Sequence record: DRR723986_4259
DNA length: 51,431 nt
Direction: 5' to 3' (one strand)
Under the pieces are notes generated by a model. That model was not told where the DNA came from, did no database searches, and worked only from the letters and a program-made list of their open reading frames with translations. Shown one piece after another: positions 1-51,431 of this stretch. Every line of letters begins with the position of its first letter. Position 1 is the stretch's first letter. The position numbers were made by a program, and so were the translations under genes.

Positions 1-104
1 AATGCTTGCGTCTGAACAGGGTATCTACAGGTCGGGGCACACAGCCCTCGGCACCTTGCGCAGAAATCAAAAAAGATACACCGGCTATGGGTGAATAAGG
101 CCGC

Positions 105-290
105 TTAGCTGCCCTCTTCCCCATCCCTCTCATTACGCTGCCGCCGAGCCCGATCCGGCGTGATATGTATACGCATTTCCGTCTCACACTTGGGGCATTC
201 CCAACAGGTAAACCCCTCGGGGTTAATGGCATCCGGGTCGTGAGGGTGACCACAGCGCGGACAGATAAAACCGGCAAGTTCTTCACGCAT
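105..290 (-). CDS. Small putative zinc-ribbon protein (61 aa)
   Basis: CPRC...CPKC Cys pairs (plus CWEC); ATG start; fills the gap downstream of the KSI-like gene on the same strand. Confidence 0.55.
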   Translation of the reverse strand: MREELAGFICPRCGHPHDPDAINPEGFTCWECPKCETEMRIHITPDRARRQRNERDGEEGS

Positions 291-353
291 AGACTAGCTC
301 AGCATCCTTACAAGCGATGAGTAATGAATAACGATGCTGCGCGGCAGTGGTCG

Positions 354-758
354 CTATGCCATCTGCGCCATGACCGCATCGTAGTCCCAGTAGGCTTTCA
401 ACGAGGTGATTTTACCCTCGGCATTGGCGGTGTAGACCACCACCATATCCACGATAATTTTCATATCGCCGGGCATGGTGTTTTCCATATGGACAACGTT
501 GGCACACTCGTCGCCCGCGGGGTGAGAACTCAGGATAGTAAAATCGATACTGCCTGGGGCAATGATCATATCCCAAAACGCGGCGATCGCGTCTTTGCCT
601 TTGTGCCCCAGCCCTGTTGGGTCCAGCGGGGAGACGCCGACCGGGTCTTGTACGACGGCATCGTCGGCAAACAATGCCAGCCACGCCTCGCGGTTACCCG
701 CCGCTACGTATTCGCCTGATTTACGACTGGCTTCCAGCGCTAACTTTCCGTATGACAT
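354..758 (-). CDS. NTF2/SnoaL-like, ketosteroid-isomerase-family protein
   Basis: LFADDAVVQDPVG and GKITSLKAYW match the KSI/NTF2 fold; start moved to ATG 758 (GGAG RBS upstream). Confidence 0.85.
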   Translation of the reverse strand: MSYGKLALEASRKSGEYVAAGNREAWLALFADDAVVQDPVGVSPLDPTGLGHKGKDAIAAFWDMIIAPGSIDFTILSSHPAGDECANVVHMENTMPGDMKIIVDMVVVYTANAEGKITSLKAYWDYDAVMAQMA

Positions 759-769
759 ATCTTCTCCAA

Positions 770-798
770 TAAAAAACGCCGCCTGAATAAGGCGGCGA
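770..798 (-). terminator. Rho-independent terminator after the TonB receptor
   Basis: Minus strand CGCCGCCT-TATTC-AGGCGGCG followed by TTTTTT. Confidence 0.75.
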
Positions 799-819
799 TA
801 CCACAAACAGCTAGAAATA

Positions 820-2991
820 TTAGAAGCTCAGTTTTACATCAACACCGTAGCTTTTCGGCTCGCCAAAATAGGCGGCCTGGTAGGCGCCGAGGCTGATGGA
901 GTGAACTTTGTATTCCTCGTCGTCGAGGTTACGTCCCCAGAAGGCAACTTCCAGCTCGGTGGAGCCGATGGTCATGCCAGACAGTGCAACGCGGCCATTA
1001 ACAACGCCGTAATCGTCGAGGAAGTAACCCTCAACATCATCATTAAAGGCGGTGCCGTAGCGCTCGTCGGTCCAGCTGTAGTCCAGCGATGCGGTCAGCA
1101 TTGAGGTGTTGGCGCCAGTGCCTACCGCGCGCTGATACTCCAGACCAATGGTGTAATTGTGCTCTGGTGCGTAGGGCATTTCCGCTTGGTCAGCAATGTT
1201 TTGACCCTGAGTCGGCGCGCCATTGCGCTGATCGATATACTCAACAAAGTCTGCATCGGTATAACCGTAGGACAGCTGCATGGTTAAGCCAGGTACCAGC
1301 ACAGCCATCACGTCCAGTTCGAGACCATCGATTTCAGCTTCACCTACGTTGTAAACGTCGGTGAGGAAGATGGTGGCATTGTTGGTCACCTGCTGAAGCT
1401 GCATATCTTCATATTCGGCGTGGAATACCGAGGCATTGGCGGTGATGCGATTGTTCAGCCAGCTCGACTTCATACCCAGCTCGAAAGAGGTCATGTTCTC
1501 TTCGTCGAAGGGTGGCTGGAAGCCTGCTTCCGTACTACGCACATTGTAGCCACCCGCTTTGTAGGCGGTAACAACTTTGGCGAAGGTGCTGAGGTCATCG
1601 CTCCAGGCGTAATCCAGAGTCAGGCTTGGGTTGAAGTTGCTCCACTCATCGCTACCCGACTGCTCGCCGCCGACAAAGTACACGCTGCTGTCTTTGGTGG
1701 CCGAGCGCTTATCCACGGTGTAGCGACCGCCAAGAGTAACGTCTAAGCGCTGCTCCAGCGCTTCAGGCGACCAGGTAATCTGTCCGTAAGCTGCATAGGC
1801 CTTGGCGTCAGACTTAATGGTGCGGTCTTCCACGGGGAAAATTGCGAAGGTAGGCGGTACTGGTGCAGTGTCAAACTCTTCTTCCAGGCCGTCTTCTTCG
1901 AAGTAGTACAGACCCGCCACGTAGCGAATATTCGCTCCGGCATCACCAACCAGCTGGAACTCTTGCGAGAACTGGTCCTGGTCGATATCCACGCTCACGG
2001 CAAAGCCGGGCGCACCGCCGCCGTAGTTCTGTTCAATGCTCTCCTCCAGTTCACGGTAGCCGGTGATCGACTTCAGGGTACCCACAGCGGTGTCCCAGGT
2101 GACGGTCAGACTGTGGCCTGAAATATCGGTATTACTGGGTTTAACGCCGCCAGACCACGAGCCTGTTTCCGAGCGCTGATCGCTGGCATTCGGGTACAAA
2201 CCGGGTACAAAAGACTCGGTAGGCTGGTAGTACTGCTGAGGGCCTTCGATTTCTGAGAAGTCGTAGGCGTAGTCAACGGTGACGTTTTCGCTGGCGTCCC
2301 AACGCACAGCGACACGGCCGGCTTTTTTGTCTTCGGCACCGAAGTTGTCACCACTGCCGGTGTTCTTCACCCAGCCGTCGTGGGCCGATTCCATGTAGGT
2401 GAATTTACCGGCGAATTGACCAACCTTGCCGCTTTCAATTTTGGTGAGCGACTGCCAGTAGTCGCGGTTGCCCACACTGACTTTCTGGCTAACGCCGAAT
2501 TCGTCAGCGGGTTTTGCAGTAATCAGGTTAATGGCACCGCCCGTGGTATTGCGGCCGTACAGTGTGCCTTGCGGGCCACGCAGTACTTCGATGCGCTCCA
2601 GGTCGGCAACGTCGCTGCCCAAGCCGATGCTGCGCGCCACATACACGCCATCAATATAGATACCAACAGCGGCATCCTGGGTGGTTTGGCTGTCGTTGTT
2701 ACCCACGCCGCGCATGAAAATAACCAGGGAGCTGCGGCTGTTGGGGAACGGTGTAATGGTGACGTTTGGTGCTAAACCGGCCACGTCGGCCAGATCGGTA
2801 ATACCGAAGCGGTCCAAACGCTCATTGGAAAATGCCAGTAGTGAAATGGGGGTGTCCTGAAGCGAACTCTCGCGCTTCTCTGCCGTTACCAATACTTCCT
2901 CTAGCGCGAGGTCGTTGGCAACGGCACCAGCCGACATTAGCCCGCAGATTGCGGTTGCCAAAAGTGAACGGCGGCCAAGAATTTTTGTCAT
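820..2991 (-). CDS. TonB-dependent outer membrane receptor
   Basis: Signal peptide, TonB box EEVLVTA, plug motif IEVLRGPQGTLYGRNTTGGAIN, C-terminal Phe; ATG 2991 has a GGGAG RBS. Confidence 0.95.
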   Translation of the reverse strand: MTKILGRRSLLATAICGLMSAGAVANDLALEEVLVTAEKRESSLQDTPISLLAFSNERLDRFGITDLADVAGLAPNVTITPFPNSRSSLVIFMRGVGNNDSQTTQDAAVGIYIDGVYVARSIGLGSDVADLERIEVLRGPQGTLYGRNTTGGAINLITAKPADEFGVSQKVSVGNRDYWQSLTKIESGKVGQFAGKFTYMESAHDGWVKNTGSGDNFGAEDKKAGRVAVRWDASENVTVDYAYDFSEIEGPQQYYQPTESFVPGLYPNASDQRSETGSWSGGVKPSNTDISGHSLTVTWDTAVGTLKSITGYRELEESIEQNYGGGAPGFAVSVDIDQDQFSQEFQLVGDAGANIRYVAGLYYFEEDGLEEEFDTAPVPPTFAIFPVEDRTIKSDAKAYAAYGQITWSPEALEQRLDVTLGGRYTVDKRSATKDSSVYFVGGEQSGSDEWSNFNPSLTLDYAWSDDLSTFAKVVTAYKAGGYNVRSTEAGFQPPFDEENMTSFELGMKSSWLNNRITANASVFHAEYEDMQLQQVTNNATIFLTDVYNVGEAEIDGLELDVMAVLVPGLTMQLSYGYTDADFVEYIDQRNGAPTQGQNIADQAEMPYAPEHNYTIGLEYQRAVGTGANTSMLTASLDYSWTDERYGTAFNDDVEGYFLDDYGVVNGRVALSGMTIGSTELEVAFWGRNLDDEEYKVHSISLGAYQAAYFGEPKSYGVDVKLSF

Positions 2992-3140
2992 GAGTATCTC
3001 CCGTGTCATACTGCTTTATTATTTATTGGAAGCGCAGAGTGTGCATCCATGCGCTACACCAGTAGCCGCCTATAGTCGCAGTTCCAAACCAGCACGGCCT
3101 ATCGTCCATTCGGCTTAGCAAAAATCGAGTAGTTTCAACA

Positions 3141-4172
3141 ATGTCTCACACCAGTGAATTTGCCCCACCCGCGCTACTGCAAAACCCCCATGTGCAATCG
3201 CTGCTGGCCTCGACGGCGCCGCGCAAAATACGCTTGATGCCACGGGTTCGCCAATTGCAGAGTGCCAGCAAGTCGGTGATTCTCGACTGCGGCAATGGCA
3301 GCCAATTGCTCGGTGAATACAGCCCTCAGCAACAGGGCCGCAGTCGCGGTTTAATCACCCTGATTCACGGCTGGGAAGGCAGCTCGCGGTCGACCTATTT
3401 GCTCTCTGCCGCCAGTGCCTTCTACCGCGCTGGCTATGATGTGTTTCGATTGAATCTTCGCGACCACGGCCCCAGCCACCATTTAAACCGAGAGCTTTTC
3501 AATTCAACCCTGCTTGAAGAAGTGCTGGGCGCATTGCGCGCCATACAGGCCAACTACCCTCACGACTGGCAGTTTCTCGCCGGCTTTTCACTGGGCGGAA
3601 ACTTTGCCCTGCGACTGGCTGCCGCGGCCACCGAGGCGGGCATTCACATTCACCAAACCATTGCGATATGCCCGGTAGTCGACCCGGTAAAAACCATGGC
3701 GGCCATTGAGCAGGGCTGGTGGGTGTACGAGCAATATTTTGTGCGCAAGTGGAAGCGCTCGCTGAAAAAGAAACTGGCGCTCTACCCCGAGCTGAACTTT
3801 TCTGAGCAACTGCACGGCATGAAACGACTGCGGGACTTTAACGATTATTTTGTTCCCAACCACACGCCGTTTAACGAACCCGACGAGTATTTTCGCGCCT
3901 ACGCCCTGAGCGCAGACCTGCTGAGCACATTGAGCAACCCCGCCCATATTATTGCGGCCCAGGATGACCCAATGATTATTGCCGAGGACTTCGAGCAACT
4001 GCGCGGGGTAAAACCGCTGAGTATAGAAACGCCGCGCTTTGGCGGGCATTGCGGCTTTGTTAAAAACTGGCGGCTGGACAGCTGGGTCGATGACCGAATG
4101 CTGGAGATCATCCAGCTGCGAAAGCAGCAGCCTCGACAGGCTGCCAGCACCGAAGCCGCAACGATGACCTAA
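3141..4172 (+). CDS. YheT-family alpha/beta hydrolase
   Basis: NPHVQS N-terminus, HGWEG, nucleophile GFSLG, DDP Asp, GGHCGF His. Confidence 0.85.
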   Translation: MSHTSEFAPPALLQNPHVQSLLASTAPRKIRLMPRVRQLQSASKSVILDCGNGSQLLGEYSPQQQGRSRGLITLIHGWEGSSRSTYLLSAASAFYRAGYDVFRLNLRDHGPSHHLNRELFNSTLLEEVLGALRAIQANYPHDWQFLAGFSLGGNFALRLAAAATEAGIHIHQTIAICPVVDPVKTMAAIEQGWWVYEQYFVRKWKRSLKKKLALYPELNFSEQLHGMKRLRDFNDYFVPNHTPFNEPDEYFRAYALSADLLSTLSNPAHIIAAQDDPMIIAEDFEQLRGVKPLSIETPRFGGHCGFVKNWRLDSWVDDRMLEIIQLRKQQPRQAASTEAATMT

Positions 4173-5032
4173 CGCGCCGCCAGCGCATCGCCAATGGCAA
4201 GGATTCGCAGCGCTTCGTCAACATGCAGCGACTCCACCAGGCGGCCATCCACAACAACCACGCCCAACCCCTGGGCCTCGGCTTCCACCCAGGCTTGGTG
4301 AATTTTTTTCGCTTGCGCTAATTGTTGCTCGGGCGGGCCAAAGGTTTGGTTAGCCGCGGCAATCTGTTTCGGGTGGATCAGCGTTTTGCCATCGAAGCCC
4401 AATTGCACGCCCTGCTCACAGGCTTGCAAAAAGCCCGCCTCATCGTCGAGGTTAAGGTGCACGCCATCGAGCACATCCAAACCGTGGGCGCGCGCCGCCA
4501 GCACGCATTGGCTAAGCGAAGCCTGCAAGCCCAACCGGTCCGGGGTGTGCGGTACGCGAAGCTCCTTGGCCAGGTCCGAGGTGCCCATCACGATGGCCTC
4601 AAGCCGCGAATGGCTGCCCGCTATCTCGTCGATGGCCAATACGCCTCTGGGCGTTTCTGCCATTGCCCAAAGCTTGAGCGTCTCCGGCGCTTGTTCCTGA
4701 ACAAGTAGCTGCACCACGGCCTGCACTTCTGCGGCGGATTCCACTTTCGGCAAGCACAGGGCGGAGATCGGCGCGTGAGCAAAGGCGGCAATTTCTTCTC
4801 GGCCCCAGGGCGTATCAAAGCCGTTAACGCGCACCACCAATTCGCGGTGACCGTAGCCACCTTCGGCGAGCGCATCCAGAATGTGCTGGCGGGCCTGCAC
4901 CTTTTGCGACGGGGCAACGGCATCTTCAAGATCGAGGATCAATACATCGGCGTCGAGGCTTCGCGCCTTTTCCAGGGCGCGGGTATTCGCGCCAGGCATG
5001 TATAACACTGATCGACGGGGAAGGTACGCCAT
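4169..5032 (-). CDS. CitE/HpcH-family CoA-ester lyase (malyl-CoA lyase/thioesterase-like)
   Basis: RRSVLYMPG, LDLEDAV, VRVN, MAETP, GFDGKTLIHPKQ; start ATG 5032 with GGAG RBS. Confidence 0.9.
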   Translation of the reverse strand: MAYLPRRSVLYMPGANTRALEKARSLDADVLILDLEDAVAPSQKVQARQHILDALAEGGYGHRELVVRVNGFDTPWGREEIAAFAHAPISALCLPKVESAAEVQAVVQLLVQEQAPETLKLWAMAETPRGVLAIDEIAGSHSRLEAIVMGTSDLAKELRVPHTPDRLGLQASLSQCVLAARAHGLDVLDGVHLNLDDEAGFLQACEQGVQLGFDGKTLIHPKQIAAANQTFGPPEQQLAQAKKIHQAWVEAEAQGLGVVVVDGRLVESLHVDEALRILAIGDALAAR

Positions 5033-5107
5033 TGAGGTCACTCCGCAAAAAAACGCCAAGTTTAGCATAGGGCTGAACCGGCGGATCGCTCGGACCAGAG
5101 GAATTAC

Positions 5108-5128
5108 AATTGCGAATCATTTTCAATT
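5108..5128. promoter_or_regulatory. Putative Fur box
   Basis: aatTGCGAAT-C-ATTTTCAatt matches the 7-1-7 TGATAAT-N-ATTATCA consensus at 11/14 positions; lies about 50 bp upstream of an imelysin gene. Confidence 0.75.
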
Positions 5129-5176
5129 AGCGCAAAATATCCGGCTGCTTTACCGTCGCCAACTTGAGGACTCTTC

Positions 5177-6406
5177 ATGACTAAGTATGTGCTAACACTG
5201 CTCTTGCTGTGCCAGTTTGGCGTTGCGCAAGCCGCGCCGGACAACCGCCGCGCTATCGTGACGCATTACACCAATTTGGCACACGCGGTGTTCGACGATG
5301 CAGAAACGACAGCGCAAACGTTACTGACTCGTGTTGAGGCCCTGCTCGCCGAGCCATCAGAAAAAACCTTAATGGCGGCGCGCCAGGCTTGGACCGCCGC
5401 GCGCATCCCCTACCAGCAAAGTGAGGCCTTTCGCTTTGGCAACCCAGTGGTTGACGACTGGGAGGGACAGCTCAATAGCTGGCCGCTGGATGAAGGCTTG
5501 ATCGATTACGTGGACCAAAGCTACGCCGCGAGCCTGGGCAATATCGCCGCCGATATGAATATCATCGCTAACCCCACTATTACACTGGGCGGCGGCGCGA
5601 TAGACGCCACCACGATCACCCCGGCGTTATTACAGGACTTACATGAACTGGCTGGCAATGCCGCCAACGTGACCAGCGGCTACCACGCGATTGAATTCCT
5701 GCTTTGGGGCCAAGACCTTAACGGCCATCAAGCCGGTGCGGGCGAGCGCCCCTACACCGACTTCAGTAAGGGTGAAGCCTGCACAAACGGACACTGCGAG
5801 CGCCGCGGTCAATATTTGCTGGCCGCGACACAATTACTCGTTAGCGACCTCGCCTACATGACCCAGCAATGGGCTGCCGAGGGCGACAACTATCGCCGTG
5901 AATTACTGTCTCTGCCCAGCGAACAGGCACTGGCGCGCATCTTCTACGGCATTGGCTCACTGAGTTTGGGCGAGCTTGGTGGCGAGCGTATCAAGGTGGC
6001 CCTGGAAGCCAACTCAACCGAGGATGAGCACGACTGCTTTAGCGACAACACGCACTGGTCCCACTACTACAATGGCCTGGGCATCAGCAATGTGTATAAG
6101 GGCGAGTACCAGCGCATAGATGGCAGCTGGGTTCGCGGCCCCTCGCTGAGCCAAGCGGTCGCGGCATCGTCAGCGCAGGCTGACAAAGCATTAACGGCCG
6201 CCCTGAGTACCACCATGGCGCGCCTGCAGTTGCTAACGCAAGTGGCCGAACACCCGGAGCGCCCACAAAAATTCGATATGTTGATCGCCCCAGGCAATGC
6301 ACAGGGTCGCAACTTGCTCGGCAGTATTCTGCAAGCGCTGACAAACCAAACCCGCGCCATTGAAGACGCCGCGGCAAGCCTCGGCATCAACCCCAACGCG
6401 ATTTAA
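5177..6406 (+). CDS. Imelysin-family iron-regulated protein (IrpA/IcmP-like)
   Basis: Signal peptide; FRFGN..VDDWEGQLNSWPLDEGLIDYV; GYHAIEFLLWGQD (HxxE); EDEHDCFSDNTH. Confidence 0.92.
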   Translation: MTKYVLTLLLLCQFGVAQAAPDNRRAIVTHYTNLAHAVFDDAETTAQTLLTRVEALLAEPSEKTLMAARQAWTAARIPYQQSEAFRFGNPVVDDWEGQLNSWPLDEGLIDYVDQSYAASLGNIAADMNIIANPTITLGGGAIDATTITPALLQDLHELAGNAANVTSGYHAIEFLLWGQDLNGHQAGAGERPYTDFSKGEACTNGHCERRGQYLLAATQLLVSDLAYMTQQWAAEGDNYRRELLSLPSEQALARIFYGIGSLSLGELGGERIKVALEANSTEDEHDCFSDNTHWSHYYNGLGISNVYKGEYQRIDGSWVRGPSLSQAVAASSAQADKALTAALSTTMARLQLLTQVAEHPERPQKFDMLIAPGNAQGRNLLGSILQALTNQTRAIEDAAASLGINPNAI

Positions 6407-6410
6407 CGCC

Positions 6411-7637
6411 TTGCCACGCAACCGTTTTTTCACCCTTGTCGCCCTGGCACTGATACCACTATCGAGCTGGGGCACACCACCCCTTGAGCGACCGGCGCCT
6501 GAACTAAGCCCACAGCAACAACTTGACTGGGCCGTCGGCCGCAGCTTTGCCCACCGCCCGTGGGTGTCGTCACCGGCAACCACAACCGCACGCGATGGCC
6601 TCGGCCCGCTATTTAATGCGCGAAGCTGCGCCGGCTGCCACCCAGGCAATGGCCAGGGCCAACTTCCCGCAAAAGGTCTTGGAACGGTACTGAGGCTGCC
6701 GAAAGACAGCCTGTTTGGCAGCCAACTGCAAGACCGCGCCCTGCCCGGTTTCACAGCGGAAGGCCGAATTGCCTGGCGAGTATCCCGCCATGCGCCGCGC
6801 CCCCATCGGCAATACCTAATCGCCGAGTATCGGCAGCTTTCAGCCTCGGCACGCTTGGCCCCCATGCTGATCGGTTTGGGCAAGCTCGACGCCGTTGATC
6901 GTGCCCAGATCCTGGCCTGGGAAGATGTCGATGACCGCGATAATGACGGTGTTTCCGGCCGAGCGGCCACACTGGATAACGGGCGGCTTGGCCGCTTTGG
7001 CTGGAAAGCTTCCCAAGCCTCGCTGCGCGAGCAAATTGCCCAGGCCTTTGCTGAGGACATGGGCATCGACAGTGCAATACGTCGCGCCACCCGCTGCGAC
7101 CAAATTAGCGCGGCCGCTTCTGAGAACGACAGAATGGCTGCCCGCGCCCGCTGTGAGCGCGCCTCTGGCGCCGACCAGCCCGATGGCAGCGAAATCAGCT
7201 CGAAGATTCTCGGCGCGGTTGAACACTACATTGCCAATTTAGCGATCCCCGGCAGCAGGGCTGACCACCATGGCCCCGCCGCCAGAACCTTTGCCGAAAT
7301 CGGTTGCGCAAGCTGCCACCGTCCAACATTCGCCACCGCCAGCGGCACGATTTATCCCTACAGCGATTTGCTGCTTCACGATATGGGCGACGGCCTGAAT
7401 GACGGCGTCGCCGAGGGCGCAGCGCGCCCCGAAGAATGGCGCACTGCGCCACTGTGGGGGCTTGGAATCCGCAGCGCAGAGGCGGACAATACCCGACTGC
7501 TCCACGACGGCCGCGCGAACAGTGTTCGCGAGGCGATTGCCTGGCACGGCGGCGAAGCCCGCGCCGCGAGGCAGCGTTTCAACGCCTTATCGCAAGCACA
7601 GCAGGCCCGTCTACTCGAATTTTTAAAGGAACTGTAA
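6411..7637 (+). CDS. Di-heme oxidoreductase (DHOR family; putative peroxidase/thiol oxidoreductase)
   Basis: Two CxxCH motifs (CAGCH, CASCH), DGLGPLFN, GRFGWKA, LLHDMG, WRTAPLWG, LLHDGRA; probable TTG start 6411 followed by a signal peptide. Confidence 0.9.
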   Translation: MPRNRFFTLVALALIPLSSWGTPPLERPAPELSPQQQLDWAVGRSFAHRPWVSSPATTTARDGLGPLFNARSCAGCHPGNGQGQLPAKGLGTVLRLPKDSLFGSQLQDRALPGFTAEGRIAWRVSRHAPRPHRQYLIAEYRQLSASARLAPMLIGLGKLDAVDRAQILAWEDVDDRDNDGVSGRAATLDNGRLGRFGWKASQASLREQIAQAFAEDMGIDSAIRRATRCDQISAAASENDRMAARARCERASGADQPDGSEISSKILGAVEHYIANLAIPGSRADHHGPAARTFAEIGCASCHRPTFATASGTIYPYSDLLLHDMGDGLNDGVAEGAARPEEWRTAPLWGLGIRSAEADNTRLLHDGRANSVREAIAWHGGEARAARQRFNALSQAQQARLLEFLKEL

Positions 7638-8756
7638 ATGTCTACCCCAGCGACCCTGATACAACACTGCCGGAAGTGGCTGTTGCTGCCCTGTTTCAGC
7701 CTGCTCGCTGCCTGCACCCCGCCCCCCGAACAACAGCTGCTTGAAGACACTGCGCAAACCAGCTTGCTGCCCGCTCACCGGGATTTTGCTCTGGCGGCAA
7801 AGCAGCTTTCTCAGGCCACCCAGGCATTTTGTAAATCGCTTGACGACGCGGGGCTACAAGCAGCCCAAGAACATTGGCGACACAGCGCGGTAGCGTGGTC
7901 GGGGCTGCAAGTAAAAAGCTTCGGCCCCCTGATGGAAGACAATCTAAGCTGGCAAATCCAGTTTTGGCCAGATCGTAAAAACCTGGTCGCTCGCAAGCTC
8001 GAGGGCCTGATCGCCGAGCATGCCGACGCCACCTCCTTCACCGCCAGCACGATCGCCGACGCGAGCGTGGTGGTACAAGGCTTAAGTGCGCTGGAGTATT
8101 TACTGTTCGATGAAAAAGCGGCTCAGCTTGATCGTTATCAAACCGCCCCGTTGCGCTGTCAGGTGCTGAGCGCTATCGCCGAGCATCAGAAAACGTTAAG
8201 CAAAACACTGCACGAAGCCTGGCTGCCCGATCACGGAAACTACCTTGGCACCTTTGCGCAGCCCGGCCCTAAAAACCCGGTTTATCCCGACCGCCAACAA
8301 GCCATTGCGGCGCTTTTGGAGTCACTGGTTGCCGGTGCCGAATTGATAAAACGCGATAAGCTTGAGCGGCCTCTGGGCTTTGCCAACAGCCGGGGCCTAA
8401 GCCAGGTGTACCTGCTTGAGTGGTGGCGTAGCCGCTTCTCTCGCGAAGCCATTATTGGCAACCTCAATGCGTTGCAGCGCCTTTATCTGGCAGATGAACT
8501 ATACGGGATCGACGACTATCTGCGGCAGCATCAGCACAGTGAACTGGCAGAGCAGATTACCAGCACCTTTGAAAAAACCATTGTCGCTGCGCAGGCCGTT
8601 GAGGGTGACCTTTTCTCGGCCGCGACTGATCCAGCGCAAAAACCTCAGCTGCTCGCACTTTATACTGAGGTACAGCAATTACTCGACTTGCTAAAAAATG
8701 CCCTGCCGGATGCTCTGGGTATCACCCTGAGTTTTAACGGCGCCGACGGAGACTAG
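7638..8756 (+). CDS. Imelysin-like lipoprotein
   Basis: Lipobox LAAC; FWPDRKN, QGLSALEYLLF (degenerate HxxE), C-terminal FNGADGD. Confidence 0.9.
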   Translation: MSTPATLIQHCRKWLLLPCFSLLAACTPPPEQQLLEDTAQTSLLPAHRDFALAAKQLSQATQAFCKSLDDAGLQAAQEHWRHSAVAWSGLQVKSFGPLMEDNLSWQIQFWPDRKNLVARKLEGLIAEHADATSFTASTIADASVVVQGLSALEYLLFDEKAAQLDRYQTAPLRCQVLSAIAEHQKTLSKTLHEAWLPDHGNYLGTFAQPGPKNPVYPDRQQAIAALLESLVAGAELIKRDKLERPLGFANSRGLSQVYLLEWWRSRFSREAIIGNLNALQRLYLADELYGIDDYLRQHQHSELAEQITSTFEKTIVAAQAVEGDLFSAATDPAQKPQLLALYTEVQQLLDLLKNALPDALGITLSFNGADGD

Positions 8757-8757
8757 T

Positions 8758-9879
8758 ATGCAACGCCGCACCCTGATCGCTGGTGCACTGGGTTTACCCG
8801 TAGCTGCAGCACTTTGGCAGTTCACATCCGCCCCAGCGCAGGCCAACTACAGCCCGGTGTGCAGCGCGGCAAACAATGCCGAGGGCCAGCCAATACTGGG
8901 GGCAATGCACGGTGATCACTGGGCTTTTACGCTGCCCGGTGACGAGCGTGGCCACGATAGCTGTGTACACAATGAGCGAGCAGAAGCGCTGTTTTTTGCG
9001 CGTCGCCCCGGCACCCACATTTATGTTGTCGACCTGAAAACCGGCAAGCTTCGCCATAAAATCAACGCCGCCGAGGGCTACCATTTTTACGGTCACGGCT
9101 GTGTAAGCGGCGATGGCCGCTACCTTTACACCACAGAAAACCACGTTGCGGATAACGGTCGCGGCGTTATTGGCGTCTACGATTGCTACGACCAGTATCG
9201 ATTGATCAGCCACATGGATTGCGGCGGCATCGGCCCTCACGAACTCGCCTTAATGCCTGATGGCAAGCACATTGTGGTGGCGGTGGGCGGCATTAAAACG
9301 CTGCCAGCGAGTGGTCGTAAAACCCTCAACCCCGGAACGCTTGAACCCGGTTTGAGCTACCTGAATTTGGCGGAGCAGCGCGTCGTCGCATTCATCCCCT
9401 CCCCCGACGCCCAACTGAGCTTGCGCCATTTGGATGTCAATACCAACGGCGATGTTGTGGTGGGCGGTCAATATCAGGGAACGACACCCTCCGCCAAGCC
9501 ACTCATTTACCACCATCGGCTGGATGGTGAGATGCTTGCACTGGATATCAACACCGAGCTGGCCATGCGCAACGACTATGTCGCCAGCGTCGCCACCGAC
9601 GATCAGCAAAATGTGCTTTGCAGCTTCCCCCGCGACAATCAACTGGGGTTGTGGTCAATACCCCAGCGCCGCCTGCTGCACAGCTGGCGCTTGCGGGATT
9701 GCGCTGGCGCCGTGTATGACGCCGCCAACAAACAGTTCATTGTAAGCAGCAGCTCCGGGCAGCTGATGGCTGCCCGCGCCGGTGAAGACCAGCTGTCACC
9801 GCTGGCCTACCTACCGGGCCTGCGTTGGGACAATCATTTAAGCCTGATCCCACCACATCTGGCCAATACCCTCGGCTAG
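8758..9879 (+). CDS. DUF1513-family Tat-exported protein (beta-propeller-like)
   Basis: RR Tat-like N-terminus; RGH, ARRPG, HFYGHG, YTTEN, GIGPHE, SLRHL, WDNH; canonical position in imelysin cassettes. Confidence 0.88.
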   Translation: MQRRTLIAGALGLPVAAALWQFTSAPAQANYSPVCSAANNAEGQPILGAMHGDHWAFTLPGDERGHDSCVHNERAEALFFARRPGTHIYVVDLKTGKLRHKINAAEGYHFYGHGCVSGDGRYLYTTENHVADNGRGVIGVYDCYDQYRLISHMDCGGIGPHELALMPDGKHIVVAVGGIKTLPASGRKTLNPGTLEPGLSYLNLAEQRVVAFIPSPDAQLSLRHLDVNTNGDVVVGGQYQGTTPSAKPLIYHHRLDGEMLALDINTELAMRNDYVASVATDDQQNVLCSFPRDNQLGLWSIPQRRLLHSWRLRDCAGAVYDAANKQFIVSSSSGQLMAARAGEDQLSPLAYLPGLRWDNHLSLIPPHLANTLG

Positions 9880-9892
9880 CCACAGAGACGCT

Positions 9893-11287
9893 ATGAAACG
9901 ACGCCAATTTGTTAAACACGGTTTGAGCGGCGCGGCACTGACTTGCCTGCCGCGTTTTAGTCTGGCGATGGCCTCGCCGCCAGGTGGCAACAGTGACAAC
10001 GGCGAGCGCTACGATTACGTGCTGCGCGCAGAGCGAGGTAGCGCGACCTTAGTACCTGGCAAACAGAGCGAGATACTGGGCTTTAACGGGCAATTCCCGG
10101 CACCGACCATTCGTGTTCGCCAGGGTGAGAGGCTGCGCCTGCGCTTCGAAAACCACCTGGATGAAGCCAGCACCATTCACTGGCATGGCATTCGCATTGA
10201 CAACGCGATGGACGGCGTACCGGTGCTGAGTCAGGCGCCTGTTCAGCCGGGTGAGAGCTTCCTCTACGATTTTGTTTGCCCCGACGCGGGCACCTTTTGG
10301 TATCACCCCCATATCAACTCCATTCGCCAACTCGGCATGGGAATGGTTGGGGTATTAATCGTGGAAGAGCGGGAACCGCAACCCTACCACGAGGTGATTA
10401 TCGGCCTGAAAGATTGGCGGCTGGATAAAAACGGCGACTACCTGCCGCTCTCCATTCCTAGAGAGGCCTTCCGCGATGGCACACTCGGCACCGTCAACAC
10501 AGTGAATGGCCGCCAGCAACCCACCATTGATATTCCCGCCAACCAGGCCACGCGCCTGCGCGTGCTGAATATGGACAACACGCGGGTATACCGACCGCGC
10601 CTGGATGGAAATTCGCCGCGCATTCTCGCCCTGGATGGCAGCCCCGTAATCCCTCACCGCCCCTTTGAATTAACCCCACTGGGTGCGGGCATGCGTATGG
10701 ATCTCGGTTTTGTCGCCCCGGAGCCCGGTAGAGAGTTTGCTCTCTACGATCAAAAAGGCCGCTTTGGTGTCGAGCTGTGTCGCCTGCGCACGGTAGACAG
10801 TAAACCGCCATCACCGCCGGCAAACACCGTGACGAGTTTGCCGCCCAACCCGATTGCAATACCCAACCTTGAACAGGCCGAATTACTGCGCTTTGTCTTT
10901 GAGTGGCAGGGCGCGCTGTCGCCGCTTGACCGGGATGGAAATGCCGACCACAGCTTTTGGCTGATTAACCGCCGCGCCTGGGGTTCGCACGGCCACCATA
11001 GCCTTCCCGAACCACTGGCGACACTGAGCCTTGGCAAAAGCTATATCGCCGAGTTGCACAACGCCACGCCGCATGCCCACCCTATTCATCTACACGGGTT
11101 GATTTTTACTGTATTGTCTTCTAATAAACGTAAGGTAAACCCCTATCAGAGTGACACCATACTGCTGGAGAAGAACGAACGCGCCCGTATCGCCTTCGTT
11201 GCCGACAACCTCGGCCGCTGGATGTTTCACTGTCACGTGATTGAACACATGAAAACGGGTTTAATGGGTTATATTACTGTGACGTAA
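9893..11287 (+). CDS. Tat-exported three-domain multicopper oxidase (CumA-like)
   Basis: KRRQFVK Tat motif; Cu ligands HWHG, WYHPH, HPIHLHG, HCHVIEHM..G.M. Confidence 0.93.
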   Translation: MKRRQFVKHGLSGAALTCLPRFSLAMASPPGGNSDNGERYDYVLRAERGSATLVPGKQSEILGFNGQFPAPTIRVRQGERLRLRFENHLDEASTIHWHGIRIDNAMDGVPVLSQAPVQPGESFLYDFVCPDAGTFWYHPHINSIRQLGMGMVGVLIVEEREPQPYHEVIIGLKDWRLDKNGDYLPLSIPREAFRDGTLGTVNTVNGRQQPTIDIPANQATRLRVLNMDNTRVYRPRLDGNSPRILALDGSPVIPHRPFELTPLGAGMRMDLGFVAPEPGREFALYDQKGRFGVELCRLRTVDSKPPSPPANTVTSLPPNPIAIPNLEQAELLRFVFEWQGALSPLDRDGNADHSFWLINRRAWGSHGHHSLPEPLATLSLGKSYIAELHNATPHAHPIHLHGLIFTVLSSNKRKVNPYQSDTILLEKNERARIAFVADNLGRWMFHCHVIEHMKTGLMGYITVT

Positions 11288-11373
11288 ATTGTAAGGAGCG
11301 CTATTGAGAGTTAGCCACCAACGCGGCACTGAGATATCCTTTGCGCACTTGGACACGGACATCCAGTAATCTC

Positions 11374-12915
11374 ATGACGCTTACCCGAAAAGCCACTCTG
11401 ATTATCGCTAGCACCATGCTGTTTACCATTTTTTCTGGTTTGCTGGCACGTGAGCTAATACTCAACCCTCATCTGAAGAAAATCGAGAACGCTGCCGACC
11501 TGCGTGACGTGGATCGTTTTGAGCAGGCGGTTGACCGTTACCGCGCTAATCTGGAGAGCCGCATTGGCAGAATATACGCGGCAGCAGGCTTGCTTCAGGG
11601 CCTTGAAGGGCAACTCGATTGGTCCCCGGTAATCTTGCAACTCGCCCATATAGGCGGCTATGGCGAACTGGATTACTTTATCCTAGCGGATGAATCCGGT
11701 GAGAACAGAATTGTAAAAGCCGGCGAAATCGCGGAAAAAACCCGTCACCTTCCCGACAACGCCACCCAAGTTGAGATATTTAACGAGGCAGTATCGCGTC
11801 TTGACCAACAGGGCAGCGCCAGTATTTCCGGCTTGCTACTAAGCGAGGGAGACGGCCCTCTGATCTATGCTGCCGGCCGAGCCAACTGGACCACGGATAA
11901 ACTGCCGTCGATATATATTGCGGTGCGCCGTATCGATGATGCACTGATCGCATCGCTGGGTGAACGGCTCGGCCTCACCGTGAATGCCATGACTCACGAT
12001 GAGAGCATCAAGCAACGCGAGCACTATGGCGTCGGGCTGGGCCAGCGCAGTGAAGATGACACCTTGTACTCCCTGCTCAGGAACGACGCCGGCGACGTTA
12101 TCGTACACATGTGTTTCAAAACAGCGCCGCGCGCCTTTGACGACGAAATTTTCAGCCCAACCATCGTCGCGGCCCTGATCATAGCAACGCTGTCTTGGGC
12201 GGTGGTGATCGTGCTTATGAAACGCGCCGTTATCTACCCCATTGAAAACCTCGCCCAGACCATGCGCCGAATACGGCAGTCGAGTAATTATCAGCAAAAA
12301 CTCAATTACAAACACAATGACGAGCTCGGCAAACTGGTCGATGAATACAATGAGCTCCTGGAACATGTCGCCAACCACACCAGTAAACTCGAAGCCTACT
12401 CTTACAAAGATGCCCTCACCGGCATTGGCAATCGCCGCCTTTTTCAAGAGCGCCTGGATTACCTGTGGAAGCTGGCATCGCGCCGTCAGCTTAGCCTGAG
12501 CGCCATTGTTTTCGACCTGGATTACTTCAAACAGTACAACGACCGCTACGGCCACGACGGCGGCGACCATGTATTGCGTCAGTTTTCTGGCTTACTGAAA
12601 AAACGCTTCACCCGCGAAACCGATGTGATTGCCCGCACGGGTGGGGAAGAATTTATTGTTCTGCTGTTCGATGTGTCCAAGGCCAATGCCCTGAAGTTAG
12701 CGAATAGGCTCGTAGGCGATTTACGCTTATTAGCCATCCCCCACGAAGCCTCGCCGCAATCTGGAGTCGTCTCGGTTAGCGCCGGGGTTGCGTCGTTTAC
12801 CCCAATCAAAGATAACAGCCCCGACGAGCTGATTAGAAAAGCCGACGAAGCACTTTACGAGGCTAAGGCGGCGGGACGGGATCAGGTGTCTATCAGCCCT
12901 GATTCACGCGCTTGA
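11374..12915 (+). CDS. Membrane-bound diguanylate cyclase (periplasmic sensor, HAMP, GGDEF)
   Basis: Two TM segments, HAMP (DELGKL), DALTGIGNRR, DLDYFKQYND, I-site RETD, intact GGEEF. Confidence 0.92.
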   Translation: MTLTRKATLIIASTMLFTIFSGLLARELILNPHLKKIENAADLRDVDRFEQAVDRYRANLESRIGRIYAAAGLLQGLEGQLDWSPVILQLAHIGGYGELDYFILADESGENRIVKAGEIAEKTRHLPDNATQVEIFNEAVSRLDQQGSASISGLLLSEGDGPLIYAAGRANWTTDKLPSIYIAVRRIDDALIASLGERLGLTVNAMTHDESIKQREHYGVGLGQRSEDDTLYSLLRNDAGDVIVHMCFKTAPRAFDDEIFSPTIVAALIIATLSWAVVIVLMKRAVIYPIENLAQTMRRIRQSSNYQQKLNYKHNDELGKLVDEYNELLEHVANHTSKLEAYSYKDALTGIGNRRLFQERLDYLWKLASRRQLSLSAIVFDLDYFKQYNDRYGHDGGDHVLRQFSGLLKKRFTRETDVIARTGGEEFIVLLFDVSKANALKLANRLVGDLRLLAIPHEASPQSGVVSVSAGVASFTPIKDNSPDELIRKADEALYEAKAAGRDQVSISPDSRA

Positions 12916-12954
12916 CCGCATTACGCCATCTTTCGCGCAAAAGAATTCGGACAT

Positions 12955-12986
12955 AAAAAAACGGGGGCTTCAACGCCCCCGTTTTT
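12955..12986. terminator. Bidirectional intrinsic terminator
   Basis: AAAAAAACGGGGGC-ttcaac-GCCCCCGTTTTT between convergent genes. Confidence 0.85.
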
Positions 12987-13003
12987 CGTTCGCGCCGCTG
13001 TTG

Positions 13004-14695
13004 TTATTTACCCGACTCTGCACTCAGGCTAACAACATTACTCGCCGCGCCGCTGCTCACTTCAGCTTCGGGCTTAAGTATCGACTCAACAGGCTCCGCT
13101 GCGCCACTGCGCTTGGCTGTGGTCGCCGACTTGGTTGAGCTGGCTTTGGTGGATGCCGCACGTGCCTTTTTAACCGGGGCCTTAGCAACAGCACCGCTGC
13201 CGGCTTTCTTCACGGCTTTTTTGGCAGGCGCTTTCTTGCGCGCTTTGGGCTTCTTGGCCTCCGCTTCCTGCTTGCTGATATCCGCCTTCACCGCTTCCAG
13301 CAGTTCCTGGAAGGCTTTCTCGACACATTCGCGGTAGAAAGCAGGGTCCGGCATGCTGTCGCGATCGCCCAGAATCGACATGGTCACGACACCGGATGAG
13401 CTAAATACCAAGTGGAATAGCCCTACGCCCGGTGTGAGCAGGCCCAGCCCGTAATAGCGCACCATCTGCGCACCCGCGGAATACAGTGGGAACGGAGGCC
13501 CTGCTACATTTGACACCACGGAGCTGATACCCAGAGGCAAGTGCTGCGTCAGTTCGTTATTGACGTAAGTATTGACGATGGGCCGTGTCATTGCTGGCGG
13601 CATCACGCCGGCCAAGCGCAGCACATCAACCAGGGGCGAGTTTTCTCCGAAGGTCTTGGCGTCCTGGCTGCTTTGATAAATGGCTTTCAAGCGTGCCAGC
13701 GGGTCATCCAGCTCGGTGTGCACTTCAACGAACACCGATCCGACCTGGTTATTCTCATCAGACACCCCGCGGCGCGTGCGCATGTTCAGCGGGATGGACA
13801 CCGCCAGGCTGTCCTCGGGTAATTCGTTGTGGTGCTGCAGGTATTTGCGCATCGCCCCGCCGACCACGGATAACACCACGTCGTTGATTTTGACGCCGCT
13901 ATGGTTCTTCACAAGCTTGACGTCTTCCAGCGAGAACTCTGCTGCTTCAAACACGCGGTAGGGGCCAACAGGGGTGTTAAAGCGCGTGCGCGGCGAGGTG
14001 ATAGACGGCATGGGAATGCGCTTGCGCGCAACGCCCCACGCCAGCTTGCCCAAATCCGCAAGGGTATTGGCGGCGCCGCCCAGCATTTTCACACTGTTTT
14101 TCAGCTGATTAACAGCCGTCGCCGTTCCCAGATACAGCGGGCTTGGCGCGATATCGACCATGACCGTTTCCGGGGCTTCCGGCACCGCTTCGGGGTCGGG
14201 CTCAAGATCGTGAATCACCGACATAATTGACGAGCCGCCAGCGCCATCAACCAGTGAGTGATGCATCTTGGTGTAGATGGCAAAGCCCCCTTTCGGCACA
14301 CCAGGGATATTGTCCAGACCCTCGATAATATAGGCCTCCCAGAGCGGGCGCGACATATCGAGTGGACGGGCGTGTAGGCGAGCAATCAGGATACACAGCT
14401 GGCGCCAATCGCCGGGCTGGGGTAAGGCGAGATGGCGAATGTGAAACTCGACATCAAAATTGGCATCTTGCACCCAGTAGGGACGGTCAAGCTTACCCGG
14501 CACATTCACCAATCTGGAACGGAAAATTGAGTGTTTCTTTAAACGCCGCTCAAAGTTTGCGATCACACCCTTAAAGCGCACAAAACCACCCGGCGCCGTC
14601 GAGGGGTCATAAATACCCATTCCCCCAACGTGCTGTGGTGTATTGGGGTGTTCCAAATTGACAAACGCGGTATCGAGTACGCCTAACTGCTTCAT
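13004..14695 (-). CDS. Wax ester synthase/diacylglycerol acyltransferase (WS/DGAT) with Lys/Ala-rich C-terminal tail
   Basis: Catalytic HHSLVDG (HHxxxDG), LDMSRPLWE, INDVVL, SNVAGP. Confidence 0.93.
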   Translation of the reverse strand: MKQLGVLDTAFVNLEHPNTPQHVGGMGIYDPSTAPGGFVRFKGVIANFERRLKKHSIFRSRLVNVPGKLDRPYWVQDANFDVEFHIRHLALPQPGDWRQLCILIARLHARPLDMSRPLWEAYIIEGLDNIPGVPKGGFAIYTKMHHSLVDGAGGSSIMSVIHDLEPDPEAVPEAPETVMVDIAPSPLYLGTATAVNQLKNSVKMLGGAANTLADLGKLAWGVARKRIPMPSITSPRTRFNTPVGPYRVFEAAEFSLEDVKLVKNHSGVKINDVVLSVVGGAMRKYLQHHNELPEDSLAVSIPLNMRTRRGVSDENNQVGSVFVEVHTELDDPLARLKAIYQSSQDAKTFGENSPLVDVLRLAGVMPPAMTRPIVNTYVNNELTQHLPLGISSVVSNVAGPPFPLYSAGAQMVRYYGLGLLTPGVGLFHLVFSSSGVVTMSILGDRDSMPDPAFYRECVEKAFQELLEAVKADISKQEAEAKKPKARKKAPAKKAVKKAGSGAVAKAPVKKARAASTKASSTKSATTAKRSGAAEPVESILKPEAEVSSGAASNVVSLSAESGK

Positions 14696-14876
14696 CCTTT
14701 AAACCTCATGTTCCTGTATCCGTGCAACGGCCGATCAGTAAATTATTGTTTTGGGGCCACACTGCACACCTCTCCAGCTCAATGCACAGTTTGTTCCAAC
14801 AGTGTAAAACTGAATGCTGCTCGGCGCTATAGCCTGATGGCCCAATACTGGTGACAGTTTGGGCCAGTGCCCGCTC

Positions 14877-15830
14877 CTAGCTCTGCCCATCCTTGGTGCG
14901 GCTGCGCTGACGCTCCGGCGGCGGAGCACCAACATGAGGCACGTTGCGTTGCCGCGCCAGTTCTATCTGCTTTTGGCGATCGCGAAAACGCTGCCGTTGC
15001 TCGTCAGTGAGCGTGTCGTGGCACGCGGGGCAACTTACCCCCTCTTCATATTTATCGCTCTGCCGGTCGGCGTCGGTAATGGGCCAGCGGCAACCGTGGC
15101 ACAGTGCGTATTCACCCGGCTCCAGGCCTTGTTTCACGGATACTCTGTTATCAAACACAAAACACTCGCCCTGCCAAAGGCTATCGGGCTGGTCGACCTC
15201 CTCCAGGTATTTGAGAATGCCGCCCTCCAGGTGATAGACCTCTTCAAACCCTTCGCGTTTCATAAACGCTGAGGCCTTTTCACAACGAATGCCGCCGGTG
15301 CAAAACATAGCAACTTTTTTGTGCTTGGCGGGATTGTAGTTCTGACGCACATATTCCGGGAATTGGCGGAAGCTCTCGGTTTTCGGGTCGACGGCCCCCT
15401 TAAAAGTGCCAATCTCCACTTCGTAGTCGTTGCGCGTATCGATCAATACCACGTCGGGGTCAGAAATTAAGGCATTCCAATCTTTTGGCTTTACGTAGGT
15501 GCCCACGACTTCGTTCGGGTCGATGCCGTCGATCCCCATGGTAACGATTTCTTTCTTCAGCTTTACCTTCATACGGTAAAAGGGTTGGCTGTTATCGAAG
15601 GACTCTTTATGGCTGAGATCTGCCAACCTGGGGTCAGCTTTCAGATAGGCCAATAGGCTATCGATGGCCTCGCGACTGCCTGCGACGGTACCGTTGATGC
15701 CCTCTTCGGCCAGCAGCAATGTGCCGCGAATATTCTGGGCAAGGCAATGGTCAAGCAATGGCTCTCTCAGTTCGTGAAAGTCTGGCAGGCTGACAAACTT
15801 ATACAGCGCCGCTACAACAATGTTTGACAT
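14877..15830 (-). CDS. trhO: Rhodanese-domain tRNA uridine(34) hydroxylase (TrhO/YceA)
   Basis: [44 protein letters not shown]; true start ATG 15830, right after bolA. Confidence 0.92.
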
Positions 15831-15831
15831 A

Positions 15832-16158
15832 TCAGCCTTTGGCCTCCTTTTTGCTGCCACCGAGGCACTGCGGCGAATCGGGAACCGCTGCCGTTTTTTC
15901 CTGCCATTCCTCAGGGCTAAACAGGTGAAGGGCCAGCGCATGTACCGGTCCGGCCAATTCCTCGGCAAGTGCAGCGTAGACGGCCTGGTGTCTGGCCACT
16001 CGCCGCTTACCGCTAAAGCCCTCGGCAACAATGACAAGCTTAAAGTGAGTTTCAGAGTCTTTGGGCACGCTGTGCATATGACTTTCATTGGTCACTTCAA
16101 AGTGAGTCGGCGACAAGGCATCTGTAATTTTGTCGCGAATGGCCTGTTCAATGTGCAT
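15832..16158 (-). CDS. bolA: BolA-family protein
   Basis: [38 protein letters not shown]. Confidence 0.93.
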
Positions 16159-16188
16159 GGTGCTCTACTCCTGCTAAATCCTCGCTCA

Positions 16189-16515
16189 TTATACACCGCG
16201 AGCACGCCGTGCTGCGGCAACAGCATCGGCAGCCCAAAGAATTAATTCGTCGGCCTCATCAATGAGTTCCTCCGGCGCAAGCCGGTAGCTGAGTTCAACC
16301 CACTGATGTCGGCGTTGGTATCGAAACGGCGGCAAATCGCGCTGTTCATAGTTGCCGGTATTGTTTGAATCCACCTTGAAATACAGCTGCTCATCAGCGA
16401 TCAGCGCGAACATCAGTCCGTCGCAAAAGATGCCGTAGCCGCCAAACATACGCCGCGCGCTAACCGCGCCCAGCGGCTGTAACTGCTCCAACAGGTAAGA
16501 AATACCTTCATCCAC
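16189..16515 (-). CDS. TfoX/Sxy N-terminal-domain protein
   Basis: ARRMFGGYGIF..GLMFALI...LYFKVD; probable GTG start overlapping the upstream stop. Confidence 0.85.
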   Translation of the reverse strand: MDEGISYLLEQLQPLGAVSARRMFGGYGIFCDGLMFALIADEQLYFKVDSNNTGNYEQRDLPPFRYQRRHQWVELSYRLAPEELIDEADELILWAADAVAAARRARGV

Positions 16516-17548
16516 AGGGCGCCTCCTCAATTAACGCCAGTCGCTCGGCCAGCAAGTCCGCGTTGGCAGCGAGTCCCCAGCGCATATAACCGTATTCGCC
16601 GCAGCGATAAACCCGGCACAGTAGCCCCTGCTTCAGGGCCTGCATCGCCCACTTTTCCGCCTGCCCCAGCGGCATTTTTAGCGTGGTGAATAGCGGCGTC
16701 ACCGTCCAGTGTTCGACGTCGCGCCCAAAGCAGCGCAGCAGCTGTTGCGCCTGTTGGTGTGCGACAAGCGGCAATTGCTGCCTCATCGTTTCCTGCCATT
16801 CACGGTCGGCGAATAACTGCTGCCCAATCAGCTGCGCGGCATGATTAACCGACCAGGGCCCAAGTTGCTCGCGCAAGCGGATAATCGTCTCTGGGTGACT
16901 CAGCACGGCGCCCAGACGCAGCCCGGGCAAACCAAAGAACTTTCCTACCGAGCGCAGCAGCACAACGCGCTTATCGGCCAACAAGGCATTGGCCTGATAG
17001 GCCGGCACACAATCCACATAGGCTTGATCAATTACCAGGCAACCCTCTGGCGGCAGTAGCGCCAACCACTGCGCGACAACGGTGACCGGGAGTTGCTGGC
17101 CATCGGGGTTATTGGGGTTGATCAGCACTAAATACTGAATATCTTGCTCGCGAATTTGCGCGGCCACGGCCTCGCTGCTGTAGTCGCTGAAAAACCGGCA
17201 GTGATGCCCCCCCAGCTGCCAGCGGTAGGCGTGTTCTTCGTAGGCCACGGCGGGCAACAGCACATTGCCCTGGGGGTACAACTGCGGCAGCAACTGGATT
17301 ACCGGTTGGCTGCCACCACACAGCAACAACTGCGCAACATCAACCTGGTAATAGGCCGCTGCCGACGCCTGTAATGCGGGGTTTTCATAGGGCAATTCCG
17401 TAAAGCAATGGCTCGGCAAGGCCGGAACCGGCCAGGGCCAGGGGTTAATCCCGGTGGCCAGATTTAACAAGGGCCTCGGCATACCTTCGGGATAGTGAAG
17501 CTCATTGGGGTCACCACCGTGGCGAGGCGGCACGATTCGCTCGCTCAT
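16508..17548 (-). CDS. cobD: Threonine-phosphate decarboxylase (Salmonella CobD / Pseudomonas CobC), PLP-dependent
   Basis: N-terminal HGG, LATGINP, NPNNPDG, IDQAY, RSVGKFFGLPGLRLG, GPWSVN; ATGA overlap with cbiB. Confidence 0.85.
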   Translation of the reverse strand: MSERIVPPRHGGDPNELHYPEGMPRPLLNLATGINPWPWPVPALPSHCFTELPYENPALQASAAAYYQVDVAQLLLCGGSQPVIQLLPQLYPQGNVLLPAVAYEEHAYRWQLGGHHCRFFSDYSSEAVAAQIREQDIQYLVLINPNNPDGQQLPVTVVAQWLALLPPEGCLVIDQAYVDCVPAYQANALLADKRVVLLRSVGKFFGLPGLRLGAVLSHPETIIRLREQLGPWSVNHAAQLIGQQLFADREWQETMRQQLPLVAHQQAQQLLRCFGRDVEHWTVTPLFTTLKMPLGQAEKWAMQALKQGLLCRVYRCGEYGYMRWGLAANADLLAERLALIEEAPCG

Positions 17549-18510
17549 AGTAATGCTCCCACCAATGCACTGAGCAACCACACCGCGCAAACCGTATCCA
17601 CCAAGCGCACACTCCGCCGCACATCCCCCGGCTGGGGCAGGCGACCTGCGCCCAGCGTCGCGCGCTGTTGCTGCTGGCCATGGTAATTGGCGGCGCCTCC
17701 GACAGTGATGCCTAAAGCGGCGGCGCCGCTGGCCATTACCGCGCCGGCGTTAATGCTCTTCCAGCGCCACCCCTGAAAAACCAGGCAGCGAATCGCGCTC
17801 GCGGAGAAAGACACCAACGCAAAGCTCAGCGCGGTGAGCTGAGCGGGAATAAAATTCAACACATCATCGCAGCGCGCCGCCACGCGGCCGAACAAATTAA
17901 AACGCGCATTGCGGTAGCCCCACATCGCATCCAGGGTATTGCTCAAACGGTGCACAAGCACCCCGCAAGGGCCCGCCACGGCAAACCAAAACAGCGAGGC
18001 AAACAGCGCATCACTGCTATTTTCCAACGTCGTCTCGATGCTGGCACTGAGCACCTGGGCGTCGTTGAGCTCTGCCGTGTCCCGGCTGACTATGTATGAC
18101 AAAGCCTGCCTGGCACCGGGAAGATCACGCTGTTCTAACGCCGTTAAAATCGGCTGCACATGCTCGCGCATACTCTGCCAGCCGACGGCCAAATACAAAA
18201 TGACCACGGACAACAACGCCTCCAGCAAAGGGGAGAATTCGCTCAGCACAACACTGATGCCATAGAGCATAAGCACCGGAGGCAGCACCGCGACGGTGTA
18301 TGCCAGAGCACCTGCCCACAATTTGAGAGAGCCACTTCCCCGGTTGAGCCTGGCCTCCAGATAATGCGCAAATCTGCCAAAGCCAACCAGTGGGTGGCAG
18401 CGACGCGGCTCGCCGAATACACGATCGGCAAGCAATGCAAGCAGAGCGAGTACTGCGGTGGGTATAGTGAGTTCTGTCATGGTATTGGCGAGCTGCGCGG
18501 GCACAGCCAT
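17545..18510 (-). CDS. cbiB: Adenosylcobinamide-phosphate synthase CbiB
   Basis: D..FGEP...HPLVGFG, IVSRDT, ETTLENSSD, NTLDAMWGYRN, DDVLNFIPAQLT, SINAG; start uncertain (18510 or 18480). Confidence 0.92.
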   Translation of the reverse strand: MAVPAQLANTMTELTIPTAVLALLALLADRVFGEPRRCHPLVGFGRFAHYLEARLNRGSGSLKLWAGALAYTVAVLPPVLMLYGISVVLSEFSPLLEALLSVVILYLAVGWQSMREHVQPILTALEQRDLPGARQALSYIVSRDTAELNDAQVLSASIETTLENSSDALFASLFWFAVAGPCGVLVHRLSNTLDAMWGYRNARFNLFGRVAARCDDVLNFIPAQLTALSFALVSFSASAIRCLVFQGWRWKSINAGAVMASGAAALGITVGGAANYHGQQQQRATLGAGRLPQPGDVRRSVRLVDTVCAVWLLSALVGALL

Positions 18511-18540
18511 GATCTCAGGTGAGTCGATGCAAGGGGCGGG

Positions 18541-18569
18541 ACTGTAATCAAGGGGCAATCGGCGGTCAA
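18541..18569 (-). promoter_or_regulatory. Putative sigma70 promoter for cbiB-cobD-tfoX-bolA-trhO
   Basis: Minus strand TTGACC-N17-TACAGT in the intergenic gap. Confidence 0.6.
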
Positions 18570-18580
18570 GGTTGGCGCGG

Positions 18581-19339
18581 TTATTCGCCCTGCAAGCGAT
18601 AGAATTCGACGGCATTTTCCCACAACACACAGCGCGCATCGCTATCGCCAAGTGCATTGCCGATGATCTCAATATCTATTGGATTAAATGGCCTAGGCGA
18701 GCGCGTTGAAGGTAAGTCAGTGCCGAACATCAAGGCCTTTGGGTTAATGCTATGGAGGCGTTTGACGACCTGACTGACAGCGAAGTCGACCCGTCCAAAG
18801 CCCGTTGCCTTAACCTTGACGCCCCTCTCAACCAAACGATACAGCAGCGGCAACCCGGCCTTACTCAAGCCCAGGTGATCAATGCTTACCGCCGGCAGCG
18901 CACACAGCGGCGTTTCCAATTCTTCCAGTGCTGCGCTGTCGCAGTAGATTTCCGTATGCCAACCCAATAGCTCGTGCACCCGATTTGCAAACGAAAACAG
19001 GTGCTGCACCGACTCCGAGCCCCCCCGCCGCAAATTAAAACGAACGGCGCGAACCCGCTGGCGGTCGAGTGCCACCAAAGTATCATCAGGAGTGTCATGG
19101 GGCAGCTGGGTAACGCCCACAAAGTGCGGGCCCAGGCTGGCGAGCGCGGCTTGCAGGTAGGACTGATCAAAGCTCTGAAATGACCCAGACACCACTGCCC
19201 CTCCGGCAATGCCGAGGTCAGCCGTCTGGTGGATATAATCGTCGACAGTAAACGCAGACGGCAGAAAGCCCTGATTGCTGGTCAATGGGTAGGCTGGATC
19301 GATGATATGCAAATGTGCATCGAAAATAAGATGGTCCAT
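18581..19339 (-). CDS. Amidohydrolase family 2 protein (2-pyrone-4,6-dicarboxylate lactonase-like)
   Basis: DAHLH (HxH), VSGSFQ, IDHLG, VKATGFGR, MFGTDLP; ATG 19339 with GGAG RBS. Confidence 0.85.
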   Translation of the reverse strand: MDHLIFDAHLHIIDPAYPLTSNQGFLPSAFTVDDYIHQTADLGIAGGAVVSGSFQSFDQSYLQAALASLGPHFVGVTQLPHDTPDDTLVALDRQRVRAVRFNLRRGGSESVQHLFSFANRVHELLGWHTEIYCDSAALEELETPLCALPAVSIDHLGLSKAGLPLLYRLVERGVKVKATGFGRVDFAVSQVVKRLHSINPKALMFGTDLPSTRSPRPFNPIDIEIIGNALGDSDARCVLWENAVEFYRLQGE

Positions 19340-19454
19340 TGCCACTCCGCTCCAACGTTGGGTCGCTGCTCAGGGCCGTGAAGACGCCCGATGAGCTTGA
19401 TCAAAAATCATACAGCGCATCCAACATGGCAGATGAATAGCCACTTTGCAAACC

Positions 19455-20705
19455 TCAGTGCGCAGTAGCCAGCTGTGACTTAGCCGCTATCCACTGAGAC
19501 ATATACTGATGACTGCGCAGGCTGTGGTGGCGAAGCATGGCACCGATGAAATTGCCCTGGCGATGAACAGCCAGCTCATCAGATAGCTGACCAATACGCG
19601 ACCGGAGCGCTTGGCTTGGCTCCGCGGACGTAAACGGCGCCAGGCAGCGCACGGCGCGCTCTTGGGCACTGCGCCAGTTCGATTCATCGCGGTATAGCGA
19701 CACCGCTGCCTCGATTAACGCCTGCGGCGAATCCGCAACCACCCCGCCCCAGTTGGCTGGCGTATCCACCATCCCCTCCGCGCCAATGCTTGTGGTTACC
19801 GAGGGAGTTGCCTGCTCCATCGCCTCCAGCAGCTTGCCCTTTTGCCCGGCACCAAAGCGCAGAGGCGCGATACAAACGCGGGCCTGTCGCATCACGGCGG
19901 CGGCATCTTTGGCCCACCCTTTGAGCAAAAAGCCCTGTTTTTCACTGTGCAGTTGCTGCGCTTTTGGAGGCGGGTACGCCCCGTACACATGACACTGCGC
20001 CGACGGCAGTTGCCGGCGTATCTCGGGCCACAATTCGCTGCGTAAATAACGCAGGCTGTCCCAGTTTGGCTCGTGTCGAAAATTGCCAATACAGATAAAA
20101 TGGCGTCGCTGCGCGTAAGGCAGCGGCGACGCCGTTCCACCTTCACTGCTAAAAGGCAGGTGATGCAGCAGCTCGGCACTAACGCCGTAGTGGGACTGCA
20201 GCAGCGATATCTCTGCAGTAGAAATCATCAGGCTAAGGTCGCATCGCCATATGGATGCCAGCTCGCGCAGCGCCAGCTCACTACTCAGTAACTCGCTATC
20301 GGGCCGCATGGTGTTCTGCCCGCGCTTGAGCGCCTGATGGCGGGCGTCGCGCAGGCAGTGAAGGTCCTGAGTATCGAGTATGCACATCGCCTGCGGGCAC
20401 TCTTTGGCCACCCGCCAGGAAAATTGCTCCTCGGTGAGAAAGCGGTCAAACACAACCAGGTCTGGCTGCATTTTTCTAAGCAATTGATTGAAGCTATCGC
20501 AATTTAGCCGAATCTCGACCTCATCCACCGCGATGTCGCTAAGCGGGTAGCGGTGTTCAGACAGCGCCGCCGCACAGGCGAACGTCACCCGGCCGCCAGC
20601 GGCTTGCAGACAGCGAATCAGTGACAGTGTGCGCCGCCCCGCTGCAGACGAATTTGGCTCGGGCCAAACGTGGCCGATATATAAAATGTTCTCAGGGGCG
20701 CTCAA
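19455..20705 (-). CDS. Glycosyltransferase, GT-B fold (GT4-like)
   Basis: VWPEPNSSAAG, IGNFRHEPN, APLRFGAGQKGKLLEAM, TTSIGAEG; TTG start with a strong GAAGGAAGG RBS. Confidence 0.87.
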   Translation of the reverse strand: MSAPENILYIGHVWPEPNSSAAGRRTLSLIRCLQAAGGRVTFACAAALSEHRYPLSDIAVDEVEIRLNCDSFNQLLRKMQPDLVVFDRFLTEEQFSWRVAKECPQAMCILDTQDLHCLRDARHQALKRGQNTMRPDSELLSSELALRELASIWRCDLSLMISTAEISLLQSHYGVSAELLHHLPFSSEGGTASPLPYAQRRHFICIGNFRHEPNWDSLRYLRSELWPEIRRQLPSAQCHVYGAYPPPKAQQLHSEKQGFLLKGWAKDAAAVMRQARVCIAPLRFGAGQKGKLLEAMEQATPSVTTSIGAEGMVDTPANWGGVVADSPQALIEAAVSLYRDESNWRSAQERAVRCLAPFTSAEPSQALRSRIGQLSDELAVHRQGNFIGAMLRHHSLRSHQYMSQWIAAKSQLATAH

Positions 20706-20725
20706 TATCGCCTTCCTTCAGATGG

Positions 20726-23700
20726 CTAGTCAAAATCGCTGTACGGAATGGGAGGCTCAGGCGGCGTGTAAATGGGCTGCCAGCGATCATCGAACTGGTA
20801 CTTCACATACAGCGATGCATGATTGGGCTCGTAGAAATCAGCTCGATAAATATCCGCTGCCAAGCCGATATACCAGTGGCGACTCACGCGCCGCTCTATC
20901 GCCGCTTCCAAAAAATACCCGGGGCCACCGCCAGCGCCGCCGCCAGTGGCGAGTTCATACAAGGGGTCCTCATCGCTCTGCGAGAACGACACGGCTCCGC
21001 CGAGCAAGTAAGACCAGTGTTCACCAACGCGACCAAAGTAGCGCACCGGTATGGACAGCGATACGTACTGCTGCGGGCTGTAATAGGCACCGTGTTGCAA
21101 GCTGTATTCACTCAGGTTCTTATCGTAGCTCAACCACATGGCATTGAGGCCGATACGCAGGTTGCGGTTCTCCTCGGCGATAATACGGCGGTAGACGCCC
21201 CCCAACAGCCCAAGCCGCTGGTTGTCGGCGACATCGTCGCCATGCAATTGATGAATCTGCGCGCTCGACCAATAGCCGTAGCGGCCGCCCTGGTCATAGT
21301 TCAAACCGAATTTAATGCCGCTGCGCAGCACCCCGCCCCACTCTTTACCTGCCCCGGTGGCGCCGCTTGGCACCGTCATACCCGCGTAGGACAGCGCCGT
21401 GCCGGTTTCGGGTCGTCGAGACGCCGTGGCAGACCAGCCGAACTTACCCAGTTTGCCGCGAATCGACGCGCCCCCCACCCAGCCTTGTTTGGTAAAACCC
21501 AGTGGCGTGGTGCCGATATCCACTTGCCAGTTGCGCGCCTGCCACCCGACACCAATGGCCGTGCCACTTGCCGATTCCTCAAAGGGTATGCGCGTGATGC
21601 CCGGCGGGGTATTGCCATCGGGGTCGAGATAGTCAACCTTCCCGGAATCGATGGACACACGATCAACACGCAGTAGCGCGTGTCCATCGTAGCGGGGAAA
21701 GGGCCAGCGCAACTCAATCGGAATTTGCTGCAAGCCAGTTCCGGAGCGACGCTCGGTGAGGTCTATGCCCGCTTTAATGTACCCCGACTGCCGTTCGCGC
21801 AACTCGTCAATGGCGGCCACCACACTGCTACCCAGCCAGTATTCGCGGTCAGCATTGTCATACAATTGTCGGCGTGCGTCTTCAGACAGCGCCGTATCAA
21901 CGGGCTGCCCCTGCGCACGCTGCAAGGCGGCGTAGGCATAACGCTGCGCCGCCGACCAATCTTTTGCCGCAATGGCTTGTTGCATCGCCGTGCGCAACTG
22001 CTGATCGCTAACGTCGCCGCGCTTGGGCAACAGTGCCAGCCACTGCTCACTTAATGCTGGTTTTCCATACTGGCTTTGCAGCGCCGCCGCGTCTAACACC
22101 TGCTCGCCCGTCAACCGTGCACGCATTGAAAACAGCGATTGCTGATGCTGCGCAAAGGCGCGTTGATCGCCAGATTTACCGCTCAAGCTCAACAGGGCCA
22201 GCAATGCCTGGGGGCGGTGTTCACCGCGAATATCAGCGGCATCGCGATAGTAGCGGCGGGCTAGAATAGCCTTGTCACGCTCAGCGAAGTACTGCCCTTT
22301 TGCCATCGCATAGCGCGCTGATAAGGCTTCCAACTCGGCATCACTCAAGCCGTTTGCATTCGCCTCGGTACGCAGTGGCCGATACCACCGTTCAAAGGCG
22401 TTGAGGTCGCCCATCTCCAACCAGAGCAAAGCCACACGTTGCTGCCTCTCGATACTCTGGGAGCTCATAGGCAACAGCGGCTCAATCAGTGCGCGAGCGC
22501 GCTCTTCCTCGCCCTCTTGCCACCACATTTCCGCCAGACTGAGCTGAGTATCGGCATCATCGCGATAGCGCTCTTCCAGCGCCTGCAGGCTTTGCAATCG
22601 GCCCTGACGGTCATCGACAGGCAAGCCTGCCACCGCTTGCGCAAACTCCAGACGCAATAAATTGCTGCGCATGGCATTGCTGCGGCGCGCCCTGGGAATC
22701 GAGCGCAGCTGTTCTATGGCCAGGCCAGGTCGCCCTCTGGCTGACAGGTATAAGGCGTAGGCGAAAACGCCTTCAGCATCGCCGCTAACCCCGGGCGTTT
22801 TGGCCATATATTGGTCAGCACGCTCGCTATCGCCAAGTTCGATCATGGCCTCCGCGGCATCAAGCCGCTGCCACGGTGAAAGCGGCGGATAGCGCAATAG
22901 TTCCTCAAGTGCCGACGACACCGCCGCGCTATCTCCCGATGCACGGGCCCGCGCCAATTGCTCAACACTTTGCTCGCGCAGCCACGCTCGCCGCAACGGT
23001 GCGACACGAGCGCGCTGCGCCGCGCTGTAACGCCGGTAAACCTGCTCAGCTTGTTGCGGGCCACGCCACTGGCGGTGGAGCTGAATTCGCCCCCACAATG
23101 CATCCTGGTTATCGGCTTCACGCGACAGTGCCTGGCGGTAGAAGGCGTCTGCACCGGAAAAATCGCCCTCTCTGCGCGCCAGCTCAGCCAAGCCAATCAA
23201 TGGCTCGACTTCACTACCCTGAATTGCCAATGCGTCGTAAAAGGCTTTGCGCGCACTGGCAAATTGCCCGGCTTCCAGAAGCGCTTCGCCACGACGAAGT
23301 GCGCGCCAATATGCCGCGGTATCTATCAGGGAACGCCAGCGCGATTGTTGGTCAGGATCGCGGTTGACGCGTTCCGCATCGCGAAAGTAATTCAGTGCCT
23401 GTTGGTGCTCGCCGCGCCGCAAATATACAAGCCCCAAGCCACCCAGTACTTCGGAGTCGTTGGGGCGGCCGTTCAGGGCGTAGCGCAATTTGCGCTCTGC
23501 CCCGACGAGCTTGCCCGCCTCCAGTAACGCTAAGCCCTGGCTGCGCGCGCGGTAGTGAGGGTCGCGCATTAAACGGCGCTCCTCCTGCCGCATCTCCAAT
23601 GCCAGCGCTTTGGCCTGTACCGCCGCTATATTGTCGGGAAATCGCTCGGCCAACAGGGTATGTGCGCGTATACGGCTCGGCCCGATGGGCTGCTCAGCAA

Positions 23701-24457
23701 GGGCCGCAAGCCAACGTTGCACCGCTTGTTGAGCGAGTGAGGGGTCGTCGAGCAAATCGCGTAATATACGCTGACCAGCCTGGCTACCCGGATTCTGCGA
23801 GAGCAATTGATCTGCCAGCGCTAAGCGCAATGGCGCTACGTTGGGGTACTTGTCGTTCAGCGCGCGGAGCCGGCGTATAACGACGGGCCTTTTTCCGTCG
23901 ACTCGCGCCAGTATCTGCAGATACTCCAATTCACTGGATAGCAACACAAAGCCGCGAGGGTAAAGCTGTATGAGTTGCTGCGCCGCTTCCTTTACCCGAC
24001 CGGTTTTCGCCAGCAGAGTCACCTGCTGCATCGCTGATTTTTTGTAGCTGTGCAGAGCAAGGTAATCGGTAAGCTGCAAAAATGTCTGCGTTTCACCAAA
24101 ACGCGCTTTCAACTCCGAAAGCATGCGCTCTGCGTCCTCAACATTGCCGTCGCGAACCGCAAGCCACACTCGGTACACATAAGCGCTTTGTGCATCTGGG
24201 TTGATCACATCCAAGCGCTGCAACTTGGCTCTGACCAAGTCATCCCGGCCCAGTAACTGCGACTCAATCAGCTGTATTTCGATGCTTCTTTGTAAGGACT
24301 CATCCACCGCCAGCGAATCAGTGCGCCCACCGGTGACAATGATATCGGCCGTCGTCGCTCCCTCATCTGCCTCACGCAAATTCAGTGGATCGCGCTGCCA
24401 CAGCAATACGCCCACCGCGCACGCCAATATAAACCAGAGCAGGCCTGTGCGGTTCAT
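20726..24457 (-). CDS. bcsC: Cellulose synthase outer-membrane export protein BcsC
   Basis: TPR-rich N-terminal region, C-terminal barrel (DIGTTPLGF, LSYAG, GAYYSPQQY), C-terminal PPEPPIPYSDFD; ATGA overlap with bcsZ. Confidence 0.93.
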   Translation of the reverse strand: MNRTGLLWFILACAVGVLLWQRDPLNLREADEGATTADIIVTGGRTDSLAVDESLQRSIEIQLIESQLLGRDDLVRAKLQRLDVINPDAQSAYVYRVWLAVRDGNVEDAERMLSELKARFGETQTFLQLTDYLALHSYKKSAMQQVTLLAKTGRVKEAAQQLIQLYPRGFVLLSSELEYLQILARVDGKRPVVIRRLRALNDKYPNVAPLRLALADQLLSQNPGSQAGQRILRDLLDDPSLAQQAVQRWLAALAEQPIGPSRIRAHTLLAERFPDNIAAVQAKALALEMRQEERRLMRDPHYRARSQGLALLEAGKLVGAERKLRYALNGRPNDSEVLGGLGLVYLRRGEHQQALNYFRDAERVNRDPDQQSRWRSLIDTAAYWRALRRGEALLEAGQFASARKAFYDALAIQGSEVEPLIGLAELARREGDFSGADAFYRQALSREADNQDALWGRIQLHRQWRGPQQAEQVYRRYSAAQRARVAPLRRAWLREQSVEQLARARASGDSAAVSSALEELLRYPPLSPWQRLDAAEAMIELGDSERADQYMAKTPGVSGDAEGVFAYALYLSARGRPGLAIEQLRSIPRARRSNAMRSNLLRLEFAQAVAGLPVDDRQGRLQSLQALEERYRDDADTQLSLAEMWWQEGEEERARALIEPLLPMSSQSIERQQRVALLWLEMGDLNAFERWYRPLRTEANANGLSDAELEALSARYAMAKGQYFAERDKAILARRYYRDAADIRGEHRPQALLALLSLSGKSGDQRAFAQHQQSLFSMRARLTGEQVLDAAALQSQYGKPALSEQWLALLPKRGDVSDQQLRTAMQQAIAAKDWSAAQRYAYAALQRAQGQPVDTALSEDARRQLYDNADREYWLGSSVVAAIDELRERQSGYIKAGIDLTERRSGTGLQQIPIELRWPFPRYDGHALLRVDRVSIDSGKVDYLDPDGNTPPGITRIPFEESASGTAIGVGWQARNWQVDIGTTPLGFTKQGWVGGASIRGKLGKFGWSATASRRPETGTALSYAGMTVPSGATGAGKEWGGVLRSGIKFGLNYDQGGRYGYWSSAQIHQLHGDDVADNQRLGLLGGVYRRIIAEENRNLRIGLNAMWLSYDKNLSEYSLQHGAYYSPQQYVSLSIPVRYFGRVGEHWSYLLGGAVSFSQSDEDPLYELATGGGAGGGPGYFLEAAIERRVSRHWYIGLAADIYRADFYEPNHASLYVKYQFDDRWQPIYTPPEPPIPYSDFD

Positions 24458-25569
24458 GAACACCCCGCTTGCCAATTTGGCTGCACCGCGCCACTAGCCG
24501 AAAACCGCAGCCGACCCGTCATCCATGCGTCAGCAAATAAATCCAATACCCGATTGTAATAGTCGCGCTGGCCGAGGCTGTCGCTATTGGTTCTGCCATT
24601 GCGCACACGTTGCTGCTGCGCTTCCAGTAGCGTCGTTTTGTCGCTGTTCGACAGCATCGGTAATAGTGCAGCAGAGAAGCCCCACGGGCCGTTGCCTCGC
24701 GCCGTTGCACTGCCAACATTGACCACCTCGGGAACATTGTCGCGCTCCTGGGTAAGCGCCAACATTACGTCAAAGTGATCGCGCAATGCCGCTGCCGCCC
24801 TCGCCTCTGGGTGCAACATGCCCACCCAGAGATACACGCGTATCGCGTCATAACTCCCCCGTTGCCCGCTTTTGGGGTCTTGTCGCCACGCGCCCTGGCG
24901 CCAGGCCATCCAATCGGGGCTCAAGCCATTTGCCGCCGTGTCGCGCAGCAAGTCGGGCAAAGCAGCGGCCAACTCCGGCCAAACGGAGTTGGGCTGCAGC
25001 TCAGCAAAGCGGCTAAAGATCTGCGGCATCCAATAACTCGGATTGAGCCGCAATGTATTGTCGCTGGCAAAACCCTCAGGCGCTGGCATCAGCACCCTGC
25101 CAACGGTGTCGATGACGCGCGTTTCCTGCTCGGCGATATGCCTGGCTAGAAAATACCCCTGCGAGCGATAGTGGTGATCCCCCCAGAGGCGGCCCGCCTC
25201 AGCAAGGGAGTAGGCGATCCAGGTGTCGGAGTCTGCCGCTGAGTTGGCATCCAGCACTGCCCCGCCACTTTCCTGTGAGCGCCCCCACAACCAGGCGGGC
25301 AAATGAGTGCTTAAATCGCCCTTGGCAAGGTGTCTCTCTGTCCAGGCGTGGAGGTTTGCAAAGCGCTCTCGGTCGTTTGCCAACAGGGCAAAAAACATCG
25401 CGTAGGACTGGCCCTCAGAGGTCGTAATCTGGCGCGGGTCACTGCCATCAATAACCCGGCCATTCTCTATATACTGCTCTGCGAAACGCTGCCATGCGGG
25501 CCAGCTACACTCCGCCCACAGCACGCTCGGGAACATGGCCAGCAATAGTGCCAAACACCGACGAATCAC
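24454..25569 (-). CDS. bcsZ: GH8 endo-1,4-beta-glucanase BcsZ
   Basis: TTSEGQSYA, LPAWLWG, DANSAADSD, NPSY, YDAIRVYLW; GTGA overlap with bcsB. Confidence 0.95.
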   Translation of the reverse strand: MIRRCLALLLAMFPSVLWAECSWPAWQRFAEQYIENGRVIDGSDPRQITTSEGQSYAMFFALLANDRERFANLHAWTERHLAKGDLSTHLPAWLWGRSQESGGAVLDANSAADSDTWIAYSLAEAGRLWGDHHYRSQGYFLARHIAEQETRVIDTVGRVLMPAPEGFASDNTLRLNPSYWMPQIFSRFAELQPNSVWPELAAALPDLLRDTAANGLSPDWMAWRQGAWRQDPKSGQRGSYDAIRVYLWVGMLHPEARAAAALRDHFDVMLALTQERDNVPEVVNVGSATARGNGPWGFSAALLPMLSNSDKTTLLEAQQQRVRNGRTNSDSLGQRDYYNRVLDLFADAWMTGRLRFSASGAVQPNWQAGCS

Positions 25570-27833
25570 TCGTCCCCCTGTTGCAGGCGGCGACGCGCCA
25601 CACCACTGAGTAAGCGCCAAAGCACCACGGCCAACATCAATACCACGATGATGCTGATAATACCTAGCAGCATTGGATAGCGAGAGAAGTGGTACCAGAT
25701 AAGGTCCCAAACGCGCAGTTTACCGACATAGTATTTATCGCCGACATTGAAGCTCGCTTGCCCTCCTTCTCGAAATACCACCACCGAGCCATACATCTCG
25801 GCAATTTTTCCACTATCTGCCAGCGCCTCTCGCACCATGGCCATATCACTCGGTTGTGCAGCAAGCACGGCAACAACACTTCTGTCGTCGTTATAGGGAG
25901 AGCGCATCCCTAGCAGCGCCGCAAAGGGACCACTGGCGCGCACTTCCACTTCCGTTGTTGCCGATGCCAGTGTTGGCGCCGCCCCGGCCCAGGTATCGCT
26001 TTCAGACACGATATTTTTGCGCGGTTTCTGCAACATGCGCTCGCTGCGATCAAACAATAACGGTAAATCCTCACCGCCTTGTGCAAGCTGACCGTTGGCG
26101 GCAATCAATAGCACATCGCGATCCTTTAATGCGGCTTCCTGCCAATCGTCATACAAGGCCATTGCCAACGCCGGGTAACCGGAACTGGCTCCCGCAAAGC
26201 CCATTAGCTGCAGGTAGGTTTGGATAATCTCTTTGTTCTTGCTATCGGGCAGCAGCACAGCCGTCTCTGACAGATCAGCCATACGCGTAAAGGGATAGGC
26301 GGCGTTAGCGAACGCACGCAGATTGGGCATCTCGATGTAGTGCGCGAAGCCGGTAAAATCAACGGTTGAATCGGCATCGACAACAGCGTAGCGCTGGGCG
26401 GGCGCCAAGCTTTTACACTCGCCACTATTGATACCGGCAAAATCAAACTTAAACTCCAGCTGATTGCGGCTGCCGACCTTGAAGGCCGGAATACGCAGGC
26501 GCTGATTGGCAGATAAGAAGCCATCATTCAGCAAGGGCACACGGAAACGCTTGGCCTCACCGGAGAACCCTTTGCGAGTTAGGTTAAAGGCCTCAATAAA
26601 CTGTTCATTAATGCTCAGGCTCATTTGCGAGCCACTGCCATCTTCAACCGGAGGCGAATATCGGTAATCCAACTCTACGGGAATACCGCGGCTGCGCCAG
26701 GTGAACAGATCGGGCGGAAGCTGGAAGCCCACCCTCACCGGTGGCGGTGTGCGGCCTTCGACTTGCAATTGGTTGAGGTTATCAACCAGCTCGCCAAAGC
26801 GAACGGGGCGATCGGTGGGCAGCCAATTCGGCGCATCGTAGGGCTTTCTTGGCTCGCTTTGCACCGCGCGTTGAATCTCTGCGACAGGCCCGGATAACAA
26901 CTCACTGCCCAGCACCAAGCCCCGTGCCGCCTGAACCAAGTCAGCATCATCGCGCCCCTGGATCAACAACAGCTTGGCTGCGGGGTTCTCAGGGTGGCTG
27001 ATCATTTGCAGGGTCGGCGCACTGACTGGAGGGAAATCCTGCAGCGCTTTCGGACGCTGTGTATTGGTCATAAACACCAAGGCGTGCTGCTTAGGCAGGC
27101 GCTCCGTTTCCACAGGGAAGCTCGCCCCGCGCCAGCTTGCAAGTGCCCCAAACCAGGATGTCACAATACCCGCTGCGTGCAGCCTTTCCAGACTGCCCTC
27201 ACCAGTGAGCACTACCGGTAGTTGCAGGGCGCGGTAATCTCGCCGATCGAAAAATGGTGCGGGCAATTGCTGCAGGTTGTTGGCAACGGGCAGCACGCGG
27301 CTGACCGTTCGCAGGCGGGTGTCACCGGTTAACTCTGCCCAAATGCTTGGGCTATCGGGGCTGTAACACTCTTCTGGTGGTTGCCCGACCAGTTGCACAC
27401 GCACTTGGTTAAAGTCAGCTAAGTAGCGCGTGTTCAGCGGAATACTCACCTTTTGCTGCAAGCGTTTTTCAGGATCAACAGCCACCGCCGACATAAATTC
27501 GCCGTTCAGATACACCTTCAGGTGCGATAAATGGGGCACCAACGACGGTGAAAATGAAAAGCCCAAATCCAGCGTGGCTTCTTCAACGAGCTCGTCCAAC
27601 CGTGAGCCAAAGCTGAGTCCAGCCGAACTTTCACTACCGCGCAGTAATACGCTCTGCGGAAAGCCCAACTCAGTCAACGAGTAATCATAGCGTCTCAGCT
27701 CTTCAGCCTGCCGCCACTCGGAGGGCGCTGGCATCAGTTGCTCAGCCCACGTCGGCATACACACTGCCCATAGCAGCAACAGCAGCCACCGACAGGTGTT
27801 ACTTGCTCTCAGTGTCTTGTCACGCTGACTCAT
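25566..27833 (-). CDS. bcsB: Cellulose synthase co-catalytic subunit BcsB
   Basis: Signal peptide, LPAPFFD, PRKPYDAPNW, LPPDLF, FANAAYPFTRMADLSET, C-terminal TM helix. Confidence 0.95.
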   Translation of the reverse strand: MSQRDKTLRASNTCRWLLLLLWAVCMPTWAEQLMPAPSEWRQAEELRRYDYSLTELGFPQSVLLRGSESSAGLSFGSRLDELVEEATLDLGFSFSPSLVPHLSHLKVYLNGEFMSAVAVDPEKRLQQKVSIPLNTRYLADFNQVRVQLVGQPPEECYSPDSPSIWAELTGDTRLRTVSRVLPVANNLQQLPAPFFDRRDYRALQLPVVLTGEGSLERLHAAGIVTSWFGALASWRGASFPVETERLPKQHALVFMTNTQRPKALQDFPPVSAPTLQMISHPENPAAKLLLIQGRDDADLVQAARGLVLGSELLSGPVAEIQRAVQSEPRKPYDAPNWLPTDRPVRFGELVDNLNQLQVEGRTPPPVRVGFQLPPDLFTWRSRGIPVELDYRYSPPVEDGSGSQMSLSINEQFIEAFNLTRKGFSGEAKRFRVPLLNDGFLSANQRLRIPAFKVGSRNQLEFKFDFAGINSGECKSLAPAQRYAVVDADSTVDFTGFAHYIEMPNLRAFANAAYPFTRMADLSETAVLLPDSKNKEIIQTYLQLMGFAGASSGYPALAMALYDDWQEAALKDRDVLLIAANGQLAQGGEDLPLLFDRSERMLQKPRKNIVSESDTWAGAAPTLASATTEVEVRASGPFAALLGMRSPYNDDRSVVAVLAAQPSDMAMVREALADSGKIAEMYGSVVVFREGGQASFNVGDKYYVGKLRVWDLIWYHFSRYPMLLGIISIIVVLMLAVVLWRLLSGVARRRLQQGDE

Positions 27834-30379
27834 GCTTCTTCCACCCTAATTAAAATTGGCTGAGGGCGAAGACTCTTCGCCATCCCCACCAGCGCATTAA
27901 TTGTAGTCAGTAACTGGGGAAGCGGCCGCGGCCCCGCCCTCAGTAGACGTCGATAGCCCTGTATGCTGATGCTCATTACCGCCGCCATACTGGTCAGGGG
28001 CTTATCGACGCTCATATTTTGTTTCCAGCTCACCCAGTTATCAGCGCGTGCAAATGTGCACTGCACATAATTCACCATGCTGCTTGGAGACTGATCACAC
28101 AGGCGCAAGCCGACAACCTCTCGCCCTTTAAATACTGTCGTCATGGCGAAACTGTATTCCCTGCCCGCGCGATCCATAATGACATTCACTTGCTGCCCCA
28201 CTTGCTCTGCAGCATCTGGAGATAGCTCAACCCGCGCACCGCTTAAGGAAAAGTCTACCAATTGCGCGTGCAACAAATGCCCGCTTGGCAACTCCAGCGC
28301 TACAGGAAATCTCACCTGCACGCGATGGTCGCTGCGCAGCTGTTTCGCTTCGGCGGCAACGGCCACAGCCCCTCCCAGGATCAATAAGTTGTAAACCACC
28401 CAGAACAGATTGAGTAAGACCGCACTGATCTCATTACTCGGCCCCGCATACAAACGCCACAAGCCAACCAAAAAACCAAAGGCGTTGAGCAGCACCAGCA
28501 AGATATACGGCCGAGACATAACCCAGTCGAAATATTTTTCGTGGATCAGCCCGCCTTTAGCGGTGACATTAAAGGTGCCCTTGTGTGGCGCAAACAGCGC
28601 CACCGTGGTCGGTCTGGCAATGTACCAAGACAACACCGTTTCGTAGACTTCCCCCCAAAAAGAGTGCCGATATCGCCCCTGAATTTTGGCGTTTACCACC
28701 GAGGAATACAGCATATGGGGCAACACATACAGGAAAATCATGATGGCGGGCGCGTAGATAATATAAGTATGCAGCAGCAAAAACGCGAGCGGCGCCAACA
28801 GGAATACTAAGCGGGGAATGCCGGATAGAAAGTGCAACATCGCATTGAAGTAACACAGGCGCTGTCGCAGCTTTAAGCCGGGACCCCGCAGGGGGTTATC
28901 CAGTCTAAGAATCTGCGCCATGCCCCGCGCCCAGCGAATACGTTGACCGATGTGGGCCGAGAGCGTTTCTGTCGCCAACCCGGCCGCCAGCGGCGCGCGT
29001 ATGTAAGCGGAGTTGTAGCCGAGCCGGTGCAGCCGCAGCGAGGTGTGGGCGTCTTCGGTGACAGTCTCAACCGCAACACCACCAATTTCCTCCAGCGGGC
29101 CACGGCGAATAATCGCGCAGGAACCACAGAAAAACGTCCCGTTCCACAGGTCGTTACCATTTTGTATCAGGCCGTAAAACAAACCGCCCTCGTTGGGCAC
29201 CTTTCTGAAGTTGCTGAGGTTTCTCTCAAAGGGATCCGGTGAGAAAAAATGGTGGGGAGTCTGCACCAGCGCCAGCTTAGGATCACCTAAAAACCAACCC
29301 ATCGACAGCTGCAGAAAGGCGCGGGTGGGAATATGGTCGCAGTCAAATATCGCAACGTACTCGCCGCGCGACTGTTTTAAAGCGTTGTTGATGTTCCCCG
29401 CCTTCGCATGGCGATTATCATCGCGGGTAATGTAGTGCACGCCCACGTCGCGGGCGAAATCGCGGAAGTCATCCCGCCGGCCGTCATCTAAGAGGTAAAT
29501 TTCCAGCTTGTCTTTGGGCCAATCCAAACCCTGGCAAGCGTAAATTGTTGCCCTCACAACCTCCAGGTCTTCGTTATAACTCGGCACAAAGATATCTACC
29601 GATGGCCAGTCGGCGGTATCTTTAGGCAATGATTTTGCCGGTCGGTTGAGCGGCCAGATATTCTGAAAATAGCCGAGTAATAACACCAGCCAGGCATAGA
29701 GTTCAGCGAGTAAAAGTACGATGCCAAGTGCCAGACCGAGAGGGTCATCAAAGTTCAGCGTTGAGCTGCAGCGCCACCAGATATAGCGGCAGGAGATCAA
29801 CAGCGACAGTACGATCATCAGCATCTGCGGGAAACGACCGGGCAAACGGTTGAACACCAGTAGAATGCCAAACAGCGCCGTTGCGAAAACAAACTGGGCC
29901 AGCGGATCGAGGGGGACGGTAATACACAGCACCGCCAGCACGGCCGCAAGCGCAATCGCTAGTGGTTGGCGATGGCGCCTGGCAACATCGGCATCTCGCG
30001 TTTGCCAGAATGACGGCTGAAGCCAAGCCAAGTTTGCAAGCCCCTGCAAACGGCCCTTTGCCCCGCCGACCACATACCGTAACTGCCGTGGGAATCCCCT
30101 TGTACGACTTTTTTGTGGCGGCGTGCGCATAAAGAAGAGCCAGAAAACCTGCACAACTATGCGCAGCGGGTCGAGCAGCTGGGGACGAATTAAGGAAATA
30201 TGAGGAAAAAACACTTCCGGCAGTCGCCAACTTTCGCAACCCGCAATTCGGTTGCGTAAAAACAGCGCAGAAAAGAGCAACCAACTGACTAACACACACT
30301 TTCCGGGCAGCGACACGACCTTAACACCGGCGTAGTACCGGTATCGCGCCCGCAAAATAGATGAAAAGTCCTCCTTCAT
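27830..30379 (-). CDS. bcsA: Cellulose synthase catalytic subunit BcsA (GT2 + PilZ)
   Basis: DDG, HAKAGN, DCD, FFCGS, TED, QRIRW; PilZ RSDHR and DFSLSG; E. coli-type N-terminal extension; ATGA overlap with bcsQ. Confidence 0.97.
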   Translation of the reverse strand: MKEDFSSILRARYRYYAGVKVVSLPGKCVLVSWLLFSALFLRNRIAGCESWRLPEVFFPHISLIRPQLLDPLRIVVQVFWLFFMRTPPQKSRTRGFPRQLRYVVGGAKGRLQGLANLAWLQPSFWQTRDADVARRHRQPLAIALAAVLAVLCITVPLDPLAQFVFATALFGILLVFNRLPGRFPQMLMIVLSLLISCRYIWWRCSSTLNFDDPLGLALGIVLLLAELYAWLVLLLGYFQNIWPLNRPAKSLPKDTADWPSVDIFVPSYNEDLEVVRATIYACQGLDWPKDKLEIYLLDDGRRDDFRDFARDVGVHYITRDDNRHAKAGNINNALKQSRGEYVAIFDCDHIPTRAFLQLSMGWFLGDPKLALVQTPHHFFSPDPFERNLSNFRKVPNEGGLFYGLIQNGNDLWNGTFFCGSCAIIRRGPLEEIGGVAVETVTEDAHTSLRLHRLGYNSAYIRAPLAAGLATETLSAHIGQRIRWARGMAQILRLDNPLRGPGLKLRQRLCYFNAMLHFLSGIPRLVFLLAPLAFLLLHTYIIYAPAIMIFLYVLPHMLYSSVVNAKIQGRYRHSFWGEVYETVLSWYIARPTTVALFAPHKGTFNVTAKGGLIHEKYFDWVMSRPYILLVLLNAFGFLVGLWRLYAGPSNEISAVLLNLFWVVYNLLILGGAVAVAAEAKQLRSDHRVQVRFPVALELPSGHLLHAQLVDFSLSGARVELSPDAAEQVGQQVNVIMDRAGREYSFAMTTVFKGREVVGLRLCDQSPSSMVNYVQCTFARADNWVSWKQNMSVDKPLTSMAAVMSISIQGYRRLLRAGPRPLPQLLTTINALVGMAKSLRPQPILIRVEEA

Positions 30380-31119
30380 TCTACTCGACTCTGAAACTCG
30401 CTCTGACACCAGAGCGCAAGACTCTGAAAGTCCTGAGCCGCTTGGCTATCGGGCGCGCGGGCAATAACCGATGCTAATTCGGCCTGGGCCTCGGCGATGA
30501 TCAGGTCTTCGTGCACCACACCCGGCACCATTTGCTCTTCAAAATCATCGGCGATCAGGTTGGCAATGGCACTGGCCAACTCTTGAGCTGGCTGCAAGCG
30601 GTTGATGAGTATTCGATAATTCGACGCAGGCCAATGCCCCGCATCTTGCTTTAACAAGGCGTAACTCGCGGCATCCGGTGCTGCGACGTATAGGGTCAGA
30701 TCTACACTGGGCAGCGAGTAATGCGGCAGGGAGCGCGACGTCGGACCATCAATCAATACGCAGTCCAGCGGCAGTGAGGCCAGATCCGCAACAACAGCGT
30801 GCAATGGCGATTGACCTGCCACCAGTGTTGGAAAAAAGCGCGATAGCTCATCGGCATCGAGCTCACCGAAGGGCAATACCCAGCGCCCATCGTCATGCTG
30901 CAGTGTTGCCTCTTTCCAGGAGCCCCCCTCCAGGCTTGCCTTCGCCCAACCCACCTTTTCCCCGGGGTTTACCGCCAGGGCTAGACGCAGCATATTGTCG
31001 ACGTTGGCATCGATGCACAAACACCGCAGTCCTTGCTGTTGAAGGGCGGCCGATAGATTTGCCACGACTGCTGTCGTGCCAACACCGCCGTGCATACCAC
31101 TTACCGTAATCGTCAACAT
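30376..31119 (-). CDS. bcsQ: Cellulose biosynthesis SIMIBI/MinD-like ATPase BcsQ
   Basis: GMHGGVGTT deviant Walker A, NMLRL, GWA, LPFG, P.SQAA.D; lies directly upstream of bcsA. Confidence 0.9.
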   Translation of the reverse strand: MLTITVSGMHGGVGTTAVVANLSAALQQQGLRCLCIDANVDNMLRLALAVNPGEKVGWAKASLEGGSWKEATLQHDDGRWVLPFGELDADELSRFFPTLVAGQSPLHAVVADLASLPLDCVLIDGPTSRSLPHYSLPSVDLTLYVAAPDAASYALLKQDAGHWPASNYRILINRLQPAQELASAIANLIADDFEEQMVPGVVHEDLIIAEAQAELASVIARAPDSQAAQDFQSLALWCQSEFQSRVE

Positions 31120-31133
31120 AGTACTGTGCGTTC

Positions 31134-31185
31134 CACAACGTAGGCCACTACGCAAGTCGCAAGGCGAGTCACAACGTAAACCACT
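31134..31185. repeat. Imperfect 16-bp direct repeat in the bcsR-bcsQ spacer
   Basis: CACAACGTAggCCACT (31134-31149) and CACAACGTAaaCCACT (31170-31185), 36-bp period. Confidence 0.7.
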
Positions 31186-31205
31186 GGGTGAGTTTCAAGC
31201 ACGCG

Positions 31206-31421
31206 TCAGCACTCGCTATTGTCATCGCGGCGATTAAGTGCCTGCAATAGCGGCCAGCGAGTCATCAGCCGCGAGCGTTCACTCACTCTGAAGTTCTCTT
31301 TATAGGAAAAGGCCGCGCCCGCACCCAGCGCGCGCATCACCGATCGTATATCACGACTCAATGGCTCAGCACTGAGCTTGCCAACGCGCTGAGATTCTCG
31401 AGCGTGCTCCTGCAGCTCCAT
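31206..31421 (-). CDS. bcsR: Cellulose biosynthesis protein BcsR
   Basis: Small protein with the C-terminal RWPLL signature, upstream of bcsQ; AAGGA RBS before ATG 31421. Confidence 0.8.
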   Translation of the reverse strand: MELQEHARESQRVGKLSAEPLSRDIRSVMRALGAGAAFSYKENFRVSERSRLMTRWPLLQALNRRDDNSEC

Positions 31422-31620
31422 TGTTTTTTCCTTGGGCGGAATATCCATACACTAAGTCCCAAATCTAGCCGAAGCTCGCGTCGGCAACCATTGGCAATCA
31501 CACCTATATTTATAGGGTTTTTGGCAGGCACAGCCGCGATTCCTAGCCATTCTGACGCCCCCTGCGCTATAGTGCAATCACCGCGTAATACGTCCCGAAA
31601 TATACGAGACAGCACAGCGA

Positions 31621-33198
31621 ATGAGTATTCAGGCGATACAACACAGTTTTGAAGAGACCCTGTCACAGGACGGCTTGTTCTGCTTGCTGGGTCATTCCTA
31701 CGCCGATTTCATCGCTACACTTTCGCTGCTTTCATCAAGTCACCAGAGTTTTGTCTTTCAAGAAACGCAGAAAAACGTCTTCAATGGCCTGGATGAGCAG
31801 GACCAGCAGGCGCTGGCAAATCTTTCCCAATCTCGTTCAGCGGGCTGCTTTTTCAACCACAGTTCGAAGACACTCAATTTAAAGCAACTGCTGCGCGACA
31901 CCGAAAGGCTCTCGCTACCGCGTAAAAGCGGGCTTTGTGTCGTCCTAAATGAAGACAGCTTCGACCGCTCTTCACCCGCTAAACTTCAGCAGGCGCTGGG
32001 CGCATGGCGCCGCTTTTGTCGGCGCGGCCAATACCGCATCATGTTTCTTGTTTGCGGCCCCTGTGAAACACTGCGGCCACTGTTAAAACGCCACAGCAAA
32101 ACCTTGTCCGGGATCGCAACACAAACCCGCATGTCCAAGCTGCGCTATTCGCTGCTCATTGATCACTGGCTCAGCCCGCAGGGCATGCTGGCACACCAGG
32201 AGTTTTTGCTAGAGCTCGACAGCCATCATGCGATCGAGCATCTTGAGCAGTTACTGAAGCCACAGGCGAACGCCACGATCGAGAGCAGTGACGTCGACAC
32301 CATCTACACGGTGCAGCGCCTTAAAGAAGAGCTTTACCAAAGCGCTAATGTCATTGCCGAGCAAAGCGACAACAGCGCTCTGCTTGAAAGTCTGGACGGC
32401 GTCGTCGCGGCAACCGTCATCTTCGACTGCCAACAGGCCGACGATATCGAAACCCTAGCGTTAATGATTTACCAGCTTCGCGCAAGTGCCGGCGAGCAGC
32501 TAAAGATTCTTGTACGCGAGTCACTGCGCTGCCTGCGTGCGGCAGATGAGGCCTACTTGCTCAGAGCGGGCTGCAGTCTAATCATCCCCCATGGCGTCCA
32601 CGCCAGCGCTGTACACAGCTTAGTGGCGGCAATTCAAGGCCACGTATTTACGCGCAACCTGCCCAGCAGCTTGAATAAACTGATAGAAACGCGCCCCTAT
32701 TCCAGCGACTACGGCTACACCGAACCGGCTGCCTTCGCTCGCTACGCAAGGCGAGCCTTCGATAACAGCCTGTTCAGTGAACTTCAGCATTTGATTGTTG
32801 AACTCATGCCGTTGCCAGGCATCAGCATAGAGCAGATTTTTGGTCTGTGCCGCCTGCGGCGAGAAGGAGACTTACTTACTGTCGTCGACGGTAAAGTGTA
32901 CTTTTTTCTCTACGCCTGCTCTTTACGAGACGTGGATACGGCGCTGCGCAACAGCTTAGATTTGCCGGTGAATGATTTATTCGCCAGCCGCCTGCTGCAC
33001 TGCGATGCCGACGATATTGATGAACTGCTAGACAAACTCTTGCTAGCCTCCCCGTCCATCAATGCGCAGCGAGCCCGCAAACTAATGGACCATCGTTCAC
33101 AGCACCGCCCGCTTGCCCCGGCAGAAAAGCAGCGTGGCGCGGCCGCCTTTGCAAAACGCCGACGACTGGACACCACAATACAAAGTGAGAGCGAGTAA
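31621..33198 (+). CDS. bcsE: c-di-GMP-binding protein BcsE
   Basis: 525 aa, first gene of the divergent unit; LKILVRE..CLRAADE..LL..G, I-site-like REGD, FLYAC...DVDTAL..LP. Confidence 0.88.
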   Translation: MSIQAIQHSFEETLSQDGLFCLLGHSYADFIATLSLLSSSHQSFVFQETQKNVFNGLDEQDQQALANLSQSRSAGCFFNHSSKTLNLKQLLRDTERLSLPRKSGLCVVLNEDSFDRSSPAKLQQALGAWRRFCRRGQYRIMFLVCGPCETLRPLLKRHSKTLSGIATQTRMSKLRYSLLIDHWLSPQGMLAHQEFLLELDSHHAIEHLEQLLKPQANATIESSDVDTIYTVQRLKEELYQSANVIAEQSDNSALLESLDGVVAATVIFDCQQADDIETLALMIYQLRASAGEQLKILVRESLRCLRAADEAYLLRAGCSLIIPHGVHASAVHSLVAAIQGHVFTRNLPSSLNKLIETRPYSSDYGYTEPAAFARYARRAFDNSLFSELQHLIVELMPLPGISIEQIFGLCRLRREGDLLTVVDGKVYFFLYACSLRDVDTALRNSLDLPVNDLFASRLLHCDADDIDELLDKLLLASPSINAQRARKLMDHRSQHRPLAPAEKQRGAAAFAKRRRLDTTIQSESE

Positions 33199-33204
33199 GC
33201 AGCC

Positions 33205-33402
33205 ATGAATATCCATGACTTTATGCTCACTGTGAGCTGCAGCCTGGTCGTTGGACTACTGCTGGGTTATTTTTTTCGCGAGGCGCTGCTGGGTTTTAGT
33301 CAATTCATGCATCGCCATCTTGAACCCCGCCATCTTCGCCGCTATCGACCGACGACACCAACGGCGAACGCCCCCTCAAACAAGGATGACGCTCAACAAT
33401 GA
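33205..33402 (+). CDS. bcsF: Small membrane protein BcsF
   Basis: 65 aa, single TM with LGY and a PRHL motif, between bcsE and bcsG. Confidence 0.8.
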   Translation: MNIHDFMLTVSCSLVVGLLLGYFFREALLGFSQFMHRHLEPRHLRRYRPTTPTANAPSNKDDAQQ

Positions 33403-35015
33403 ATGGCAAGGTCCGCAAGCTTCAATCGCAGGAGTTAGTGCTACCCGAGCTGGCGGTCTGGAACGCCTATTTTTTAATTAAGTTGGTGCTGTATTTTCAG
33501 GGAAAAATGCAGTTTCACGTCGTGGAAAATATCGCATTTGCGATCTTTCTTTTGTTACCGGTTTCTCTTCCTGTATTGCGCGTGGCTCGTCAGATCAGCG
33601 CCGTGATCTTCGCGCTATGGCTAATCCATCTGGATTCTAATCTGCCTCCGCTGGAACGGTTATTTGCCCAACTCGAACAACTCTCCCACTTTGAGTCGGA
33701 CTATCTCGTCGAACTCGCCTGGCGTTTTGTGCCCGATATCAACCCCCTAATCGCGGTTGTAGGCATTGCCGTTTACCTCATAGCCAACCGCTACTTTCGT
33801 TTAACATCATTCGTGCTATTAGCACTTTTCGCAGCAAGCATTCACAGCCTGAGCCCACAGCCGACCGCCCCCATCGCCAGCCTTCCAGCAGACGGACACG
33901 GCGAACATGAAGCGCAGGCGAGTGGCTCGCCGCAGGGCGACGAGGCACTAAACAACTACCTGAGCAGCTTCTTCAGCCGAGAAGCCCGACGCCAGGTTCG
34001 CTTCCCGCCTCTCGCGCAAGAACGCCAGGCCTTCGACGTTATTTTCCTCAGCGTTTGCTCCCTCTCCTGGGACGACCTTGATGTCGTTGAGCAGCGACAG
34101 CACCCGTTATTGCAGCGCTTTGACTTTGTCTTTGAACAATTTAACTCGGCCACCAGTTACAGCGGCCCGGCTGTTCTCAGGCTAAGCAGAGCGAGTTGTG
34201 GGCAGCTGCCCCACTCTGGACTCTATGAAGAAACCAGCGACCAGTGCCTGCTAATGACCCAGTTTACGCAACAGGGTTACGACCATGCCCTGTTGATGAA
34301 TCACGATGGTCACTTCGACAATTTTCTCGAGAGCACACGCCAACTTGGCCACGTCGACGCTGAACTGTTTCCCCTTGCGGGCATCCCCCAAGCACAGAAG
34401 GCCTTTGACGGATCGCCGATATACAGCGACCTCGCGGTGTTGGAGAACTGGTGGCAACAGCGGCTACAGTCGCCGTCTCCCTCGACAGTCGCGCTGTACA
34501 ACACCACCAGTCTGCACGATGGCAACCGCCTACTGGACAGTCGGGAGAATCTGCGCGGCACACAAAGTTATAAGCGCCGAATGGATCGCTTATTTGGCGA
34601 TATTTCACGCTTCTTAGACCGCCTTCAGCAAAGCGGCAAAAATGTTGTCGTAGTGCTAGTCCCCGAGCACGGCGCGGGGCTGCGCGGCGATGCCATGCAA
34701 ATTCCGGGAATGCGTGAAATTCCCACACCGGCGATTACAAAAGTGCCGGTTGCCATCAAGCTCATTGGCCCAAACCTGGAGCGTCAGGGCCCCGCCGCGC
34801 GCATTACTCAGCCCAGCAGCTATCAAGCCATTGGCCAACTGCTGGCTGACTTTATGGCTGCCGATATTTTTGCCAATAAGCAATTTAGCACCAGTGACTG
34901 GCTGAGCACCCTTCCCCGCACCGAGCCAGTTTCCCAGAATGATGGCAGCACAATGCTCAGTATCGACGGCGAGAGCTATCTGTCACTCGATGGCAGCAGC
35001 TGGACGCGCTACTAG
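33399..35015 (+). CDS. bcsG: Cellulose phosphoethanolamine transferase BcsG
   Basis: WNAYFLIK, CSLSWDD, FNSATSYSGPA (catalytic Ser), RASCGQ, NHDGHFDNF, LHDGN, VPEHG. Confidence 0.95.
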   Translation: MNGKVRKLQSQELVLPELAVWNAYFLIKLVLYFQGKMQFHVVENIAFAIFLLLPVSLPVLRVARQISAVIFALWLIHLDSNLPPLERLFAQLEQLSHFESDYLVELAWRFVPDINPLIAVVGIAVYLIANRYFRLTSFVLLALFAASIHSLSPQPTAPIASLPADGHGEHEAQASGSPQGDEALNNYLSSFFSREARRQVRFPPLAQERQAFDVIFLSVCSLSWDDLDVVEQRQHPLLQRFDFVFEQFNSATSYSGPAVLRLSRASCGQLPHSGLYEETSDQCLLMTQFTQQGYDHALLMNHDGHFDNFLESTRQLGHVDAELFPLAGIPQAQKAFDGSPIYSDLAVLENWWQQRLQSPSPSTVALYNTTSLHDGNRLLDSRENLRGTQSYKRRMDRLFGDISRFLDRLQQSGKNVVVVLVPEHGAGLRGDAMQIPGMREIPTPAITKVPVAIKLIGPNLERQGPAARITQPSSYQAIGQLLADFMAADIFANKQFSTSDWLSTLPRTEPVSQNDGSTMLSIDGESYLSLDGSSWTRY

Positions 35016-35058
35016 AGCCTGTTAAGACTACCAGGGCCTGCGAAGAGGCCCATTCAGG

Positions 35059-35478
35059 CTAGTGGAAGAGGCGTGTATTGTGCTCGCTGATTTGTTCGTT
35101 GAGCGTCCAGTAGTCATATATTACGCCAAGCAGAAACACGCCGCCCGTTAGTAAATACACAATCCCAGTCAGCCATTTACCGAGGTAGAAACGGTGCAAA
35201 CCGAAAATACCCAGAAAGGTTAGCAATATCCATGCGACGGAATAGCTGGCAGTGCCTGATTGATAGCGTCGATCGGCGGAGCGCTCCATGGCGGGAATCA
35301 ACACTAAGTCGATAATCCAGCCGATAAAAAACAAGCCCAGGGTAAAAAAATACAGTGTTCCGCTTATCGGCCGTCCCAAATAGAAACGGTGAGCCCCCAT
35401 GAAGCCGAATAGCCACAATACGTAGGCAATAACGATATTATGAGTATCACTGCCGGGCGCAGACAACTTAGTAGACAC
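35059..35478 (-). CDS. TM2-domain membrane protein (two TM2 repeats)
   Basis: Two LW/LT.F.G..G.HRFYLG motifs; probable GTG start after GGGAGG. Confidence 0.88.
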   Translation of the reverse strand: MSTKLSAPGSDTHNIVIAYVLWLFGFMGAHRFYLGRPISGTLYFFTLGLFFIGWIIDLVLIPAMERSADRRYQSGTASYSVAWILLTFLGIFGLHRFYLGKWLTGIVYLLTGGVFLLGVIYDYWTLNEQISEHNTRLFH

Positions 35479-35515
35479 TTCCCCTCCCACTGCTCGCAGT
35501 TTTCGTTACGCCACC

Positions 35516-36196
35516 TTACACGGGGCGCAAATGGAATAGAATGGATAACGGCATCGCACCCTTGCCCGCGTTCGGCTCCTCAACGTTCGCGATGCTATAG
35601 CCCGCCCGTTGAAATACTAAAGACCAGTCGCCGAGCGTGCGAAAATACCACGGCGGCGCATCCTTAAATTGCTGATGAAGGTGGTCAGGCAAGCCTTCCC
35701 AGCTGCCCGTTAACCACCTTGAGCAGTAACTCTCGCCGCGTGTAATAAAACAGGGGTGCAAGGTTTGCACCAATAAATGGCCACTAGCCGACAAGGCCCG
35801 CTTGAGCGACCTCAAGGGCTGCTCGACTGATTCACCCAGCAAAGAAAAGTTACACACCGCCAAATCGAATGTTTGCGGCCATGCCACCTCATCTAGCGCC
35901 TCATAGGCAATGCACTGGCAATTCTTACTGCCCCGCGCTATTGCCTCCGCCACCAATTCGGCGACGGCATCAAAACCGACAACGTCAACACCGTGCCCAG
36001 CAAGCTCACGCATTAGCCAGCCCTCTCCGCAACCCACATCCAGAACGCGTTGCGGGTGATGGCTCAGCACAGCGTTAACAATTGCCCCATTTGTTACCGC
36101 CACCCGGCTGGCGATTGCCTGTTGATCAAGGGCAGCAACCCAAGGTGCAGCATTCCTTTGCCAGCTCTCTACTATCTGCTTCTCGCTGTCAGCCAC
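35516..36196 (-). CDS. Class I SAM-dependent methyltransferase
   Basis: VLDVGCGEG, FDLAVCNFSL, QTLHP, PWYFRTL. Confidence 0.88.
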   Translation of the reverse strand: MADSEKQIVESWQRNAAPWVAALDQQAIASRVAVTNGAIVNAVLSHHPQRVLDVGCGEGWLMRELAGHGVDVVGFDAVAELVAEAIARGSKNCQCIAYEALDEVAWPQTFDLAVCNFSLLGESVEQPLRSLKRALSASGHLLVQTLHPCFITRGESYCSRWLTGSWEGLPDHLHQQFKDAPPWYFRTLGDWSLVFQRAGYSIANVEEPNAGKGAMPLSILFHLRPV

Positions 36197-36314
36197 CGTA
36201 TTTCTCCCTCCTCTCCATTGCGCTACGCACCGCTATTCGTCCGTTAAAAAGTCGCTGACAGCCCACGCCAGGCAAAGTACCATTTCCGGGTTATCTCGCA
36301 GCAGACAACTCACT

Positions 36315-37268
36315 ATGCCCAGCATTCGCTTCAATGATCAAACCCTGGACTACCTGCCAACGGAGACTGTGTTGCAGTGTTTACTGCGTCACCGCCAGCA
36401 GATTCCTCACGGTTGCCAAGCAGGTGCTTGCCAAAGCTGCCGAGTCAAAGTAAACGGCCCACTGGCGGCGCAGCAAATGCGCCTCGCGCAACAGGGGCTG
36501 CGCCCCGATGAGCGAGCCGACGGTATCGCGCTCAGTTGCCAGTTACAGCCCTCAGAAGGCTTAGAAATTCGCGGTGTTTCCCCAAAAAATGACCAACACA
36601 CTGCCAGGATTGTCGCGCGAAGCGCTCTGAACGAACAGGTTTGGGAACTCACCCTGGGCACGCGACTGCGCTGGCAAGCCGGTCAGTACTTTAGTGTGTC
36701 AGTAAACGGCGTTGATTACCGCTGCTATTCCGCGAGCAACCTCGCCGACGATGGCAACCTGAGGCTGCAACTTCGCCGCTACGAGGGCGGGCAAGTCAGC
36801 GACGCGCTGTGCCGCGCCGAGGTAGGTAGTGAGGTCACGCTGCAAGGGCCACTCGGAGATTTCACACTGCGCAGCGACGCGCGAACCAAGCGTATATTAT
36901 TACTGGGTAACGGCACCGGCCTGGCGCCGCTCCTTGCCCTGGCCCAACACGCCTTGCAAGAACTCCCCGCCACACCCATTACGTTGATCCACGCCTATCG
37001 CTCGACACAGCAAGCCTACCACTGCACGACGCTAGAGGAGCTGGCCAAGCAGGCGGATATCACCGTGGCAAGCGCCAGCTGGGCAGACAGCGCCGCCTCG
37101 GAACTGGATGATGTGCTTGATAAGTTGGGAGCGCTATCTGACACCGCCTGCTATCTGAGCGGCAGCACTGACTTCGTCCGGCACTATCAGCGGCGCCTTT
37201 TTATGCGCGGCGCGTCGCGCTCTCACATATTCTGCGAGTCCTTTCTGGATTTTACTCAGCGGGCATAA
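36315..37268 (+). CDS. 2Fe-2S ferredoxin-FAD/NAD(P)H oxidoreductase
   Basis: GCQAGACQSC...LSCQ cluster ligands, RCYS flavin motif, GQVS, GPLG, GTGLAP. Confidence 0.88.
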   Translation: MPSIRFNDQTLDYLPTETVLQCLLRHRQQIPHGCQAGACQSCRVKVNGPLAAQQMRLAQQGLRPDERADGIALSCQLQPSEGLEIRGVSPKNDQHTARIVARSALNEQVWELTLGTRLRWQAGQYFSVSVNGVDYRCYSASNLADDGNLRLQLRRYEGGQVSDALCRAEVGSEVTLQGPLGDFTLRSDARTKRILLLGNGTGLAPLLALAQHALQELPATPITLIHAYRSTQQAYHCTTLEELAKQADITVASASWADSAASELDDVLDKLGALSDTACYLSGSTDFVRHYQRRLFMRGASRSHIFCESFLDFTQRA

Positions 37269-37269
37269 A

Positions 37270-37293
37270 AAAGGCCGGCATATGCCGGCCTTT
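37270..37293. terminator. Bidirectional terminator
   Basis: Perfect palindrome AAAGGCCGGCATATGCCGGCCTTT between convergent genes, with an A-tract on the left. Confidence 0.8.
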
Positions 37294-37315
37294 ACACTCA
37301 CAAAAAATGCGCGTC

Positions 37316-39490
37316 TTACAGGAACAGCTCACCACTTTCTGCACGCTGCTCCAGCAGCGCAGGAACGGCAAACACATCGCCGTAACGTGCTTGTAGTTCT
37401 TTAGCGCGCGCCACGAATGCCTTCAAACCATAGGCATTAATCGCCTGGAAGACACCACCCGTTTGCGCGGGAAAACCAATCCCCATAATGGAACCGATGT
37501 TGCCGTCGCCGACGTTGGTTACCACGCCTTCTTCCATCGCGCGTACGGCTTCCAGGCATTGGCTGAAGACAAGGCGGTCCTTAATGTCTTCGTAGGGCAT
37601 ATCGATGTATCCATTTCGCGCATACGCCTCTTTGAGGCCAGGCCAAATGTGCTTTTTGCCACCTTCGGGATACTCGTAGTAGCCGCCACCGTGAACTTTA
37701 CCGCGACGCCCGAACTCATTCACCATGCGGTCGAGAATGCGGGACGCTGCATTGTCTTCCCACACTTTGCCCTGCGCTTCTGCATCGGCTTTGGCTTGCT
37801 GGCCGTTTTTGTACGCGGTTTCCTGGCTGATTTCATCGATCGCCGCCAGCGGTCCAACAGGTGAACCATTGTCGCGCGCCGCCGACTCGATAAGTACCGG
37901 ATTAACACCCTCTTCCAGCATTTCAGCGCCTTGAGATACCGTTTTACCGATAACCCGAGTGGTGAAGAAGCCTGGTGCATCGTTTACAACGATGGGGGTT
38001 TTACCCAGCTGCTGGGCCAAGTCGAAGGCCTTCGCCAAGGTCTCGTCACTGGTCTTTTCGCCGCGGATAATTTCAACCAGCGGCATCTTTTCAGCGGGCG
38101 AGAAAAAGTGCATGCCAATGAAGTTTTCAGCGCGGCTGCTCGCCTGCGCCAACTCGGTGATTGGCAAGGCTGAGGTATTCGAGGCAAACACTGCACTGGC
38201 ATCCAGCGCCGCTTCCGTTCCCTGCGTTACCGCTGCCTTGATCTTGCGGTCTTCAAATACCGCCTCAATCACCAGCTCACAGCCTTTCAAGTCTGCGTAG
38301 TCAGCGCTGGGCAGAATGCGCGCCATGTACTCCGCTTTCTTCTCTTCGGTCACCTTGCCCTTGCTGATGCCTTTATCAAAGTAGGCTTCGGCGTAGGCCT
38401 GACCGCGCTCAGCATTTTCCATGCTGATATCTTTGAGTACGACGTCAATACCTTTCTGAGCGGCCATTGTCGCAATACCCGCACCCATTTGACCGGCACC
38501 GATGATGCCGAGCTTCTGGCAGCTGAATTTCTCTGGGCCCTGCGGACGGCTGGCGCCGCGGTTCAACGCTTCCATTTGCACGAAGAAGGCGGTCATCATA
38601 TTGCGGGCCGTTTGATCCAGCAGCAAGCTGAGGAAATAGCGACCTTCAACCTTCTGCGCAGTATCGAAATCGACACGGGCAGAATCAACCACACAGGCAA
38701 AGATGGCGTTTTGTGCCGGCATCAGGTTCTTGGTCTGGACCATAACATTGGCGGGGCCAAAGAAGGTCAGCCCCTGGTTGGCTTCCTCTTCAGGGCCACC
38801 GCCAGGCATTTTGTAGCCTTCGCTATCCCAGGGTTGCTTAACGCCGCCCTCAGTGTTGGCATTTTGCTTGATCCACGCCTTGGCTTGGGCGTGCATATCC
38901 GCTTCATCATCGGCCAGGGCATTAACCAGGCCCTTCTCCAAGGCTTTATCCGCCTTCAGACGTCGGCCCTGGCTAATCAGGCCAATCGCCTCCTGCATAC
39001 CCAGCAGGTAGGTCATACGCACAACACCGCCGGCACCAGGCATCAAACCGATCATCGCCTCCGGCAAGCCCATTTGTATGCCTTTGACGGCCACGCGATA
39101 GTGACACGCCAAGGCGATTTCAAAACCGCCACCCAGCGCGGGACCATTCATACCCACCGCTACGGGCACACCCAGGGTTTCCAGGATACGCAGTGGCGCT
39201 TTGGTCGCCATAATGCCGTCGTACATTTCTTTTTTCTTATCGGCAGGTGGATTCAGATCCATCTCCAACATCTCTTTGATGTCGCCACCAGCAAAGAATT
39301 GGTTGGGCTTGCCACTGCGCAGATAAATACCGGTGACGCCGCCAGCCTCGACCATACCCTGCAATTCTGCCACGGCTGCGCGCATGGCCTCGTCGTATTC
39401 CAGGCCCATGGTATTTACAGTTTTACCCGGCTGATCAAAGATCAATTCAACGATGCCGTCTGCGTCTTTCTCTAAACGAATATATCCCAT
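37316..39490 (-). CDS. Fatty-acid oxidation multifunctional enzyme (enoyl-CoA hydratase / 3-hydroxyacyl-CoA dehydrogenase; FadB/FadJ-like)
   Basis: [43 protein letters not shown]; start ATG 39490. Confidence 0.93.
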
Positions 39491-39555
39491 TGTTCTGTAT
39501 CTCTCTTTGCCGCTCGGCAGCCAGTGCCGAGCCAAAAATTCACTATTCCCGCGAA

Positions 39556-40755
39556 TTACACGCGCTCGATGATGGTCGCGATGCCAATACCACCGCCGGC
39601 ACACAGCGTAACCAGGCCGCGCTTCAGGTCACGACGCTCGAGTTCATCCAACAGGGTGCCGAGAATCATTGCACCCGTCGCGCCAATGGGGTGACCCATG
39701 GCGATGGCGCCGCCGTTGACGTTAATTTTCTCATCGGGAATACCAAGGCGGTTTTGGTAACGCAGCACCACCGACGCGAAGGCCTCGTTGAGTTCAAACA
39801 GGTCGATATCGTCAACGCTCAGGCCGGCTTTTTTCAGTGCTTTCTGTGTCGCGGGAACGGGACCGTCCAGCATGATGGTGGGCTCACTGCCAACCAGCGC
39901 ACAGCTAACGATACGTGCGCGCGGTGTTAGGCCCTGCTCTTTACCAGCGGCTTCGCTGCCGATCAGCACCAGACCGGCGCCGTCGACAATACCCGAGGAG
40001 TTACCCGCGGTGTGCACGCATTCGATATTTTCCAACTCGGGGTATTTCAGTTTGGCGACGCCGCCGTGACCGAAATCGTTGAACATTTGGAAGGCCGGCT
40101 TCAGTTTGGCCAGGCCCTCGGCAGTGGTTTCAGCACGAATCAACTCATCTTGCTCTAACACCACAACGCCGTTCATATCGCGGACGGGAACGATGGACTT
40201 GAAGTAGCCATTGTCACGCGCCTGCGCGGCGCGGTGCTGTGAGCGCACGGCGTACGCATCCACCTCTTCACGACTGATCCCATCCATGGTGGCAATCATG
40301 TCGGCGCCCAAACCCTGGGAGATAAAATAGGACTTCATCGCCACCCACGGATCGCCGGTTGCACCGCCGCTGGCACCAATACCGAGGCGCGACATGGACT
40401 CAACACCACCGGCAGCCACTAGCTCTTCAAAACCGGAAGCGACTTTAGCCGCCGCCATATTCACGGCATCCAGACCACCTGCACAGAAGCGGTGAAGCTG
40501 CGCACCGGTAGTAATGTCGTCCCAGCTCGAGTAGACCAGTGCCGCTTTGGCAATGTTCTGTCCCTGCTCCTTGACTGGCTCGCCACAGGCGAGGATCAAA
40601 TCTTCGACCTTGCTGGTATCCAAATTGAGGCGCTCTTTCATCTCCTCAAGAAGATTCGTCACCAGGTCAATAGGTTTTACTTCATAGAGCGAACCGCCCT
40701 GTTTGCCCTTGCCGCGCGGGGTGCGAATCGCATCGTAAATAAAAGCGTCTGCCAT
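39556..40755 (-). CDS. Acetyl-CoA C-acyltransferase (thiolase, FadA-like)
   Basis: RTPRGK, RFCAGG (catalytic Cys), [26 protein letters not shown]. Confidence 0.95.
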
Positions 40756-40906
40756 GCTGTGTCCTGCCAAAGTAGATTGGGGTTACGTCAAATAGGCAAA
40801 GCATGGCGTCTGAGCTGGGATGCGGGCAATAACATATCCGGTCAATGGACTGACATCTATGATATTTCGTTTTATTTAACAGCCACTTAGCCGAAGAAGG
40901 CAGGTG

Positions 40907-41962
40907 TTAGCTTTCACTATCGCGCTCTCGCTGACGAAACTCGCCCGGCGTGATGCCAGTCCACTTTTTGAAACAGCGGTGAAACGCCGAGGGATCGGTA
41001 AATCCCATCAGCGCCGCGACGCCGTTAATGGAGAGCTCTGAGCCACTCAAGTAGGCCATCGCCGCATCGCGCCGACACTCGTCTTTAAGTTGCTGGAAGG
41101 TCGTTCCCTCTTTTTTTAGGCGCCGCCGCAGTGTTGGCGCCGACATATTGAGGGCCTCGGTGATCCGTTCAAAACTGGGGAAACCTTGCGAGAAATCCTG
41201 GCCGATCATGGCGCGTACCCTGGCTACCAGGCTGCCATCGTCACGACCACTGCTCAGCACCATGAGCGGATAAGGCGCCGTGCGCAAAAACTCTTTTAAG
41301 CTGCGCTCGTTCTGCACTAGCGGAAAATTGAGATAGCGCGTGTCGAAGACAAATTCATCACGCAGCTGGCCATAGTACACAGGGCATTCGAACAGCTGCT
41401 GATAGCGCACCACACGCGCCCGCTCCCGGGGCGCCTGACCAGCGAAGCGCACTTCTTTTAGCTCGATATTTGTGCCCACCAGCCAGCAAAAGAAACGGTG
41501 CCACAAACTCAGACCATAGAGGTCGGAGGCCTCCACAAAATCGCCGGCAAAGCCTTTCTTGACACTGCCATAACCCACGATGGCACTGTCTCGGCGTGTA
41601 TCTAACTGAATCTGGGTATCGGCTTCGTAGAAGGTGCGAAAGAACTCGCAGGCGCGTTTGATCGCTTTGCCCAGGTTGTCGCAACCCAACAGGCAATAAC
41701 ACATCATACGAAAAGCGCCCGGGGTCACCTTGTGGCCGAGCATCAAGCCAAAGGCTTCATCCTGTATCAGGCTCATTACCTGTTGATACAGGCGCGTGTA
41801 CTGCATCGCGGTGATATGAGGCTGATAGCCGTCGCTGCGGCTGTCTATCGGATTGAAGGGAATCTGCGCATATTGCAGAATTTTGCCCGCATCGTAGCCG
41901 CGCTCCACCGCTAGGTTGAGCAGAGAGCGAGCAAAACGACTGGGAACAGCTTCAAGATCCAT
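40907..41962 (-). CDS. AraC-family transcriptional regulator (OruR-like)
   Basis: C-terminal TLRRRLKKEGTTFQQLKDE.R and GFTDPSAFHRCFKKWTG.TPG; long N-terminal ligand domain. Confidence 0.92.
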   Translation of the reverse strand: MDLEAVPSRFARSLLNLAVERGYDAGKILQYAQIPFNPIDSRSDGYQPHITAMQYTRLYQQVMSLIQDEAFGLMLGHKVTPGAFRMMCYCLLGCDNLGKAIKRACEFFRTFYEADTQIQLDTRRDSAIVGYGSVKKGFAGDFVEASDLYGLSLWHRFFCWLVGTNIELKEVRFAGQAPRERARVVRYQQLFECPVYYGQLRDEFVFDTRYLNFPLVQNERSLKEFLRTAPYPLMVLSSGRDDGSLVARVRAMIGQDFSQGFPSFERITEALNMSAPTLRRRLKKEGTTFQQLKDECRRDAAMAYLSGSELSINGVAALMGFTDPSAFHRCFKKWTGITPGEFRQRERDSES

Positions 41963-42159
41963 AAACTTCGCTATTAGTGTCGGACAAATGCACAGCTTGT
42001 TGGCCCCTGGCACCGCCGCACGACGGAGCAAGACCCAACCAAGTCACAAATTTACCGCCAGAATGTTAACACCCCTCTACACTGTCTGCTAAGTTGTGAA
42101 GATAAGGTAATAAACGCAGATTCGCTTGCACAAATGGATAACAGAGTGTCTTAACAGTG

Positions 42160-42633
42160 ATGGAAGAGCAACGTTTCGATCTTTTCTTAACCGGCCACCT
42201 GGCTGTTGGCAGCGACCGCGATCGCGCTGTCCAACAGCTGGCCGCGCTGTTTAAGCGCCCGCCCGACCAAATAGACAAACTATTGCGCGGGCGCAGCAGC
42301 CGTATTCGCAAGGCGCTCAATGCGGCGGAGGTACAGCGCTTGCAGGCCGGCTTCGACAAAATCGGAATTCTTACTGAAGCGCGGCCCTGCCCCGAAGGCA
42401 CCCCACAACAGCGCGCCATCGCTGAGAATATTGGCGACAGCCAGGATACCTTGTCACTGTGCCCGACGGGCAGCCCGGTGCTGCGAGAAAACGAGCGTCG
42501 GCAGGTGGATGCCATCAGTATAGACACAAGCGCCCTCTCTTTGGCGCAAGTGGGCAGTCGCCTTCAAGAGCCCAGAGAGACCGCAGTAAAGGCGCCAAAT
42601 ACCGACCACCTACACATTCTCGACCACGACTAA
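42160..42633 (+). CDS. Hypothetical protein
   Basis: Only plausible ORF in the gap; N-terminal alpha/beta-looking domain (LAALFK..IDKLL.G...IRK) and repeated LSLxxxGS motifs. Confidence 0.75.
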   Translation: MEEQRFDLFLTGHLAVGSDRDRAVQQLAALFKRPPDQIDKLLRGRSSRIRKALNAAEVQRLQAGFDKIGILTEARPCPEGTPQQRAIAENIGDSQDTLSLCPTGSPVLRENERRQVDAISIDTSALSLAQVGSRLQEPRETAVKAPNTDHLHILDHD

Positions 42634-42655
42634 AACGCTTGGCAGTTCAAGGCTT

Positions 42656-42683
42656 AAAAAGGGCAGGCCGCCTACCCCTTTTT
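42656..42683. terminator. Probable bidirectional terminator
   Basis: AAAAAGGGcAGG-ccg-CCTaCCCCTTTTT imperfect hairpin between convergent genes. Confidence 0.5.
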
Positions 42684-44069
42684 ACTCACACTGCTCTGGC
42701 GAGGCAGGCGCATCACCACTTTGAGGCCCGGCCGATTATCCTCCAGGCTAATTGTGCCGTCATGCAACTTCACCACCGCATGTACCAAACTCAAGCCCAA
42801 ACCATTACCGGGGTGGCAGCCGCGGCTGCTTTCTACGCGAAAGAAACGCTGAAAGACTTTTTCACGATCTGCATCCGGCACACCGATGCCCGTATCTGCA
42901 ACATACACGCGGTAGCAATCGGGCTCAACCGATAAGCCCACCTGCACCTCACCACCCTCCGGTGTGTACTTAATGGCGTTATCCACCAGGTTCGCCACCG
43001 CTTGAAAGAGTAGGTTTCGGTCCCCGGTGACTTTGCCCACCCTCGCCAGCGCGGTGTTGAACTGCTGGTCTTTCTCCATGGCCAGCGGTTCATAAAGCTC
43101 GATAACGTCAGACACAAGGGTGCACAGGTCGACATCGGCGAAACCGGAGCGGCGGTTACCTGACTCCACCTGAGCAATGCGCAGCAACGCACTGAAGGTG
43201 CCGAGCAAGCCGTCCGCTTCCTCTATTAATGCCTCCACCTGCTCGCGATTGGCAGGGTCGCTGCAGTCGTCGTGTAAATCGCTGAGCTTATTTCTAAGAC
43301 GTGTTAGGGGCGTTCTCAAATCGTGGGCAATATTATCGGAAACTTGCCGGACCCCGGTCATCAACACCTCAATGCGGTCGAGCATCTGGTTGACGTTTTC
43401 CGACAGGCGCCGGAAGTCTCCAGTGCTGCCACTGACATCAATGCGCTCGGAGAAATCGCCGCTCATGATGCGGTGCAGGGTGGTATTGATGTGCTCGATC
43501 CGCCGCAAACTCAGCCCAGCGGTGATCGCACCGCCAATCGTCCCGAGGATAATGGTCGCGACCATGGAACGCGTTAATGCCCCAGCGACCAGCTTTGTAC
43601 TGTTAAGCACGTCGGCATAGTGGCGTGCCACTAACAGGCGCTCGCCACTTGGCAGCTCGGTGGACAGCGCAACGAATTCGTTGCCGACCGGGTCCGCCAT
43701 ATTGGTTAAGGACTCAAAGTCGAAACCGATCCAGCCATTGCGGTATTCCTTGGCGTCGGGCCACTCATTGAGGTTGCCGGCGATTTTGCGTTTCTCGGCG
43801 TCGCCGACAAAATAAAAAAACCGAATCAGTCGCGTCGGCCCGCTGTGCACCTCGACGAATTCGTCAACGGCTTCGCTACCGCCCTCTTCATAGGCCTGGC
43901 TGAGCGCCTCCAGTTCAAGCTTGACCGAGCGATGTACATCGCTAAAGAAATCGTAGGCGATAAAGGCGTAAATCAACGCCAGTACCATAAATACCGCCAC
44001 GCTCAGCCACGCGACGTAGCTGACCAAAAACCGGAAGGTAAAGCTGGTAAATATCTTACTCAGAATCAT
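42672..44069 (-). CDS. Sensor histidine kinase (HAMP-HisKA-HATPase)
   Basis: Two TM segments, H-box IAHDLRTPL, NLVDNAIKY, DTGIG, FQRFFR, GNGLGL. Confidence 0.95.
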   Translation of the reverse strand: MILSKIFTSFTFRFLVSYVAWLSVAVFMVLALIYAFIAYDFFSDVHRSVKLELEALSQAYEEGGSEAVDEFVEVHSGPTRLIRFFYFVGDAEKRKIAGNLNEWPDAKEYRNGWIGFDFESLTNMADPVGNEFVALSTELPSGERLLVARHYADVLNSTKLVAGALTRSMVATIILGTIGGAITAGLSLRRIEHINTTLHRIMSGDFSERIDVSGSTGDFRRLSENVNQMLDRIEVLMTGVRQVSDNIAHDLRTPLTRLRNKLSDLHDDCSDPANREQVEALIEEADGLLGTFSALLRIAQVESGNRRSGFADVDLCTLVSDVIELYEPLAMEKDQQFNTALARVGKVTGDRNLLFQAVANLVDNAIKYTPEGGEVQVGLSVEPDCYRVYVADTGIGVPDADREKVFQRFFRVESSRGCHPGNGLGLSLVHAVVKLHDGTISLEDNRPGLKVVMRLPRQSSVSKKG

Positions 44070-44733
44070 CCAACATATACCCGGCGCCGCGAACAGTGTT
44101 GAGCAATTGACGATCAAAGCCCTTGTCTATTTTCTGCCGCAACCGGCTGATATGCACGTCGATAACATTGGTTTGGGGGTCAAAGTGATAGTCCCACACA
44201 TTCTCCAACAGCATGGTGCGGGTCACGACCTGACCGGCGTGGCGCATCAGGTATTCCAATAGTTTGTACTCGCGAGGCTGCAGGTTGAAGGTTTCGCCGC
44301 CACGGGTCACTTTGTGTGCCAACAGGTCCATTTCCAGATCGGCAACCTTGAGGCGTGTCACTGCAGAACTGGACTCGTGGCGACGCAGTATCACTTCAAT
44401 GCGCGCTAGCAGTTCTGCGAAGGCGAAGGGTTTAACCAGATAATCGTCGCCGCCCGCTTTAAGCCCCTTCACCCGGTCATCTACTTCACCCAAGGCGCTC
44501 AGGATGAGCGCCGGTGTGGCGTCGTTGGCCGCTCGCAGGGTTTGAATAATGGTTAGGCCATCCACATTGGGCAGCATACGATCGACAATCAGGGCGTCGT
44601 ATTCCTCTGTGGTTGCCTTGACCAACCCGGACTTGCCATCGGCCACGTGCTCAACCTGATAACCACTCTCCCGCAGCCCTTTTACAATATATTCAGCGAC
44701 ACTCAGGTCATCTTCGATCAATAGTATGCGCAT
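44056..44733 (-). CDS. OmpR/PhoB-family response regulator (CusR-like)
   Basis: ILLIEDD, D-R-MLP phosphoacceptor, GGDDYLVKPF, winged helix NVIDVHISRLRQK..TVRGAGY. Confidence 0.95.
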   Translation of the reverse strand: MRILLIEDDLSVAEYIVKGLRESGYQVEHVADGKSGLVKATTEEYDALIVDRMLPNVDGLTIIQTLRAANDATPALILSALGEVDDRVKGLKAGGDDYLVKPFAFAELLARIEVILRRHESSSAVTRLKVADLEMDLLAHKVTRGGETFNLQPREYKLLEYLMRHAGQVVTRTMLLENVWDYHFDPQTNVIDVHISRLRQKIDKGFDRQLLNTVRGAGYMLDDSE

Positions 44734-44836
44734 CGCGTACGGCTTCCCTTGTTCATTATTGTGACTCACTACACAGTTTTTCTTGGCATTCGCTATTGCA
44801 TCAGCGGTTGCCCACTAAGGGCCTATGGCTAAACCC

Positions 44837-44853
44837 CTACGGTACATCTACGG
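44837..44853. promoter_or_regulatory. Candidate OmpR-type tandem binding site
   Basis: CTACGG-tacat-CTACGG direct repeat with an 11-bp period in the divergent intergenic region. Confidence 0.35.
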
Positions 44854-44933
44854 ATTATTTCCCGGCGCCGTGCTGGATATTCTAAGTCCATGCTCAACAA
44901 CGATAATTCCAGCATAGCCGAGGATACAAGCAC

Positions 44934-45407
44934 ATGATCACGATCACTCAGACCGCAATCATTCCCGCTTCCCTGCAGCGCGTGATCCTGGCCCTCGCCG
45001 CCACTCTGCTTTGCACCCTGGCTCACGCCGGTAAAAGCAACAGCTACGATGGAGAGCTCACTTTACCCGCCGACCATCGTCCTGGCTATCAGCCAACCCT
45101 GCGTTTTTGCATCGAAAAAGATGAAATGACAGGGAGCTTTATCGCTCACAGCGCCACCGAAGCCCGCTTTAATCGCATCTGGATGAACCAGCACCGCGCT
45201 AAAACAGGCAATGCGGCGAAAAAAGAGCTTATCAAACTCGGCGCCAAAGCACTTTACCGTGCTATTCATAAACGTGCATCCATGAACTTTCTTCCCGATG
45301 AAAATGGCCGGGTTCGCGTCGCGAAATCCAGCAAGAACTTCGCCGTCGACTACAACCTCCACCTCCGCAGCAGCTCACTGGCCTTCGGTGTGGCCGTAAA
45401 TTTCTAG
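44934..45407 (+). CDS. Hypothetical exported protein
   Basis: GAGG RBS; signal peptide ending AHA; C-terminal alternating strand ending in Phe. Confidence 0.75.
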   Translation: MITITQTAIIPASLQRVILALAATLLCTLAHAGKSNSYDGELTLPADHRPGYQPTLRFCIEKDEMTGSFIAHSATEARFNRIWMNQHRAKTGNAAKKELIKLGAKALYRAIHKRASMNFLPDENGRVRVAKSSKNFAVDYNLHLRSSSLAFGVAVNF

Positions 45408-45426
45408 ACCCAAGGGCAATAAACAT

Positions 45427-45467
45427 CGGCCGCCATAGCTCTGCTACAATGGCGGCCGTTTTTATTT
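45427..45467 (+). terminator. Intrinsic terminator
   Basis: CGGCCGCCAT...ATGGCGGCCG followed by TTTTTATTT. Confidence 0.65.
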
Positions 45468-45479
45468 GGGTAGAAAAAA

Positions 45480-45959
45480 ATGACTCAACAGGCTTTTCCC
45501 GTGGCGGGCGTTTGGCCTCGCCTCGCCGCCGCTGTTTATGACGGCTTCCTGATGTTTGCCGTGCTATTTGTCGCCTCGCTACTACCGGCACTTCTGCTTA
45601 ATGCCGAGCAGCTGGGCAACTCACCGGCAACCGATAGCGTGGTGCACGAACTCAATGCCCCATTGCAAGGCTGGGCCTACAGCGCCTATCTGTTAGTACT
45701 TATTGTTGCCTTTTACGGCTGGTTCTGGAGAAAAAGCGGCCAAACCCTGGGCATGCAGGCTTGGCGCCTAAAACTGGAGTCAACTTCTGGCGAGCAGGTC
45801 ACCTGGCAGCAAGTGATGATTCGGCTACCTGTGGCAGCGCTGGCTTTTTTCCTTTTTGGGGCCGGATACTGGTGGGCGTGGCTGGATAAGCAGGGAAGAA
45901 GTTGGCAGGACATGGCTTCATCTAGCCGCGTGGTACAACTTCCCAAGCATAAGAAATAG
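45480..45959 (+). CDS. RDD-family membrane protein
   Basis: RLAAAVYD, GQTLGMQAWRL, SWQDMASSSRVV; typical neighbour of lptG. Confidence 0.9.
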   Translation: MTQQAFPVAGVWPRLAAAVYDGFLMFAVLFVASLLPALLLNAEQLGNSPATDSVVHELNAPLQGWAYSAYLLVLIVAFYGWFWRKSGQTLGMQAWRLKLESTSGEQVTWQQVMIRLPVAALAFFLFGAGYWWAWLDKQGRSWQDMASSSRVVQLPKHKK

Positions 45960-45968
45960 AGGCGCTAA

Positions 45969-47030
45969 TTACGTGCGCTTCATCATCAGCAAGCCACCGA
46001 CTGCAAAACAGATGATGATCGGACACACACTGGCATAGATGGGGTCGAAGCCATACACCAGGCTCGATGGCCCCAGAATATCCTGCAGGGTGCGGAACAC
46101 GATACCGACCATCACCCCCACGAAGATACGAAAGCCCATTGTCACATCGCGCAGCGGGCCAAAGATAAACGAGATCGCCACGAACACCATGCCCAGTATG
46201 GTTACCGGCTGCAGCAGCTTATTCCAGAACGCCAGCTCATAGTCGCCCGCATTCAGCCCCTGTTTATTCAGGTAACTGGCATAACGCCACAGCCCGCTGA
46301 TCGAGAGGTCTTCAGGGTCCAACACAAGAACATTGAGCAGCTCCGGTGACAGATCAGACTCCCAGTCTCGCTGCGGGAAAAACTGCTGCTCAGCACGCTG
46401 ATCACTGAAATCAACTTGCCGGACATCCTCAAGCATCCAGCTGCCACCGAGGTAATTGGCCCGTTCAGCGTAGGTACTTTGCACCAGCCGTTGCTGGTCA
46501 TCGAAGCGATAGATGCTTACCCCATACAACACGCCATTGGGCTGAACCGCATTGAAATGCATAAAGGCGTCGCTTTCGCGGTGCCACATTCCGTGTCGAG
46601 AGTGACTGCTGGTCGACTTTTGCAGCGCAATCGCGCGCTGACTTTCCGCAATTTGCTGGGCTGCTGGCGCAACGTATTCGGCGACAAACAAGCCGATCAA
46701 GGTGATAAATAGCGTCGGCCGCACCACCGCCATCACCAACTTGGCGGTTGACACGCCTGCCGCTCGCATTACCACCAGCTCGCTGCTGCTCGCCAAGCTA
46801 CCCAGCCCCGCCAAACACCCCACCAGCGCCGCAAAAGGCAGGTATTTATAGAGACTACCCGGCGCCACCAAGCCGACATACTGGAGTACTGACACAAAGG
46901 TATAGTCGCCCCGTATCTCTTTCAGCTCGTCGATCAGGCTGGAGAGTAAGTCGATACCGACGATGACCAACAAAACCAGCAAGATAGCCGCGGCAACTGT
47001 GCGCCCGATGTAGCGATTTAATTTATGCAT
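45969..47030 (-). CDS. lptG: LPS export ABC permease LptG
   Basis: LNRYIG, LGSLASSSELVVMRAAGVS, FIFGPLR. Confidence 0.95.
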   Translation of the reverse strand: MHKLNRYIGRTVAAAILLVLLVIVGIDLLSSLIDELKEIRGDYTFVSVLQYVGLVAPGSLYKYLPFAALVGCLAGLGSLASSSELVVMRAAGVSTAKLVMAVVRPTLFITLIGLFVAEYVAPAAQQIAESQRAIALQKSTSSHSRHGMWHRESDAFMHFNAVQPNGVLYGVSIYRFDDQQRLVQSTYAERANYLGGSWMLEDVRQVDFSDQRAEQQFFPQRDWESDLSPELLNVLVLDPEDLSISGLWRYASYLNKQGLNAGDYELAFWNKLLQPVTILGMVFVAISFIFGPLRDVTMGFRIFVGVMVGIVFRTLQDILGPSSLVYGFDPIYASVCPIIICFAVGGLLMMKRT

Positions 47031-47035
47031 GACAC

Positions 47036-48154
47036 TCAACCACGGCTTCGCCTCCAGGTCAGCCACCAGTGCCGCAACACGCTATCCCAGTAAAGTAGGA
47101 TAAGCCCCAGCGTGAGAAAGGTGAGGTGAATGACCCACATTCCCGGCAGCACTGGCCAATTGCCCTTGGCAATGGCATCGCGCACGGCATTGAGCGCCAC
47201 CAGATAAAACATGTAGAGCATAAACGCCGGAAACATTTTGCCGTAGCGCCCGCGACGATGATCCGTTTTACTCAGCGATACCGCGATCAATGCCGCGATG
47301 GGCACCAACACGCTCAGAGAGATGCGCCACTGAACGGCGGCGATATCCTCCAGAGCGTCACTGCGCCATAACTCTCGCGTTGATTTTCCATCGATCTCTT
47401 GGCGATAGGTTTTTACTTCCGGGTCGCGCATTAGCTGGCTAAGGCGTTCAAAGCGGGTAAATTGATAATCGGACTGCCCAGGCTCGCCAACATAACGCAC
47501 CCCTTTGTCCAACACCAAATGGCGCTCGCCAGTGGCTGCATCCACTTCAAATCGACCGCTCTCGGCGGTAACGAGCGACACCAAGGGGCGCTCGCCCCCG
47601 CCGCTTTGCTGAGGCTCGGCCTGAGCCATAAACACAGAGCGCATCGTCTGGGAATCGCGATCAGTTTTTTCGATATAGGTGACCCTGCCACTGCCCTTAT
47701 CAATTCGAAAGCGCCCCTCAACGGCCGCCTTCACACCGATTTCTGCGCGACTCTCCGCCAGCTTCGCCGCATAGGCCTGTATACCTGCGGGGCTCACCAC
47801 CATGCTGATATAGGCCACGATGGCAGCAATGATAAAGGCGGGAATTTGCGTGTAGAGCAGCAGTCGACGACGGCTCATGCCGCAGGCACTCATTACCGTC
47901 ATTTCGCTATCGACATACAGGCGGCCGTAGGTCAGCAAAATACTGATGAACAGCCCCAGCGGCAGCACCACCTCCAAAAAACCGGGAAGGCGGTACAGCA
48001 TAATAAGAAACAGCACATCGGGCGAGAAATCGCCCGACGCCACCTGTGCAAGGTACTTTACAAACCGCCCGCTCATAATGATTGCCAGCAGCGTTAAAGT
48101 AACCGCAAATACAGATTTAAAAATTTCACTCGCAAGGTAACGAAAAAGAATCAC
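47036..48154 (-). CDS. lptF: LPS export ABC permease LptF
   Basis: ILFRYL..E, GRLYVDSEMTVM.ACG, QWRIS, RRGRY; divergent from pepA. Confidence 0.95.
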   Translation of the reverse strand: MILFRYLASEIFKSVFAVTLTLLAIIMSGRFVKYLAQVASGDFSPDVLFLIMLYRLPGFLEVVLPLGLFISILLTYGRLYVDSEMTVMSACGMSRRRLLLYTQIPAFIIAAIVAYISMVVSPAGIQAYAAKLAESRAEIGVKAAVEGRFRIDKGSGRVTYIEKTDRDSQTMRSVFMAQAEPQQSGGGERPLVSLVTAESGRFEVDAATGERHLVLDKGVRYVGEPGQSDYQFTRFERLSQLMRDPEVKTYRQEIDGKSTRELWRSDALEDIAAVQWRISLSVLVPIAALIAVSLSKTDHRRGRYGKMFPAFMLYMFYLVALNAVRDAIAKGNWPVLPGMWVIHLTFLTLGLILLYWDSVLRHWWLTWRRSRG

Positions 48155-48330
48155 AGCTACCAAGCCCCTCTGCTGGCAAATGGTTTCACGCGCAGATAAT
48201 ACCCTTTACACTAGCGTCATAACACGCTGCCCGTCCCGGTTTTGGACGCAGCAAGCACCGATATAAAAATCTGGCCCGCATTATCGCTTATCGCGGCGCC
48301 CTCTGCGAATGTTTGTCTGAGAGAGAATCA

Positions 48331-49809
48331 ATGCAAATCAGCCTAAAGCCCTGCAAAGACCCGAAAACCATCGCCACTGACTGCCTTGTCGTCTTCAGCA
48401 ATGGCCAGTTAAGCGGCGCCCTCACCGCCATTAACGAGGCGAGCGATGGCGCAATCGACGCACTGCTGAAACGCGGCGATTTTAAAGGCAAGGTCGCAGA
48501 AACACTTTATATCCCTTATTTACCCGGTATTCGCGCCAAACGGCTGCTGCTGGTCGGCACTGGTGACAGCGAGACCGTCAGCGATGCCGACGCCGACAAA
48601 CTCCTGCAAAGTGGTATTGCTGTATTGAACAAGCAGCAGAGCAAAGACTGCTGTCTTCTGTTTGGCGATCTGCGCGTCGACGGGCGCAAAGCCAGTTGGC
48701 TGCTGCAGCGCAGTGCCCAGCTGCTGGAAGTGTCCCGCTACCGTTACAGCGAAACCTTGAGCAAGGCAAAACCGGGCAGCGCATTGCGGCGCGCCGTGTT
48801 GCAAGGCAGCAACAGCGACAGCAACCGTAAGCTCGTCGAATATGGTCAACAAACGGCAGAAGGCATTAACGTCACTCGTCGCCTCGGTGATTTGCCCGGC
48901 AATATATGCACGCCGGATTTTCTCGCGAAAGAATCACGCAAACTCGCTCGACAGTTCGAGAAAGTAAAAGTTAGCGTGCTCGATGAGAAAAAAATGCAGC
49001 AGCTCGGTATGGGCGCCCTGCTCTCGGTTAGCGCCGGCAGCGACCAGCCCGCGCGCTTGATTGCCATTGAATATCAGGGCGCGGCAAAGAGTCAGCGCCC
49101 GCACGTACTGGTGGGTAAAGGGGTCACTTTTGACACGGGCGGCATTAGCCTTAAGCCCGGCGCCAAGATGGATGAAATGAAATACGACATGTGCGGCGCC
49201 GCCAGTGTGGTGGGCACACTTCGCGCCGTTGCCGGAGCAGAGTTAAAGGTCAACGTGGTCGGCATTGTCGCGGCGGCCGAAAATATGCCCAGCGGCCGAG
49301 CAACCAAGCCCGGTGATATCGTCACCAGTATGTCGGGGCAAACCATCGAAATACTCAATACCGACGCCGAAGGCCGATTGGTGCTCTGTGACGCTCTCAC
49401 CTACGCAGGCAAGTATAAACCCGCGTCAGTCATCGATATCGCAACGCTGACAGGCGCCTGCGTTGTTGCCCTGGGTAAACACGCTATCGGCCTATACAGT
49501 AATCAAGACGACTTCGCTGCAGAGCTGCAAAACTGTGGTAACGAGGCACGCGACCGCGCCTGGCCTATGCCCTTGTGGGATGACTACCAGCCGCAACTGG
49601 ACAGTAACTTTGCCGACATGGCAAATATCGGCGGCCCCGAGGCCGGCAGCGTTACCGCCGCGTGCTTCCTGTCGCGCTTTTGTAAAGACTATCGCTGGGC
49701 ACATTTGGATATCGCGGGCGCCGCTTGGCTGTCCGGTGCCAACAAAGGCGCTACTGGTCGCCCGGTAGGTCTGCTCTTCAACTACCTGCAAAGCAAGGCA
49801 AAGGACTAG
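48331..49809 (+). CDS. pepA: Leucyl aminopeptidase PepA
   Basis: GKGVTFDTGG, MKYDM, NTDAEGRL, ATLTGA, WAHLDIAG. Confidence 0.97.
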   Translation: MQISLKPCKDPKTIATDCLVVFSNGQLSGALTAINEASDGAIDALLKRGDFKGKVAETLYIPYLPGIRAKRLLLVGTGDSETVSDADADKLLQSGIAVLNKQQSKDCCLLFGDLRVDGRKASWLLQRSAQLLEVSRYRYSETLSKAKPGSALRRAVLQGSNSDSNRKLVEYGQQTAEGINVTRRLGDLPGNICTPDFLAKESRKLARQFEKVKVSVLDEKKMQQLGMGALLSVSAGSDQPARLIAIEYQGAAKSQRPHVLVGKGVTFDTGGISLKPGAKMDEMKYDMCGAASVVGTLRAVAGAELKVNVVGIVAAAENMPSGRATKPGDIVTSMSGQTIEILNTDAEGRLVLCDALTYAGKYKPASVIDIATLTGACVVALGKHAIGLYSNQDDFAAELQNCGNEARDRAWPMPLWDDYQPQLDSNFADMANIGGPEAGSVTAACFLSRFCKDYRWAHLDIAGAAWLSGANKGATGRPVGLLFNYLQSKAKD

Positions 49810-50241
49810 GTGACTCGCGTCGATTTTTACATTATCGGCAGTACCTCGGCCGATGCGGCAATGGATTTCAGCTGCCGGCTGGCCGAGAAAGCGTGGCGCG
49901 GTGGTCATCAAATATTGATGCACTGCGCCGATGCCCAGCAAGCCGCCGAACTCGACGACCGTCTTTGGCAGTTTAAGCCAGAGAGTTTTCTCCCCCATGA
50001 GCTGGGTGCAGAGGGTGGCACTGACATAGCGATCTGCCACGCAGGCGACCACACCGCCATGGGCGATCACTGCGACTTGCTGATCAATCTCGCCCATGAT
50101 GTGCCCGAGCCATTCAGCCGCTTTACACGGCTGGCAGAAATTGTCGATCAACGCGAGCAGTCACTGGCGGCATCGCGGCAGCGCTACAGCTTTTACAAGC
50201 GTCGCGGCTACCCGCTGCACAATCACAACGTCGGCCAATAA
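49810..50241 (+). CDS. holC: DNA polymerase III chi subunit
   Basis: VDFY, LDDRLW...SFLPH, LINL, R.RY..YK..GY; pepA-holC-valS synteny. Confidence 0.95.
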   Translation: MTRVDFYIIGSTSADAAMDFSCRLAEKAWRGGHQILMHCADAQQAAELDDRLWQFKPESFLPHELGAEGGTDIAICHAGDHTAMGDHCDLLINLAHDVPEPFSRFTRLAEIVDQREQSLAASRQRYSFYKRRGYPLHNHNVGQ

Positions 50242-50252
50242 GGGGGACCGCA

Positions 50253-50588
50253 ATGAGCCACACCAACGACGAACAACTTCCCCTGTTAGACGAACTGCAA
50301 TCATTAAAAACCGTTCTCAGTGACACCGGCGACGACATCCCGGTGCTGAACGACATTATCCACACTCCCGATACCGAGCCCGCCGAGGCTTCAGATAGCG
50401 CGGAACAAACAGCCAGTAACAGCAGTGACTGGCTGGCCGGCGGTGACGACGACCACAGCAGGGAGATTTTTTTACAAGAATTGATCGACGATATGCTGCC
50501 CGACATAGAAGCGGAACTTCGCAGGCGTCTGCTTAAGCTCGACGGCGACGTACTCGAACGCTGGTATCAACAAAGCCGTCAGCGCTAA
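50253..50588 (+). CDS. Small acidic hypothetical protein, PopZ-like architecture
   Basis: AAGGGGG RBS; about a quarter D/E; N-terminal helix, low-complexity linker, C-terminal helix LQELIDDMLPDIE. Confidence 0.8.
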   Translation: MSHTNDEQLPLLDELQSLKTVLSDTGDDIPVLNDIIHTPDTEPAEASDSAEQTASNSSDWLAGGDDDHSREIFLQELIDDMLPDIEAELRRRLLKLDGDVLERWYQQSRQR

Positions 50589-50654
50589 GGCAGCGCGCCA
50601 GAGCACCGGCGCTCGCCCCCGGCGTAAAACCTCTCCAAACAATCCTCTCGCGCT

Positions 50655-50684
50655 TTGGCCCAGAGGACCAAAACTCAGTATACT
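50655..50684 (+). promoter_or_regulatory. Possible sigma70 promoter for valS
   Basis: TTGGCC-N18-TATACT. Confidence 0.4.
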
Positions 50685-50750
50685 TATCGCCTTTTTGCGT
50701 TAGCGCCTTCCCGCGCTCTGCGCCCAACAGTTATCGCCGAACGGAAACCC

Positions 50751-51431
50751 ATGGATAAAACATTTCAGCCTGCGGACATTGAAAGCAAGTGGTACCAGAC
50801 CTGGGAGGAAAAAGGGTATTTCTCCCCCGCCGGAGATGGCCCTGCCTACAGCATCATGATCCCACCTCCCAATGTCACCGGCAGCCTTCACATGGGGCAT
50901 GCGTTTCAAGACTCGATCATGGATGCGCTCACCCGCTATCAGCGCATGAAAGGCGCCAAGGCGCTGTGGCAAGTGGGAACCGATCACGCAGGTATTGCCA
51001 CCCAGATGGTCGTCGAGCGCAAACTCGCTGCGGAAAGTGGCCAGACCCGTCACGACCTGGGCCGCGACGCCTTCCTGGATAAGGTATGGGAATGGAAAGA
51101 GGAGTCTGGCGGCACAATTACTCGCCAGCTGCGTCGCCTCGGCGCCTCTGTCGACTGGCAAAACGAACGGTTTACCATGGATGAGGGCTTCTACAAGGCC
51201 GTTCAAGAGGTCTTCGTTCGCCTCTACGACGACAAATTAATCTACCGCGGTAAGCGCCTGGTCAACTGGGATCCCAAGCTCCACACCGCCATTTCCGACT
51301 TGGAAGTTGAAAACAAAGACGAGAATGGTCATCTCTGGCACTTCCGCTACCCACTAGCTGACGGCCAAACAACCGCCGATGGCAGCCGCTACCTTGTCGT
51401 TGCCACCACCCGTCCGGAAACCATGCTCGGC
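50751..51431 (+). CDS. valS: Valine--tRNA ligase (5' part; runs off the window)
   Basis: Not in the ORF track because it has no stop. Translation from ATG 50751 gives [24 protein letters not shown]...[46 protein letters not shown]. Confidence 0.97.

Follow-up and report, generated by a model that had tools for sequence, protein, structure and literature searches.

The acidic gene between holC and valS

The window, by which we mean the whole 51,431-nucleotide stretch of sequence record DRR723986_4259 that was analyzed, carries near its 3' end a block of genes on one strand, in which pepA is followed by holC, by a short ORF that we call X, and by the 5' part of valS. The ATG of X lies 11 nt past the holC stop codon, and X is separated from valS by 162 nt. 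The features of the block and the parts of the X protein are the following.

48313..49809, plus strand: pepA (leucyl aminopeptidase), which opens the conserved block (PF00883, E 9e-128; PF02789)
49810..50241, plus strand: holC (DNA polymerase III chi; PF04364, E 1.8e-40)
50242..50247, plus strand: Shine-Dalgarno-like GGGGGA, 6-11 nt 5' of the X ATG, read from the sequence
50253..50588, plus strand: gene X, encoding the 111-aa acidic protein (ATG start; stop codon included)
50277..50321, plus strand: N-terminal amphipathic helix, residues 9-23, LPLLDELQSLKTVLS (predicted by AF2)
50322..50447, plus strand: acidic disordered linker, residues 24-65, which includes the IPVL motif (AF2 pLDDT 47-58, no secondary structure)
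50337..50360, plus strand: IPVLNDII motif at residues 29-36, with P30 and L32 unchanged across 64 sequences
50448..50537, plus strand: long C-terminal helix, residues 66-95 (AF2 pLDDT above 90)
50499-50501, plus strand: Pro83, inside the long C-terminal helix and invariant in the alignment columns, as is Glu86
50544..50582, plus strand: last helix, residues 98-110, DVLERWYQQSRQ (predicted by AF2)
50655..50684, plus strand: weak promoter-like site in the 162-nt gap between X and valS, at chance level
50751..51431, plus strand: 5' part of valS, with its ATG at 50751, continuing past the end of the window (PF00133, E 8.7e-72)

The original prediction described X as a 111-aa, very acidic protein with several characteristic motifs, and the ORF bears this out. 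Asp and Glu make up 24% of the residues and Lys and Arg 8%, which gives a net charge of -18 and a pI of 4.1; the translation holds LLDELQSLKTVLSD (residues 11-24), DDIPVLNDII (27-36) and LQELIDDMLPDIEAELRRRL (74-93). A regulatory scan found 3 promoter-like sites, with 1.6 +/- 1.3 expected, and neither a terminator-like site nor anything else above chance between holC, X and valS; the locus has no Rfam match.

X is a real, conserved protein-coding gene, because it has relatives and because substitutions relative to one of these fall mainly at third codon positions. In a comparison of X with this 95%-identical relative, 13 of the 19 nucleotide differences are at third codon positions, and 11 codon changes are synonymous and 5 non-synonymous. 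It should be noted that a 127-aa, Ser/Cys/Ala-rich ORF lies opposite X on the minus strand (50123-50506); most probably it merely mirrors the acidic coding strand.

A family with two conserved modules

No Pfam or NCBIfam model matches the X protein at E≤10. X founds a family that has no name so far and whose members are small, very acidic and for the most part disordered. A word-indexed search yielded 18 close relatives, of which those with a source name belong to Spongiibacter, and a locus search with the close alignment returned 6 loci, mostly from the same genus. Exhaustive phmmer with X gave 37 cluster representatives at E≤1e-3. Alignment A2 (40 rows) combines X, 34 of these representatives and 5 proteins from the word-indexed search; two fragments (P0025 and P0041) and a protein matched only at its N terminus (P0051) were left out. 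A search with the A2 profile listed 124 proteins at E≤0.1, including members from Zhongshania, Halopseudomonas and several Pseudomonas species. Alignment A4 (64 rows) consists of A2 minus six rows with long inserts, plus 30 of these 124 matches.

In the order to which X belongs, the A4 profile detects members in 78 of the 201 genomes sampled and 45 of the 111 genera, Pseudomonas included; the genome count is a lower bound, because there are divergent members that the family profile misses. The narrower A2 profile has matches in 7 of 400 genomes of the class. Among genomes without an A4 match, one carries a divergent acidic ORF in this position, in two others holC abuts valS, and in one the site is occupied by a different gene. 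In genome G176, an acidic ORF of 132 aa lies between holC and valS (L119:2017-2415, plus strand); it is missed by the family profile and begins with the helix QLLGELDEINNEL.

Conservation within the family is concentrated at the two ends of the protein. Three segments are conserved, namely the helix LLxELExI+xLL at the N terminus, the motif IP[VLIT]L and, toward the C terminus, QE[VI][IV]DxxxPxIEAELRxRL; P30, L32, P83 and E86 are invariant in all 64 rows of A4, and in the N-terminal helix L11, L12, L15, L18 and L22 are invariant among close relatives. The linker varies freely in sequence and in length, from 18 to 95 aa within A4; two open frames of 358 and 454 aa have linkers of several hundred aa. 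In X itself, the linker (residues 24-65) contains 26% acidic and no basic residues. Several long-linker members (L062, L065, L072, L076, L078, P0152 and P0153) share within the linker an additional short motif, ENPFLP with a basic-hydrophobic stretch after it, and in some the D-I-P-T-L motif is repeated; ENPFLP is absent from the window protein. In three genomes (L055, L040 and L071) the match to the family profile was reported with one in-frame TGA.

The predicted structure supports the proposed build, an N-terminal amphipathic helix, an acidic disordered linker and a helical C terminus. AF2 with alignment A4 places helices at residues 9-23, 66-95 and 98-110 and disorder at 24-65, with pLDDT above 90 in the C-terminal part. 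Prediction of a two-copy complex of residues 60-111, for which the alignment went unused and controls were not folded, gave a score of 0.02 and a mark of 0.32, values that speak neither for self-association nor against it. A PDB sequence search with the family profile found nothing below E 1.2, and neither a membrane segment nor a known domain is predicted in X.

The place of the gene is conserved in the family: of 30 loci of the order, all have pepA upstream, holC adjoins the X gene in 26, and valS follows directly on the same strand in 25. Both holC and valS flank the gene in 21 of the 30 loci, as they do in all 7 class-level A2 matches. The description of X as a conserved hypothetical gene between holC and valS holds. 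In 5 of the 30 loci, the X gene remains with pepA-holC and valS is not adjacent. Another arrangement is seen in one genus, represented by genomes G928, G513, G473 and G432 (loci L056, L058, L061 and L063). In all four, which are 95-99% complete, the order is pepA, X gene, valS, and PF04364 has no match anywhere in the genome at E≤0.01.

Comparison with PopZ

The central claim of the original prediction was that X may be a miniaturized, overlooked homolog of PopZ. PopZ is the best-studied bacterial condensate-forming hub. According to PMC5686542, it consists of helix H1, an acidic Pro-rich linker and helices H2-H4. PMC9512792 describes this architecture as conserved over the alphaproteobacteria, with homologs gathered by BLAST of the C-terminal region, and PMC12682051 identifies H1 (M10-I17, reaching E23) as the client-binding motif and reports that PopZ lacking the C-terminal residues 134-177 no longer self-assembles. 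Passages of both of the latter sources treat PopZ as a protein of Alphaproteobacteria. The literature searched, mostly at the level of abstracts, contained neither a gammaproteobacterial PopZ relative nor a study of the gene between holC and valS.

For comparison we assembled a PopZ reference set with PF10691 (cut-off 27 bits). In a sample of 401 genomes of the phylum, 132 have PF10691 matches at E≤0.01 and 100 are above the cut-off, none of the latter in Gammaproteobacteria; one flagged unpublished genome (G384) is included in these counts. The set comprises 28 proteins from the 30 best PF10691 loci (L015 and L023 were left out), and its consensus reads EPSMEEILASIRRIIADD ... DVLEL ... MLKxWLDxNLPxxVE, so that the PopZ motifs on which the original prediction relied are indeed present in the 28 retrieved sequences. 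AF2 of a PopZ with the PopZ alignment gives a helix at 12-28, disorder at 29-143 and helices at 144-166 and 171-209; in the PDB, PopZ is present only as 6XRY. Many weak PF10691 matches, with E from 1e-7 to 1e-2 and covering model positions of about 30-74 only, occur outside the Gammaproteobacteria in the families f44, f48, f39, f50, f64 and f72. These matches lie within open frames of roughly 500-990 aa and may represent a PopZ C-terminal-like module of larger proteins.

Genomic position is the first line of evidence. In 21 of the 30 best alphaproteobacterial loci, valS lies directly downstream of popZ on the same strand, an arrangement also stated in PMC5686542. The adjacency of popZ and valS that the original prediction named for alphaproteobacteria thus holds, and the position upstream of valS is genuine for X and for popZ alike. 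By contrast, hundreds of kilobases separate holC from popZ in all 5 alphaproteobacterial genomes examined; therefore, valS is the sole common neighbor of X and popZ.

Standard homology searches between the two families are negative. PF10691 has no match to X at E≤10, none in the nearest genome (G001), and none among 40 members of the X family and then 20 further ones; PF10667 (DUF2486; cut-off 22 bits) likewise matches 0 of 40 and 0 of 20. The positive control for PF10691, in Caulobacter, was detected. Reciprocally, the A4 profile at E≤10 found popZ in none of 5 alphaproteobacterial genomes, and the PopZ profile found nothing in 5 of 5 gammaproteobacterial genomes carrying X. When hmmsearch was restricted to the two families, the best E-value from X to PopZ was 0.06, no better than shuffled or reversed controls; from PopZ to X, 12 of 64 sequences reached 7 bits, a small excess over the 5 reversed and 0-2 shuffled sequences that did so. 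Whole-length hhalign gave probabilities of 0.7%, 0.2% and 1.5% in three runs, so the profile-profile match expected of a PopZ homolog fails the usual standards. The three best segments of the whole-length comparison are collinear (P 0.033, 0.1 and 0.23). In a language-model atlas, whose scores serve as leads only, the neighbors of X and PopZ do not cross (best scores 0.85 for X and 0.88 for PopZ).

The second line of evidence comes from comparison of individual modules, and here the three motif matches that had been claimed fare differently. For the N-terminal match, the N helix of X against PopZ helix 1 scores 16.8 in hhalign (E 9.3e-5, probability 59%) over only 11 aligned columns, a score reached by none of 100 column shuffles, with cross-module controls at 4.6-10.6. 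The PopZ invariant residues I15, L16, S18 and I19 are matched in X by similar, though not in all cases identical, residues. In an ungapped profile slide over 188 offsets, the N block of X fits best on PopZ helix 1 (14.1, against 1.0 for the runner-up), and the aligned blocks are equally distant from the N terminus in both families. Judged by these profile comparisons, the N-terminal helix of X appears to resemble the client-binding helix of PopZ above chance.

The C-terminal match is marginal. Module against module, hhalign scores 14.8, which 3 of 100 shuffles reach. In the ungapped slide, the highest-scoring of 185 offsets sets the Pro-centered C core of X on PopZ MLKEWLDDNLPGLVERLVRA (18.4, against 5.0 for the runner-up), and in this Pro-anchored register only D79 and P83 of X line up with D188 and P192 of PopZ. 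The second and third whole-length hhalign segments (P 0.1 and 0.23) have a different C-terminal register, one that pairs conserved tryptophans and not the prolines; because the two registers differ, the C-terminal likeness may be generic to amphipathic helices. The middle match, DDIPVL against DVLEL, falls away: its hhalign score of 6.7 is reached by 20 of 100 shuffles, which is chance level.

When real proteins of the window serve as background, a single module is matched by chance with a probability of about 0.06-0.09 per protein. A two-module score was then computed that required the N block within the first 45 residues and the C block within the last 60. With the X model, the PopZ median is 30.1, which none of 1295 background ORFs from an alphaproteobacterial genome reaches (2 reach the PopZ minimum); with the PopZ model, the X median is 34.9, which none of 1256 background ORFs from a gammaproteobacterial genome reaches (21 reach the X minimum). 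The windows of this first score were chosen by eye. The score was rerun with windows set by information content and with ORF starts assigned as in the background; only 20 of the 30 X loci passed the motif filter here. The target medians are then attained by 0-6 of the 1295 and 1-11 of the 1256 background ORFs. On the two-module score, each family ranks within the top 0.1-1% of a background of about 1,250 ORFs.

Linker-trimmed hhalign of the N and C blocks alone scores 21.3 (E 4.9e-4, probability 32%) and is matched by none of 100 shuffles, a figure that is an upper bound because the junctions were set so that the Pro-anchored register needs no gap. With all three modules, the linker-trimmed score is 18.1; the reversed profile does as well (18.3), and so do 2 of 80 shuffles. 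It should be noted that the alignments had already been seen when the windows, position limits and junctions of the favorable tests were chosen, and that members of the X and PopZ families are not independent observations.

Interpretation and relation to known systems

Taken as a whole, the view of X as a miniaturized PopZ homolog is, in our opinion, partly supported. The X family is PopZ-like in build, composition and position next to valS, and its N helix appears to resemble PopZ helix 1 above chance, but it fails the standard homology tests that define PopZ membership. Three claims of different reach can be attached to this view. The most modest concerns mechanism: by analogy with PopZ, X may work on the same principle, with self-associating C-terminal helices, a binding N helix and an acidic spacer, and we regard such a PopZ-type hub or adaptor as the most likely working principle, if somewhat short of an even chance. 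Common ancestry of the two families is plausible but less likely than not; X would then be a very remote, shortened PopZ relative that lacks helix 2 and has retained the ancestral place upstream of valS. The most far-reaching claim is that the X family is the gammaproteobacterial PopZ ortholog, a shortened, self-assembling, condensate-forming hub older than the split of Alpha- and Gammaproteobacteria that kept its ancestral place next to valS. We consider this unlikely. If it were correct, X would survive in Pseudomonas and many marine relatives, where it would use the N-terminal helix and the IPxL motif to organize a cell pole or some other place in the cell.

X is a modular, probably cytoplasmic protein that would be expressed from the pepA-holC-X-valS block, with the N helix and invariant IPxL motif as one module, an acidic, variable spacer rich in Pro, Ser and Ala as another, and a pair of C-terminal helices around the invariant proline as the third. 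On the PopZ principle, copies of X would associate through the hydrophobic C-terminal helices, with the acidic spacer preventing the assembly from closing up, and the N-terminal helix with the IPxL motif may fold upon binding client proteins.

The principal alternative is that X has no relation to PopZ and is an acidic disordered protein specific to its lineage, for example a regulator, an adaptor or a chaperone-like partner. Its likeness to PopZ would then reflect convergence of amphipathic helices together with composition, and its place next to valS would be coincidental. This could well be so, although we judge the chances to be against it. It accords with the negative outcome of every standard homology test, with atlas neighbors that do not cross, with the disagreement between the ungapped slide and hhalign on the C-terminal register, and with a middle motif at chance level and an invariant IPxL that has no PopZ counterpart. 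Moreover, many windows were scanned initially, so that some striking coincidences are to be expected. The same alternative, however, needs the shared neighbor and strand and the shared module order to coincide, and random insertion directly upstream of a given gene has a chance of roughly one in a few thousand, a figure that is estimated and not computed. It must also accommodate an N-helix match reached by no shuffle and reciprocal two-module scores in the top 0.1-1%.

A second alternative ties X to replication. The C-terminal tip of SSB, D-D-D-I-P-F, is bound by chi, and the D-D-I-P-V-L of X recalls it; X might accordingly bind chi (HolC), or compete with the SSB tail, by means of its acidic stretch and this motif. 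The neighborhood is consistent with such a role, since holC adjoins X upstream in most loci (26/30), with a gap in the window of 11 nt that carries the Shine-Dalgarno-like run and no terminator-like site, and since X stays with pepA-holC in the 5 loci where valS is not adjacent. The role is weakened because the holC-less genus keeps X between pepA and valS in all four genomes without PF04364. Furthermore, the motif of X is internal and not C-terminal, and the acidic residues preceding IP are not conserved in the family. NCBI and UniRef give several Pseudomonas members (among them P0084, P0087, P0121, P0128 and P0148) the name "DNA polymerase III subunit chi", which would seem to speak for the replication link, but the name rests on no chi domain: PF04364 does not match X, none of the 120 relatives listed, the chi-named ones included, has an entry in the Pfam column, and the chi-named members have no NCBIfam match. 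We regard a partnership with chi as improbable. The label itself is probably a propagated annotation error; it is unsupported by any domain and should be corrected.

That the X ORF is no functional protein gene and owes its conservation to a valS regulatory region, as its shortness, low-complexity middle and position just upstream of valS might suggest, is very improbable, given terminal modules conserved as protein across 45 genera while the linker varies freely, substitutions mainly at third codon positions, the lack of an Rfam match at the locus and confident AF2 helices.

Returning to the PopZ-like reading, if the X family is a true PopZ relative, the PopZ principle would be older and wider than thought, and would extend to easily manipulated Pseudomonas species, where the question can be tested. 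If it is not, X still represents a family without a name that occurs widely, in 45 of the 111 genera sampled from the order, and that has two sharply conserved short modules.

Among known systems, HolC/chi (PF04364) resembles the X family in neighborhood and database label only, the true holC being a separate upstream gene. The polar hubs known in Gammaproteobacteria, HubP and FimV, are acidic, repeat-rich or disordered scaffolds that gather proteins at the pole. They are large membrane-anchored proteins with a LysM domain, whereas X is a small protein in which neither a membrane segment nor a domain of known type is predicted.

DUF2486 was considered as a name for the X family and rejected; it is rare in the samples and matched by no member, with 0 of 151 genomes of the order above the cut-off. 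In the class, the single match above the cut-off among 301 genomes is an ORF just downstream of holC in genome G778 (L047:2-271, minus strand), which scores 23.3 bits with DUF2486 (cut-off 22) and carries DIPTLTDVV, comparable to the IPVLNDII of X. With the X-family profile it scores 13.2 bits, of which compositional bias accounts for 7.2. This ORF differs from X in having no N-terminal helix; an Ala-Glu repeat is followed by the end of the contig. In one neighbor cluster from the atlas, whose score of 0.84 serves as a lead only, 13% of the members carry DUF2486, and a sister relationship between DUF2486 and the X family is possible.

PopZ itself differs from the X family in several respects. 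X family members have no PF10691 match and are found in Gammaproteobacteria downstream of pepA-holC; their median length is 132 aa, against 205 aa for PopZ, so that they are about half as long. The linker has a median of 40 aa with 14% Pro and 19% acidic residues in the X family, and of 103 aa with 19% Pro and 27% acidic residues in PopZ. X has two C-terminal helices where PopZ has three, the equivalent of helix 2 being missing; the WLDxNLP signature of PopZ is reduced to D...P, and PopZ lacks the invariant IPxL of the X family. The likenesses are nonetheless of several kinds. The parts follow the same order, an N-terminal amphipathic helix, an acidic disordered linker of variable length and C-terminal helices, and the invariant proline of each family lies within a long, confident AF2 helix. 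The proteins are similarly acidic (acidic fraction of the whole protein 0.20 in the X family and 0.22 in PopZ; median pI 4.5 and 4.4), and the N helix of X bears a weak similarity to the client-binding helix 1. Finally, both genes lie directly upstream of valS on the same strand, X in 25 of 30 loci and popZ in 21 of 30.
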